Positions 1 through 64,000 of a stretch of 64,000 nt of DNA are shown here, one piece after another; position 1 is the first letter of the stretch; each line of letters begins with the position of its first letter. The stretch is from Hydrurus foetidus (Eukaryota). The translations under genes were made by a program, and so were the position numbers. The stretch is taken from assembly GCA_900617105.1 (NCBI GenBank), contig UYFQ01000788.1, forward strand, positions 1-64,000, given 5' to 3'. The notes beneath the pieces were generated by a model that had not been told where the DNA came from, did no database searches, and saw only the letters and a program-made list of their open reading frames with translations.

Positions 1-334
1 GAGTCTTTAGCGAGATCTCGCTCCTCTGCGACGTCTCTACTCTTATTTATGACGTCAGTTGAGACGATACTTCTCCTCCCCTTTTTTTTCTTTGGTGGAG
101 GTCCGTTCTGGATTTCATCGAGCGTCCTGAAGAAGAACTCCAGATCAGTGGAAGGTTTTGTAGTACTGGCAAGGAGAGAATGGCCAACCTTTTCAGTAGT
201 CGGCGGTCGATTCCCGCTTCTTTGGCAGCCTTGTTGATAGTGCACTGGTTGGTGGTCACTTTTGCAACGGCCTCAGTGAGTTTTGCAGCTGGCGATGTAT
301 CAAGCTGGCGCTTGGATCTTAAGCCCACTACCAT
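1..334 (-). CDS. 5' part of a psq-type HTH protein, probably a pogo/Tigger-like transposase N-terminus, running off the window edge
   Basis: ATG at 334 and a GT-AG intron at 188-127 give MVVGLRSK...KLTEAVAKVTTNQCTINKAAKEAGIDRRLLKR/TLDEIQNGPPPKKKKGRRSIVSTDVINKSRD, i.e. an HTH_psq-like helix pattern followed by a KGR motif. No DDE domain or TIR is visible in the window. Confidence 0.45.
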
Positions 335-706
335 ATCATCCTCAAAGTTTGAGAGTACTTGGTTTAAAACCGAGTGAGATAATTGGCATTGAGGAGGTTG
401 CAAGGTCACCAGGTCTGCACATAAGTTGGGAAAGTGTTGTACACCCATTTTGAACGTGTACAGCATTATGAACGTTACTTGAAATATAGCCGTTGCTTTC
501 ACAAAAAGTGGCGTTTTGAAAATGTTCATTCTTTTCACTTCGTTCAGATATTTCATGCGGCCAGGAGATCCACAGGAGAGAGGATTTAACGCCAGTCATA
601 CTACTGTTTCAAAGTCATCTCTATATCCACATCGGCAATTTTGGTAATCCTGTCTGCATTGCGTTTCCTTGGAAATTAAAACCTCTTGAAAGTTGCAATC
701 CTCGAA

Positions 707-1495
707 ATGATCAACGCAATGAAGCTGCTCCTTGTCTGTTCACTATTACTTCGGATCTCAAGCTTCCAGTCATCCGAAGCCCCTTCTTGCAGGACTTCAA
801 GAGCAACTTACCCATCTAGTAATGCAGTCGACGAAGATCAAGCTGACGATCCTTTTGAGCCCCTCCAAATTCCTTGTGAGATTAACGGTTACATCATCCC
901 AGCAATAGTGGATACTGGAGCTCAAATATCAGTAATGTCTGAATCCTGTGCCCGGAGATGCAGAGTTTCAAATATGATTGACAGCAGATTTTGTGGTAAG
1001 GCTGTAGGCATGGGTACAAGCGATATTCTTGGAAGAATAAGTGAGTTACCGATGCGAGTCGGGCCAATTTCTTACCACAACAGAGTATCGATCCTGAGAG
1101 AATCACGCGTTGACTTGATTCTTGGCTTAGACTTTCTAAGACGCTTTAAAAGTGACATAAATCTTGAAGATGGGATACTCAAAATGAAAGTTCGTGGGAA
1201 GGTTATCCGAATTGCTTTCATGGACAATTACGAGAGACCGTTGAGAAATTTTGGCGAAAATACTGATCAATGCGAAGATAATGTGACCTTGGAGGATGAA
1301 GGTAGTTCCAGCGATGATGAATCAATGTTTGGACGGGATCAAGACGAGAGTCGTAGCATACGAGAGAAAATGCCAATGCGTGGAGGGTATTCTGATCGTT
1401 CAACTCCTCATAGCTCGCGTAATGATGCTAGTTACAATGAGGATAGTGATGAAGAGGTTCAAAGATACAAGGGCATATCTATGGAAGGGGTGTAG
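707..1495 (+). CDS. Ddi1-like retroviral-type aspartyl protease with N-terminal signal peptide and acidic tail
   Basis: Intronless ORF. IPCEINGYIIPAIVDTGAQISVMSESCARRC...IDSRFCGKAVGMGTSDILGRI...DLILGLDFLRRF matches the Ddi1 RVP domain. Hydrophobic N-terminus MKLLLVCSLLLRISS-F (alternative ATG at 719). Confidence 0.85.
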   Translation: MINAMKLLLVCSLLLRISSFQSSEAPSCRTSRATYPSSNAVDEDQADDPFEPLQIPCEINGYIIPAIVDTGAQISVMSESCARRCRVSNMIDSRFCGKAVGMGTSDILGRISELPMRVGPISYHNRVSILRESRVDLILGLDFLRRFKSDINLEDGILKMKVRGKVIRIAFMDNYERPLRNFGENTDQCEDNVTLEDEGSSSDDESMFGRDQDESRSIREKMPMRGGYSDRSTPHSSRNDASYNEDSDEEVQRYKGISMEGV

Positions 1496-2057
1496 ACCAG
1501 TCGACTTACAAACGATTTGCCTTTTTATATATGTCCATTTGAACTATTTGCTTAAATTGTGATGTCCTCAAAAATAGATCACTAGCTTATAATGTGCATA
1601 CTGTGAATATTCCAAGTTTAAATCAAGCTGGAAAAGTTCTTGAATATGTGTACTTCGATTTAATTCATGATGCCAACATGTTCAGATGTTGAAAATGTTA
1701 CATCCAGTCTTTTGAGTAACATGATAATTATGTCGACCCACATAGAGCATTGATGTAAATAAAAATGTGTTCGAAGTACCATATTCGAGGATGACTTTTT
1801 TTGAAGCACGAGAGTGTTCGATGGTTGAATCGAAGACTGTTGAGGGAAAAAATGGCCATGTAGATTTGCACTCTGTCAACTGCTGTACTGGAATTGGTCA
1901 GCGAGATGCCCGGTTGTAATAAATCGAAGCTGTCAGTAAAATTTGATTCAATTTAGTCTCATTTGTCATCGAGTCAAGCAATTGAATCATGTCAAATGGG
2001 ATTTTACAAATCAATATGAACTGTCAGAAAAACAAGTGCATGCATATACATCTTTCC

Positions 2058-3693
2058 TCATGTACTTTTCTCTTTTGTTCCCTTATCTTTTTTCGATCCG
2101 AAAATGGAACTGAATGTTTTATTCATACGTGAGATAAATTTGATCAGTTTTTTATCAGTCAGCCCAAATCCAAACTCAACAGGAGTTCTTTTTGGATGAT
2201 TAAAAGTTGGCACCCCTTTCACGAACAATTTAACAGCCTCATAGTGTATCAATAATTGGATAACTCTTGTGTAACAGGGATAAAAAAGAAGAACGTAAAG
2301 AAGATTTAAAGGTGTGAATTGAATTTTTCTCAATTCAAAACTGACTGTAAACCAGACTTCATCGGTGCTTAGTTTTGTCATACTTGATTGAACCCAGACA
2401 GTGTCCTTCGGCTCCGAAAATGTGAAATTATATCTGACAGCAAATGATTCAGTGTTATCGTGAATATCGTAATTGTTACATTGTCAGGATAAGATATTTC
2501 TGCAGCGATTTTATCTGATATATTTTACCTGTAGTCCATCTCCATGAATGGAGAGACATGAAATTCTTTCAACCAAGAAGCTTTAAATGAATGCGACTCT
2601 CCTCTCAACTCAACGTCACGAGTAATGTTAACCTTCACATCCGATGAATGAGAAGAAGAACGAAGCAGAATGAATGTTAGGATATAATGCAAGAAAGAAA
2701 AGTACAGTAAATGTGAGGATATTGATTTCAGCAGTAGAGAATCAGTTTTATGACAGCATTTTCTTGCCGTTTGATATTGAAGAATGGCTTACATTGGGAA
2801 CCGATTCATCGAGCATGTAGCTGTGCTGCTCTATCCACGGAGTGTTCGACACCTCAACAATAATGCTCTCAATCATCGATTTCCTCTTATCTCCCGCAAT
2901 ATCTGCAGGTACATTCGCACTGTCTGTCTTAGGAATTTCATTTTGAGCAGTCGAGGCTGTATCTCCGGATACGCTGTTACTTACATCAGTTGATGTACTG
3001 ATGCTGACGGGTTTAGACGCTTTGTTCTCACGACCGAGACAGTAGAACACACTGATCGGATTGAAACAGTATCCAAAATATGTTAAGTGAGCCAATAGTC
3101 TGACAGAGCCTTCTGGTGAAAGTTTTTTCGTTCCCTTTGTTCTGTTCTCAATGAAAGAATGTACACTCTGCAGCAAAGTTGATGGATTTGATTTCAATGG
3201 TGACAGCTTGGGATCCTTCTCCTGTCGAGAATACTCCTGTTCTTTCACCCAATCCTGCAGATGATCTTTCTCATCCAAACTGCAAAATGTATAGCCGCCT
3301 CCATTCATTTTGAAAATTGGCCATAGAGACCATCCCGTCCTCGCTATTTGCTCCAAATCGATAAACGAAAAAAATAATGGATACACAAAATGATGAGTAG
3401 CTCCACCTGCGAAGAGATGAAGAAATCAATCAATACAGTCAGGACGAATATTTGAATGTTCTAACAGAGTTAGATTGTGCTCAGTTACACAACTTGTGAG
3501 TGTACACCAGATTGAATGTAGTTTTGGTACCTTTTAGCCTTGTATGGCTCACTTTTCCGACGTACAAGCAGCATTGATCAAGCTCTTTCGATCCGTTTGT
3601 GAGGTAGAAACGTAATACAATAGCAGAGCAAACAGATCCAATGAAGAGCAGAAAGTACAGCACGAACAAGCCAATCGAGTGAAGATACGACAT
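2058..3693 (-). CDS. DUF1365 family protein (4 exons: ~3693-3531, 3406-2793, 2632-2530, 2433-2058)
   Basis: Motifs LYVGKVSHTR, HHFVYPLF, YFGYCFNPISVFYC, EVSNTPWIEQHSY, KEFHVSPFMEMD and YEAVKLFVKGVP joined by GT-AG introns. N-terminal hydrophobic anchor. Confidence 0.85.
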
Positions 3694-4614
3694 CGTGAGC
3701 AGTTTTAAAGAATTAAGTCAACTACAAGCATTTTCTGGCTTGTGATAGAGATGGTGAGGGCATTTGTAGAAGAGAGGCAGAGATGGGGCCTGCAGAGGCG
3801 TTGTGAATCAGACATGCTGTCTAATGGCTATCATCGATGTCGGTAATCGGAAGTCGTAGAACTCGACAGGCCAAGAAGATGCTGGCCGGAACAAAGAAGC
3901 CGTTCTGGATTCGGTAAACGGTAAACGGGAGAAGTTCTCGTTTGTTACTTCGTTGTGTATACCGTATCATGTCCAAGGAGGTGCATTTTGACACGGATAA
4001 ACTCCTAGGCAATGTTCATTGAACCAAAATTTTATCATGGATGAAAGCGATCAGATGTTACGCAGTCCGGATAGTTTACTCGTAGGCCTTATCTGATCAC
4101 AGTTATATTCAAGATAATCGGAAAAGTAAACAATTTTTTTTGATATGATGGTGAAGAAACAAAATGGTATGAAAAGTATGAAACAAAATAATCAGATTCG
4201 CAAATCTTGACTGAATCAAATGTGAGAAGGAATATAAACCTTTCCAGGTCAAAATCTGACGACATATCCTGGATGTGAGACAACAACTTGAACCTCTCCT
4301 GCAACAATGTGGCTTATCCATGGGAATATAGAGCCGACGGAAGCTACGAAGTGTCAACTCGCATGTTGAGGCCGAGGCTAGGAATTTGAAATTTGAAATT
4401 TGAAATTTTAACCTAACTTCTGGTTTTCATATCGAAGGTTATAGTAGCGCATTCAATTGACCCAGTTACAGTTCAGGAGTTTGAGTTTGGAGCACACGTT
4501 GTGCTTCGAGATTCAGATTCTACCGTTGGCCTCTCTTCTCACCAGTAAATTTCAAAGCAGCTTCGACTGCAAATCTCGAAGCCGCTTGATAGGGCGTCTG
4601 CATATTGCAGGGCA

Positions 4615-7164
4615 ATGAGTCACGCGAATGACTTTACCTCGCATTTCGCAGCCTCGACAGTGGCCGCAGTCATCAATTTTCCTCTCTGGCGTGCAAGCGC
4701 TATAGCTCAATCAGGATTTAAATTGGAGGGCAAGAATTTCCTCGCCCGCTACTACCAAGCTGCCGTAAAGCCTCCATTCAAAGGACTCTCAGCAACTATC
4801 GCTGGGATGGCTTGGGCAAGAGGAGCAATTTTCTGTAAGATCTGAATTAGCCACCGTGTGTCAGTAGCCTATCAGTTTAGGGTACCACTGTGAATTCACT
4901 GTATGCGACAGCTCCTCAATTTAGAAAAGCTCTATCACCATAAGAGGATCATGCCGTTTTACGTTGACGCCAGTTTTAACATGTGTCCATCGTCATGAAT
5001 CCAATTGCTTGTTAAAGATGGTTCTGAGCACGGAAAAGTAGCGCTGATGCAGCTAGGCTTCTATGGTCCTCTCGCTCAGATGCTACCGCCATTAGTTATT
5101 GGAACCCTTGTGCAGTGCATTAACATGCCTCTAGTTCGCGCTACGATAACAATTCAAAATCCGACATGCGAGCTGAAGACAGTGGGAGGAGCTCTGCACC
5201 ACATATACACAACGAGAGGAATTGAAGGTACGCTTCACTGGGCAAATCGCTTTTTGACATTCTTGTTACTCGAGTGCAGTGAGCTGACTATTACTGAAAA
5301 ATGTCTGCCCTGAATAACACGATTTGCGACAGTGCAGGCCGACCTCTAAAATGCATCCACTGATAGATCTCAAAAAATCAAACAGTTATACAGTCTTTCT
5401 AATCAACTCTACCCACTTCTGCCCTTATTTAATGATTAATATTCATCACCTATGAGTAGCGTTTTCTATTCAATAACTAATATTTATCACGAATGATTAC
5501 TGTAGGATTGTGGCACGGCGTATCTGCTGGAATATTGAAAACTGTTCCGAAATACGTAACGGCTATTGTGGTCAAAGATTTTATGGAAGATAATCTGCCG
5601 CATGGCGATTCATTAGACAAAGTGAGTTGAGAATAGATTTGGTGGTCGACACTCTTTGTTGCATTCGCGGATTTTTAGATGACTTCTCTGTACGATTGTG
5701 TTGCAGATTGAATGATTTTTGTTTTTGTTTTTTGATATCATCGCTGACTGACATGCTGATTTTAATACTCCTCCTCTATAATCTATCAAATTCGACTAAT
5801 CAAATTTATTGTAAAAAGGTAAATGGCCTCTCCTCTCCTCCGTAAAGCAGTGCATTATCAATGACACGAATATCATTTATCAGTGAATAAAAGCATTAAA
5901 ATCGAAGAATTCTTCACATCAACTTTACATGTTACTTAAACCCCTCCAAATAATTTATCAACATTCATCACAATCTATTATCGCCAAAATCTTTTCCTTC
6001 CCTTCCCTTCACCACAGTACTCTATACAACCAATTTCTTCAACGCACAGAACACACTGTATTGTCACCATACATCGCCATTGATCTCCACCACTACTACC
6101 CCATTTCTTTTGATTCCTTTCCTTTCCTCCACTATTCAGGACATTCTTCGGCCGTAACAATTTGAGTGTAACACTGCACACTATTTTATCACAACAAACA
6201 GAGCTCGTGTTGTTACCCACTGTCATCCATTATCACCACTTCCCCTCCCCTTCCTACCTAACACTAGCACCACATCCAATTTCTCCACACACTCAGAACA
6301 CTCAGTTAGCGCGATCTGCTGTGAAATCTGTGGCTGCTGGAATAGCCGGTGCCGTACTCACGAACCCTCTAGACGTCATTAGAAACGAGTACGTTACGTC
6401 CGTACAGTATATTGTCTTGATGATGTGTATCTGTACTATCGTGATGAAGATTCTGTTTATTTCTTCTTACTGCTATTATGATATTGCATTGAACGTTATT
6501 TGCATATTAAGAATATATTATTATTATATATTTGAACGTACAGTACATCATAGTAACAATTTATATCTGTGGCGCATAGTAGGAAACGTTGTGCAATTAC
6601 GCCAATCCTAAGTGCATCTAGAATTCAATTATTCAAACTAACTTCAACACGTATGCGTATTATTCGCAGAATGTTCAAAACTGATCTACCGCTGGTGGAG
6701 ACTTTCCGAAACGTTTTGAAGCAAGAGGGATGGTCCTTTGCCAGCAGGTAGAATTGAAAATTCTTTATCTCCGTCATTGATACTTTATTTATTTTTCTCA
6801 TAATGGATTTCAAATTTTTGTGTGTGAGTATAGTAAGTGATGTCATAAAAAAGTACCCAGAATGTTTGGGAAACTATCACAACACTCAATGATTGTTTAT
6901 TCATCTCGACATTTTATTTGTTTATTTATCCGGGTTCTTTACATCGTAACTTTTCTCGCATCTTTCGCGTCTCTTTTTCAGTTTCAAATGATCAATGCCA
7001 CGTGTTGTCAAGTGAACTACGAACTCTCTTCTTGTTTAGTTATTTCGATTTGTTCTCATGAATCGACTTATTTAATTTGTAGGGGGTTAGCAAGCAATGT
7101 CACTGCAGTGGCCATTCCTATCGCAATCACGATATTCCTTACAGACGTATTTAAGTCTGTTTAG
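4615..7164 (+). CDS. Mitochondrial carrier (SLC25/MCF) family protein, 6 exons (~4615-4834, 5018-5227, 5507-5621, 6297-6388, 6670-6747, 7083-7164)
   Basis: Three carrier repeats: NFPLWRAS...PFKG, NMPLVRAT...GIEGLWHG, TNPLDVIRNEMFK...EGWSFASRG. Confidence 0.8.
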
Positions 7165-8276
7165 CTGACAATTAGATGCAAATACTATAGAATAGACAAT
7201 ATATCAAACTACTAATATATTGTTCTTGCACAATTTTGATTTTTTTGATTTTCGGGTAAGTGAGATTCTTGATTTTTATTTTTGTTTTTGACGATTATTT
7301 ATTCTTCAATTTTATGAAGAGATGTATGCATTGTTCTTACTGTGAATAATAGCAACTCTTATAATCGTTCGGAGTATAAATGAGTTGCACTCTTTTCGTA
7401 AGAAATTGCTTATGAGGTGGGGGGCGTCACAATGCCGAAAAACTCATTCATCATTACTTATTACACACTATTGAAATATTGTAACGGGCGGTGAAAAGTT
7501 TTTTCAATTCACGCGTAATGTGGTATCTCAAGTGCAGGAGTAATGTTTTCGAAAATTTTGATGTATAAAATGATATTTCTTGCCGCATGAGGTAGGAGAC
7601 TAAGTGACGCATACTTTTTCTTCCGTTCTCTGTTGTTCGAATTATGCGATTCTTGGATCGCGTGACGTATGCATCACACGCATCGGGCCGCAGGACTTGT
7701 TGATTTATCGACCGAATACATTTAATGCACCACTTGTTCGCGAGGAAGCAACTCCTACATGAGATATCATTCTTACGAATTTATTTCGGTGACACTAGTA
7801 GCTAGTTGAAGAAGCGCTCTTAAAATTGAAACTGAAGAACATTCCTAGGAGGACATCGGATAGATGGACTTGCTACTTGACGCGTTTCTTCCTAACGTAA
7901 TCTCATGTTCCGTTCAAATAACAATATTAAAATTGAACAATCTCCTCCCGAACGCAATGCCCATCTGCTGCCACAAAACAATTTTACTTCTCAAGTGCGA
8001 GCTGCTTCTCTCTCATGAAGAGTAGATACATGCAAGAGGCATTTCGGTATTTCGACATCTGATACCGCTGAATTTGAAATATCATTTTCACAAGAACAAA
8101 ACTCGAATTGAACAAGCGAATATTTACATTCATAAAAATATAAACAGTTGACAAATCCTCATGAAACTTTCAGATAGGATCAAAACATGTAAAAGTGCAG
8201 TCCTATTGACAAGAGAAACAAATGTGTTCTATGTGATCCAGATATGTTTTATATGCGGACCTGAGATACCCTGCAT

Positions 8277-8591
8277 CTAAACTAAACTCATGTTATGAGC
8301 GCTGACATCGACACATTTCTTCCCACACATTGAGCATATTCCTTTTTTATGAGCACAGTCATTACAGAAGTTCATGTTCATGAGCACTTTCGATTTGCAA
8401 ATACGACACATTCTTTCGTTAGGAATCCATTGCGCCGATACTTTGTTTAGCTGCAGAGCCTTGTTTGTTTTCCCCGCCTTGACACATCCTCCTTTTCCGG
8501 AGCTGCTTCCCACACAATTCCTAGCTCCTTCCTTCCATTTGTCAGGAACTGCTATCTTTGTGACTTTCGTTTGGCAAGAATCGCATACCAT
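8277..8591 (-). CDS. CRIPT: Cysteine-rich PDZ-binding protein CRIPT
   Basis: MVCDSCQTKVTKIAVPDKWKEGARN...CRICKSKV...FCNDCAHKKGICSMCGKK matches CRIPT. Real start is ATG 8591 rather than the upstream GTG. Confidence 0.93.
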   Translation of the reverse strand: MVCDSCQTKVTKIAVPDKWKEGARNCVGSSSGKGGCVKAGKTNKALQLNKVSAQWIPNERMCRICKSKVLMNMNFCNDCAHKKGICSMCGKKCVDVSAHNMSLV

Positions 8592-9219
8592 CGCTCGACC
8601 TCTACCGCTCCTTAAATGCAGTTGTCGATGACGATTACCGCGCACTTAGTAGGAAGAGATCAGGTGATGTTTCGGTTATAGCAACGGCTGGTGATGTTTT
8701 GGTTACAGCAACAGTTGCGAACTAAATCTTTTCGCACAGATTTTGCCAAACCGCCAAATATTTTCTCAATCCGGAGCAGCTTAAAAATGGCAGCTAGAAC
8801 TCCTCAAGCACCGCAACGTCAGTATAGAACAAAGATGTGAGATGTGAGGCTGCCCAACGGCACCTTGTCCTTGGCATCTCAAATCTCACGGAGTACGAAG
8901 TATGAAGTGTGACCACTTTTTCACATTTTGCTTCGAGACGGAACTATCCGGATTATAAAACCAATAATATGACGTACGTGCGTTTGTGTCGCTCACATTG
9001 AAGGGGTATCGTAGCGGTGACTTCGAAACCCAAGAACGTAACACCTCTGCTTTACTTGAGGATGGGCTACCGTACGTAGTCTAACTGTTTCCCAGCAGAG
9101 AGCCTCTACGTGCTTCAGAGGGACCATTCTGGCAAGAATTATACTCCTCTTCAGAATCGAAAGAGCGATCCAAACAAATTTTGCTATCAAAATAAGTTCT
9201 GTAACGATTCTCAAATAAA

Positions 9220-11310
9220 ATGAAAAATGACCGTGTCTTCTTGGTCGCCTCTATCATTGCATTATGCTTATCTATGGTCGACACTTCTCTAACAAGCGGT
9301 GGTTCGGATAGAGCTGTCCTAATAGCCTCATTGCCGACGAAGGCAGTCACAGCAGGCTCATCCTGCTCGGTCAAATCGAGCAAAAAGAAAACTTCAACAT
9401 CACCCTTCAAGCAAGTGAGAAACATAAGAGCGACATTTTTCACCGATCTCAATCTTCATAACAAGGAAGCATTTGATCTTCTAAATCAACTGTGGCATTC
9501 GAAATCAGGATGGCAGTATGTGAACACCAAAGATGGTACGCTCTAACATATCAGATATTTCACTGGCTTGAAGATGATGTGAACTGCTCTAGCAGTGACA
9601 TTTCATTTATGCAAGACAACACATAGGATTTTCTGCACATGAACCGCTTTGCTTCTGTCAGTTGCCTCAACTCAAATTTTGCATTATTTGCAAGGTGTAT
9701 CTGTTGAAAGAAGGAACCTTCCAGCCGGAACTTTCGTTGATGCGACTGACGCTGCGAAAGGCAGCAAGCATGCATGTGTTAGATCTTCAGGTCAATACAC
9801 TATTTCTCTCGATTTGTCGTGCTACTGCCGTCCATAATGTGTCATTTTCCACACTTCTTTTCACCACTCATAACAACTTTTAGTAGAACGAAATACTGGA
9901 GATGAAATAATTGAAGTTAAACTGAACAGCACGATGTTCTATCCCATATCCCAACTAATTATCCTAATGTTATCCGACTGAGAGACTTTGTAATAGCGGA
10001 TGTTTTCTTGCTGACAGCTTTCATTAACATGAATGATGTGACTTTTTATTCTCTTAGGAATGATAAAGGCGACTCCTCAATCCGTCATAGATTTATTTCT
10101 CGATAATTCTAGAGTATCAGAATTCAACGAACATGTCATAGAGGTGAGTGAATATTCGCTGAAAAAGTAAACACTACCTACTCTCTTCATTATTCTGTTA
10201 TCGAATTGTAAGAACTACATCAGAAAAGGTTTCAGTTTCTTTTCTACAAGTATTTCGGTTGATGAAATCGTACTTGAAAATTAGTATGATCGTAACCCAA
10301 CACTCATTCCGCCATTTACTGCCTCTTCAATGTGGACCAGGTGAAGGATATTCAGTGTCTGTCTAGAAAGAAGGGAGATGACAGTTGGACAAAATTGAGC
10401 TGGGCAGCAGGTGAGGGAACTTAATGAGAAGGAATAACTCATTATACTACAAAACAAACTGTGTGTGAAATAGCCAATGCTATGATAATGACATTGTTGT
10501 TGTTGTTGTTATTATTAATATTGTAATGATGATTTCGAATTATCATCATAATGATGATATCATATTAATATTATCATTATCATAATTGCTCGAGCATTTG
10601 ATTTCATTGTCAGTACATATCATCTTTTAGAGTACTTTCTATTGATAAATTTTCATCAAAAATTCGCAGAATTTCATATTCTTAACATTATCTAAAGATA
10701 TCTCTTTAAACATTAATTGGATTTCTCACTACATCACTACAAAAAATCTTATCAAACTCTATTTTTTCAACACATAAATTATTCATATTTTCTAGGTCCT
10801 AAATATGGCCCCTTTAAAGCGAGAGATTTCGCGTCAGTAGTAAACTATAAAAAATTCCAAAACGGAACATTTATGATAATAAATCGGCCTGCCTATCATC
10901 CAGAATATCCACCCACTAGTAAGTACGTACGTGCAACAACTCTATTAGTCGGTAATATAATTGAGCCGGTGAATGTGGGGGGTAACCAATTACACACACG
11001 ACTAACACAAGTTGCGCATGTCAACCCTGGAGGGGCAGCAGACACGTCAGCTGCGGCGTATTTAATCAACAAGCTATGCGCTGTTGGCCCGCCTTCATTT
11101 ATTCGAAAACTAGAGGCTGCCGCAGTCAAAAGCGACAATATGAAAAACGATAAAAACGGCAGAAAAGATAAGAATTTTCAAATTTCATCTTTGAAAAATG
11201 ATATGAATAATTTGAAGAGTCAGTGGAGTCAGCTAGATGGCAAAATAACCGCGAAAAAGAAATCGCTCATTGTCGCTTTTACGAACTCAAGGAATAATCT
11301 TTTCAAGTAG
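9220..11310 (+). CDS. START (lipid-binding) domain protein with signal peptide, ~5 exons (9220-9534, 9696-9790, 10058-10143, 10341-10410, 10796-11310)
   Basis: GWQYVNTKDGVSVERR, ACVRSSGMIKATP, PFKARDFASV, YVRATTL, LTQVAHVNPGG. Hydrophobic N-terminus. Confidence 0.8.
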
Positions 11311-11758
11311 AATCGAAAGGTGCACTTTTTGGGTGTGCCTAGTAAATGTCTTATGGTGAAAATGAAACGCAACAGTAAGAAATGCCTTGGTGAGACGCTT
11401 AGTTATATCTCCTCATCTTTCTCGGAGTACTGTCATATATTAGAATTGCACGTTTGTTTCACGCGCTCTTCAATTAAAATTGCTTTTGTTTTATTTATTT
11501 CAATGTCAAGTTCCGGAAGTGCATATCTGTACTTTTGTTTTTCTTTCGTTTTGTAGCTGTTGTAAATACCGAAAAATGAAAAACTTAAAAAAGACGGATT
11601 TGACGCACCGCTTCAATGATGTTTCGGTTGCTACAATATCCTAAATTGCTCGCACTTCTCAAAAAAGATGAAGACTGAACTGTGTTTCTTATATCATAAT
11701 AAAAGAAGATGACGATTTTACGAAATGTTTTTAATTTATCATGTCTAAAACGAATATC

Positions 11759-12995
11759 TTAAGCGGAGATCTTGGCATCGACAGATACTTCAACACTCAT
11801 TGGGACGGACTGAGAAGCTGACTGACTGGCGGACTTCACTTGTCTGCCGATTGAGTTGGCTACGGCGGCTACGGCCAGGTTCATCTACGCGTATAGAATG
11901 GAATGTGAAGGTGTGAGAGGAGTGAATACATGTATGTACGACTCGTTGCGAAGACATTGCGAAGACTATGAATACATGGAGTACGCTATTAGAACATTAA
12001 TTAGGCTACGTATAGCCTTAAATATAGGCAGGAGTTTAAGTGGTGCATTGCATGCATTAAATGGTTCATTAGATGTTCTAGAAAGTTCATAGATTTACCT
12101 GCTGGCTGTTTGGGAGTTTGTTGACCATGGATCCGATTCCGACTCCTCTAGCTCCAGCGGCGATGGCGAGGGGGGCGGTGACGTCGTTCAATCCGGATGC
12201 GCACATCACGGGAATGGATACAGCGCGAGAAATGGCGAATGCTATGGAGAAGGTTATGCATAAGAATGTGAGGGTGATTTTAAATGATGTGGTGGGATAC
12301 AGGGGCAAGTACTGCGTGGTAAGTGTGATTTGAGCGAGCGCGTTTGGTTTATACATGCGTTTGAATTGGTTGGTAGCGGGATTGTAAGTTGTTGTTTAGA
12401 TGTCACCTGCTGCAAGGGTAGGGGCGGCTTTCTCAATCATCTCCTGAACACCCATGCTTGAGGGGTTAGCACCCATCTTTCCCTCCGTCTGGATAATATC
12501 AGCTCCGCACTCCTCTAATCTAATGGCCAAAGCAACTTGCTCACTGAGTGAAAGTGTGTGGGGAACTGTGACAGAAAGAGGAATGTTGGGCAAGAGGCTG
12601 CGGGTCTCAATAGTCATCGCAATGACGTCCTCAGCTGTGAATTTTAGCCCTTGCTCGTAAAATCCATCGAAATTTCCAATTTCAATCATGTCGGCGCCGG
12701 CGGCGACGGCAGCAACGAAATCGATAGGTTTGATAGAAGATACGCAGATAGGCATTTCCGATGAAATCGATTTGGCGAGGCGTACGAGAGAAGGATCGCA
12801 AGCAAGGTCAACATGTGATGCGCCTCCCGAGCAAGCGGCACTAACGACATTCTTCACAATACTTGCGTCGAAGTTGTTCAATCCAGCAATAACCTTGAAA
12901 GCGTTTCCTTCAGAGAACGGCTTCAATACTGCTGATCTCGAAAGAGCAGAGGCAACTGCCAGGATTGCAAGGAAAGTGGCTGCTGAGTGGATCAT
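11759..12995 (-). CDS. ycf23: Ycf23/DUF561 family protein, nucleus-encoded with presequence (exons ~12995-12407, 12241-12099, 11884-11759)
   Basis: KVIAGLNNFD...GGASHVDLACDP...EIGNFDGFY...LSVTVPHTL...ADIIQTEG...IEKAAPTLAAA...PVMCASGL...GVGIGS. Signal peptide MIHSAATFLAILAVASA. Confidence 0.9.
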
Positions 12996-13521
12996 GATAA
13001 AGAGATATGGACGGAGTTCGGTAGATGCTGTTGTGCTGTAATGTCGACGTGATGACAAGATCTCGCGTCTCGCCTTGCCAGTTTGAGTTGAGGTTCGGTT
13101 GACCAAATGTCGTGGTTGGGATGCGGAACAATTCAATCAGACAGATCTATGCCGCTGGTCGCTTTTGGTGCTTCTGCGGTGCGTTGAACCGCTGAACATG
13201 TCTGATCTCGGAGTCATTTTCAGTCATCAGTCGACTTTGTTTTGCTCTAAAATGCGTTATTGTTTGAAATGCAGTAGTATTCATAAAACCATCTCATACG
13301 ACATAAATGACCAGTGGGCCACAAATATTATCGGTCTCTCGGGAATGGTATTGATTTACACCGTCAACTGTCAGACGTTACACTGTGATCGCATCTAAAA
13401 TAATACAAAAATTAAAAATGTGGACTATGTCACAACGTCTCAGAGATTTGTAAAACTTCAATCCACGAAAAACAAAAAAGTTATTTTCACGCATACTCCA
13501 TACTCCGCCATACAAAATTAT

Positions 13522-15564
13522 CTACGGTATTTCGTATATGGCACACACTTCCTCCCCATCATCCACACTGCTCTGGACTTTCAAATTGTAGAGACGCTTG
13601 TTCTTCTCCTGTCTAACCATGGTGATGGCACCGTGCACTTTGCTGTCCATCGAAACGCTTAAAGGCTCCTTTAAGTAAAACACCTACAGGGGAAATAAAT
13701 GTGTTTTTGTATTTAGATAGCTGAGAAAATATTCTGTATTCTGTATTTTGAGTCAAGAGTTGCGTCAGCTAAATTTATCCTGAAGAAGATGATCGTAGCT
13801 TCATATACTTTTAAGGGTGTTTCTCAACAGTCACAAATGTAAGAAATAATAAAGGATTTGAATATTGGAATTAAATTAATTGAATATGCTAAACATATTA
13901 GGAATAATGTGAATGTAATGAAAGAGGTGGCGGAGGAGGTAGAGGTAGGGCGCTACAGTCTTGAACGATGGAAATAAAGTCCACACACAGCTTCTCCCTT
14001 TTCAGGAATAGGCCTCAGACAGTTCATATTAAATGAGAGTTTCGTCATTGCGCTTTCAGAGGGAGGAAGAGAAACAAGTAGAAAAGGGGAAGAGGAAGAG
14101 AATGCAAGAAGGAGGGAGAGAAAAGAAGCAGAATATAGTAGTATGAAGAAGGTGATCCGGAATTAGAAGGATGGAGTGGAGGGTTAAGATAAGAGGGAGA
14201 AAAAGTAGTGAGTTAATAAATAGATATCGCAAAAATTCAATTTAAATGTTAAAGAATTAGTACTCTCAAAATAGTGTTGTGTCGATATGCTCAACATTCC
14301 CACAACTAAATTCAAGTGCAGAAGATTGATTGGAAGACTTGCATCCCGTACGGCTCTGTATGTTCACAGTTGTGTACCTGTTGGCCCCAGTGCGTGTACC
14401 CCGCTTCAGGTCCGGTAGACAGAGAAACCCTTCTGACAGCAGGGGTTCGGACAGACCCGTTAAAATCAACCGTAAACCACCCGGCAAATCCTGTTCGGAT
14501 GGAAGTTGATAGAGTTGCTTGTTTAGAAGGTGTATCGTATCGTATTCAGAGCATTCTCACGTGTGTGTTCAGAGCGTCTGTTAACGTAACACATCTCTAT
14601 GAGTTGCAATATGCCACAATTGTACACATCATCGTAAAATCATCGATAGTGGAAACATGTGGCGAGTAATATTAGTACCTGATATAGTGATTGGAAAAGG
14701 AATGTTTATATCATATTTCGTGGCCGCTACGCCCTCAGCATCTGCCAAAGTGCATGTGTTGAGATCGAATCTCTTCACTACAACTGGCTGTCCTATGATG
14801 TTCTCCACCCGTAATTCTGTCCACAGAGAAGAGTAGATGTGATAGTCGACCTGCTCCTTTTCGTATGCTTTCGAAATTCCGGTGCAGTCGATGCTATACT
14901 TCTCCTTCATTTCCTTTCCGAAATGCTGCCATTCTAGCATGGATTCAGCGTAGTCCTGATTTTTTCTGTCCCTGTCCTCTTCGGAAGAAATCGTTGCCCA
15001 GTACATGGTTGCATGAGATGGGAACATAGAACCTTCTGGTTTCATCCATTTATTCCTCGCCCTGATCACCGAGTCCAACATGCTCTCACGCAGCAGAAAA
15101 TAACCCATCCATTCGGACACTATGATATCCACTTTACATGGCAGTTCGAGATCCTCAACTGAGCTCTGGATAACTTCCACAATGTCTGATACGCCGTTTT
15201 GCTCCACCATTTTGCGGGCATGGACAGCCATATCAGTATATTCTACAGCGTATACTTTCGCTGCCCCAGCTTGAGCTGCCCATATAGCGAGTACACCGCT
15301 TCCTGTTCCTACGTCGAGCACAACTTTGCCTTCGAACAACGATTTGTTCTGCATTATTGCACTGTGATACGCTCTCATGCGAACGGTATCCATTAGCATT
15401 TGCTTCTGATGATACAGAAAGGCATATGAACAAAAATAATTTGCGAAATCCGAGGCTTTCTCTGCGTCACCACCCTTCATAATCGCTGAACTGTCGTTAT
15501 CGAATTCGGACATATTTGTCTCCTGTTTGAGCAGTTGTTTTTCAACTTCGTTTTCCTTGCTCAT
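13522..15564 (-). CDS. Type I protein arginine methyltransferase, PRMT10-like (exons ~15564-14679, 14483-14378, 13683-13522)
   Basis: DFANYFCSYAFLYHQKQML, VLDVGTGSG, SEWMGYFLLRESM double-E loop, THWGQQVFY loop. Confidence 0.92.
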
Positions 15565-16877
15565 CGCAATCAGAATGGGCCCCACGAAGGCTCTGTAGTT
15601 TCCAGATTGGTAGACAGAGGAGATCTGTCTGATTTAAAAATCGCTTACTCGCTTTTAAGTGTCGGAGGCCTTCGATGAAGAAAGTAGAGGTCGTCGGATG
15701 TCGAAGTTGATTTGAATGGAAGTGAATCGAGTGTAATGCCGTACCGGATAGAAATTTGTGTCCCTTTGGGATATTATCAGTCACATGTTATATGTGATGT
15801 AGATAGTAATCAGATTTGCTTTTCACAGCTCAGTTCTTCAACTGCATCATCTGATATTTTGGAACACAAGTAGACCCAGAATATTTGGTAGCGGAGTTTG
15901 AAATGAAATAGACATGACTAAACCTATTTCTGTTACCTCGGTAAGTACTATGCACCAACAATGTCAATCAGAAATTAGTGTTTCTTTACGCTTACATGAA
16001 TAAATTGGCAAGGTCGCCCTACAGTCTTTTGCTAACTTTGAAGATTCTTGTTTCAATCAGAATAGAATTTGGTGTCAGTTATGTACACTATTAGCCAGTC
16101 ATTCATTATAACCATCAGATACTGCTCACACAGATGTCGAGTACGGGAGTACATCTAAAATGAATTCTCTACTATCGATTACAACTATGAAAAGTGGTCG
16201 TGCGGTAACCTCCACTAGCTGCACACAAAAACAGAGGCGACTACAGAGATGCGAAATACGATTTGTAAGACTTGATTTTTGGTTCTTAATTCTGGTTCTT
16301 AATTTTTTGGTGAAACTGGTCTTTTACGAATTAAACTTGACTTGAATCCTAGATAAAAAACATTTAAATTTGAAGGAATTGCAGATTACATTTATCATAT
16401 CCAAGTATTTTTCGTTAGAAGAAAGCCAATAATCCCAGCAGTTATAGTTGGTCACTGATTTTCTGAACTTCCGCATTATTGAGTATAAAAATATCTCACT
16501 TTTTTTCTCTTTTTAATTTACTTACTTTAAAAATGATATCGTTTGAAAAATGAGGGTAATAATCGGAGCACACAAACAACAAAAATTCTTTGACACCAGT
16601 GTCACCATTCATTTCCTTCTCATCAATTATTCCTATTCTACGGATTATAGTAAGACTAAGACTAACTTCCCATTTTTCAGTGCCCGAAAATGTAGATCAA
16701 TTTTAACCCGAAAAATTTCGTGCATTTGAATAAAAGATCAATACATGCATATTGGTTGTCTTAGTCTTCTATACACAAGAATACAATTTATCGGATTGAT
16801 TGGCATTTTAGATCATTCAAATTTGCTGCTATTCTTCCTTCGCTGATGACGTTAAGAAATTTCCAACGTCCAACTTT

Positions 16878-17675
16878 TTAGTAAATTGTTGGTAGGAGTT
16901 TCTTCGTAGTCTGTACATACATACTATACGTGATCGGATGCACATTATTTAATAATTCCTCTTCACGGTCAGCTTTCTTGTCCAAAAAGAATGCGAGAAA
17001 TACAGTCAGCACTGCTTTGTCTACACTGTCACTGAAAATGGAAACTCCTAAGCAAAGAGAAATCAAACCCGTGTAAAGAGGGTGACGCACCACGCCATAA
17101 ATCCCTGTTGTGACAAGCTGATTGCCTGATATTGGCGACACAAATGGTGTTAGATTTTGTCTTAAATCCCAGACACCTCGGCTGATAAAATAAAGTCCAC
17201 CAGAAGTTGCAACTATTCCGACAAGTTTCAAGGAGAATGACACGAACATGGGAACCCCAAAAAGGACGAATGTAACTAGTAAAAGCTGCGCGGCAAATAG
17301 CTCTTCCCCTCTCTTCCCTAATTCTCCTTCCCGGATGTTATTATATGCGCTGGAGAAAATGTATCTTACATCGACACTGAATCGTTTCCTGAATTCAGTC
17401 TGTCGAAATTGGAGCAAATAATTCTTCGTTTCGTTCCAGATTCTCAAGAATATGCTTTTTGGTTCTGGTGGTCGCTGGGGTGACGGCACCCCTTCAGCCT
17501 GTGTATCAATTATTGATCTCATCGTAATCTGGTTCCGAATAATCGTTCTGCCAAGCCAACCTGCAGACGATGTAGTCAGCTGCGGCGCCGTCAGTACGCA
17601 GCATCTGTAAGACATTCCGCAGTGCAATACAGCACAAAGAAGTAAAACGATGATATTCCTTATTGTCTTCGTCAT
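16878..17675 (-). CDS. ICMT/PEMT-like (isoprenylcysteine/phospholipid methyltransferase family) membrane protein with N-terminal presequence
   Basis: LVTTGIYGVVRHPLYTG...KADREEELL...YSMY. Signal-like MTKTIRNIIVLLLCAVLHCGMSY from ATG 17675. Confidence 0.8.
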   Translation of the reverse strand: MTKTIRNIIVLLLCAVLHCGMSYRCCVLTAPQLTTSSAGWLGRTIIRNQITMRSIIDTQAEGVPSPQRPPEPKSIFLRIWNETKNYLLQFRQTEFRKRFSVDVRYIFSSAYNNIREGELGKRGEELFAAQLLLVTFVLFGVPMFVSFSLKLVGIVATSGGLYFISRGVWDLRQNLTPFVSPISGNQLVTTGIYGVVRHPLYTGLISLCLGVSIFSDSVDKAVLTVFLAFFLDKKADREEELLNNVHPITYSMYVQTTKKLLPTIY

Positions 17676-18627
17676 AATCTTTATTACACTGTTGAAGTTG
17701 TACTCAACGAAGTGAACTACTGCCAATTCTGATAGTTTGCAATTTGCTGTAAAATTGATACAGCTGAAACCAAATGCGCAATATTCTGCACGCTTGCGGA
17801 TGAAAGAGAAGGTCGGCACTGGGAAAGATGCGCGAATTTGAGAAACAAGCGATTTTCTACAGCACAAGTCAATTTGAAGTTATCGCCGAAGTAGTCCTCC
17901 GCTATTTCACGATTCCAGATTCGTGTGTAGAAAGCAAGAAGAAGTTTTGAGCTTTGGAACCCTCCGTCGGGGGGGTCCCAGTTGTGCACGTATGAACAAG
18001 ACAAAAGCATCCATCTTACTAATCATTCACCCATTGAAAGATTCACTGGGGGGAAAGGAATCTTCTGCATTCTGATGCTTCGACTAACCATTACCCTGAT
18101 TTCTATTCGCAAAAATGTATACAATGTAGGATCGTTTGTGGTTCTTGCCCTGCACCCTTACTCCATTGCGATTCTTGTCAAATTCCTATTAGTTTGCGAA
18201 CATGCACACTGTATCAGGTATCGAGGGTTCTATTCATCAGAACATTTGATTACTTTACTTTCATTTCGAAAAACATTGCCTACAGTATGAGATGTTTGTG
18301 ATGCATGCCCGACACGTGCGTACGGAAGAACGTTCCGGACAATGTTTCGGTATAACAACTTCTTCCAACTTACTTACCGTACTGTCAACTTCACTTTGGA
18401 GTTTGGAGTTATCATCGACCATCGACATCCAAAATCAAATTGAGAAGACTGTCAAATCAACTGTGCAGGGATGCTCCAAATTGCAAGCATCAGTGCATCT
18501 GCAGGACGCGCTGGTTGTTGACTGATTTTGTACAGTCATTCCAGAGATAACAGAGCTATCGGACTACATTGAAGTTGTAGTCTACTTTCGGCTTCTCGTA
18601 TTCTAGGGCCTAAGTTGATTTGATATC

Positions 18628-19517
18628 ATGCATGCATTTCACAAATGCAGTATTTTGCTTCTAATGGGATATCTGTTGAATGTGCAGTCCTTCCAAGTTA
18701 AGACATCAATTGTTCATCGCTATTCAAGGAATAGTAAAGCGAACTTACGCAAAAGTTCCCTACCAACCGCATCTGACGGACAGGATGATAAAGATCAAAC
18801 ATTAATTCCGGGTTTAAATAATGTCTTTGGTAGAAATATTGATAAATCTGGGGAGCAGAAGTCATATGAAACTTACGGTACATCCATTTCATATCTTCAC
18901 GCCTTGCTGTTTTCATCGCATAATGGGATAGGATTTTACTGACACCTTTTATTAATGACTGCTTAAACGTTTCGTTCGTAGGTAAACTAGCTGGCTTTGC
19001 TCAACTGATTGATGTGAGAACGGGTGGGTGGGGTTTAGGATATGCGGATACACGTCCTTTCAACGACAGAACAATCATTGGTGTTCTGTTCTTAGCGACA
19101 AATGCCTTTTACATCTGGGCTGGGATAGATCTATTCACAAATAAGAACTATCTACTGTCTGCTTCTGTTGAAATAGCTGGGTTAGTAAGTCTTTACTATC
19201 ATTGGAGTCAGGTTCATTTCGGACCCAACAGAGATGAAGTGAGATATTCTTTGTTGATAGATTACATTACAGCATTTATCACAATAAATCTTACTTTCAT
19301 TGAAATCATAGCACTGCTGATAAAATTTTCAAACAACGCAGCTTGTGATTTATCACTTTCCAGTGTCGTGTTTGGCGTCACTGGCGTAGCATGTTTATTC
19401 GGATCGTGGATATTTGAATTCGGCCTACCATATATATTTTTTCATGGATTATGGCATATATTCTCATCATTATCTGTCGCTGATGTTGGTGCACAATTAA
19501 ACACAATATGCAGTTAG
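18628..19517 (+). CDS. CREST-superfamily multi-pass membrane protein with bipartite presequence (intron 18878-18981)
   Basis: SxxxH (SLYYH), D (IDY) and HxxxH (HGLWH) metal-ligand motifs in TM helices. N-terminus ...LLNVQS-FQVK. Confidence 0.7.
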
Positions 19518-20395
19518 ATGAGACTTTTTTTCTGCTTATGCGTTCCTAATATGATCTCGATATCAAAGTATCGTCACTTCCTTGCAAACAAGAGGGATAC
19601 AAATATGCTTCTTCAAATAGGACGGAAACTTGCATCGATTGAAACACAGAAATTTATGAGATTTTATTGGATAGCAATGCCATCGAAACGTTTTTATCGC
19701 TGCGACGAATTTGAAATAGTGAGTTTTATTGAATGATCCCAGATGCAGAAATAATCTGGAGAGACTTAAAATCCTGAGAAGTGTTGAGAAATAAAGATTT
19801 TTTAGTTACAAAATTGTCGCCCTGAATTTATCGTTCTCTAAATTGTGATTTATGCTGCGGTACGTATATGAGAACCGCTTTAAAAAGTAGCGTTTCGTAC
19901 TCCATTTCGACGTGCAATATAGTCATCATGACTTTTTTTTCTGTAATGTCTGCTACTTGATCATGTGATGCAGCAGCCCCACGCCCTCCTTTGCTTCAAA
20001 CGGAGGCTCCAGAAAATGAAACGAAAAAGCTGTCGCACGCTCATCTGGAAGTTTCGTCAACAGCAGGATCTGGAACTTTCGATGGGATCGCACGTACATA
20101 AGTACAGATATGTGACGTTTCGTTTTCTCTCTTGGGTGATCGATCGGCGTGCGTGATGGGTGAAGTGAGGATTCGATTCACTTCACACTTCATCTCATCT
20201 CATTATCTGCCAACGGAGAAAATTCAGAACAACATTATTAAACATTGCGTGGGTGATGGTGAGATGCGGTCATTGTGCTTCAGAGGCAGGAGCTCACTTT
20301 ACGATAGCAGCATCGTTCTGATTATAAATTTAAAGCTACTTGAGGTGGCATAAATCCACTCAGAGGAATCGAAACTCCTCTCTGTATCCGTCGTC

Positions 20396-22253
20396 ATGTC
20401 TCGAAGTGCCGCAATGATGCAAACGTTCCCTGGATTTCAGAAAACTGAATCGTGCACCCACAGAGAAAAGTTGGAAATAACGTCGACCGTAAAATATCTA
20501 CTTTCGCTGGTTGGCCGCGGAAAGAATCAACCTGTCCGGGGAGAGGACTTCGTTCATCCGTCTTTACAAGTTCCTCGCGTTTCAAAACTTCGAAACCGAA
20601 TCGCTGACAACCAGAATGGCGGCTATATATTGGAGGAGCTTGAGGAAGTTAAAATGATGAGGGATTGGGACAGCAAACTTCAAATGAATTCTAATAACGC
20701 TTCATCGATTGCCTTGGCCCAAAAAGCAAAATATTCTTCGTTTAATACTGAGAGAGTGCACATCAAAGAAAGCAACAACAGCAGGGATTCAGAGGAAAGG
20801 TGCAAATCAACCTCTAATCAAGATCCATCACCAAGGGAATCTTCTTCATCATCCAGTGGTTTACGAAGCAGAACATCTTCACTTCCCAAGAGACATGAAA
20901 GAATGATAATCGAGAAATCCCCGAGCAAATTTCTTCCGGATACTGTACAGCATATCCCTCTGCAATCACAAAATTCGAGATTAGGAATGAGTTCACCTCC
21001 AATATCTCTTCCAGTGATAGTTAGAGTTGAAGAGAAAGATCACAAAAAAGATATACCTTGCTGTGATAAATGCGATGGCAAGCATCAAACAGATGATTGC
21101 CCACATTACAAAAAGAATAGGGAAGGTCATATTGATGGTCAGAAGAATGGATGGAAACTTTCCGGAGGTTCATCAAATCTTCCAGGTAAGGAAAATCTCT
21201 CTTAATGTCTATGTAACCTTTTAAAAAAAACCGTAATATTGATGTGTTGCTGGTGTTTATTTTTTCATGTGATGTAAGAGAGACATGCAGGAAATGCTTT
21301 TTGTCGTAATTGAGCGAAGTGCACTACGAAATCCCTATTACACATGTCATATTTATGAATAAAAATGTGAAATAAAAGAGTTTTCAAGTAAACCCTTTGA
21401 AACATATATACTCTTTCTGCACAATTATTTCTCTTTCTCCATGATTTATTCTCATATTAAGGCTTTATTATGCTTCCTTTCATTCTAATTGCAATAATTT
21501 AAATCAGGTGCTTTCTTGCGACATGCAAAAATCATTCCTCAAGCTGGCGATGGTAGTTGCTTATTTCATTCTTTGAGTTTTGGTTTAAAAGATGGGTCCG
21601 ATGCTCATTCTCTCCGGCTCGAAATATCCACATTTATACACACACATCCACATACACTGATATGTGACACTCCTTTGAGTGATTGGGTGAAATGGGATTC
21701 AAGCGTTAAATGTGCAGAATATGCGAAACGAATGAAAAATGGGTCTTGGGGTAAGTAACTGTTGCGCAAGTTGTGTGGTTGACATGATATACAATAATTG
21801 ATGTGAATCTACCTTTCCGCAATTCATCTATTATAATGTTCTTAATTTCTCTGATTTCATGTCACATATTTTATTATATTCCTCCCTTATTCTGTCATAC
21901 TTTCTTTTCTAACTTCCTCCCCAGAGGCATCTCGAAATTCATTTTACTCTAGCTTTTGGCACTAGTCCGTGGATGCACACCATACATTTAACTTACACAA
22001 AGATGACATTTTAAAGTGTGTTGACTTGTCTCTTAACCCTCTCAACTTTTTGTTCACCATAGGTGGTGGAATCGAAATGGCCTGTGCAAGTCTGATAAAA
22101 AACTGCAACGTACATGTTTACGAAAGCGTACGAACAGGAGGCTTTAAGCGAATTTCAGCATTTGATCACCCTGTGAGACCCGAACTGAAGAGGACTATTC
22201 GCATTCTGTATCGAGGCGGAGTACATTATGATGCTCTGCTGTGTGAGTCGTGA
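20396..22253 (+). CDS. OTU-domain cysteine protease/deubiquitinase with small Cys/His knuckle (exons 20396-21186, 21508-21750, 22062-22253)
   Basis: GDGSCLFHSLS, WGGGIEMA and GGVHYDAL OTU motifs. CDKCDGKHQTDDCPH knuckle upstream. Confidence 0.85.
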
Positions 22254-23340
22254 GAGAAATCTGGAAACATTTCAAATTGCTTTTCCGCAGATTATATTCC
22301 GAAATGCTATACTCGATTAGTGTCGTGTAGCAACATCGAATCTTTTCATTGATTCATTGCTGCACTAGAAATCACGATGAAAACTAATGTTATTTGAAAC
22401 AAATTCGTCTATGGACTGATGAACATCCAATTAAACCAGTGACGTTAACTCTAATTCAGCGAGGGGGGAGGGACTATTTCCTACCTGTGTTTGAAGTTAA
22501 AGGTCTCCTATATATTCATACTCTAGTACTATATGATTGTGTCAGTTATTTCTATTTTCTGAAAAAGAAATTCGAATTCTTTAATTACATGTACATTTAC
22601 ACTTCCATTGTACCGGTCGTAATTAAATAATGGCGGCTGAAACATTTATCCTCCGAAGATCAGTTATCGCACGTTTCTGCCGTATTGGGTATTTTCATGC
22701 GGTAGACTGGTCAGCGTTGTGTTTTTCCTTGGGAGTGTGGGCTCGATAGTGCTGTGTGCGGCACAGTGCCACCTCTCGTCATCAGTCTCAACTGGCGTGT
22801 ACATCATAGACATCACATAAGAATATGATGACGAAGATATGCTAATTTGATGGTGCGAAATGTTTGTATGAGAATGATCTTCCATTTCCACTTGATCCCC
22901 GACATCACTTAGTCGGAGAACCATCGAGCAAGAATTATATTTGGTAAGATAGCACTTGTAGTGCATTACACTTCATTTTAAATCGTACAGTGCAAATTTC
23001 TCCTCGTTCATATAATACAAGTTGTTGAAATTTCTTTCTCATCTAGCCGTTTGATGAAGGTATTGTCAGCTACTTCATTCTGGACTCGCGTAGAGATATT
23101 TCAAAAACTGTTAGAAAATATCTCATTTTTTAGCACGTTACCCTGAAATGAGAAATCGATTCGTTTCATCTACAACGGCTACAATGACTGATTATGAATT
23201 TAAAATTAAAATCATGAATGTTGAATTCAAGAACAAGTGTGGATTTTCTGATTGCTGTATTGCATTCAAAAAAATAAAATGATCTTGCTACTATTATATA
23301 CAATTTATTGGGTGGTTAGTAATTTGTAAGTGTGTTTAGA

Positions 23341-24188
23341 TTAGAAGAGACCGAAGAACTTTCTCTTGTTTCCTAGTTGCTTGTCGTCAACCATCATATC
23401 GGCAAGGAGAGCATCTTGTTTCTGTATCAAGAAAATGCGGAAAAACAAAATCAGTCATAGATATTTCTCGGTACTCAGTAATCACGATATTTCACTCATA
23501 ATCGAAGTGCAACTAGAATTGAAATAACTGTAATTTACAACTGTGTCAGAAATTGAACTTACAATTTGAAGAGCTCTCTTTTCCTCCTCTGTAGCTTCTC
23601 TGAAAGCAATCGCTCTTCTTTTCTTCTCCTCCTGCTCATTGGCAGCCTCCAAGACTAATTTCACTGGCTTTGAATTGCGCACTTTGATACTTGACACCTA
23701 TTAGGTGTCAATGAAGTCGTGCAGTGTTCAGCGTTACATGATGATCGACTGACTGCTGCGATTAGACACCTTCATGCAACTATTTGATGATACAAATGAA
23801 GACTTTTACGCACCACTCTGTCAAGTCCGACACCTCTGGCAGACCACATGTCATCTCCGAATGTGGCTGAAACCATTGCAACAATGTCCCCAACAAAGAC
23901 CATTCCACTTTTGTCAGCGCGCCCACCTTTCTCAATTGATTTGACGAAAACGTTACCGTTTTTGTCCTCATCGAGGTCCATTCCCATTGGCATTCTCAAC
24001 TCAACAATTCTGTCGTCGGCTGCCGCTCTTCTTTGCGATCGGTTTGCTTTAGCGAAGGCATCATTCTCCACCTTCATCGTGAGTGATCTTGTAGGAGTCA
24101 TTGTGCGAACCTTCAATGCATTAAACGCATTTGACTGCGCGATAAGGATTAACACAGCCACTACAAGCATGAACTGAAGAGTCATCAT
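23341..24188 (-). CDS. Small PDZ-like domain protein, predicted plastid-targeted (exons ~24188-23814, 23697-23561, 23423-23341)
   Basis: Signal ...LIAQSNA-FNAL. PMGMDLDEDKNGNVFVKSIEKGGRADKSGMVFVGDIV PDZ-like segment. Ends KRKFFGLF*. Confidence 0.8.
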
Positions 24189-24353
24189 GTTGAGATTTGA
24201 AGGATAGGTATCGAAAGCAGGAAGGGTCGCAGAAGTATAATTGAGCGCTGGTCAGAGCAGAGTGTAGCAACACATCAAATGCTTGCAATCGAGCACTAGG
24301 AAAATTCACTGAAGTATGTCATTGTCATGTTGAGCTTCCGTGGTCGAAATTAA

Positions 24354-24441
24354 TGACGTCTACGCTGACGTTTCATTTATTCAACGTCATCCGGTTTCAG
24401 CATCCGGGTCATCCGGTTTCAGCACCCGGGCCATCCGGTTT
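24354..24441. promoter_or_regulatory. Divergent promoter with three TGACGT (bZIP/aureochrome-type) sites and a 22-bp tandem repeat
   Basis: TGACGT at 24354 and 24366, ACGTCA at 24384. CATCCGGTTTCAGCAYCCGGGY x~2.5 at 24388-24441, between two divergent plastid-protein genes. Confidence 0.4.
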
Positions 24442-24630
24442 TTCATGAAGATATTTGATCGGAAGAACAATGTCACCATCTGGCTTTTGGCTTTTGGAAT
24501 CAAGAACTCAACGATATCTATGCATTCAACGGTATCTGCTGCCTACTTCAACCACGGCACCTTCCAGTCAAATCATTCTTGCACTGAGAAAGAAAGACAG
24601 AATCTCACTCATTCAACGAAATAGGGAGAA

Positions 24631-25394
24631 ATGCAGTTTATTCCATCAATGCTCGTAACACTTTCCGTTCTGCTTGTTTCGTGTGAAGCTTTCCGCTCTG
24701 CACGATTCACTGCATCCAGATCGATGTCGATGCAGTCCAACTTAGAGCCCACAAGAGGCCAAGATAACTGGAAGCAGTCAGTGAAAGGACTCGTGAATTT
24801 CGGGGTAGCAGGATCAGCCTTCTTCGGGCTAACAACTGCCGCCCTAGCAGCAGGTGCAGCACAAGGTCTTGCTCCAGCCGTTCCCATCAGTGCACCGACC
24901 GGCCCAGCTGCTCCAGTCGTCGACGCGGATGGATTCACCGTATCCGACTCTGGTCTTAAATCCAAAGATACCAAGGTACGCAACATTTTCGATTTGAAGT
25001 ATTTGTATACTGCTTCTTAATCCTGACTAGTCAACCTTTTTCGCTTCTTCATCAGATTGGTGAGGGTGACATTCCAATGGCCGGTGACACAGTTAAAGTT
25101 CACTACACCGGATGGCTTGATGAGTTCGAGACAGGTCGCGTGTTCGACAGCAGTTACGATCGCAGATCGCCTCTAGTTTTTAAAGTTGGCGTGAAGCAAG
25201 TCATAGCTGGCTGGGATGAAGCGTTACTATCCGGGATGAAAGTTGGTGGAAAGAAACAAGTGATTATTCCCCCAGCACTAGGATATGGCACGAGAGGAGC
25301 AGGCGGTGTGATCCCTCCCAATTCAACTCTGTACTTCAACATGGAACTTGTCGGAATAACAGCTCGCGTTCCTCGCGCCAAACTGATCGATTAG
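24631..25394 (+). CDS. FKBP-type peptidyl-prolyl isomerase, predicted plastid/thylakoid-lumen targeted (intron 24976-25055)
   Basis: Signal ...VSCEA-FRS and second hydrophobic segment ending AALA. VHYTGWL...FDSSYDR...VIAGWDE...IPPALGYGTRGAGGVIPPNSTLYF. Confidence 0.93.
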
Positions 25395-26207
25395 ATTTGA
25401 TATTGTTAGGACTAACTATCCGGGAAACTCCGCTATTTCATAGATCAATGTAGGAGCGCACCTCCTCCGACAGTTTCTCACCAATTAGATGCTAGTTCAC
25501 GAGCTTGTGTACTGTACGTACTTTCCTCCAAGAATGTAGTTTCTGTCCATCTATTCGTAGTACATAATGCTTATTTTTACATACAAGTCAACATCCCATT
25601 TTCAAAAAAATCTCCTTCGGACAGAAAGGGATTCATTTCTTCGTCCAAATTTTGATCAATGTGGCCATGTGACGAAGCTCATGCAGGCACAACATTGTCA
25701 CAATGTCCTCGCACAAACAAAATCGAGAGTTTGATTTCGATTGGCAGCACTGAAATTTCCATCAGTTGACAACAACCGTTCCATAAAACTCCAAAAGGAT
25801 AAGTCTTTCTGGACGATACACAGGGATTGAGGAGTACAAATTAAATGTGTTAATGTACGCGGTCCACCCATCACTCAATGCCTCGGCTTTCAACTTCTTC
25901 GTACAAGGACTCCTTCATTTGCAAAAAGCGTTTAATTCTCATTTAAATCGAGATTGTTGGTTGACGAAAAATAACATAATTACTTAGTTTACAATTTACA
26001 ATTTCACATCATAATGGACCGGTGGACAGCACAGTACAAAGTATCTGTATTCTGTACGTATACGACATTGAAAAAATTCAGCAGACTCGACCAAAGTACA
26101 AAATACCGACCCTTGCTCTCAACTCTCAACTCTTCTACATTTCAGATTGCAGGAGTCAAAGTCGAAATCATCAACAGTTGGGAAGGATCCCGTCAAGTTT
26201 TGACAAC

Positions 26208-27013
26208 ATGGAGCCTATACCATCATGCACCCTTTACATAAATAATATCAATGAGAAAATCAAGCAGGATGTAGTCAAGAAAATGCTGTACATGGTGTTT
26301 TCTCAGTATGGCAAGGTAACCGACGTAATCGCTAAAAAAGGCTTGAAATTAAGAGGCCAAGCTTGGGTAGTCTTTGAGAATGAATCTTCAGCTGTTACCG
26401 CGCTTCGTGGAAAGCAAGGATTTAGCTTCTATGAAAAGCCGCTGGTGAGTTTATGACGCTCATTTCTACATGTTCACCCCCTAGATGATATGATTCAATC
26501 TCTAGCAGTTAATTGTTTTCTTCGTGATTACTTCGCACAGTATTCGCACTTCATCTCTGCTCTCTTGGCAGATGCTACATAAATTTTGAAAATAAATTTT
26601 TTGATATTCCTTTTCACAACTGTTCTGTCATGCGCTGTAAATGCTGTGACAATTTGAGTTCCTTCAGATACTCTGCAGTGACAGATGTCACAAAACACTT
26701 CTTGTGTATGTTCAGCATAAGCTCTAAAATAGAGAGCACTTCATGACATGTTTTGAGAACAATCCGTAGGAACGATTGAAACAGAAAACTCTTTACAAAA
26801 TAAATGACATTCCAAACTGTATTAATTTTTCTTTAGGCAATTCAATTCTCCAAAAACAAGACGGATTTGTCGAGAAAAAATGACGTGTTTGAAGTTACTT
26901 TAAAAAGAAAAAGAGATCCAGCCGCAGTAGATGATAAAGAAGAAGATGATGATGATGATGATAACGCAGAGGAAAATAACGATACTCCAGTTGTTTCCAT
27001 GCTAGAATCGTGA
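26208..27013 (+). CDS. U1A/U2B''-like spliceosomal RRM protein, single RRM (exons 26208-26444, 26837-27013)
   Basis: TLYINNINEKIK...LYMVFSQYGKV...KLRGQAWVVF...QGFSFYEKPLAIQFSK, followed by an acidic tail and stop. Confidence 0.85.
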
Positions 27014-27716
27014 TAGAGCTTCTCTTTTTGTATTTATAGCATTCTTTTTCTGATTACTTTGAAATCACAATTGCAATGTCTCACATATTGAGTCGCTCAC
27101 AGTGACACTCGCAATTGTTGACTGCTTCAAAATGACGGTATCGATGTCTTGATGTTTGAACTGATCACAACTGAAAAAACAGAAGATAAAAATGGACAGA
27201 AAGGGGGCAAATAGTATTGTTACGACTGCCTGCTTCTTACAGAAAAGCTCGAAACTCATTTTTACATTCACATCAAAAAACATCAAAATTCAAACTAAAA
27301 TAAAAAGAGTAAAAAATCATTTCTTCAGTATCATTTTGAGATCGAAAGACCACTAGAAGAACTGGGAGGTGTCGTATCTGAATACCAAAAAGATAATTTA
27401 CATTAATTAAAAAAATGTATCTTGATGGTAACTTTATCCAACAGTGGATAGCCCCAATATTAAAATTGAAAAATTCAAATTCAGTAGGGTAGCGGGTTGT
27501 ATTGACAACGGCAAAAAGCGCGAAATGTTTTCAGTTTTTATTTGCTCAAAATCAATCTCGTACATAGAGAGAAATATCAAAATATCTCAATGTTTACATC
27601 ATAAAAATAATACACAAATACATTATACCAAAAAATGTAGTAGGCCATCTGATGAGCTCCAGACCATCTAATATTTGTCAGACCATCTAGTCAATTAAAG
27701 ACCATCTAATGAACGG

Positions 27717-30700
27717 TTAAGCATCAATACTCCGTATAGCATCAACCGCATCTTTTGCCGCCTGACACATAGGCGGTGTTCTAATCTGATGCAACTTCCT
27801 AGTTGCAGAAGGTTCTTTACTATACACATCCAAGAACATTCTTTGAGCTTTCTCTAATCTCGGTGCTCTTTTTTCTGCCAGAATTTGAGCCATTTTTTCG
27901 TATGCTAATCTTCTGTACGACCACGATTGTCCAATTTGCCATTCAAATAACGGATTTTCCTACAGAATATACGGAAATGAAAAGGCGTTATGTAAACGAT
28001 TTAACTTGTGACGTACATTTGGAGTGTATTTGATGTTTAATATTTTAAACAGGAAAATCTTCGTAATAATCAATCTTCATACGTACGAGAATAATCATCG
28101 TTACAACAGCAGAAGAGAGTGGCACCTTTTCCGCGTAAATCTCAGATGGACTGATGATAAATCGATCACCCCACACCATACCAAAAAAACGAATTTTTTT
28201 GGGAACGTTGCTCTTTTTCATTTTTTAGTATGGTGTGGGGTCTGATTATCATCACTCCATCTGAGATTGACATCCGTTAAAAAGGCGCCAGTCTATTCTT
28301 CTGTTGTAATATACTGTACTCTTGACACATTTAATTTGGATAAAAACACATTGAAAATAATCACTGTATTGGATCATCGAAATCAATCTATCAACACAGC
28401 GGATAAGATGGTGCGTGAATATTGTCAGTGGACATTTCATAGATAACCGTTGCAGAGGAGATACCATCCGTTATCGTCTTCTGTTCGCTCCAAAGAAATC
28501 ACTCAACCATATATGATAGTAGAAACAATATTGCTCTATGTAAAATACTATTAGTAGAGCATTCAAGAAACATACGGACCAGGGGGACATCTTGAATTTG
28601 TACTAAATAATTGTAGTCAAACGTAAGCAGTAAGCAGTAAGTTTACATCACAAATTCCTTACTCTCAATTCTCTTTTCGTTCTCTCTCTCTTTACTTTCT
28701 TCTCTTTTTCTTACTTTCTTTCTTAATCTTATCTGTCTATTCATACGTCTTTTTGTCCATCCGTAAAATCATAAATCAGCTCATCTATACGTCCGCACAT
28801 GAACTTCAACCTCCTCTTTTACTGCTTTTATTTGCTCACCTTTTCAGCCGCGCCTTCTACTTGTTCCAGCCAGTCAGCCAGAGTTAACTCGAGGAAATCC
28901 AGCCACTCATCTTCGTCTATGACAAGTTATGTGTCAGATAAGACATGTATACAATGACGTGTATTTAGATAAAAATACGTATGGAGGAAAGTACATGTAC
29001 ATTAAAATGTGTATACAACTCATTTTGTAGCAACAATTCGGAGTTTAAATTTTATGTTGCTACATGATGTATGTATACTACTGTACGGGACATGACATAT
29101 AAATACATGTGATAATACAATGAATTACAACGACAATTACAATACGGGACATTTCAGTGTAATCAATCTTTAGGGAACAATTAGTTTTATGAAGTTCATT
29201 AAACTAATCAGTGCTACAACACAATGTAAGATGGTAAAAACTGAAATGAAAATAGAAATGAAAATAAAAGAGTTGCGATAATCACTTACCCTTAAGACAA
29301 ATTTTGAAACTCCCAAGCTCTCTTCTCGAAGTGAATTGAAACTTTCTCTCCTCTTCAAGTGCAGAATTATTTTCACTTTGATTCTCATTTTCGAAGTCGT
29401 TTTTCATGTCCATAATTTGTATACTGTTTCCCTCTCCAATATTTTCCGGATCAAATGTTCGGTTATACAGTGAACAGTCTACCGAATATCTGTCTACCAC
29501 ACAAAACATCCAAGCTAGCTTTTCCGCTCTTACTCCGATGAGCTGTTTTTATTCATAACAAGTACTTTTGATGTTATTATTCTTTTCTTCATTTTGTAGA
29601 GTTGTGGATGATTATAAATTACAGGAGTCTTATACAAATAGACGGCAATATCGTTTACCGATGATAACCGGTAAACTACACCTCACACACTTCATCATTG
29701 TCACACATACATAAAACATACTACAGTAATTTTTTCAACAAGTATCAATACTTTGCAGTAAATAAAACAAATTAAATACTTACTTTTCTAATATCAGGTC
29801 TTCTTGAAAAAGATAATTTGTATCCCTGAAATCCTTCTGTTCCGTAAATTGAATGAAAAAGACCCGCGTCACAAATGGCCTGATCCGACCCCCACACACG
29901 AAGTACCGATTGTACCCCCTTTAGGTGCTCATCGAATGTTATAGAACCTGGTGAATTAGTTGGAAATTTTGAAATGAATTAATATTTTCATTTCTTTTTG
30001 TGATCAAAACAATTTCTCAAAATTCTTTTTTGGAATGTTTAAGAATAATTCAATAATTTAATCTTATTTTGCTCCTGTCTGTGCAACAGTGATGCAGGTA
30101 AGAAATAGGATGAATATGAATGTCCTCAAGCTCAAAGCTCGTGTTTCTATTTGATCTGATTGATGCACACAAATGCCGAACCAAGAAACCACACAGCAAA
30201 AAAACATCAAATAGACATTTTTCCTTTCAAATGACATCGTCTGTGAAATACAGCTTCAAAAAATGTCTGTATGTTGGTTTTTTATGCTAGGAGTGGTCTG
30301 GGTCCAGCATTAAAGTAGATCAAATAAAATAAAACAAAATAAAATCACTCATAAAACACGAGCCTTTAGCTCTTTTCAGGATGATGCTGGTGCATCATAA
30401 CCATACACGTTGCAATTCAATGGAAGTGCAAAATAGAGAAAACAGAAGACAAGAAAAGGCCAATGAGAAGAAATGATATCAAATTGATTTGATCAAAATC
30501 ATCTATTCCATATAATTCTGTCTCTGCTAAAGAGATGTTCTTATGTTGTCAAAAGAAATAGGCCACATGCAAACTCTAAATAAATTGCTAAGCCTCAATA
30601 TCTGAGTGATGAAAGAAATTTCTGCGGAATGTGCGCCAAAACATATTATGGATTGTAAACTTCGAGCTCAGTAACGAACGCTGCTGTGAAACTTCTCATT

Positions 30701-31020
30701 CAATCTCACGCATTCTTAAAAGTGGAAATCTCAATCTTCTAGAATCCGGCATGCAGTTTCAGGTAGTATCCAACATGAAAACAATAAAAGTGTGTTTCAC
30801 CAGTGTGGGCAAGAGCTTCAGGTATTGATTCTTTTAAGAAATTATGCAGCTCCGCGTCATGAGACTCCCAATTCTTAAATGAAGCATCTTGGCCGTCACT
30901 CCCGAACCCTCCCATCACTTTCCAGGCTTCAACAGCGTGTGAAGAGCTGCACCTTCTAGTCAAACTGACCAAACAGACGGTGAACAATGGTAACCTCGCC
31001 CTCGCAGATGAAACAAACAT
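27717..31020 (-). CDS. DUF6817-like conserved protein (5 exons ~31020-30801, 29947-29785, 29542-29290, 28917-28840, 27959-27717)
   Basis: Spliced reading: LAHTGSITFDEHLKGVQSVLRVWG...DAGLFHSIYGTEGFQG...LIGVRAEKLAWMFCVVDR...LTLADWLEQVEGAAEK...WSYRRLAYEKMA...RTPPMCQAA*. Most exons are missing from the ORF track. The family name is recalled from the HSxYGT motif. Confidence 0.75.
28135..28271. repeat. Imperfect inverted repeat (~50-bp arms), MITE-like, in the last intron of the DUF6817-like gene
   Basis: AATCTCAGATGGACTGATGATAAATCGATCACCCCACACCATACCAAAAAA versus the reverse complement of the right arm AATCTCAGATGGAGTGATGATAATCAGACCCCACACCATACTAAAAAA. Confidence 0.75.
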
Positions 31021-33218
31021 TATTGCAATCAAATCCAAAAATCACAAACGATGAATGCGCCCTAAGCTGAAGCTGGGATATCTCCAACTCCTTAGATGAC
31101 ACTTCTACTTCCAGGGAGCAACCAAATGTGAAGATTGAGATGAGATCGAGATGAGATGAGTAGTTGCCAGCTCAACTAAACGTCACACTTCAGACTTCAG
31201 AGTTACCCACAGAGGTGTCAGCGAAATACTGAAAAGAACCACAAAAATACCTAAATATTACAGTTGGGTCAATTTTTTTTTCATGAACGAATGTTTTTAG
31301 TTTTTACCTCCATAGCCCTACGAATTGCAATTCAAATAAGAAACACTATCGGATTAAAGTACGCTAGCTGCTTCTTGAATTATTTGCGGGTGTTTGGAAG
31401 TCGACCACTGATAAGAATAGCCCACTCTACAATTGATGTATGATAACTGTCAAGATTTTGTTGATTGCTGTAGTGCAGGATGTGATTCATGATCGCAGTT
31501 AATTATGATGCACTACGAATGACCTAGTCATCTCAAAGAATGCCCCCTCTGTGTTCGACTGCACTACATGCACTGAAATTGTGCCAGTCGCTCCGGAACT
31601 CTATGTCGTGAAATCCTTCACTTAAATCTGTCGATAGACATCAAAATCATGCCCATCTACTCAGAAATTGACATGCCTGTTATGACTACTATGTTAGCGT
31701 ATGTGAGATCAGATGGCGGATAATCCTATGAGAACGTGCGTGCCGTACCGTCATATGCACCGGAGTAAAACATGTCTGAGTCACTATGATTCACAGCAAA
31801 TTAAATAGCCATTGATTCTAAATTAGAAGAAATAGCATGATGATATTCCACCGATTTCAGCCCTTTTTTTCTTTTTTTGTATACACATTCCGCCCCAATT
31901 TGCTTATTCTACAGTAAATTGTAAATTTGACCTTTAAATGAAATTTCTTGATTTTTTTCCAGATTCCGTGAAAATTTGGGCGACTTTCCCCTCAATTTAA
32001 AATATAGAATTTGGCGAATTTTATTCGAGAATAAAATCAGTCACTGAATTTTGCTCGAATTATTCTGAATTTTAGATTCCGATCTAGGTTGATGTGTACG
32101 ACCAAGACAATGTTTGGGCAGTTTCACTTAGGTGTCACTGGTGGTAGAAGGTGTAACTTTTAATTACGACTTCATTTTTCTGTCTCGTCAGATTTGGGGC
32201 CCATCTATTCCGTATTCCGTACATCGTACACCGAATACTTTCCACCGCAGAGAGGCTGTGTGCTGCGTAGACCAATGAGCAAAAAAGATAAAACATGTAC
32301 ACGCGGTAAGCTCCTCCGGATAAATGTATGCACGTAAGCAAGCGTACTTACGAACGTTCGTGCAATGCATTGTTTTACATAATATGTAAATTTCCGTGAG
32401 TAAGCGAGCGCATGTAATGCCTACTGACCTGCGGAGCAGAGAGAATATTTGTCTTACAAACGAATACAAAAAACTACGAAAAAAAACATTTTCTATGTTT
32501 CGAGTTGATAAGCACGATTTTAAATTTTTAACATTATGAGAACATAAACAATGTCACTCTATATTTATTGCCAAAACTGGATGCGATAAGGAAGATAAAA
32601 GTGCGCCAAACATACAAGGAAGGAAAGGTTCTCAATAGAAAAATGGTAAAAAAATATGTACGTAAACTATGCGAAATTTCACGTCACAACCTGAAAGCTA
32701 AAAAAACTGAATTTCAAGCTATGGAAAGAAAGATAGAAAACAGAAAAGTTGCAATAATCTACTTCTAGTGAGGTTACTTTCGATATTAAATGTAATAACT
32801 AACAGGGGGTAGGCCTCTCAAAATTATGGTGGTTCATTGGCCGATTGTTCTATCTGATTCACACTCGATGAAATTTTAGTAGGAGAGTCACCAATTATGG
32901 TCTTCACATTCCGATCACCTTCATGAACACAAACAAGATCACGTACGTACTGCTTCGGAACATCTCACTACCTACGAAGATTTATCATTATTTATTATTA
33001 TTCGTTGAGAACTACTTGACACTTGAGATACACTCCTGTGATATCTATATTGCGGGGATTTCAGATTAAAACAGTTTCATGCATTTCACATACTGCAAAT
33101 TACAAATTATGACGAAGTAGTCAAAAACCCACCTTAAATAGGGCTAATACAGCAACAATTTCACTTTCTACTGAAAATAGAGAGCTACTTACGGCCGATT
33201 TTAGACTAATATACGATA

Positions 33219-33957
33219 CTATCTCACCTCTTTCTTGGGAAAGAGAAAAGGGCTCACATTCAACCCTTGCACGCCTCCTGCTATATCACTGTTCAACACT
33301 GCATCACACGCGCTTGCACTGCCATGGGAACTGTTGTCGGTGTTATCTTCCGATCCGTCCAGTGAAGAATTCCGTGCCAACAGAGGTGGACTCGGTAAAT
33401 AGTGAGCGGAAGGCAGAGAAAGAGGAGCGAGATTGTATATTGCCGGTATGTAGTTGTTCATGTTGTTCAAGTGTATGGCCTTGTTGCTGCTGCTACTATT
33501 GTTGTTGTTGTTGTTGTTGTTCTCACTATTGATGTTGTTCACATTATTAATGTTACTATTACCGTTATTATCAATACCATTACTACTACTGCTATGATTA
33601 TTGTTGTTATTATTATTATTGTTATTGTTATTATTATTATTATTGCTTGGGGGGTTAAGAGTGCTAGCACTCATATTAGTCAAAGCATGTTGATGCTGTG
33701 TTGCCAAGTGAGAGGAGGTGAGGTACGAAGAAGGGTGGGTGTAATTGTTGGAATAGCCACCATACGGATTGCAATGTAGGGGTAACAACGGCAATGACGC
33801 CCCCCCTCCGTAATACAAATCTCCGTTCAGACCAGCGTAATGAGGGTTAGCTGCCAATTGCGCATTCATCATGTAGCTGTGATGCATCGCTTCAGAAGAC
33901 ATGGATGTGATATTGCTGTCTCCGTGCCATCCGTTAGACTCTTCTTTGTAGCTTGAA
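33219..33957 (-). CDS. Poly-Asn low-complexity exon, probably the C-terminus of the GARP/Myb gene or a separate gene
   Basis: Open frame of >227 aa with AAT/AAC tracts, preceded by an acceptor-like TTAAG. The splice link to the upstream exon was not resolved. Confidence 0.5.
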
Positions 33958-34341
33958 CTTAAATTAAAATGCTACTCGTAGTAAGTTGTTCAAGGAAAAA
34001 GGAGGGAAAATGTGTTGAAAAAAGAAGGGAGAGTTTGTTAATGAAAGATGAAATGGTTCCATTATTGAGTATGTTGAGAGGAGAGGAATGTACAAAAGTA
34101 AGGATGGTAGTGAGATAATGGGAGAATTGAGAACAGCATTGAGTACGATTGTGTGTAGGAGGCAGAGTAACAGTACATGCACCGCGTAGTGATGTCATTG
34201 TCATCGGCACTGGCAATGCGAACACTAAAACGATAGGGTAATTGTTTCATGGCGCCTTATTTAGAATAAAACACTCAACACATGGATTTAGTGTGTGGTC
34301 TAAAATACGATATACAAATATACCGAATTGATTCTGTTGTG

Positions 34342-35643
34342 CTATTTCACGCCACTCGAATCAAGGTCTAGATAATTAACGGTCGGAAGAGCTACCACAT
34401 GAAAGGACGGAAAAGATTCACGAATTACCTGTCTGCTTCCTTTCATCATTTTCGCGTATTTCGCTTCATGCTCGTAGTCACTTGGCCCGAAATTGTCATG
34501 TCCGATTTTAGAAGTGTCCTGCATTGATTCTTCATACAATGCCCGCCATTCCGCATACAGCTGAGACGCTTGAGTTACTATGTTTTTGTATACTGTAAGA
34601 TTTTTCAGTTTTCTAGGACTGCCAGCTGTCGTTGGGGAGGAGGTGTGGGGACAGGAACGAGGAGATGTGGAGGTGGAAGTGATAGGTGGCATCGTATTGC
34701 AATGAATATTGTCAATGTTCCGCATACTGCTTGCTGCATCAATTATTTCAACAAGTGGAATGGCACTCGCACTAGATACGCATGGATCCCTGAGGGACAG
34801 TGTCTCATTGTTCTTTTTCGAACTTTTCATTTCCCATCCTTTCGCATCTTCCCACGTTGCAAAGTCGTCCCTCATAAATTCGTTATAAAATGCAAGGAAT
34901 TCGTCTTTGCTCCTCTCATGATGTATTCTATACTTCTGCAAGTGGGATTTTAAATGTTCCGAATGGAGGCCTGTGTACATGGGCATCAAAGACATCAGAA
35001 CCTTAGGAGAAGAATGTTTCAATCCGAGTTCAAATACAGCCGTTGCGAAGTCCGGTTCAAATTCCTTCGGGAAACTTGTTTCAAATAGCCTGAAGTCTTC
35101 ACTCTGAATTCCAGTGTCGCCGGGAACTTCGTTCCCTTCAAATATGCCTTCTCTTCCTCTTTTCTTCTTTTTCTTACAGTCGCTTGAGTCGGATGAACAG
35201 TCAATGGATTCTCCACGAATTCGATTTTTCTTCTCGGTATTTTGTGACGTCCCAACTGGGATGTCTGACTCATGTCCTGATTTTGCTTCGTTGCCTTCCT
35301 CTCCTTGATTTTCATCAGTCCTGGTGGGTGATGTTTTTCCTGCACGAATCAGAAATAGTAGCAGATCTATCATTACGCTGTCAGGATGTAAGATAAAATG
35401 CCGTGAAGCCCCCGATTGCAGTAGAGCTCTATGCTATAGTTTGCTCCATAAGTGCAATAAGTTGTTTGAAGGACAACGCTTCTAAAAAGATAGGATTTCA
35501 AAATTTCGATGGTTGTTGGTGCCAAGATTATTGCAGACAAGCGCACCACTTCCACGAACATTTTTCGGCAACAGGTAGGTTGCACTGGTCTAACCTACAT
35601 CTTGTCCTCGACAACCATCTTCACTCTGACCTCGTGTTCTCAT
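34342..35643 (-). CDS. GARP/SHAQKYF-class Myb-like transcription factor (exon 35643-35595, intron, exon from 35339)
   Basis: FATAVFELGLKHSSPKVLMSLM...LHSEHLKSHLQKYR. Phase-compatible intron 35594-35340. 3' end uncertain. Confidence 0.85.
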
Positions 35644-36288
35644 ATCTCCAGGCGAAGACGGATCGGGTCAGCTGAGGGGCGACCTTGCCGTTCGTTGACA
35701 CCGCCTCGAGTGGAGTATCGTCCGTGTAACCGATATTGCTCGTCGTGAACTTTTGGAGTAATGGCTGCGAAATTGTTTGAGGCACTACGGTGAACTGAAA
35801 TAGTTTGGGTATTGAGATTCGATGTCGCAAGTGTTCGTTGGGTACAAGAATGAATCTCGACCTGTGCTGATGAGTTTCATCGTTTCATCTAGTGATCGAA
35901 TCCCAAATCCGAAATCGAATCGTGTGTTCCTTTCAGTGAACCGTGTGTGGGGGTGGGAATTTGAACGTTCGTACTTCGTATGGGACAGAGGGGGGGATTC
36001 AGCAGATTTTCACACAAAAAAAGGCCATTACTTAGACCGTTCCTTACGGGCAGAAAACTAAAAACCAAAAAGACGATTTCATTCTCAGTCGTAGATTTTT
36101 TTCCTGTCGACACTTATGGGCTGCAAAAGTGAAACTAGAAACGGCAACATGAAAAGAGGAGAAAGTCGTCAAATTTTCAAAATTAATTTCAAACTCAAGC
36201 TTCAGATGTCTTCTCACTTTTCACATCGATCTCGCCATCAATATACACATACCTCCCACAATCACACTGCATCGGTTAGTAGGAAGCC

Positions 36289-38986
36289 ATGCTCACTAAC
36301 CTGCAGAAGGTGAAGATTCTACAGAACCTGCTCTGTCTAGTGTCTGTAAATTATGTCTACGTTTCTGGAGAATCACATGGTAAAGAGGGCAAGGAGAAGA
36401 AAGTCTTCGGGATATTCGAGGCAGAATTGGCTCTATTCCTCGAGAAAAAAGGGCGCTGGGCGGCTATGACTGAATTTTATGGAGAATCTTTCACATCTGA
36501 GGCGCTTCGCCAATCCACAAAGGCAAACGTCCTGTCGAGTGATAAAATTTGGGAGAGGGGAATGCTCATGCGACGCGAGCTCGTCAATTGGTTAGCAGAC
36601 TACGGAAAGATTCTGAACTTCACGACTTTGAAGCCTCTCGTTGACGCGGAAGACGCAAGCGATGCTGCGAGAGAATTTTTTTTGCTCGAGTTGAACGAGG
36701 ACTCCGGTGGAAATGCCGACAGTGAACTTCTCAAGATTCTCCAGAAGGTGCTCGCAAAAACTGATCCTAGATGGTGACTTGCCGAGTAGTTAACTGTTTG
36801 AGTATTTTTATAGGTTTATGACGACTTTCTGCTGAGTAAGACGAAGTCGCCTGTCATCAACATTGATGGTACAGCTCCGTGCCCGATTGAAGTGAAAGCA
36901 AATTCATCTGAGGTACCGAATGGATTTTTTACTTTCGGCTATATTGCCATGAAGTATTTGATAGTAAAAGCATATAAAGGTGAGAAAATTTTCTGTGATA
37001 TGTTCAACATTTAAAAGCATTTCCGCATCAGATGACATCGATATCAATCTCTTTGTTATGATAGGTGAAAAGGACACTTTCATGGTCTCTTACCTAGTTT
37101 CTAAAGGAGCGACTGGTCTACCTGCAGGCGACATCGTTACGAAGTCTAGAAAAGAGCTTGCGATTGCAAACAGGTAGCCAAAAGAGTTCTCATATTTTTA
37201 CTCCATAAACTTACGGTCTTGTAACAGCTGTAAACTCTCAACTTTATCCAAAGGTCCAAAGCTGAAGTCGTCATTACGAAACGAAGTGATACTTTGTTTC
37301 AGTATGATCTAAGTAATCGAAATTTCGCCAAAGATCAAATGACCTATCACCTGGAGGTAGCCGCATCGCAGAATGAAATGAAGTAAGAATATTTGAACAA
37401 ATACGTGCAGGCATTCATTTGTGCAGACATTCATGTAAATGCACGCACTGTTATGCACATGCACACATATGCACACACATCCACACACACACACTCATGC
37501 ACATGCACTCACACACACACACTCATGCACACACACACTCATGCACACACACATATATACACACTCATGCACATCCACACACACACACATGCACTCACAC
37601 ACACCATACAATCATGCTGCCACTCACATCTGCTATCGGTCATGCACATCACCACCTGCTGCAATCTTATCGTTGCACATATCATGCCACCTGCCATCGT
37701 CTTATCGATGCACACCTGATCCACATCCACACTGCATCCGCACACCTGCCACCTGCGGCATCGATGCCTCTGCCATGCTGCTGGATACATCTGTCCATCT
37801 GCCAGATCATGCACGCATCAAACACACACACAGCACACGCAGCTCATTACCTGCCACACATCGATCTTTTATCGATCTGCACACAGTCGTTATCCACGGT
37901 TTGCAGCACATGCATTCACCTGGACCTGCATCAATATGCTCCATGCTGCACTCATGCATATGGACTCACATGCTGCCATTAACGTGCTGATGCTTTTTGT
38001 CAAACTGAATCTGTGCACACACCACATCACACACACACAAACACCACACCTGGATCATGCACTCATGCTGTCACACACTCAATGCATATCGGACCAGGAT
38101 CGATGCACATATCCACCTGCATCGATGCTTCACCGCGCACACCTGCCACCTGCCTGCCTGCCTGCACTCATGCTGCACATCATTCTGGAACACACTCATC
38201 GTCTTCACCTCACTCGCATTAACACCTGCACACACTGCCTGCACCTTGCTGCATCATGAACACACACTATCATGCGCATTTATCACACACACTCATGCTG
38301 CACCACCACACACATCATGCACATTGCTGCACACTGCATCATGCATTAATGGACACACTGCACACTGTCACCATCGATTACACGTCTTTATCATAAATTC
38401 TACCTGACTCATGCGCATCTGCCACCTCACTGCATTCATCGTGCTGCACTCACTGCACTCCTTTCCTCCACTTACTGTTTCACTTCTTTACTCTCACTGC
38501 ACTGCCTTCTTTCACTGCCATTACTTCCTTCACTCTCTCACTACTGTTGTATTAAAAAGCATGGAGAGTATAATGGATAAGGACGAGTTTCAACGAGACA
38601 TGCGAGAACTTTATCAGCGTATGAGATCGATGACCAGCGAATTTGGAATAAGGAAGGCTAAAATGGATTCATGCAAGAGAGGACTTGATGAGGATTTTGA
38701 TATGCAAAAAACACACGTAAAACAAGAGATTATAAAGACAGAACACAATCTAAAGAAAGCAAAAATCAGCACCCCTGCCGCAAAAAAGAGCGTTTTTAGT
38801 GGGACGACCTTGGATACATCAACCAAAAAAATCTCAAGCTCTGGTCAAAGCTCGTGTAGTAGTACTAGCAGCAGTAGCTTCAAGAGTCCTGATTCTGAAT
38901 TAACAGGTCACCCAGACCACATCACTGAGTTCTCATCACTTAGTACTGAAGAGAACTTGTTTGATGTAGATTATGATTTAGATTAG
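36289..38986 (+). CDS. Harbinger companion (ORF1) protein of unknown family, 5 exons (~36289-36747, 36814-36979, 37065-37172, 37254-37382, 38560-38986)
   Basis: Four GT-AG introns give phase-compatible joins into one frame. C-terminal coiled-coil/basic/Ser-rich region. Lies within the TIRs, convergent with the transposase. Start uncertain. Confidence 0.65.
37430..38470 (+). repeat. Degenerate CA/CAT-rich low-complexity tract (CATGCACAC-like units) inside an intron of the transposon ORF1
   Basis: ~1 kb of CACACAC/CATGCA/CACCTG iterations between donor 37383 and acceptor 38559. Confidence 0.85.
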
Positions 38987-39000
38987 AAATATGCGACTTA

Positions 39001-40467
39001 TCATCTATCACTCGCGACATTGTATCTAGATATTGAACCATTCCTTGTCGCCCAGAAAACCTCTTTGTTTTTGTTAGCCCATTTGAAGTGTGTTATAAGT
39101 CGACGTTTAACGATGTCATGAGATACATCATGTTCTTCAACTACATTATCATCATAAGGCAGAATTAAATGCTCATCTCCACCCATCCCACTGTTGTCAT
39201 CAAGTGGTGTTTTGTTTTGTCTTGTGTATTCTGTCAATCTACGAAATACAGAAGCTTCTTCTTGAGATAAATCACTATCAAAGTCACGATCGCATATCTC
39301 TTCTAAGTTCCACATTTCGTTCATACCAGCTAATACCTTCCGCTGGTTATGAATCGCGCAGCACGTCAGAAATATATTATCCATGAGAGCCATATCGTTG
39401 AAACGGCTGCCGTACTTCAGGATTGCAAACTCCTGCTTCAGCTCACCAAAAAGCTTTTCAACATCCTTCCTTAAACTTTCTAACATCTCTGTCCAGTTGT
39501 AATCGTCCTGATCAACAGGTCTTTTAGTAGGCTCCATCATGGTGGACCACTTGTGGTATCCGTTGTCGCATAAGTTGTAAGCTCCTTTGACGCTCATCAT
39601 TACTCCATCATCATTGTATATATCGTAAGAATTGTCATCATACATACCATTTTTCATGGCCATCATAGCACCATCAAATTTTACTATGGACTTGTCTGAA
39701 ACACTTCCATAGAAGCCTTTAGTCGCAGAAACAATCATGCCTCTATGATTTACTGCAGCCTCGAAGACACGAGATGGAAATTTCTCTTTTCCAGTTGAAA
39801 CCTGTTTGAGATTAGCAGAGACTCCCCAAACACGAACATGAACACAATCCACAGAACAAATACAACCAGGAAAACCGGAGACCCTATACTCCGCGCCATT
39901 ATCAAGAACCTCTGCCAAAGTAGGCATCTTCACCACTGTAGGGAAAACTACAGCACTGTACCATGTTGTAAACCCATTGAAGAAACACCTGTGAACTTCA
40001 GGGCTTATGTATGTCTGTTCAAATAGATCATCCAACGTGACATTTCTGGTAAGAACACGTAAAGATCCAAGCACTAGAAGTTCTACGGGACTAGATGTCT
40101 TGCCTCTGCTATCAGTTTTATTCCGCCAGAAATAATGCTCTTTCTCCTGAATCTTGGCTACTATCTCGTGAACTGAATCGAACGAGTGAGAGAAGCGAAA
40201 TCGAAATAGCTTGCCGTCGCGATGAGTAGGATCCCTGAATGTGTGGTACTCATCAACCACATAATCAATCCACCAAATTGACGATTTCGGATTCCTCCTT
40301 CTGTATGATCTTCTTGTCGCGAAAGGCCTCTTAGCACTCGTAGAACTGACGAGACTCTCCAATTCCCTTTTTTTGTCGTCATACTGTTGTAAACTAGTCG
40401 AATAACGGAACATGTCTAGGCTTCCGCTGGGGAAGTCGATGTAGTCGATCATTTGAGGAAGCTCCAT
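39001..40467 (-). CDS. PIF/Harbinger (HARBI1/DDE_Tnp_4-like) transposase
   Basis: Uninterrupted 488-aa ORF with GFPGCICSVDCVH, GFYGSVSDKSI, YNLCDNGYHKW, ESLRKDVEKLFGELKQEFAIL and CCAIHN. Confidence 0.93.
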   Translation of the reverse strand: MELPQMIDYIDFPSGSLDMFRYSTSLQQYDDKKRELESLVSSTSAKRPFATRRSYRRRNPKSSIWWIDYVVDEYHTFRDPTHRDGKLFRFRFSHSFDSVHEIVAKIQEKEHYFWRNKTDSRGKTSSPVELLVLGSLRVLTRNVTLDDLFEQTYISPEVHRCFFNGFTTWYSAVVFPTVVKMPTLAEVLDNGAEYRVSGFPGCICSVDCVHVRVWGVSANLKQVSTGKEKFPSRVFEAAVNHRGMIVSATKGFYGSVSDKSIVKFDGAMMAMKNGMYDDNSYDIYNDDGVMMSVKGAYNLCDNGYHKWSTMMEPTKRPVDQDDYNWTEMLESLRKDVEKLFGELKQEFAILKYGSRFNDMALMDNIFLTCCAIHNQRKVLAGMNEMWNLEEICDRDFDSDLSQEEASVFRRLTEYTRQNKTPLDDNSGMGGDEHLILPYDDNVVEEHDVSHDIVKRRLITHFKWANKNKEVFWATRNGSISRYNVASDR

Positions 40468-40756
40468 GGTCACGTATGAGACACGAAATGTCAATTAGAG
40501 AGTCATTACGACATCGTTGTCTGTCCCATACAGCTCTCCAGAATGAGATTCCAAGTTCTCATTTTCAGAAATGGAGCGACTGAGGAAACTGAGAAAAAGG
40601 GTCGTATTTCTCAGTTTGGCCAGACCAAAAATCGATAAACTGAGAACTTGGAATGATTTCCCTCAGTTTCATGCCCGTAAGGGTCGGTTGGAAAATCTCA
40701 AAAGAAAAAACACCGCATTTTCATTTTCAGAAGCCCGCCCGTAAGGGACGGTCTTA

Positions 40757-40977
40757 GGCCGCTCCTTATGCGCACCAGTTTTCGGCAAAGTTGGAATCGG
40801 TTTTCAATTAAATTTCCGACCGACCCAAGGTTTTCCGATTTTTTCGATTTCCGACAGCGTTTCGATCGGATTTTTGGACGATTTTCCGACCGAAACGCTG
40901 TTGGAAATCGAAAATCGGAAATTTAATTGAAAACCGATTCCGACTTTGCCGAAAACCGGCGCGCATAAGGAGCGGCC
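40757..40977. mobile_element. Tourist-like MITE (221 bp, Harbinger-type non-autonomous element)
   Basis: ~63-bp TIRs beginning GGCCGCTCCTTATGCGC / ending GCGCATAAGGAGCGGCC. TTA at 40754-40756 and 40978-40980. Internal palindrome. Confidence 0.9.
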
Positions 40978-41710
40978 TTACTCAGATTGCATCGATGTTG
41001 AGTTGAAGTAGTCTAGAATAAAGCCCGCAGAATTGATAGCGATGACTGCCAAGAACGACATGTATTACATCCAAATGATTTACGTCGCAGATGGGACTAA
41101 AGAATCCCTCCGTACCTCGCACCTTCGATTTTGGGGGCTGTCGGGTTTTGTGTCAGCAGCCCTGAGTTCTATTATATAATGTGCATCGTACCATTTACAT
41201 TTTTTGCTAGTATTTGAACTATACTAGCAAATTGTTTTTGGGAAGGCATAAAAAATTACAATAAATACATGACTTATCGGATGGACTAGGAATTGTGGTG
41301 TATCAAACAACGCGAGGTGCAGAGACGGCAAGTGGGAACTGAAATTAGAATTAATCAGGAAATTCATATGCGTCGAATGATTATATCATGTTCTTTGTGA
41401 GAAATGTCTGCCGTACTTGAAGTGAGGTATTTCGGGTCCACAGCGAGGAACTTCGTTTATTGAGAATAACGACTTTGAAAAAGCCGTCTTCAGAAGTCAT
41501 TTTTTTTTAAACCGTGAAATCGCAAACATTCTACTAGATGTGCTTCGAGAATGGATTAACGTCATGGCTCAATTACCTGTCTTGAATGGATTGCTACTCA
41601 AATAATTCTTTGCGATCACGAATTTATGAGATTAAATAACAATAAATAGGTGACATAAATAAAAGATGAACACAGCAGTTCGTCTGCTGTTCGCTGCTGC
41701 TACCAGAACA

Positions 41711-41778
41711 AGGGGTCCGGGGTCCGGGTGGTCGGGGTTCGGGGGTCGGGGTTCGGGGGTCGGGGGTCGGGGGTCGGG
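41711..41778 (+). repeat. G-rich tandem repeat (GGGG(G)T(T)C)n, G-quadruplex-prone, upstream of the XRN gene
   Basis: About ten G3-5 runs separated by TC/TTC/TCC, ~160 bp before ATG 41939. Confidence 0.8.
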
Positions 41779-41938
41779 TTTGTTCTCGCTTGCAGCCAGC
41801 AGCAGGCCAGAAGCCACCAACGTGATAGCCTGTGCTCTACAGCTACAGCAATTGAGATAGCAAAAACTCAGCATTGTGTTGAGTTGTTCTTGAGGATTTC
41901 TCCGTTTTCCTCATTATTGCGGGCTTGAATAGCAGGGA

Positions 41939-43443
41939 ATGTCGTCTCTGTTTTATGGGAGCTGTTTTGTCGTCTTTTCTTTACTGCCAGCCAACTGTTT
42001 CACACCAAGGAGCCAATTTCCGACAATCCAATCGATTATCGGACTGGACACTAAGCCAACAAGCATAATAGCTCCTTGGAACATACTAAAAGAGAGAAAT
42101 CATAGGGACCGAAGTGAGCTTACAGTTCTACATGGTATTCCGAAACTTTTCCGTTGGCTGGTTGATTTATACCCTATCGTCTTAGAGAGTGTCGGCGAAG
42201 GGTTGAGTGGAAGTAATGCGATGGCCGTGGATAACTTCTACCTCGATATGAATGGCATCATTCACACATGCACTCACTCAAACAACGACAAGCTAGTAAT
42301 GTTGAACGAGAGGGAAATGTTTCAGAGGATATTCAGTTACACTGATAGATTATATAAGCTGGTGAAACCATCTAGACTAATGTTTCTGGCTGTAGATGGA
42401 GTCGCGCCAAGAGTAAGTCCTTATACTTTGTACTGAATTGAATTCTTACTCTAACTTGGTAGTGACACAATCATTTGAAATATTGATTAAATACAGGACA
42501 AGTGTTTTTCTGTCTCTCAACGTCCTTATCGTGCAACCCGATTTAGCAGCTCCACTGTCCAGCAGAATCGCTCATATTCACTGTTGAACATATTCTGCTT
42601 TTTTATCTTTTGTCTCTATAATTCCATTTGCGAACATATTGCTCTTTCTTATCTTTTCTACTTTCATTTTTTTACTCCCTTTCTCAAATCCTCTTTATAT
42701 TTTTATTCTAGGCTAAGATGAATCAGCAGAGATCTCGAAGATTTCGTTCATCAAAAGAGAGAGAAGCGCTATTAGCTGATTACGTTGCTAAAGAGGGCAA
42801 GTTGCCTGACGAAGAGTCTTTCGACTCCAACTGCATCACACCTGGGACTGAATTCATGTTCAGATTAGGTGAGATTGTTTAGCAGAGTAGAGCCGCTTAT
42901 GATTGTTAGTCTTTGTTGGAGGTTGATGAATCATTGGAATTGAAGAGGGGTTGATCCACGGTCCATATTTTTCAAAGTAGTATTCATTCATGAGCCAGAA
43001 AGCGTCTCCGGATGATTTGGAACATCTCTGTAGCGAAGATTTTCAATTCAAATGCAGCTAAATATTCTGCACAACACATGCGAGCATGGAAAGTCGTTGT
43101 TCAAACGCGTATAAAAGGTTACAAGGGACAATTACTGTTTACATCAATTACTTACTTTTTATCTATTTTTATTTATTTTCTTTAAGGGATTGCATTCAGA
43201 AGGTGGATTGCTTATAAAATGGAGACTGATCCTTTCTGGCAAACTGGTGCACAAGTAGTTTTCTCAGGTGAAACATGTTTGATGTTCATCTCCACATATA
43301 TTTCAAGGGGTTTGATCGTTTATCACAATCTATCTTTTGAGTGATTATTTTCTATTTCTGTTTCTGTTCATGCATCTGTCTGTGTCGTGATGAATCAGCA
43401 TGACTAATTGTAAATGATGTAACATGGAAGCGCTTCTTTCATT

Positions 43444-43494
<51 letters not shown>

Positions 43495-46400
43495 CACACT
43501 CATGAACACACTTGACAGGTCCTGATGTTCCCGGAGAGGGAGAGCACAAAGTCATGGATATGATCAGGTCCTTCTCACAAGAGGTGAGCAGAGGAGCAGT
43601 TAATGAGTGTGGGGGAGAGAAGAGGAGGGGAGAGGAGAGGAGGAAGTACTGGTGAGGGAGAGTGGGTGAGGGACGGGAGTGGTGTATGACTGAGTGACTG
43701 CGTGAGCGTATGAATACCTGTATGAGAGAAATGAAGCAAGCGAGTGAGTGCAGCGAATCAGTCAGTTAGCGAGGGTGTTCGTGGGTGGCTGAATGTGTGA
43801 GGATGGGGGCGAGGCAGGCAGTGCGTGGGTCGGTCGATCAGTTAGTATGTCCACCAGTCACTTACTTATTTTGACCGATTTCATGACTGTGTGAGTATAA
43901 AATGAGTGAGTATTTTCGTTACAGAATTGAAGCGATACTCAGAATGACAGAGAGAACTGAGTTTATGTGTCTTTGTCGTTTTCACTGAGATGCACTGAGT
44001 CAGGAGAAACGTAGAGGAGGAATGAGATTAATGAGAGGCCAAATTCATCTTTATTCTAGACACTTCGTAATCGTCAAATCAAACACTCTCCCTATTACCT
44101 ATGATTGCCTAATTACTTTTGCCACTACATCGCATACATCTTAAAACGTGCAAGGCCTGGTTGTTGTTTTATACTGTGTTTATTTTCCCCTTCACCTCTT
44201 TATTTTCTTTCTTCATCTGTTTTCTGCACATATTCATCTTTTTTTTAATACAATATTTTATCTGCAGGATCCCAATTACGTTCCTGGAAAATTGAGGCAC
44301 TGTATGTACGGATTAGATGCAGATTTAATTATGTTGAGTCTTGTGACACACGAACCTTTCTTCGTATTACTGCGAGAGAAAATCAGCAGAAGAAAACAAA
44401 ATAAAGATGCCATGTCTTATTCGCCTGAAGATTTTGAACTGCTGGAGATTTCTCTTTTGAGAAAAATGTTGAAACAGGTCACACATTTTCTTTTTTTACC
44501 CACCAATTTTGTTCACCACTCATATATTTATTATTTGTGATTTTTATTGCTTTTATTCGATATTTTTTTCCTACGCAATGGATTGGAACTTTTTCTTTTG
44601 AAAATGATCAAGTTATACCGACCTCATGACTCTACCAAATTCTGTTCCTTTACTTGTTGATTGACATGACTGTCTTTGAAAATATAACTTGCAATGACTC
44701 CTACAGAAATCAAATTTCACTGATTCGGAAAAAAAGAAATTGCAATATTTATTTGACAAATGTAGCGGCACATCCCGTCATATATTTGATAAGAAACAAA
44801 TTGTATTTTGTACACGTCATTTTGTCCGACTTGCCGAAAAAACTGCATCACTTGCCAACTAAAGCCAATAAGATCAATCAATTATACTTAACAATTCTTT
44901 CTGATTTTATTTAGCATTTCCGAAGACTTGAAATAGAGATGGACGAGGCGCACGCACGGTACGTAATTTGTACTTACATGTTTTTCAAGCGTACGAGTTG
45001 TCGTGACATTGCTTGTGAAGTTCTATACCATACGTATTCTTGTAGTAATATGTGTGTACGGTTTGTACCGTACGTGTTGTCGTACTGCTGCTCGTACACT
45101 TGCATATTGTAGTGTGTATGTACTTCACTTTTGAACGTCACCCCCAGTATGGCAGTGACGTCCACCACTGAGGAGTACTAAACTGTGTCACGCTAGGATG
45201 AAGTGACTGATGATTAGTGGTTCGAATCCGTGATTTCCTAGTGTTGGATGTAACTGTTATGCTGGGCATGACGTATGCAGCCCACGAAAATAAGTCCCTC
45301 TCATGTACGCCCCTCCTCTCTCTCCCCTCCCCTTTCAGCACAGCTCACACTCAACTTCTTTTCTCTCATTCTTCTCTCTTTATCCCTCACTCTCTCCCTC
45401 TATCCCTCCCATCCCTCTCCTATCTCTTAGTGCCGCCTCTTACGTCGCTCTTCTCCCGGATTCCGTGGACGGGAAAAAAGAAGTTCACCACATCCCACCG
45501 AAATTCGAAATTAATAGATTAATTGATGATTTCGTTTTCATGTGCTTCTTCGTGGGTAACGATTTCTTGCCGTGCATTCCCCACCTCGTAAGAATTAAAA
45601 TTCTATTATAGGATATTTTCGCCTTCTTTATCTTAAGTTGTTAGAAAAGGATCTGAGTAATTTGTATCTTATCTGGCTTTTTATTTTTTTGTATCGAATT
45701 TCCGATTATTTATTTCTCCACTGCCTTACTTTATCAATTTCCGCTTGGCGCAATTTTGCACAAATTAAACCGTCCTAAAATGCATATATAATATTTTGTA
45801 TTTTTGCACAACCATTCTTTTTGCACATACCATTTTTGCACATTCTTTTTTTTATTATGACTTAATAGTACACATCTTTCTTATTTCACCTTAACTTTCG
45901 CTTACCTGTACCTTTTCTTTTAATTTATTTCTTAGGATATTGCTGATGGTTCATTGAATTTGATGATGAATGTGTACAGAGATGTCATCGTAGATATTGG
46001 AGGATATCTCACTGACAAGGTAATTAAATGACAATAAATACATCACATATGACTATATACGCCATACGTCATATGTCAATCTGCCCCTTTGGGTACAGCG
46101 AGACACGTTGAATAAAAAGGAGCACATCGTGAGAAACCGTTTAAGTGTTCCCCAATGTAGTAATTAGAACCTATCACTGAAAAACACGAATAATTATTAG
46201 CGAATCATGCTCAATTAACGTTAGATGGTATGACAGGAGCAGATAAAATGTTTCCTGTTTAGTATGGAGGCCCCGTAGTAACAGGAACCACTTCATTCTG
46301 CTCCCATAATACGATTGTGTGACTCTTAGTATTAATCATAAATCATTGTTGTTACGTTGGGCGCGATTGAAAAAAAAATCTGCTAAATGATAAATATTCG

Positions 46401-49400
46401 ACCTGATGCACCTTATCACAACCCATTAAATATACTGATTCGCCATCTAATTAACTCATTCAGGGCAATATTCACTTATCCCGTGTGGAGCTGTTCCTTC
46501 AAGAAATCGGCAGAAGGGAGCCTCTTTATTTCCAACAGAGGGCAATCGATGAGAAGGACAACGAATACGCTAATGAAAACTATGCTGAGCACTACTACAA
46601 GGTGAAGCCATTTTTGATAACGCGGTGTTTGTATGACGCATAGAAGCACCGCTGCAGAGAAGAATCTTCGCGTGATTTATGAGAAATGTCTGCATGGAAT
46701 TGCTCGTAGCTAGCGGAATTATAAAACTGCACTAGTTATCACGGAACAGATCAAGGGTTGCTTTAAAAAATTTATCTCCCTCTCTCTCTCTCTCTAAAAA
46801 TAATGATACCATTTTATTTTCATTTCATTTTAATCTCAGAGGCGCTCCTTACCTCGTCAACTTAAATCTTCCCTCAGTTTCTTCCTCTACACCTCTTTCT
46901 GCATTTTATGTCTCCCTCTACCTATCACCCCCTTCTTGTCCCTCTCCTTTTCCCTCTCCCTCTCCTTCTTCATGTCCCTCTCCTTGTCCCTCTCCCTCTT
47001 CTTCTCCCTTTTCCTCTCACCCTCTAATTCAAATTCGCGCACCCAACCATCAATCGTCACCATTTGCTATCCCGGCCTATTAATCATCTTCTTTCCTCTG
47101 CCACACCACCCCATCCCTCCTTTTCTTTCAATTCTTTCCATCCCTCAGTCTTCCTTCATGGTCTCCAACTCATTCAAAAAATTTCATCTCTCAGTGATCT
47201 ACATTATTCTCCCTCCTGTCTCTTCAACGATATCACACCCTTATTAATGGCTTAATCATCATCGTCATCATTTGCATTTTCATTCGATCCTTCTTCACTC
47301 TTCATCCCTTCATCTCCTTCTCCTTCATCCCTTCATCTCCTTCATCCCTTCATCTCCACCCCTTCATCCCTTCATCTCCTTCACCCCTTCATCCCTTCAT
47401 CCCTTCATCTCCTACACCCCTTCCTCCCTTCATCTCCTTCATCCCTTCATCCCTTCATCCCTTCATCTCCTACACCCCTTCATCTCCTTCATCCCTTCAT
47501 CTCCTACACCCCTTCATCCCTTCATCTCCTACACCCCTTCCTCCCTTCATCTCCTACACCCCTTCATCCCTTCATCTCCTACACCCCTTCCTCCCTTCAT
47601 CTCCTACACCCCTTCATCCCTTCATCTCCTACACCCCTTCATCCCTTCATCTCCTACACCCCTCAACACAACCACCGTCAATCTCCCCAACATTCTAACT
47701 ATCCGGTGTAGGAGAAATTCGGCATCGAGCCCACGGACACGAAGGCGAAGGAAGAATTGATCAAGAGCTATTTGGAAGGACTCGCATGGGTGCTCACATA
47801 CTACCACGATGGTGCGTGAAATGTTATTAATTGTCATGCACTGTTCTGCTGTACTGCTTTCCTATGTAGCGTGGTAATGTCATGTAATGTACTGTGTTTC
47901 TATGTTGCTCACTTTGATGAATATTGCTTGTAGAAATTCGTATTTTGTATGCCTCTTCTGTGTATCATATTTTGTATTTGTATAACATGCGACTGTTACT
48001 CGTGTTCTTCCACAACTCAGACGTTCACAGTAACATACTCTTCTTGCAAATGTCGAACCCTCCACCACTCCTCTCCTCTGTACTTCCTTGCACTCCATTG
48101 CTCTGCCCTCTGTGACTCTCTCTCTCTCTCTCCCCAACTCTCTATCCGCTCCCCTTCTCACCCTTCCTCTCTCTCTCTCTCTCTCTCTCTTGCTCACACA
48201 CACGCAGTCACACGCAGTCATCCCTCTCTTTCACTCCCTGTCTTTCCCTTTACATCTTTTTAGGTTGTGGTTCGTGGACTTGGTACTACCCATACCTGTA
48301 CGCCCCTCTGTGCACGGACCTCAGAGACCTCGCCTCCAAGTCAATCACCTTCCAACAAGGTGAATCACAGACCAATTGATGATATTCATATTTATTGAAT
48401 TTTATTCAATGTCTTTCAACATTCATGATAAATATTTCGTTGATTTTTCAAGAATTGATGGAGAGTGTGATTTTGCTTCTAATCGTTACATAGCAATATA
48501 TTTATTTTTTTCTCAGTTATTTCGCACTATTTCCACCTCACTCATTCATTCACTCATTCATCACACATCTCGCTTCTCTCTCTTCACCATTCACTACATC
48601 ACAGGCACGCCCTTCACTCCTCTACTACAGCTGCTGTCCGTCCTCCCCCCTCAGTCCGGTTCCTTTCTACCCCCCTCTTACATGGGAGTAATGACAAACC
48701 CTGAGTCGCCTTGTGTAGATTATTATCCGAAGGACTTTGAAGTAGATGCCAACGGAAAGAAGGTGATACGTTTTAGAATACTGTTTTACGTGGAAGCGTG
48801 ATTTTTATGTAGTCTCCCTGAAAAATGATGAATTTTTGATATTATTCATTTTCTTCACAAGCTCACTATTTTCTGTTTTTTAATAATTGCTTAATTTTTC
48901 TCTTGTGTCCATCAGAATTCTTGGGAGTGCATTGTTCGCATTCCTTTCATCAACGAACAGCTTCTAGTCGACACAGTGTCGGTTATAGATCACAAGAAGG
49001 TTCTTTCTGAGTCAGAGAGGATGAGGAACATTCCAGGTATGAATATTCTTCTTCATTTATTTGACGCGCGTGATTATTCTAAGAAACAATACCTTCTCTG
49101 ATACACTCTGTCTTGCTTTGATTTGCAGACGAATTGTATAATAGGTTGAGTTCTTGATAGATGTACATTCACTCCAGCATATTCTCATTTCCTACGAACC
49201 CTTTCCCATACTACCGCTCCTCAGCATTCATGTATTTCATGCAGTCACTCTTCCATTCCAATCACAGCCTAATTTCTTCTTATTCTCCATTTTATCCATT
49301 CTTTTTGTTTCTTCAGGGGAGCAGCATAGTTTCCTGCCTCCCAGACCCCAAGACCCTTCCACCCGAAAGCAGAGGGCAGAGAACGCCCAGTGGGGCAATG

Positions 49401-49519
49401 CCCTGAGGGACGATTTCTCAGGAGGGGGTAGAGGAGGCGCAAGGGGAGGAGGACGGGGCGGAAGGGGTGATGGGCGAGGAGGTGGAAGAAGTAGTGGAGG
49501 CAGATCGTATAGTAGATAG
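41939..49519 (+). CDS. XRN-family 5'-3' exoribonuclease with N-terminal bipartite presequence and C-terminal RGG tail (~14 exons)
   Basis: [144 protein letters not shown]. Confidence 0.95.
43446..43499 (+). repeat. (CT)n(CA)n compound microsatellite in XRN intron
   Basis: Direct reading. Confidence 0.9.
47290..47662 (+). repeat. Pyrimidine-rich minisatellite (CCCTTCAT / CTCCTACACC units) in XRN intron
   Basis: Many iterations of cccttcatctcctacacc / cccttcat. Confidence 0.9.
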
Positions 49520-50030
49520 TTGAACTCATCTTCTATTGTTGATAATTATTGTAATTGCATTATCTCGGCGTATGTTTTCATGAGGCTGGTACCAACTGAT
49601 ATTTATCAGTCATGAACTCGATGTAAACATCATCAAGCAAATAGCATTTTCAAATACGGCAATGTCTGCGAGAAGCGCCGTGGGTATCAAAGCGGATGAC
49701 ATGTGCTTTCGTAGTAAGATTAAGTTCCTTAATTAAGGTACGTCAAAACAGGGCTATGATGTTCTAAATCAATTCAATGCAAGTCAGTAAGTACAGTGAA
49801 GTAATGATTGTGAAGGTCGTATGTTAATATGCTATAACAACAGTAAAGTATGTTGTAGTACGTGGGAAATCGGTTGGCTTCGTGAATCGAAACGTAACAT
49901 CATTTAAAAGGACAGCCCGTGAAATACTTGCCCTTGAGATTCAAGTGTCCGCGGAATCAAATTGAGTGGCTCAGTATTGGAATAAGACGCTAACTATGCG
50001 TTTCCTTCAGTCTGGCTGGCGACGAGAGTT

Positions 50031-50687
50031 TTAGAAAGGATTCGAGGGGCGTTCTGCCAGCCAAGATTTCAAACCGGGTAAATTAGACACGTGTGTGACG
50101 ATGCTGCTCAGACCTGCACAGTTCGTCAACGCTGCAACAACAGGAGCGTTGTCGTCGAAATACTCAGTTAGAAAACTGTTGATGGCTACATCAGCGTAAG
50201 ATGTGGCATTTCCAACGGAAAACCCTTCGGACCGAGTGCTGGGGAGACTTTTGTCGAGCTGGACAAGCAGTGCAGGGAAGGCGACTGCGAAAAACTCTTC
50301 GAGTTTGGCCGCCTTCTCGCTTTCTGGGACAGATTTGACTTTTTGGTACTTGTCCTTAATGTCGCGGAGATGTTCCGTGATGCAATCAATTTGGGCAGCT
50401 TCGATGTCGTTGTCACCCAACATATTGCAGCGCTTTGCAACGAAACGCTCAATAGCCTTGGACTGGCCAATGGTGACTCCATCAACAATCAAGATGGGCA
50501 CTCTATCCATATTGGCAGAAGCGTCGCCGCTAAGCTTGAGTGCGGTGAACTCTGGTGTATCCCATCCTCCTCCGTCTTTTTTCGTCATCGAAAGTCTGTG
50601 ATCATCGAATGGAACACCGGCAATTTTCAGCATGCAACGGGCGACCTCAGCCACGCCGCGAGCATCAAAGTAGATCAGTTGCATCAT
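50031..50687 (-). CDS. Glutathione S-transferase (sigma-like)
   Basis: MMQLIYFDARGVAEVARCML...DRVPILIVDGVTIGQSKAIERFVAK...SYADVAI...LKSWLAERP. Intronless. Confidence 0.93.
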   Translation of the reverse strand: MMQLIYFDARGVAEVARCMLKIAGVPFDDHRLSMTKKDGGGWDTPEFTALKLSGDASANMDRVPILIVDGVTIGQSKAIERFVAKRCNMLGDNDIEAAQIDCITEHLRDIKDKYQKVKSVPESEKAAKLEEFFAVAFPALLVQLDKSLPSTRSEGFSVGNATSYADVAINSFLTEYFDDNAPVVAALTNCAGLSSIVTHVSNLPGLKSWLAERPSNPF

Positions 50688-50938
50688 TGGGATGGTTTTC
50701 GAAAGTACACTGTTTACTTGTGACCAACGTAATGAAGAATGAAGAACGACCTCCTTCCTCCTCGCTATGTGATGCTGCATGCAGTGTTCCGGAAGGACTT
50801 CAACAGACCTTGAATCTTTATCGAAGAATCCTGAAGTGAAGAACATTCTGAACATTCTGGAAGATTTATTTCATGAGGAGGTGCAACTCGATTGTGGCAT
50901 CATCGACATTCCTACGAAAGGATCGGATCGGATCGGAT

Positions 50939-51674
50939 CCCAGTGCTGTCAAAAAGTCCGCACAGTGTCAAAAAGTCCGCACGGTCACTTTAGCCCCGAT
51001 AACTCCATAAATAAATTTCAAAAAACACTTCGGAAAATTGCTTTCATGTAATTTGATAGTGCTTTCCGTGAATCCGAAATAAAAAAAGTCCAAAAGTAAT
51101 TTTATTCCACTGACGTTTCCTCACCTCAATATTCGCTTTTCCCAAATTTGACCAAACCTGTTTTTAGAAAAAGATAGGATATTCATCAAGTCAAGAATAC
51201 TTAACTTAGTATGGAACCGCGAGGGTTTGACTTGAAACGGAGGATTTCTCGAGATACAATGACTTCAGTCGTAAATCGAGGTGTTTCCCCACGGAATCGG
51301 TGAAAAATCACACCCGAAAACCGTTAAAACACCTCGATTTACGACTGAAGTCATTGTATCTCGAGAAATCCTCCGTTTCAAGTCAAACCCTCGCGGTTCC
51401 ATACTAAGTTAAGTATTCTTGACTTGATGAATATCCTATCTTTTTCTAAAAACAGGTTTGGTCAAATTTGGGAAAAGCGAATATTGAGGTGAGGAAACGT
51501 CAGTGGAATAAAATTACTTTTGGACTTTTTTTATTTCGGATTCACGGAAAGCACTATCAAATTACATGAAAGCAATTTTCCGAAGTGTTTTTTGAAATTT
51601 ATCCATGGAGTTATCGGGGCTAAAGTGACCGTGCGGACTTTTTGACACTGTGCGGACTTTTTGACAGCACTGGG
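50939..51674. mobile_element. 736-bp foldback (long inverted-repeat) non-autonomous DNA element
   Basis: 348-bp arms (50939-51286, 51327-51674) that are near-perfect reverse complements, with a 40-bp spacer. Termini CCCAGTG...CACTGGG, AT on both flanks, tandem subterminal TGTCAAAAAGTCCGCAC. Confidence 0.85.
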
Positions 51675-52502
51675 ATCGCATTCACGGAAAAGCATTGCTC
51701 TTCAAGTGTAGAAATTGGCTTCGATGATGTCCAACATCCCGCAAGAAGTGAAGCACAGGAAAGTCTGTCAGTCAATGTCGAATATAATCGCGTGCAAATG
51801 ACGATTACATTATTGTGATGTACAATAGTGTACTGGACTGTCACGCCATGGTCATCACCGTCTCACAAGAATCACATTTGATCAAAATCTAGATACGGAT
51901 TTGCAGTTAAGCCTTGCCGAAAGCAAATACCATTTTCGTGCTTGTACAGCGGCCCTCACCTTTAAGCGACAATGCTGGGTGAGGAACCACATAGCACAGT
52001 TGTGAGATCTTAATGTATCCTAAATCAACCTTTTAATAATTGACAACAATGGAGTATACCATGACGAACAAGTGTTGCCAAACTTTAGTTTTTGGTTGAG
52101 TTTATCCATTTTCCGTTTACAGTTACAATTAAATTATATTATACCGGAATCTCAAGGCTTGAAGAGCGAGCTCCTCGCGGACAATTCAAGCATGGATGAA
52201 AAAGAAAATTCGTTGTTCAGTAACCCTTACAGAGCGCAACAATAATAAAATTCCCTCACATTGGAATTTTCAATGATTAAGTGTGGAGGGTTTTACGTGT
52301 ACAATATAATACATGATGATTAATTATTCGCACTGACGAGGTAAATAATTGAGAAACTTTATATGAAACATTTTCTTGCAAATATAGAGTGATAAGCGTT
52401 GTTCTCAGCGGATATTTCCGAGTACGAAAATATTCCCGATTATGTGTGACCAATATAATATATACATCAGTATAAATATGAATAAAAATCAAATCAAAAA
52501 TT

Positions 52503-55500
52503 TCATCTGTCAGCATCTCGAACAAGACTAGCCAGTATTTTTCTTTTTCCCTCGAATGGCCTTCTTGAGTGCATAACAGTCCTGTTATCGATCAAAATCA
52601 CATCCCCTTTCTGCCATTTGAAGGCTACGCATATCTCGTCCTACAGTAAACACGGAAAGTGGAAATATAAACGAAAATAGAATTATGAAAAAACTGCTAT
52701 TTTGTAGATGTATGTAATTCGGTATTCTGTCGATAATTGATTTTGTAGAACACATCAAACGCACATAAAACATATACATAAAGTATCTACATAAAATGCA
52801 GACATGAAATGTGTACACGAAATGTATCAACAAATAACAAATATCACTACTTTAAAGCACCATCTAAGTTAAGGCAGAACATGCAACAAAAGCAGAACAG
52901 AGGAGAGAGCTCACCATAATCTTGACAGCGTCTTGAATAACGATGGGATCGATGAGCTGACCGTTGCCCAGCAGCACGGCTTGACTCCCAACATTCAAAT
53001 TGTCATTCCAACCTATGCGAGATGAGAGCGATATATTGTAGATGTTGTTATTAAGTGTTAGATGAGCTGTATTACATTGATACTTTCTATGTCAAGTTGA
53101 GTACCGATAAGGTATAATGACAATAAAGTGTAAAACAATGAAGGCAAGATTCACAATGTTGATGATAAGGTTTGTAACATGACATCACATAATTAGAAAC
53201 AGTAATAACGCTATTCAAAACAAGAAGAAGAATTGAGAAAAAATGGCAAAAAACGAGAATAATAACATTTACCTGTAAAAGCTGCCACAACAGAGTTGAA
53301 AAAGTTTTTAGTATTAGATCTTTTCTCTCCTCCATCAAACCGAATCGCTGGTAGCACTTTCGTGACCGTTTTTAGTACTCCATTCGGTAGCCATTCAAAA
53401 GTGGATTGAGAAGCCCTGAGAGCTGTCTCGACTTCAGCTGATAAGAGAGAGAGAATTGTGATTTTGTTACTTTTTTTCAATTTGATGTAGTTCCATTCCT
53501 ATGACAGAATTGCGACACAATACAATACAATACAACATAACATAACAAATTAGGAGTCCAAACCCACGTTCTTTATTAATTGAATTTCTGATCATCTCAT
53601 CTAAAATATAGACGTGTAAGTACATACCTTGTGTGGTTGCCGAGTACGTGCTGGCCCACCCCCTTCCTATGGCGGAAGAGGGATCATCTTCTCGGGACAT
53701 GAAACGCACGTACTGCACCTGAGATACAAACATGTTACTCCGTGTTAATTGTTATATTCTGACCTATTTTACCTGTATATTGACCAAAAACATTTTTTTA
53801 TTGAAAATATATGCATAGACTTGATTTGAGCACTAGTATGTGTATTTACTTTCGATTATTGTTATATTCTTATATTGTTGCCGTCATTCATTGTTATCAG
53901 TTTCATTATCAAAAAGTTGCAGTCAGGCCAGTAATGTACTTCACTCTTCATTTCTGTTTTTCCTCTCCTTTGACCTAATAATGGTTCCGTCAAATCGGAG
54001 AGACATCATTTCAACACAACTCCCAAAACAACATGATAAAAGATAAGATAAATTTGATCACAAATTCAAAAATGTAGGCACGCAAAAAGGAAAATATGAT
54101 GTACAGAAATTTCTTTTGATGATCTTCTTGTTTAATTCCAAAAAGAATTCACACAATATTTCAGAAAATATTGGAAAAAGAAAAAAAGAAATTGATAAAA
54201 ATTGATGTGTGAATCATAGAAGCTTGAAATTCTTTTACTTGCAAAAAATTTCAAATGAACAAGTCAGTCTCCTCGTACTCTAGCTCTTACTCCGTGTGTT
54301 TGCAAGTCTTCCATGAAAGTTGGATGGAGAGATTCCAGTCTGCGACACACTTCGGAAGATTCTAAGATAGGAGTCTATCATAGGATGCAATAGAACGGAA
54401 GGGAATGAAGAGGAATGAAATGGAATGAAATAAAAGGAAATAGTGGAGTTAAGAGGCAAGTGGAAGTAAAGTTGGGAAGTGAGTAAGGAAGTAAAAGATA
54501 AGTTTGTGACAGAAAATAAAGTCGGGAAGGTGATTTAAATTGCTGTGGTTGAGGGAATATATTGGAGTGTGTGTTAACCACTTATTGACATGTCTATCAC
54601 AAGACAGATCATTTCATGAAAATCTGTACACACTTGAGATGGCATTATATGACACGATATAAAATGACATGACACAAGATAATGTGATGCAACATGTCAC
54701 GACACATCATGAAATAACTTGAAATAACACAACATCACTTTACACAAGATAAGACAAGATAACACAATCGAGCTTACCTCTCCCCCGTCTCCAGGAGGTA
54801 CTTCGCAGTAGAAGAAGAGGTGGGTGGGCGGTTCGGGCACCTACAGCAATAGAAAGAGAAAAGAAAAAAAGAAGTGTGACATATTTCAAATCTGTGCTAT
54901 TGAAGTGAATTCTTAGACTCCCATTAGAATGCTAATTGCGTTTCGAATATCCAATGACGCACTCCAGGTCTGTGGCTAAGAAGTGAGTTCTAAATTCTCT
55001 ATCCCTACTGACTACTGCAGACTCTCGTTATCGTATTATAATGTGTCGAAACTATCATAAGCTTGTAGCCTCTCTGGAAGCAACGTATCAAAAGGGACAA
55101 AACTGACGACATTATGTCTGCCAGAATTAAAAATAGTCTACTATACCGGCGGTGATTGTGTTCTTATGGCGCATTGCATTGCATGATATTGTATTCAAAG
55201 CTATTGTACCTGAGACATTTCATGATGGAAGGGAATCTTCTCGGAAGAAGGCGATTCGTTCGCTGTGAAAACGTTCTCTGTTATTTGAGTCCTAACAGCG
55301 GCACCACCTTCGTAGATCAAAATGTTGATTATCCGAGAGAAAGACTCGTTGCTGTCATCAGTGGGAACACAGTGTTTGTGAGATATTAGATACCTATGTA
55401 TTTCATTCCTTTGAGCTTCGTAGATTTGATAACGGTATCGAAGTCGAAAGCGGAGTCGATAGGAAAATCCCTAAATAGTATTGCGCCGTGCTTCAGCAGA

Positions 55501-55721
55501 AGATCATCGATTTCGGATCTGTTAGCCTCAATCCACTTCGTGAACAGATCTAGCTTCTGGACGGAGACTGTATTGCTCGGTCGCACTAGAAGAGGAAATG
55601 CCTTCCCTGAAAAAGATTTCCCTTCAGAAGGATGCGAAAAAGTTACAAACGGACTTCCTATAACGGTCTCTTCCATCTCGCATATAGTCGCAGTTGGTCC
55701 GTCCAGAAAAGTGGTAGACAT
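52503..55721 (-). CDS. Clavaminate-synthase-like / TauD-family Fe(II)-2OG dioxygenase (multi-exon)
   Basis: KHGAILFRDFP, GGAAVRTQITENVFTANESP...IPFHHEMSQ, HLFFYCEVPP..GGETP, FFNSVVAA, QKGDVILIDNRTVMHSRRPFEGKRKILASL. Confidence 0.92.
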
Positions 55722-56267
55722 GAGATGAAGAGTACAGAAGGCGTTAAGTCGGCGCACTTCTATCACAGAGAGGATGAGTCCGTGTTGAAAAAGCAGCGTC
55801 TAATATAGCCGGTAGCAGAGGAAGGACGACACAAGAATCGACGATGGAGAGTGTTGGTCAAGAGAATCGAAATCAGTGAAACTCGGAAGCAACGTTACTA
55901 AAGAATAAAAGCCAGCAAAGATAAGTAATGATTCCACAGGACGGCACGCGTTTAAAGGAGACTTTTTAAGACGACAGCAATGTTCCGCAACGCTACAGCC
56001 TCAGAAATAAAGTGCTGTGCTGAGAGGAATGAGGGTCGAAGAACAGTAGGAAGTGGTAATGTTCAGATTTCAGATTACCGAGAGGAGTATTTTGGTGACA
56101 GCAATTAATGGCGTACTATAATTTTGGTCTGCCCAAAACATCGAATATGACGGCAGCCGGCATCATCTATCAAAACAGAGACTTGGCAATACGTTTCAAA
56201 ATTGACAACGAACGTCCCAACTGACGAGTGAAACCAGCACGGAGAAGTAATTTTTTTGAGCTCTAGC

Positions 56268-58759
56268 ATGGTGCAAATTTTTATTGAGGGATGCGATCGA
56301 CTAGTCACACTAAGAATCCCGGAGTCTGATGGAAACGAGAATTACAGTCATCGCGATCTGACGGAGGCTATTGCGTCATCATTTGGCATATCTGCAACTA
56401 GCTTTTATGTGACAACGAAAGGAGGGAAACCGCTTACATCCACCGCGGATGTAGCCTTAATAGATAATAGCACACTGTCCTTGAAGTTTAGACTTTGCGG
56501 AGGTATAGATTTCCAGCATAGAGAGGGCTCTAAAATTGGAGGCGGAGGTAGGATCAGCTTCTTCACAAAAGAATTGTCTGCAATCTGATTCAGAGTCTGC
56601 GGACCATCTGTGCAGTAGAGCCCAAACATATGATAGCTCCTGAAGGAGGAATGAGAAATGAAGCAACAGACTTGACATGTTCACTAATCAATCCCAACGA
56701 CTACTTGATCACCACTTAGGTCAGCTGTCAGACTCCCAGGCGTCAGTAGAGCGCAGGGAGAGGCTTCGGAAACTCGCGTTGGAGACGATAGATATTAGTA
56801 AAGATCCATATTTTATGCGAAACCACTTGGGAAGTTACGAATGCAAATTGTGTCTGACTCTACACAATAATGAAGGTGATAACTGAAAGCTTTTCCATGT
56901 TCCTGAGACTAGCTCACTATTTGAAGCATATCTTGAATTATGGAGAGGCAACACAGACGAAGTGAGCGTGTAAAATGTAATGCTCAACAAACGAAAATCA
57001 CGAAATTGTACCTTGAGTAGTTAGTTAATGTAATGATTCCCAGTGCAATTTAGTGACTTTCAGAGCACGAGGAATCCTCGGCATACTCATCGATTCTGAT
57101 TATCTATTTTGTGATTACCAGTGATGCAGAATTGTCAGTGGTTTTACGTAGCTGTTGAGCAGTGCGGTTACTCGAGATACATCAAGTCTGTACTGAGCTT
57201 TGAGCTCAATCAGTACCTCTCCATCATGCTCATTATTTGGGACCGCATAATTGATAACTGCACTTCACATCACTTTGCATTACATGACAGGCAATTACTT
57301 GGCGCACACACAGGCCAAAAGACATCAATCGAATCTGGTTAGTCCCTTATTTACTCCTCTAACCTCTCGTCACATCATCGGTCATTTGCCTACCCTCCCT
57401 TTTCATTTGGGTTATGCTCCGTTTTATTGGCCATCGTCTTATTCACTCTCTTTATCTTTTATTAAACTTTAAGTCATAATGTATTTTTTATTCTAAAAAC
57501 ATACAACCCTCTGACTCTTCACAAATCAAACCTAACATGATTTTAACTTTTGCTCCAACAATAACATAATTTCAACCTCCATTCCATCCCTATAGGGACG
57601 CAGAGCGGCAATGGAGGCAAAGAACGCAGCACCCAGAGCAATGGTAACGAAGGAAGTGGCAGTAAGGAGGGTCATAAAAATCGGTAGACCCGGCTACAAG
57701 GTGAGAGTAGTGAGGGGGGAGGAGACGGGTAGGGGAAATGGTCGTTAGAAAAAAACAGAGAGTGGAAAAGTGTCGCGGTAGGCGAATGAAGAGAAGAAGA
57801 ATAGATATATAGATGTTTGGCGTACAGACAGTGAGAAAGACATAGAAAGGAAGAAAAGACGAGACACTCTTTCCCCCTCTCACTCCTCTCTCCCCACTTA
57901 TCCCCTTCTCGTCCCCCCCACCCCCTCCTCTTCTCCCTTACTCACCCTCTCATCCCCCCAACCCCCTTAGCATTCTTACCCCCACCTCTCCTTCCAATCA
58001 CTGTACCCCTACCTTCCTATCCCCACTTCTCATCACCTTGTCCCCCTTCTCTCCCCCCTCCCCTCCTACTCCCTTTCTTCCTCCCTTCCCCAGGTCACGA
58101 AGTCCCGAGCAGCCGTTACTCTTCAGCGCTCTCTGACCTTCGAGGTGGACTACCCGGATGCAGAGGGGGACCTACAGCCGAGACACAGGTAAGTCAATCA
58201 GCCAATATAATAGATAGAAGACAGAGGGAAGAGGGAAGTGTTTGTCATTTGTATTGCTGTCTGGAATCACTTAAGGTTGAAATGCATCTCTGTTGCGCTT
58301 CTCTGTGATGGAGGATCGTGCCTCTATCACAAGTCTCGGCGTTTTTAATCTGGTACCAGCACACCACACAACAAGAACACCACACCACACAACACAGCAC
58401 AACACAACAAGAACACAGCACAACACAACACGCAGCGTTTTCATCGAACTAACCGTCGAAATGTTATCACTTCTTAATATAAATCGGAACCTAGTGTTGG
58501 CATTTTTCGTCCTTCTCAATGATTAATTTTCTGTATTTTAATTTTCAGATTTATGAGTGCGTACGAACAAAAAGTTGAAACACCGGATAAGAACTTTCAA
58601 TTCCTGCTTTTCGCTTGTGATCCGTATGAGACGATAGCATTCAAAATACCAAATCAACCAGTGGATAAAAGAGAAGGAAAATTCTACACAAATTGGGATG
58701 CAAAAAATAAGAAATTTGTTTTGACTTTGTTTTTCTTGGACGCCGTTCCGGGAAGATAA
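56268..58759 (+). CDS. SF3A2: Splicing factor 3a subunit 2 (SF3a66/Prp11) fused to an N-terminal ubiquitin-like domain (exons 56268-56547, 56720-56875, 57291-57337, 57596-57700, 58094-58188, 58549-58759)
   Basis: DFQHREGSKIGGGG...RRERLRKLALETIDISKDPYFMRNHLGSYECKLCLTLHNNEGNYLAHTQAKRHQSNL...KIGRPGYKVTK...PRHRFMSAYEQKVE...PYETIAFKIP. The preceding 79 aa end in FRLCGG. Confidence 0.95.
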
Positions 58760-59765
58760 ATTTTTGACGAATTTTTTGTTTTACGGATTTATTTTTCTAT
58801 CGATATAGAATGTTTAGGAAAATAATCGCTTCAGATTTTCTTCATGAAGAGGGAATATTGAATTTGGTTGTTTGAGACACTCCTGGACTAAAAACTGAAT
58901 TGACTTTTTTTGGAATCAAATAAGAAAAATATTTATCTATTCGCATTTTATTTTCAGTTCATCAAAGGTGACAAATTCGTTGTAAAAATCTCAAACTGAA
59001 ATGATATCAGTGACTCAGACTTTGTTAATAACGAGGGAGTGGCAGTTTTACAGAATGCCAGTTAGTCGCAATTTTGAATTATTCATATCATCTCAATAGA
59101 CCACGTCTTGCATCTTGGAAATCCACTTTAATCTGAATTCAGCAAACTTCAAGGTGACGAAACTTTCAATCCTTTTGTCTTACCTCAGTAAGTACTATGC
59201 GTGCCCATAATGAAGAAAATTACTCCTGTATTCCATTTGATCTCCATCCTTCGTATTCAAAAATCCAAAAACCCCACACGACTTTGATAAAGAAAAAACA
59301 CCATACTAATACACTTCATCCCATGTGGAGCATTGCAGTCACTCTTGCCATTTGACCGACTCAAGAATGATTTTTTTTAATGCTGTAAAAAATGTAAAAT
59401 CTATCGGGAAAATGGAGTCGAAAAATGTAATTTAATCAGGTATATTTATACAAAAGGAGAAAAAGTGATTATGAGTATTAATAGAAATCGCAAAATTTGC
59501 AAAAGCAATGTAATGTATTGTCGAATTCACAGCTAAACAGAAAAATCCTTTTTCGTCGATAAAAATGACCGCTGAGAGTAAGATATGCATCAAGAAAATC
59601 TTCAAAAGTGCTGTTTTGTTTTGACTTCGACAATAAGTCATGTAGTGGGATATCACATAAAACATTGTCAAGTTCAAAATCTTGATCGTGATTTAAATAT
59701 TTTACTGCCAGATATTAAAAAAAAATCTATATGACGTTTTGTAGCATTTTATTTTAGATTCCTGA

Positions 59766-63900
<4,135 letters not shown>

Positions 63901-64000
63901 TTCGTTATTATAAACTGAAAAACTGTGGTCAATAGATCGACACAGTCCAGAGATTAATTGTGCTCTGAATAACGTATCTCGACAGTTGAGCTCAGAGCTG

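Follow-up and report, generated by a model that had tools for sequence, protein, structure and literature searches.

Gene structure and transcription

The window analysed here (a stretch of 64,000 nucleotides of Hydrurus foetidus DNA, from contig UYFQ01000788.1) carries, in an intron-rich region of its forward strand, a gene for a protein of the XRN family, whose XRN_N and XRN_M domains were found by Pfam in the exons of the window as well as in full-length relatives. The gene model comprises 14 exons, with GT-AG introns throughout and no internal stop, and codes for 695 aa (Table 1). Aligned with an independent database protein, it shows 67% identity over 645 columns, and an Ochromonas danica scaffold is the sole named close match.

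Translation of 41939-42412 from the ATG at 41939 places 65 residues before the Gly of the GIPK motif (GIPKLFRW), and an in-frame TAG lies three codons 5′ of this ATG. There is no Met at the position where XRNs usually have it; the next in-frame Met is residue 95, which lies within the nuclease domain. Poly(A) RNA reads (run X7) span 41902-42412 on a single strand, with introns 1 and 2 spliced out (four reads each) and a jump into exon 4 (six reads). This evidence amounts to 44 reads, drawn from about 6% of run X7, joints being listed when seen in at least three reads, and depth across the extension varies from 0.8 to 10, falling below 3 over the first codons. Metatranscriptome runs X1 and X2 consist of contigs and are no evidence of transcription. 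Exons 5 to 14 were placed by homology only. At this low depth and listing threshold (3 reads), the X7 reads contain no joint or loose end 5′ of the Gly codon, and an upstream ATG-only exon spliced onto GIPK was rejected. The initial annotation, which had described a 65-aa extension and no Met before the Gly, agrees with the translation, with the upstream TAG and with the RNA cover.

Table 1. Positions in the window of the XRN gene parts and of the other features described in the text.
Feature	Position	Strand	Basis
Aspartyl protease of retroviral/DDI1 type, single ORF; signal-like stretch, then Phe	707..1495	+	PF09668, E 4e-27
DUF561 protein, signal-like N-terminus	12396..12995	-	E 5.5e-59
PEMT/ICMT-type methyltransferase, signal-like N-terminus, then Tyr	16878..17675	-	
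Two adjoining ORFs, one a DDE_Tnp_4/Plant_tran transposase	38411..40467	-	
Long near-perfect inverted repeat, one flank of XRN region	~40740..40980		by eye
Predicted ER signal peptide, residues 1-20, ending A-N-C	41939..41998	+	translation; own heuristic
Predicted transit peptide, residues 21-65, Phe first, T-V-L-H last	41999..42133	+	translation; family pattern; cleavage motif (part of PMC3774753)
Exon 1 remainder: predicted mature N-terminus Gly66, XRN_N start; Asp103, His109, Asp153	42134..42412	+	Pfam PF03159, E 5.6e-28; RNA cover; donor at 42412 in RNA
Exon 2, basic pocket K160, Q164, R167, R168	42712..42868	+	both junctions in RNA reads
Exon 3	43187..43267	+	acceptor in RNA; loose ends run on into exon 4
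Exon 4, PGEGEHK motif	43519..43583	+	6-read loose-end consensus matches exon start
Exon 5, GLDADL motif	44268..44477	+	by homology: GT-AG, open frame, P0008 alignment; Pfam
Exon 6, poorly conserved linker, least certain boundaries	44915..44958	+	by homology
Exon 7, XRN_M start, GNDFL motif	45431..45587	+	Pfam PF17846, E 4e-12
Exon 8	45936..46019	+	by homology
Exon 9	46464..46601	+	by homology
Tandem pyrimidine-rich repeat, filling much of intron 9	47300..47670		
Exon 10	47712..47811	+	by homology
Exon 11	48264..48359	+	by homology
Exon 12	48605..48762	+	by homology
Exon 13, Trp591 (Drosophila Trp540)	48916..49036	+	by homology; alignment
Exon 14: core end, Gly/Arg-rich (RGG) tail from ~49421, stop	49317..49519	+	by homology
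Long near-perfect inverted repeat, other flank of XRN region	~50940..51680		by eye

Catalytic core

All 13 of the XRN active-site positions that were checked (numbered from an alignment with 2y35) are kept in the window protein, as the initial annotation had claimed for the catalytic motifs, and they are also kept in nearly all of the 155 rows of the clade described below. We take these positions to be seven acidic metal-binding residues, a basic 5′-phosphate pocket and a His/Trp stack. XRNs need a free Gly at their N-terminal end and, in an alignment run on a relative of the window protein (P0008), the Gly that follows the extension aligns with Gly2 of human and Drosophila XRN1. The predicted fold of P0008 (mean pLDDT 84.9, pTM 0.84), in which the transit region is disordered, matches XRN1/Rat1 structures with E ~3e-44, while its matches to the FEN1/Exo1 flap nucleases are weak (E ~1e-4).

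The D1/D2/SH3 domains of XRN1 and the zinc knuckle of XRN2 were absent from the five clade members scanned (5/5); the same scan found the C-terminal domains of XRN1 in two long XRN1s. The window protein ends shortly past the core in an RGG tail, similar tails are present in other clade members, and the median length is 678 in the clade versus 1409 in the other rows. The RGG tails suggest RNA binding and, judging from the chemistry of the family, the protein would be a processive 5′-3′ exoribonuclease acting on RNA with a 5′-monophosphate.

The N-terminal presequence

The first part of the extension resembles a signal peptide, with a hydrophobic core (9-residue mean of 2.5) and a small residue before the Phe, as scored by our own heuristic. 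To examine the pattern in the family, the 120 best longer relatives of exon 1 were scored, of which five lack the N-terminal motif, 13 have fewer than 30 residues before the Gly and 102 have at least 30. A hydrophobic core followed by a small residue and F/W/Y/L was found in 96 of these 102 long extensions (F in 81, W in 7, Y in 5 and L in 3), against a mean of 22 and a maximum of 32 in 200 shuffles of the extensions; these counts come from the same heuristic, used in place of SignalP or ASAFind, and the relatives do not count as independent samples. The signal peptide plus Phe pattern that had been noticed in the window is a family trait.

Additionally, Leu occupies position -2 before the Gly in 75/102 relatives (8% background) and Thr position -4 in 65/102; the window presequence, with Leu at -2 and Thr at -4, ends in the same way. 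The available part of PMC3774753 describes a diatom stromal-peptidase site with Leu at -2 and hydroxylated residues at -3 to -6, the cut being often followed by removal of a Met. Phe at +1 is a mark of stromal proteins, and periplastid proteins lack it (PMC12136025, in the part available). The window protein and its family have the stromal arrangement, that is, a signal peptide followed by F/W/Y/L and the Leu(-2) motif, and not the periplastid one, a signal peptide without F/W/Y/L at +1. The predicted cut, TVLH|G, exposes the Gly found at position 2 in ordinary XRNs, which would allow the ancestral Met to disappear. Processing to the native Gly, which had been proposed before, is in keeping with a predicted motif that ends exactly at this residue, and both routes, with or without a Met before the Gly, would give the same mature end. 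The transit peptides of the family are rich in Ser, Thr and Arg (S 12.8, T 8.5, R 9.0, D 1.6 and E 2.3%), as had been stated for the window protein, whose own transit peptide is nonetheless less typical than most (4 acidic residues and 6 Arg/Lys in 45, net charge +2).

This architecture is common to diatoms, eustigmatophytes, brown and yellow-green algae, pelagophytes and haptophytes, and its named carriers include Ochromonas, Nannochloropsis, Tribonema, Chrysoparadoxa, a pelagophyte, Chaetoceros, Thalassiosira and Ectocarpus. The Met before the Gly is kept in brown algae, Nannochloropsis and haptophytes and is mostly missing in chrysophyte-like and diatom members. Among the 25 haptophyte-group proteins listed, 16 have an extension (with a Met just before the Gly in 15 of them) and seven records begin at Met-Gly. 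The records from Vitrella, Prymnesium, Undaria and Phaeomonas begin directly at Met-Gly; their lack of a presequence may reflect gene calls that are too short. Taken as a set of sequences, these proteins support a conserved bipartite presequence of the stromal type across ochrophytes.

A third XRN clade

In the trees, the window protein groups neither with XRN1 nor with XRN2 but in a third clade of XRNs, with a support of 1.0 in FastTree (155/291 rows) and of 100/100 in IQ-TREE (41/65 rows), so that the presequence-bearing clade beside XRN1 and XRN2 that the initial annotation suggested looking for does appear in the phylogeny. The IQ-TREE run used LG+G4 only, on 65 rows picked by hand, its bootstrap did not converge and the composition of the nucleomorph proteins is skewed. 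Both trees omit rows covering less than 75% of the core (60/267) and near-duplicate cluster members; the XRN1 and XRN2 outgroups came from a 50%-cluster search, and few of them are named, none being a stramenopile XRN1 or XRN2.

Red algae are represented in the clade by Porphyridium, Purpureofilum, Rhodella, Pyropia, Gracilariales, Galdieria and Cyanidium; it also includes the nucleomorph genes of Hemiselmis andersenii (‘dhm’) and Cryptomonas (‘dhm exonuclease’), ochrophytes, the haptophytes Prymnesium and Diacronema, and Vitrella. Every named member found comes from a lineage whose plastid is red or red-derived; plastid-less stramenopiles are missing from the named matches, which are a minority of the matches. 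Ochrophyte and red-algal members are about 50% identical (44-52% between subgroups). Branching within the clade is weak (84/95 for ochrophytes with red algae and 77/71 for haptophytes with nucleomorphs, in IQ-TREE), so one transfer and several are indistinguishable. The Vitrella brassicaformis protein (P0348) nests in the ochrophyte subclade (100/100, 17 rows), which is the placement predicted by an ochrophyte source of the chromerid plastid. Within the haptophyte subclade, P0139 forms a long branch and has a 97-residue presequence; by its look, our guess is that it may come from a dinoflagellate with a haptophyte-derived plastid.

The red-algal and nucleomorph members are built differently at their N-terminus. 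Among their 77 rows, 42 start at Met-Gly and 32 were called from a later start and are uninformative, the remaining three having extensions of 4, 10 and 70 residues; the longest is a single red-algal gene call, which we leave unexplained. At three Cyanidioschyzon-like genomic loci, the reading frame is closed by a stop 17 codons upstream, and a hidden red-algal transit peptide was rejected there, the loci being read without splicing; they have an upstream GTAAGT but no ATG within 300 bases. Galdieria yellowstonensis has a short protein of the clade and a separate XRN1 of 1288 aa. Cyanidioschyzon merolae and Ectocarpus siliculosus have three XRN-like accessions apiece in the S6 table of PMC5862402, with no remark there on their targeting; a reverse hit from Galdieria suggests which of these accessions belongs to the third clade. 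The same table gives three XRN-like genes for Theileria.

The restriction of the named clade members to red algae, nucleomorphs and lineages with red plastids points to the nucleus of the endosymbiont, and the gene was likely inherited from a red-algal endosymbiont and not from the host cell. As the red-algal and nucleomorph members lack a presequence, we infer a transfer to the host nucleus accompanied by the gain of one. Core-only XRNs are also commonly encoded in giant-virus contigs (at least 564 matches); a viral origin was rejected, since the best 80 of at least 564 viral loci (L045-L124) are only 26-33% identical, versus about 50% for red algae.

Comparison with known systems

XRNs are known as nuclear and cytosolic enzymes. 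With the cytosolic XRN1 (human 9e70, Drosophila 2y35), the window protein shares the XRN_N and XRN_M core, the fold, the starting Gly and the checked positions, and in the S6 table of PMC5862402 a reverse search with such proteins has yeast Xrn1 as its best hit. By contrast, XRN1 has D1, D2/D3 and SH3-like domains that were missing from the third-clade members scanned, whereas the window protein sits in a separate clade and has a bipartite presequence; red algae, moreover, also own a long XRN1. The nuclear XRN2/Rat1 has the same catalytic core and fold, but the window protein stands apart from it in its own 100/100 clade, whose scanned members have no zinc knuckle. The nucleomorph ‘dhm’ and its red-algal orthologues are of the same clade and core-only build; these mostly start at Met-Gly with no targeting sequence, while the window protein is encoded in the nucleus by an intron-rich gene and carries a signal and a transit peptide. 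The label ‘dhm exonuclease’ is also found on database records from Nannochloropsis and Tribonema, and no function for ‘dhm’ was found in the literature searched.

RNase J is a metallo-beta-lactamase family enzyme of bacterial origin, with a fold unrelated to that of XRN. In plant chloroplasts, it is credited with 5′-3′ trimming and surveillance of plastid RNA (titles of PMC7154860 and of a reference in PMC4079212). The window protein is likened to it by proposed job only, not by family membership. A further comparison is with SELMA and other recycled symbiont proteins, which are kept in the nucleomorph in cryptophytes and were moved to the host nucleus elsewhere. Like the window gene, they derive from housekeeping genes of the eukaryotic side of the red alga, but they return to the periplastid compartment and lack the +1 Phe, whereas the window protein has the stromal signature. 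Finally, the XRNs of giant viruses are also short XRN_N and XRN_M proteins (580-640 aa); at the identities given above, they are not the source of the window gene.

Proposed mechanism

We propose, with a probability of about two in three (0.66), that the window encodes an expressed, core-only XRN of the third clade, likely derived from the red symbiont, which would be imported into the stroma, cut twice on its way and there take part in the decay of plastid RNA with 5′-monophosphate ends. The data show that the gene gives a spliced mRNA in which the 65-codon extension precedes a complete catalytic core, and the trees show that its product belongs with the red-algal and nucleomorph ‘dhm’ proteins and not with XRN1 or XRN2. 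The ancestral enzyme would have been a short XRN working in the nucleus or cytosol of the red symbiont itself, and its gene would have left the symbiont nucleus for that of the host, gaining a bipartite presequence. Since the stroma was not the ancestral site, the model has to assume that the enzyme changed compartment in ochrophytes and haptophytes. The signal peptide is predicted to be cut at ANC|F, followed by a Phe-led passage of three inner membranes and by a stromal peptidase cut at TVLH|G. If family chemistry holds, the mature enzyme, of 630 residues, would remove nucleotides from the 5′-monophosphate ends of the endonucleolytic products of polycistronic, ribosomal or antisense plastid transcripts, a job done by RNase J in plant chloroplasts. 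More tentatively, diatoms, kelps, golden algae, haptophytes and probably chromerids might all use a symbiont-derived XRN, with its native Gly restored, in place of the bacterial RNase J; we hold this wider claim to be possible but doubtful, and the literature searched yielded nothing on RNase J in these algae.

Location of the protein

No localisation of the window protein or of any other clade member was found in the literature searched. The nearest evidence concerns Thaps3a_20608 of T. pseudonana, which begins like the diatom members and was placed in the clade by eye. In the available part of the PMC6683858 supplement, this protein is SignalP-positive and classed by ASAFind as ‘plastid, high confidence’, and was seen in the plastid fraction and in the whole-cell lysate, with no listing for the mitochondrial fraction. 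Its detection rests on one unique peptide and two spectra (0.72% of a 1390-aa gene model), and the authors of that study filed it, beside histones, under ‘proteins of other cellular compartments’ (PMC6683858, same part). The peptide may lie outside the XRN part of the 1390-aa model, and its presence in the plastid fraction is weak support at most for a plastid location. Tags for RNase J, RNase E or PNPase were absent from the part of that supplement searched, the fraction being depleted of most stromal proteins (PMC6683858), which makes this result uninformative about a real absence.

Alternative explanations

The destination might be the periplastid compartment, the remnant of the red-algal cytosol, where the protein would act on local RNA or have another role. 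The nucleomorph copy, which has no transit peptide, likely works in the periplastid space or in the nucleomorph of cryptophytes, and diatoms possess nucleus-encoded counterparts of other nucleomorph genes, directed to the periplastid space (PMC3101018, in the part available). We nevertheless judge this quite unlikely, given that 96/102 relatives have F/W/Y/L at +1 while periplastid proteins lack the Phe there, and that a stromal peptidase motif stands directly before the Gly; the ochrophyte periplastid space is, besides, described as genetically inactive in the same part of PMC3101018, whose main text contains neither ‘dhm’ nor ‘exonuclease’. That the extension is unused, being a 5′ leader or a secretory signal of a cytosolic, nuclear or ER-luminal protein, is highly improbable. 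The RNA depth below 3 over the first codons would leave room for it, but no Met is available at the Gly, the reads have no upstream joint and the architecture is kept from diatoms to haptophytes; even a strain-level contig preserves the signal peptide, Phe21 and LH|G identically, the four residues that differ lying in the middle of the transit peptide.

Other readings accept a stromal protein but differ on its source or its task. In the initial annotation, the enzyme was considered host-derived, that is, a host XRN that was duplicated, shortened and directed to the plastid. XRNs are ordinary genes of eukaryotic hosts, and the trees do not settle where the clade roots among XRN1-like proteins; however, the 100/100 clade also encloses red algae and nucleomorphs, the ochrophyte members are about 50% identical to the red-algal ones and no plastid-less stramenopile is among the named matches (a minority), which makes this origin very unlikely. 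It is unlikely, too, that the protein is an extra, partly redundant enzyme beside RNase J or serves something other than RNA turnover, such as the removal of RNA primers or flaps when plastid DNA is replicated. A fold shared with flap nucleases (a weak match, as noted above) would fit this role, as would the C-terminal SAP domain (PF02037) of some haptophyte members (three matches: P0407, P0410 and P0412). Against it, the 5′-phosphate pocket and the stacking residues of the RNA-degrading XRNs are all kept, and the RGG tails would suggest RNA binding.

Relation to previous work and significance

The XRN family and its chemistry, the database label ‘dhm’ and the plastid prediction for one member in a supplement were already known. 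In the literature searched, with subscription journals mostly outside it, there was no description of a plastid-targeted XRN clade or of its red-algal/nucleomorph origin. XRN is not mentioned in the main texts of PMC5462543, PMC7154860, PMC11528492 and PMC4079212, nor in the supplements of PMC12136025 and PMC6668581 or the part searched of the PMC4329603 supplement, and nucleases are not mentioned in the main text of PMC6683858. The supplements of PMC5462543, on 770 ancestral ochrophyte plastid proteins, could well include this family.

The processing and destruction of plastid RNA are largely unstudied in diatoms, kelps and haptophytes, and a conserved, plastid-addressed XRN provides a named candidate. 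If the wider claim is true, a eukaryotic mRNA-decay enzyme would be at the core of gene expression in an organelle derived from a bacterium. The gene would also illustrate a route that is seldom described, in which a gene of the eukaryotic side of a symbiont ends up serving the organelle inside that symbiont. The clade marks the history of red plastids cleanly, joining red algae, nucleomorphs, ochrophytes and haptophytes, with Vitrella among the ochrophytes, and it brings to light a third XRN of red algae, with a job that has not been described.

Other features of the window

A signal peptide plus Phe pattern had also been reported for FKBP, PDZ and CREST genes in the window. Such starts do occur at 23772-24188 and 24631-25020, and a PDZ domain was matched (E 8e-4), but 23772-24188 has no Pfam match to FKBP and no CREST was found among the 12 ORFs scanned. 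Elsewhere, the aspartyl protease is possibly another plastid-addressed eukaryotic enzyme, and the DUF561 protein is likely plastid-targeted. The transposase ORF pair, about 1.5 kb upstream of the XRN start, looks like a Harbinger-like transposon, and the inverted repeats that flank the XRN region may be MITE-like elements or assembly fold-backs.

What the first reader, a model, noticed from the sequence alone, without database searches (positions are those of the whole stretch)
56268..56547. SF3A2 encoded as a ubiquitin-fold precursor (UBL-RLCGG|IDFQHR): candidate second Sde2-type 'ubiquitin-fold-activated' splicing factor
Seen: the conserved SF3A2 N-terminus, normally MDFQHR, reads IDFQHR with no Met. 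It is fused in frame, within one exon, to a 79-aa domain that starts MVQIFI and ends LSLKFRLCGG (GG codons 56499-56504). Established: ubiquitin starts MQIF and ends LRLRGG, and the splicing regulator Sde2 has an N-terminal ubiquitin fold cleaved after GG by deubiquitinases to release the active, N-degron-bearing protein. Inference: this core U2 snRNP subunit is made as a pro-protein, cleaved at GG|I, exposing Ile (an N-end-rule destabilising residue), which would couple spliceosome assembly to DUB activity. I do not know this architecture for SF3A2.
Basis: partly seen in the sequence, partly recalled or inferred. Interest (0 to 1): 0.88.

Follow-up and report, generated by a model that had tools for sequence, protein, structure and literature searches.

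The report
Ubiquitin-capped precursor of splicing factor SF3A2
In this organism (likely a golden alga), and in brown algae and water moulds, the core splicing protein SF3A2 is encoded with a ubiquitin-like cap fused in front of its first residue, and the cap is likely cut off at a Gly-Gly site so that the protein's front end would be free to enter the splicing machine's active site.

Summary
Confirmed. The window holds a six-exon, 297-aa SF3A2 gene whose first 79 residues form a ubiquitin fold ending RLCGG, joined in frame to IDFQHR. RNA reads cover the junction unspliced (depth 26-51); the next Met is residue 126. The cap descends from ubiquitin, not from Sde2: the family profile aligns end to end with ubiquitin, and no Sde2 Pfam family is hit. 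The fusion occurs in chrysophytes, brown algae, xanthophytes, a raphidophyte, a pelagophyte and oomycetes. The cap is poorly conserved (median 27% identity against 70% for the core), yet 130 of 135 extended N-termini end in GG. A cut at GG|I restores the exact Prp11 register (aromatic 3, Lys10), which in published Bact structures sits in the active site. Cleavage is inferred, not shown. The N-degron idea is weak: Met follows GG in 20 of 130, and the cap appears lost several times. Best reading: a constitutive FUBI-eS30-like precursor that works like Sde2. I found no paper on it in six searches. This scan noted the same fusion before in an oomycete and a diatom.

The parts
56216..56267 (+). 5' untranslated region (approximate transcript start)
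   Evidence: Five read ends at 56216 in X23; depth rises from about 56200
56268..56504 (+). Ubiquitin-like cap, 79 aa, 30% identical to ubiquitin
   Evidence: Profile A1 positions 2-76 hit single ubiquitins at E 2e-5 to 7e-4; AF2 pLDDT 76; Foldseek top hit ubiquitin E 2.9e-5; VIA Z 9-10 to UBL domains; identity
56481..56504 (+). Last strand and tail LKFRLCGG, in register with ubiquitin L69-V70-L71-R72-L73-R74-G75-G76
   Evidence: Alignment and position counts; L69 and R72 equivalents are required for SDE2 cleavage (PMC13572447 passages)
56499..56504 (+). Gly-Gly, predicted DUB cleavage site (cut after 56504)
   Evidence: Invariant in 12 of 12 rows of A1; 130 of 135 extended N-termini; 23 of 24 SF3A2 DNA loci
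56505..56547 (+). Predicted mature SF3A2 N-terminus: Ile1 (in place of Met1), Phe3 (56511-56513), Lys10 (56532-56534)
   Evidence: Aligns with human SF3A2 residue 1; Prp11 Tyr3 and Lys10 lie in the Bact active site (PMC12773743 passages)
56548..56719 (+). Intron 1 (GT..AG)
   Evidence: 17 + 11 spliced reads
56720..56875 (+). Exon 2 (RERLR helix, start of the zinc finger)
57291..57337 (+). Exon 3 (end of the zinc finger)
57596..57700 (+). Exon 4
58094..58188 (+). Exon 5 (start of the PF16835 beta-sandwich)
58549..58759 (+). Exon 6 coding part to the stop codon (PF16835, E 9e-24)

Best explanation
SF3A2 here is encoded as a fusion of a diverged, ubiquitin-derived cap and the mature subunit, and a deubiquitinase likely cuts it after Gly78-Gly79, constitutively and soon after translation, which would release Ile-Asp-Phe-Gln... 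in the normal Prp11 register. Shown: the fusion, its expression, the fold, the ubiquitin homology and the conserved GG. Inferred: (a) the cut; (b) that removal is needed because the first ten residues insert into the Bact active site; (c) that a ubiquitin gene fused to SF3A2 once, early in stramenopiles, after which Met1 was free to become Ile, so the gene depends on the cap until a new start codon arises; (d) that the cap serves at most as an expression or folding aid, as proposed for ubiquitin on ribosomal proteins.
For: RNA is continuous over the junction and there is no other start. The profile matches ubiquitin 1-76 with GG on G75-G76, and also FUBI-S30 at E 1e-4. The fold is beta-grasp. 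Median identity to the query is 27% for the cap and 70% for the core over 76 full-length fusions, yet 130 of 135 extended N-termini end in GG; 3 of the 5 others have Met at SF3A2 position 1 and an upstream stretch that does not look ubiquitin-like. R72 is kept in 77 of 130, and the L73 position is L, V, I or M in 125 of 130. A DNA scan that asked only for the Ile-start motif gave 26 loci: 2 chance hits and 24 SF3A2, 23 of them with GG in frame (several are near-duplicates). Lys at +10 is present in 125 of 130, and one residue later in the other 5. Published structures put Tyr3 on the 5' splice site and Lys10 in the K1 site, and the SF3a66 N-terminus reaches into the active site. An uncleaved ubiquitin fusion, Giardia Ub-eS31, has lost G75 (PMC11354881 passage). 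All capped rows fall in one 48-row group of an 82-row FastTree (SH-like 91).
Against: There are no protein-level data, so cleavage is not shown. Two sequences break the GG (AG|I in P0030, GC|I in P0133). Uncapped forms carry 1-3 extra residues (M, MS, MSG, MPP, MAP before Ile), so the N-terminus need not be exact and the steric argument holds only for a large domain. I could not model the cap in a spliceosome. The protein samples are redundant and came largely from searches seeded with fusions. The single origin rests on one gene tree with support below 95 and unnamed deep rows. One Met-Ile form (P0370) falls outside the capped group, so Met-Ile is not always a scar of cap loss.
Confidence: 0.78

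Rival explanations
1. Regulated switch: a specific DUB gates the supply of mature SF3A2, and the exposed Ile makes it short-lived, as for K-Sde2-C.
For: The cap has drifted far from ubiquitin (30% in the query), which could restrict it to few DUBs, as for FUBI (PMC10611586 abstract) and SDE2. Ile follows GG in 106 of 130.
Against: Met follows GG in 20 of 130, including the named oomycetes and xanthophytes, and Val in 2; these are stabilising residues (recalled). Nine uncapped forms are rejected as one clade (AU p 2e-8), and locus L022 has in-frame stops directly before its new ATG, so the cap can be lost.
Confidence: 0.12
2. The cap stays on as an integral ubiquitin-like domain (as the C-terminal UBL of SF3A1 does; recalled) and binds partners or RNA.
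For: No direct evidence of cleavage. AG|I and GC|I variants exist. The R74 position is variable (R in 37 of 130; C in the query).
Against: Of the cap's positions in alignment A1 only G52 and the GG are invariant. Cap length runs from about 63 to 340 aa. GG sits directly before residue 1 of SF3A2, whose N-terminus enters the active site.
Confidence: 0.08
3. Artefact: the cap is intron or UTR, or an assembly join, and the real gene starts elsewhere.
For: An AG|GT string lies at the junction. The canonical-ubiquitin relatives (P0065, P0079, P0098) could be assembly joins.
Against: No splice joint at 56503; depth 26-51 across it. DNA contigs of runs X3, X5 and X7 span the junction. The same layout occurs in named genomes such as Ectocarpus, Tribonema and Saprolegnia.
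Confidence: 0.01

Closest known systems
FUBI-eS30 (FAU)
   Same: A diverged ubiquitin-like leader ending in GG on a core subunit of a large RNP; matured by USP36/USP16 (PMC10611586 abstract). The family profile hits an S30 precursor at E 1e-4.
   Different: The cargo is a spliceosome subunit. The leader varies far more between lineages (16-97% identity to ubiquitin) and appears to have been lost several times. Cleavage is untested.
Ubiquitin-eL40 and ubiquitin-eS31 fusions; algal ubiquitin fusions (actin, P1, NiSOD)
   Same: Ubiquitin-derived leader, GG directly before the mature first residue. Some relatives carry near-canonical ubiquitin.
   Different: Here the leader is mostly degenerate and lacks the sequence around ubiquitin Ile44 (alignment), so it is unlikely to feed the ubiquitin pool. 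SF3A2 is not named in the main text of the algal fusion survey ('sf3' 0, 'splic' 0) or of a 2024 review ('sf3' 0).
Sde2/SDE2
   Same: A splicing protein made with an N-terminal UBL that is cut at GG by DUBs; same L69 and R72 tail residues.
   Different: Sde2 is an intron-specific regulator with a GG|K junction whose Lys is essential and an N-degron. Here the cargo is a core U2 snRNP subunit, the junction is GG|I or GG|M, no Sde2 family is hit, and most eukaryotes sampled make SF3A2 with no cap.
SF3A2/Prp11/SF3a66
   Same: Zinc finger, PF16835 beta-sandwich, aromatic 3 and Lys10.
   Different: N-terminal cap; Ile in place of Met1; ends after the beta-sandwich (218 aa mature against 464 aa in the human chain).

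Membership tests
SF3A2/Prp11 | PF16835 beta-sandwich domain | tested here: met
   E 9.2e-24, 83.9 bits, cut-off 27
SF3A2/Prp11 | Matrin-type zinc finger and conserved N-terminal xDFQHR..GxK | tested here: met
   Spliced protein; family profile against human SF3A2, E 6.5e-100
Cleavable ubiquitin/UBL fusion precursors (Ub-eL40, Ub-eS31, FUBI-eS30) | N-terminal beta-grasp domain homologous to ubiquitin | tested here: met
Cleavable ubiquitin/UBL fusion precursors (Ub-eL40, Ub-eS31, FUBI-eS30) | Conserved GG directly before the mature first residue | tested here: met
   130 of 135 extended N-termini; 23 of 24 SF3A2 loci
Cleavable ubiquitin/UBL fusion precursors (Ub-eL40, Ub-eS31, FUBI-eS30) | One unspliced reading frame across the junction in mRNA | tested here: met
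Cleavable ubiquitin/UBL fusion precursors (Ub-eL40, Ub-eS31, FUBI-eS30) | Cleavage by a DUB in the cell | not testable with these tools
   Needs proteomics or an in vitro assay
Sde2/SDE2 | GG|K junction with an essential N-terminal lysine | tested here: not met
   Residue after GG is I, M, L or V in 130 of 130; the Sde2 requirement is from passages
Sde2/SDE2 | Leader matches an Sde2 N-terminal UBL Pfam family | tested here: inconclusive
   No Sde2 family listed for 12 or for 25 members, while PF00240 is; HMMER filters drop weak matches and no Sde2 sequence was compared directly
Sde2/SDE2 | SDE2 C-terminal domain as cargo | tested here: not met
   The cargo is SF3A2
N-degron-bearing precursors | Conserved destabilising residue after the cut | tested here: inconclusive
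   I or L in 108 of 130, but M or V in 22; turnover not measured

The most novel reading that the evidence does not exclude
A whole eukaryotic supergroup gates its core spliceosome through a deubiquitinase. SF3A2 is held as a capped precursor that can join U2 snRNP but cannot place Phe3 and Lys10 in the active site until a dedicated DUB removes the cap, which gives a ubiquitin-system checkpoint on the B-to-Bact step and a free, unacetylated Ile amine at the 5' splice site.
Probability: 0.15. Interest if true: 0.85.

Novelty: new variant of a known kind. Interest (0 to 1): 0.62.

Why it matters
If cleavage holds, ubiquitin-leader maturation, known for ribosomal proteins and for the accessory factor Sde2, extends to an essential core spliceosome subunit whose N-terminus touches the catalytic centre. 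It would make a DUB necessary for general splicing in brown algae, golden algae, oomycetes and probably diatoms, which is directly testable in laboratory stramenopiles. The series from canonical ubiquitin through degenerate and expanded caps to uncapped Met-Ile forms is a natural case for studying how such fusions arise, become obligatory and are lost, and may serve as a phylogenetic marker. N-terminal tags on SF3A2 in these organisms would be clipped off.

Tried and rejected
No whole genome was held, so copy number, an uncapped paralogue, Sde2 and the DUB set could not be checked. Single-sequence Pfam and PDB searches of the cap gave nothing significant; only the profile and the fold did. The third protein search, with canonical-ubiquitin fusion P0098, returned polyubiquitins in all 120 listed rows and said nothing on distribution. 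The ESM Atlas gave no answer. A full-length model of relative P0010 was poor (pLDDT 51; only the cap and parts of the C-terminal sandwich were confident) and was not used. Cluster look-ups named few taxa, so the deep-branching capped rows P0098, P0118, P0316, P0337 and P0379 stay unidentified, and 'diatom-like' for the xDRQNRVGSKFG group is my recall. The careful tree did not finish (one search is the quick tree), and my first exon coordinates were off by one (corrected). A splice donor at 56503 was rejected. Derivation of GG|I from the Ub-eL40 junction was considered and set aside, because oomycetes and xanthophytes keep GG|M. No complex prediction was run. DNA runs with small shares were not used for habitat claims.

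Full report
Observation. The frame from ATG 56268 gives 79 residues ending RLCGG, then IDFQHREGSKIGGG. Two oligo-dT RNA runs of one sample, under the same species label as the best DNA holder, define five GT..AG introns: 56548-56719, 56876-57290, 57338-57595, 57701-58093 and 58189-58548. At finer scale, coverage runs unbroken from about 56200 to 56547, with mean depth 51 and 26 over the GG|I junction, and intron 1 is the only joint. The joined exons give 297 aa with the second Met at 126. The cap and the mature N-terminus are therefore made as one chain. The closest named relative is a Hydrurales CCMP1899 protein (83% identity over the core), so the organism is probably a chrysophyte.

What the cap is. 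On its own it gives no significant Pfam or PDB hit. A profile of the query and 11 relatives aligns its positions 2-76 with ubiquitin 1-76, GG on GG (single ubiquitins E 2e-5 to 7e-4; S30 precursor E 1e-4), and puts Ile80 on human SF3A2 Met1. The AlphaFold2 model (pLDDT 76) has ubiquitin's order of strands and helix. Foldseek ranks ubiquitin, SUMO and ISG15 first (best E 2.9e-5), and VIA-align gives Z 9-10 at about 2 A rmsd over about 70 residues to beta-grasp domains. Of 25 diverse fusions, 16 hit PF00240 at E<=0.1 and no Sde2 family is listed. Identity to ubiquitin runs from 16% to 97% and is 30% in the query. The near-canonical cases (P0065, P0079, P0098) may be real or assembly joins; caps at 45-50% identity support descent from ubiquitin either way.

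How far it is spread. Named capped proteins come from Mallomonas, Ochromonadaceae, Hydrurales, Ectocarpus, Choristocarpus, Discosporangium, Hapterophycus, Tribonema, Heterococcus, Chrysoparadoxa, Phaeothamnion, Fibrocapsa, Chrysophaeum, Pythium, Saprolegnia and Thraustotheca. A search of 50% representatives with an uncapped profile listed 150 rows. I examined 87 that I picked by hand as covering the N-terminus: 37 began at Met1, 32 had GG directly upstream, and 18 were other, two of which read GG-M-x-DRQ. This fits one early origin but does not prove it, and several deep capped rows are unnamed.

The selection pattern. Among 190 distinct SF3A2 N-termini held, 135 have 40 or more residues upstream and 130 of these end in GG. 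The five others are AG|I, GC|I and three with Met at position 1. Over 76 full-length fusions, median identity to the query is 27% in the cap and 70% in the core. These samples are redundant and biased towards fusions. A less biased test was a metagenome scan for the Ile-start motif alone: 26 loci, 2 chance hits, 24 SF3A2, 23 with GG in frame (several near-duplicates). Four of the 23 showed only the last strand in frame; in the two that I checked the rest of the cap lies in an upstream exon. The tail keeps ubiquitin's L69, R72 and L73 positions in the query; L70A and R73A, the equivalents of the first two, block SDE2 cleavage (PMC13572447, passages). A ubiquitin fusion that is not cut, Giardia Ub-eS31, has G75A (PMC11354881, passages).

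Mechanism. After a cut at GG|I the chain starts I1-D2-F3...K10, with Lys at +10 in 125 of 130. In yeast Bact, Prp11 Tyr3 stacks on the 5' splice site and Lys10 fills the K1 metal site (PMC12773743, passages); in human Bact the SF3a66 N-terminus reaches into the active site (PMC5835773, passages). A folded domain directly before residue 1 would probably be in the way; that step is inference, not modelled. I therefore favour constitutive DUB processing (0.78), as for FUBI-eS30 (PMC10611586, abstract only) and Sde2 (PMC9508853, passages).

Against the regulatory reading. The residue after GG is I 106, M 20, L 2, V 2. Twelve proteins start with M, MS, MSG, MPP or MAP before Ile or Val. Nine such forms are rejected as one clade (AU p 2e-8, LG+G4 quick tree, group chosen after earlier trees had been seen). 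Locus L022 has in-frame stops directly before its ATG, so at least that loss is real at DNA level. Others could be gene-calling errors or extra retrocopies. The cap therefore looks dispensable once a new start exists, and 1-3 extra residues are tolerated.

Novelty. Six searches for a prior report (listings seen) showed none. The algal ubiquitin-fusion survey (PMC6332867, passages) has no 'sf3' or 'splic' in its main text; its supplements were not read and could list the fusion. Subscription journals are not covered. Public annotations name these proteins SF3A2, matrin-type or hypothetical, although precomputed Pfam already shows PF00240 on many. The scan's own notes hold the same fusion for an oomycete and a diatom; I saw them after my own survey and they are not independent support.

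Verdict. A real, expressed, lineage-wide ubiquitin-cap precursor of a core spliceosome subunit: a new variant of a known kind. It likely works like Sde2 and FUBI-eS30 but is not an Sde2 relative. Interest 0.62.

Noticed in passing
P0131: A 449-aa member of the P0098 cluster has a stretch that looks like a Hint/intein C-terminal tail (my recall), then two near-canonical ubiquitins, then SF3A2. It is either a polyubiquitin-SF3A2 fusion or an assembly join.
   Followed up: no
P0064: A capped SF3A2 filed under Syssomonas multiformis, a holozoan by my recall, nests among chrysophytes next to Ochromonadaceae (support 99); probably a contaminant.
   Followed up: partly
P0287, P0292-P0295, P0297-P0299, P0302, P0304: Caps expanded to about 130-340 aa by low-complexity inserts, with Arg in place of Phe at mature position 3 (or 4 in the GG-M-x-DRQ forms), the residue that stacks on the 5' splice site in yeast.
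   Followed up: partly
P0030; P0133: AG|I and GC|I junctions: natural candidates for an uncut cap, or sequence errors (P0133 clusters with GG-bearing proteins).
   Followed up: no
window 54800-56070, minus strand: An expressed TauD-like gene (PF02668, E 5e-4, below cut-off) lies head to head with SF3A2, with transcribed regions only about 150-250 bases apart: a possible bidirectional promoter.
   Followed up: no
window 39001-40494, minus strand: A 497-codon intronless frame that looks like a PIF/Harbinger-type transposase by eye; not searched.
   Followed up: no
window 680-1495 (+) and 25980-26456 (+): By eye, a DDI1-like aspartic protease domain and a U1A/U2B''-like RRM; not searched.
   Followed up: no
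L002, L016: In these loci a phase-1 intron splits the cap just before its last strand, which makes gene callers truncate it (P0087, P0089).
   Followed up: yes
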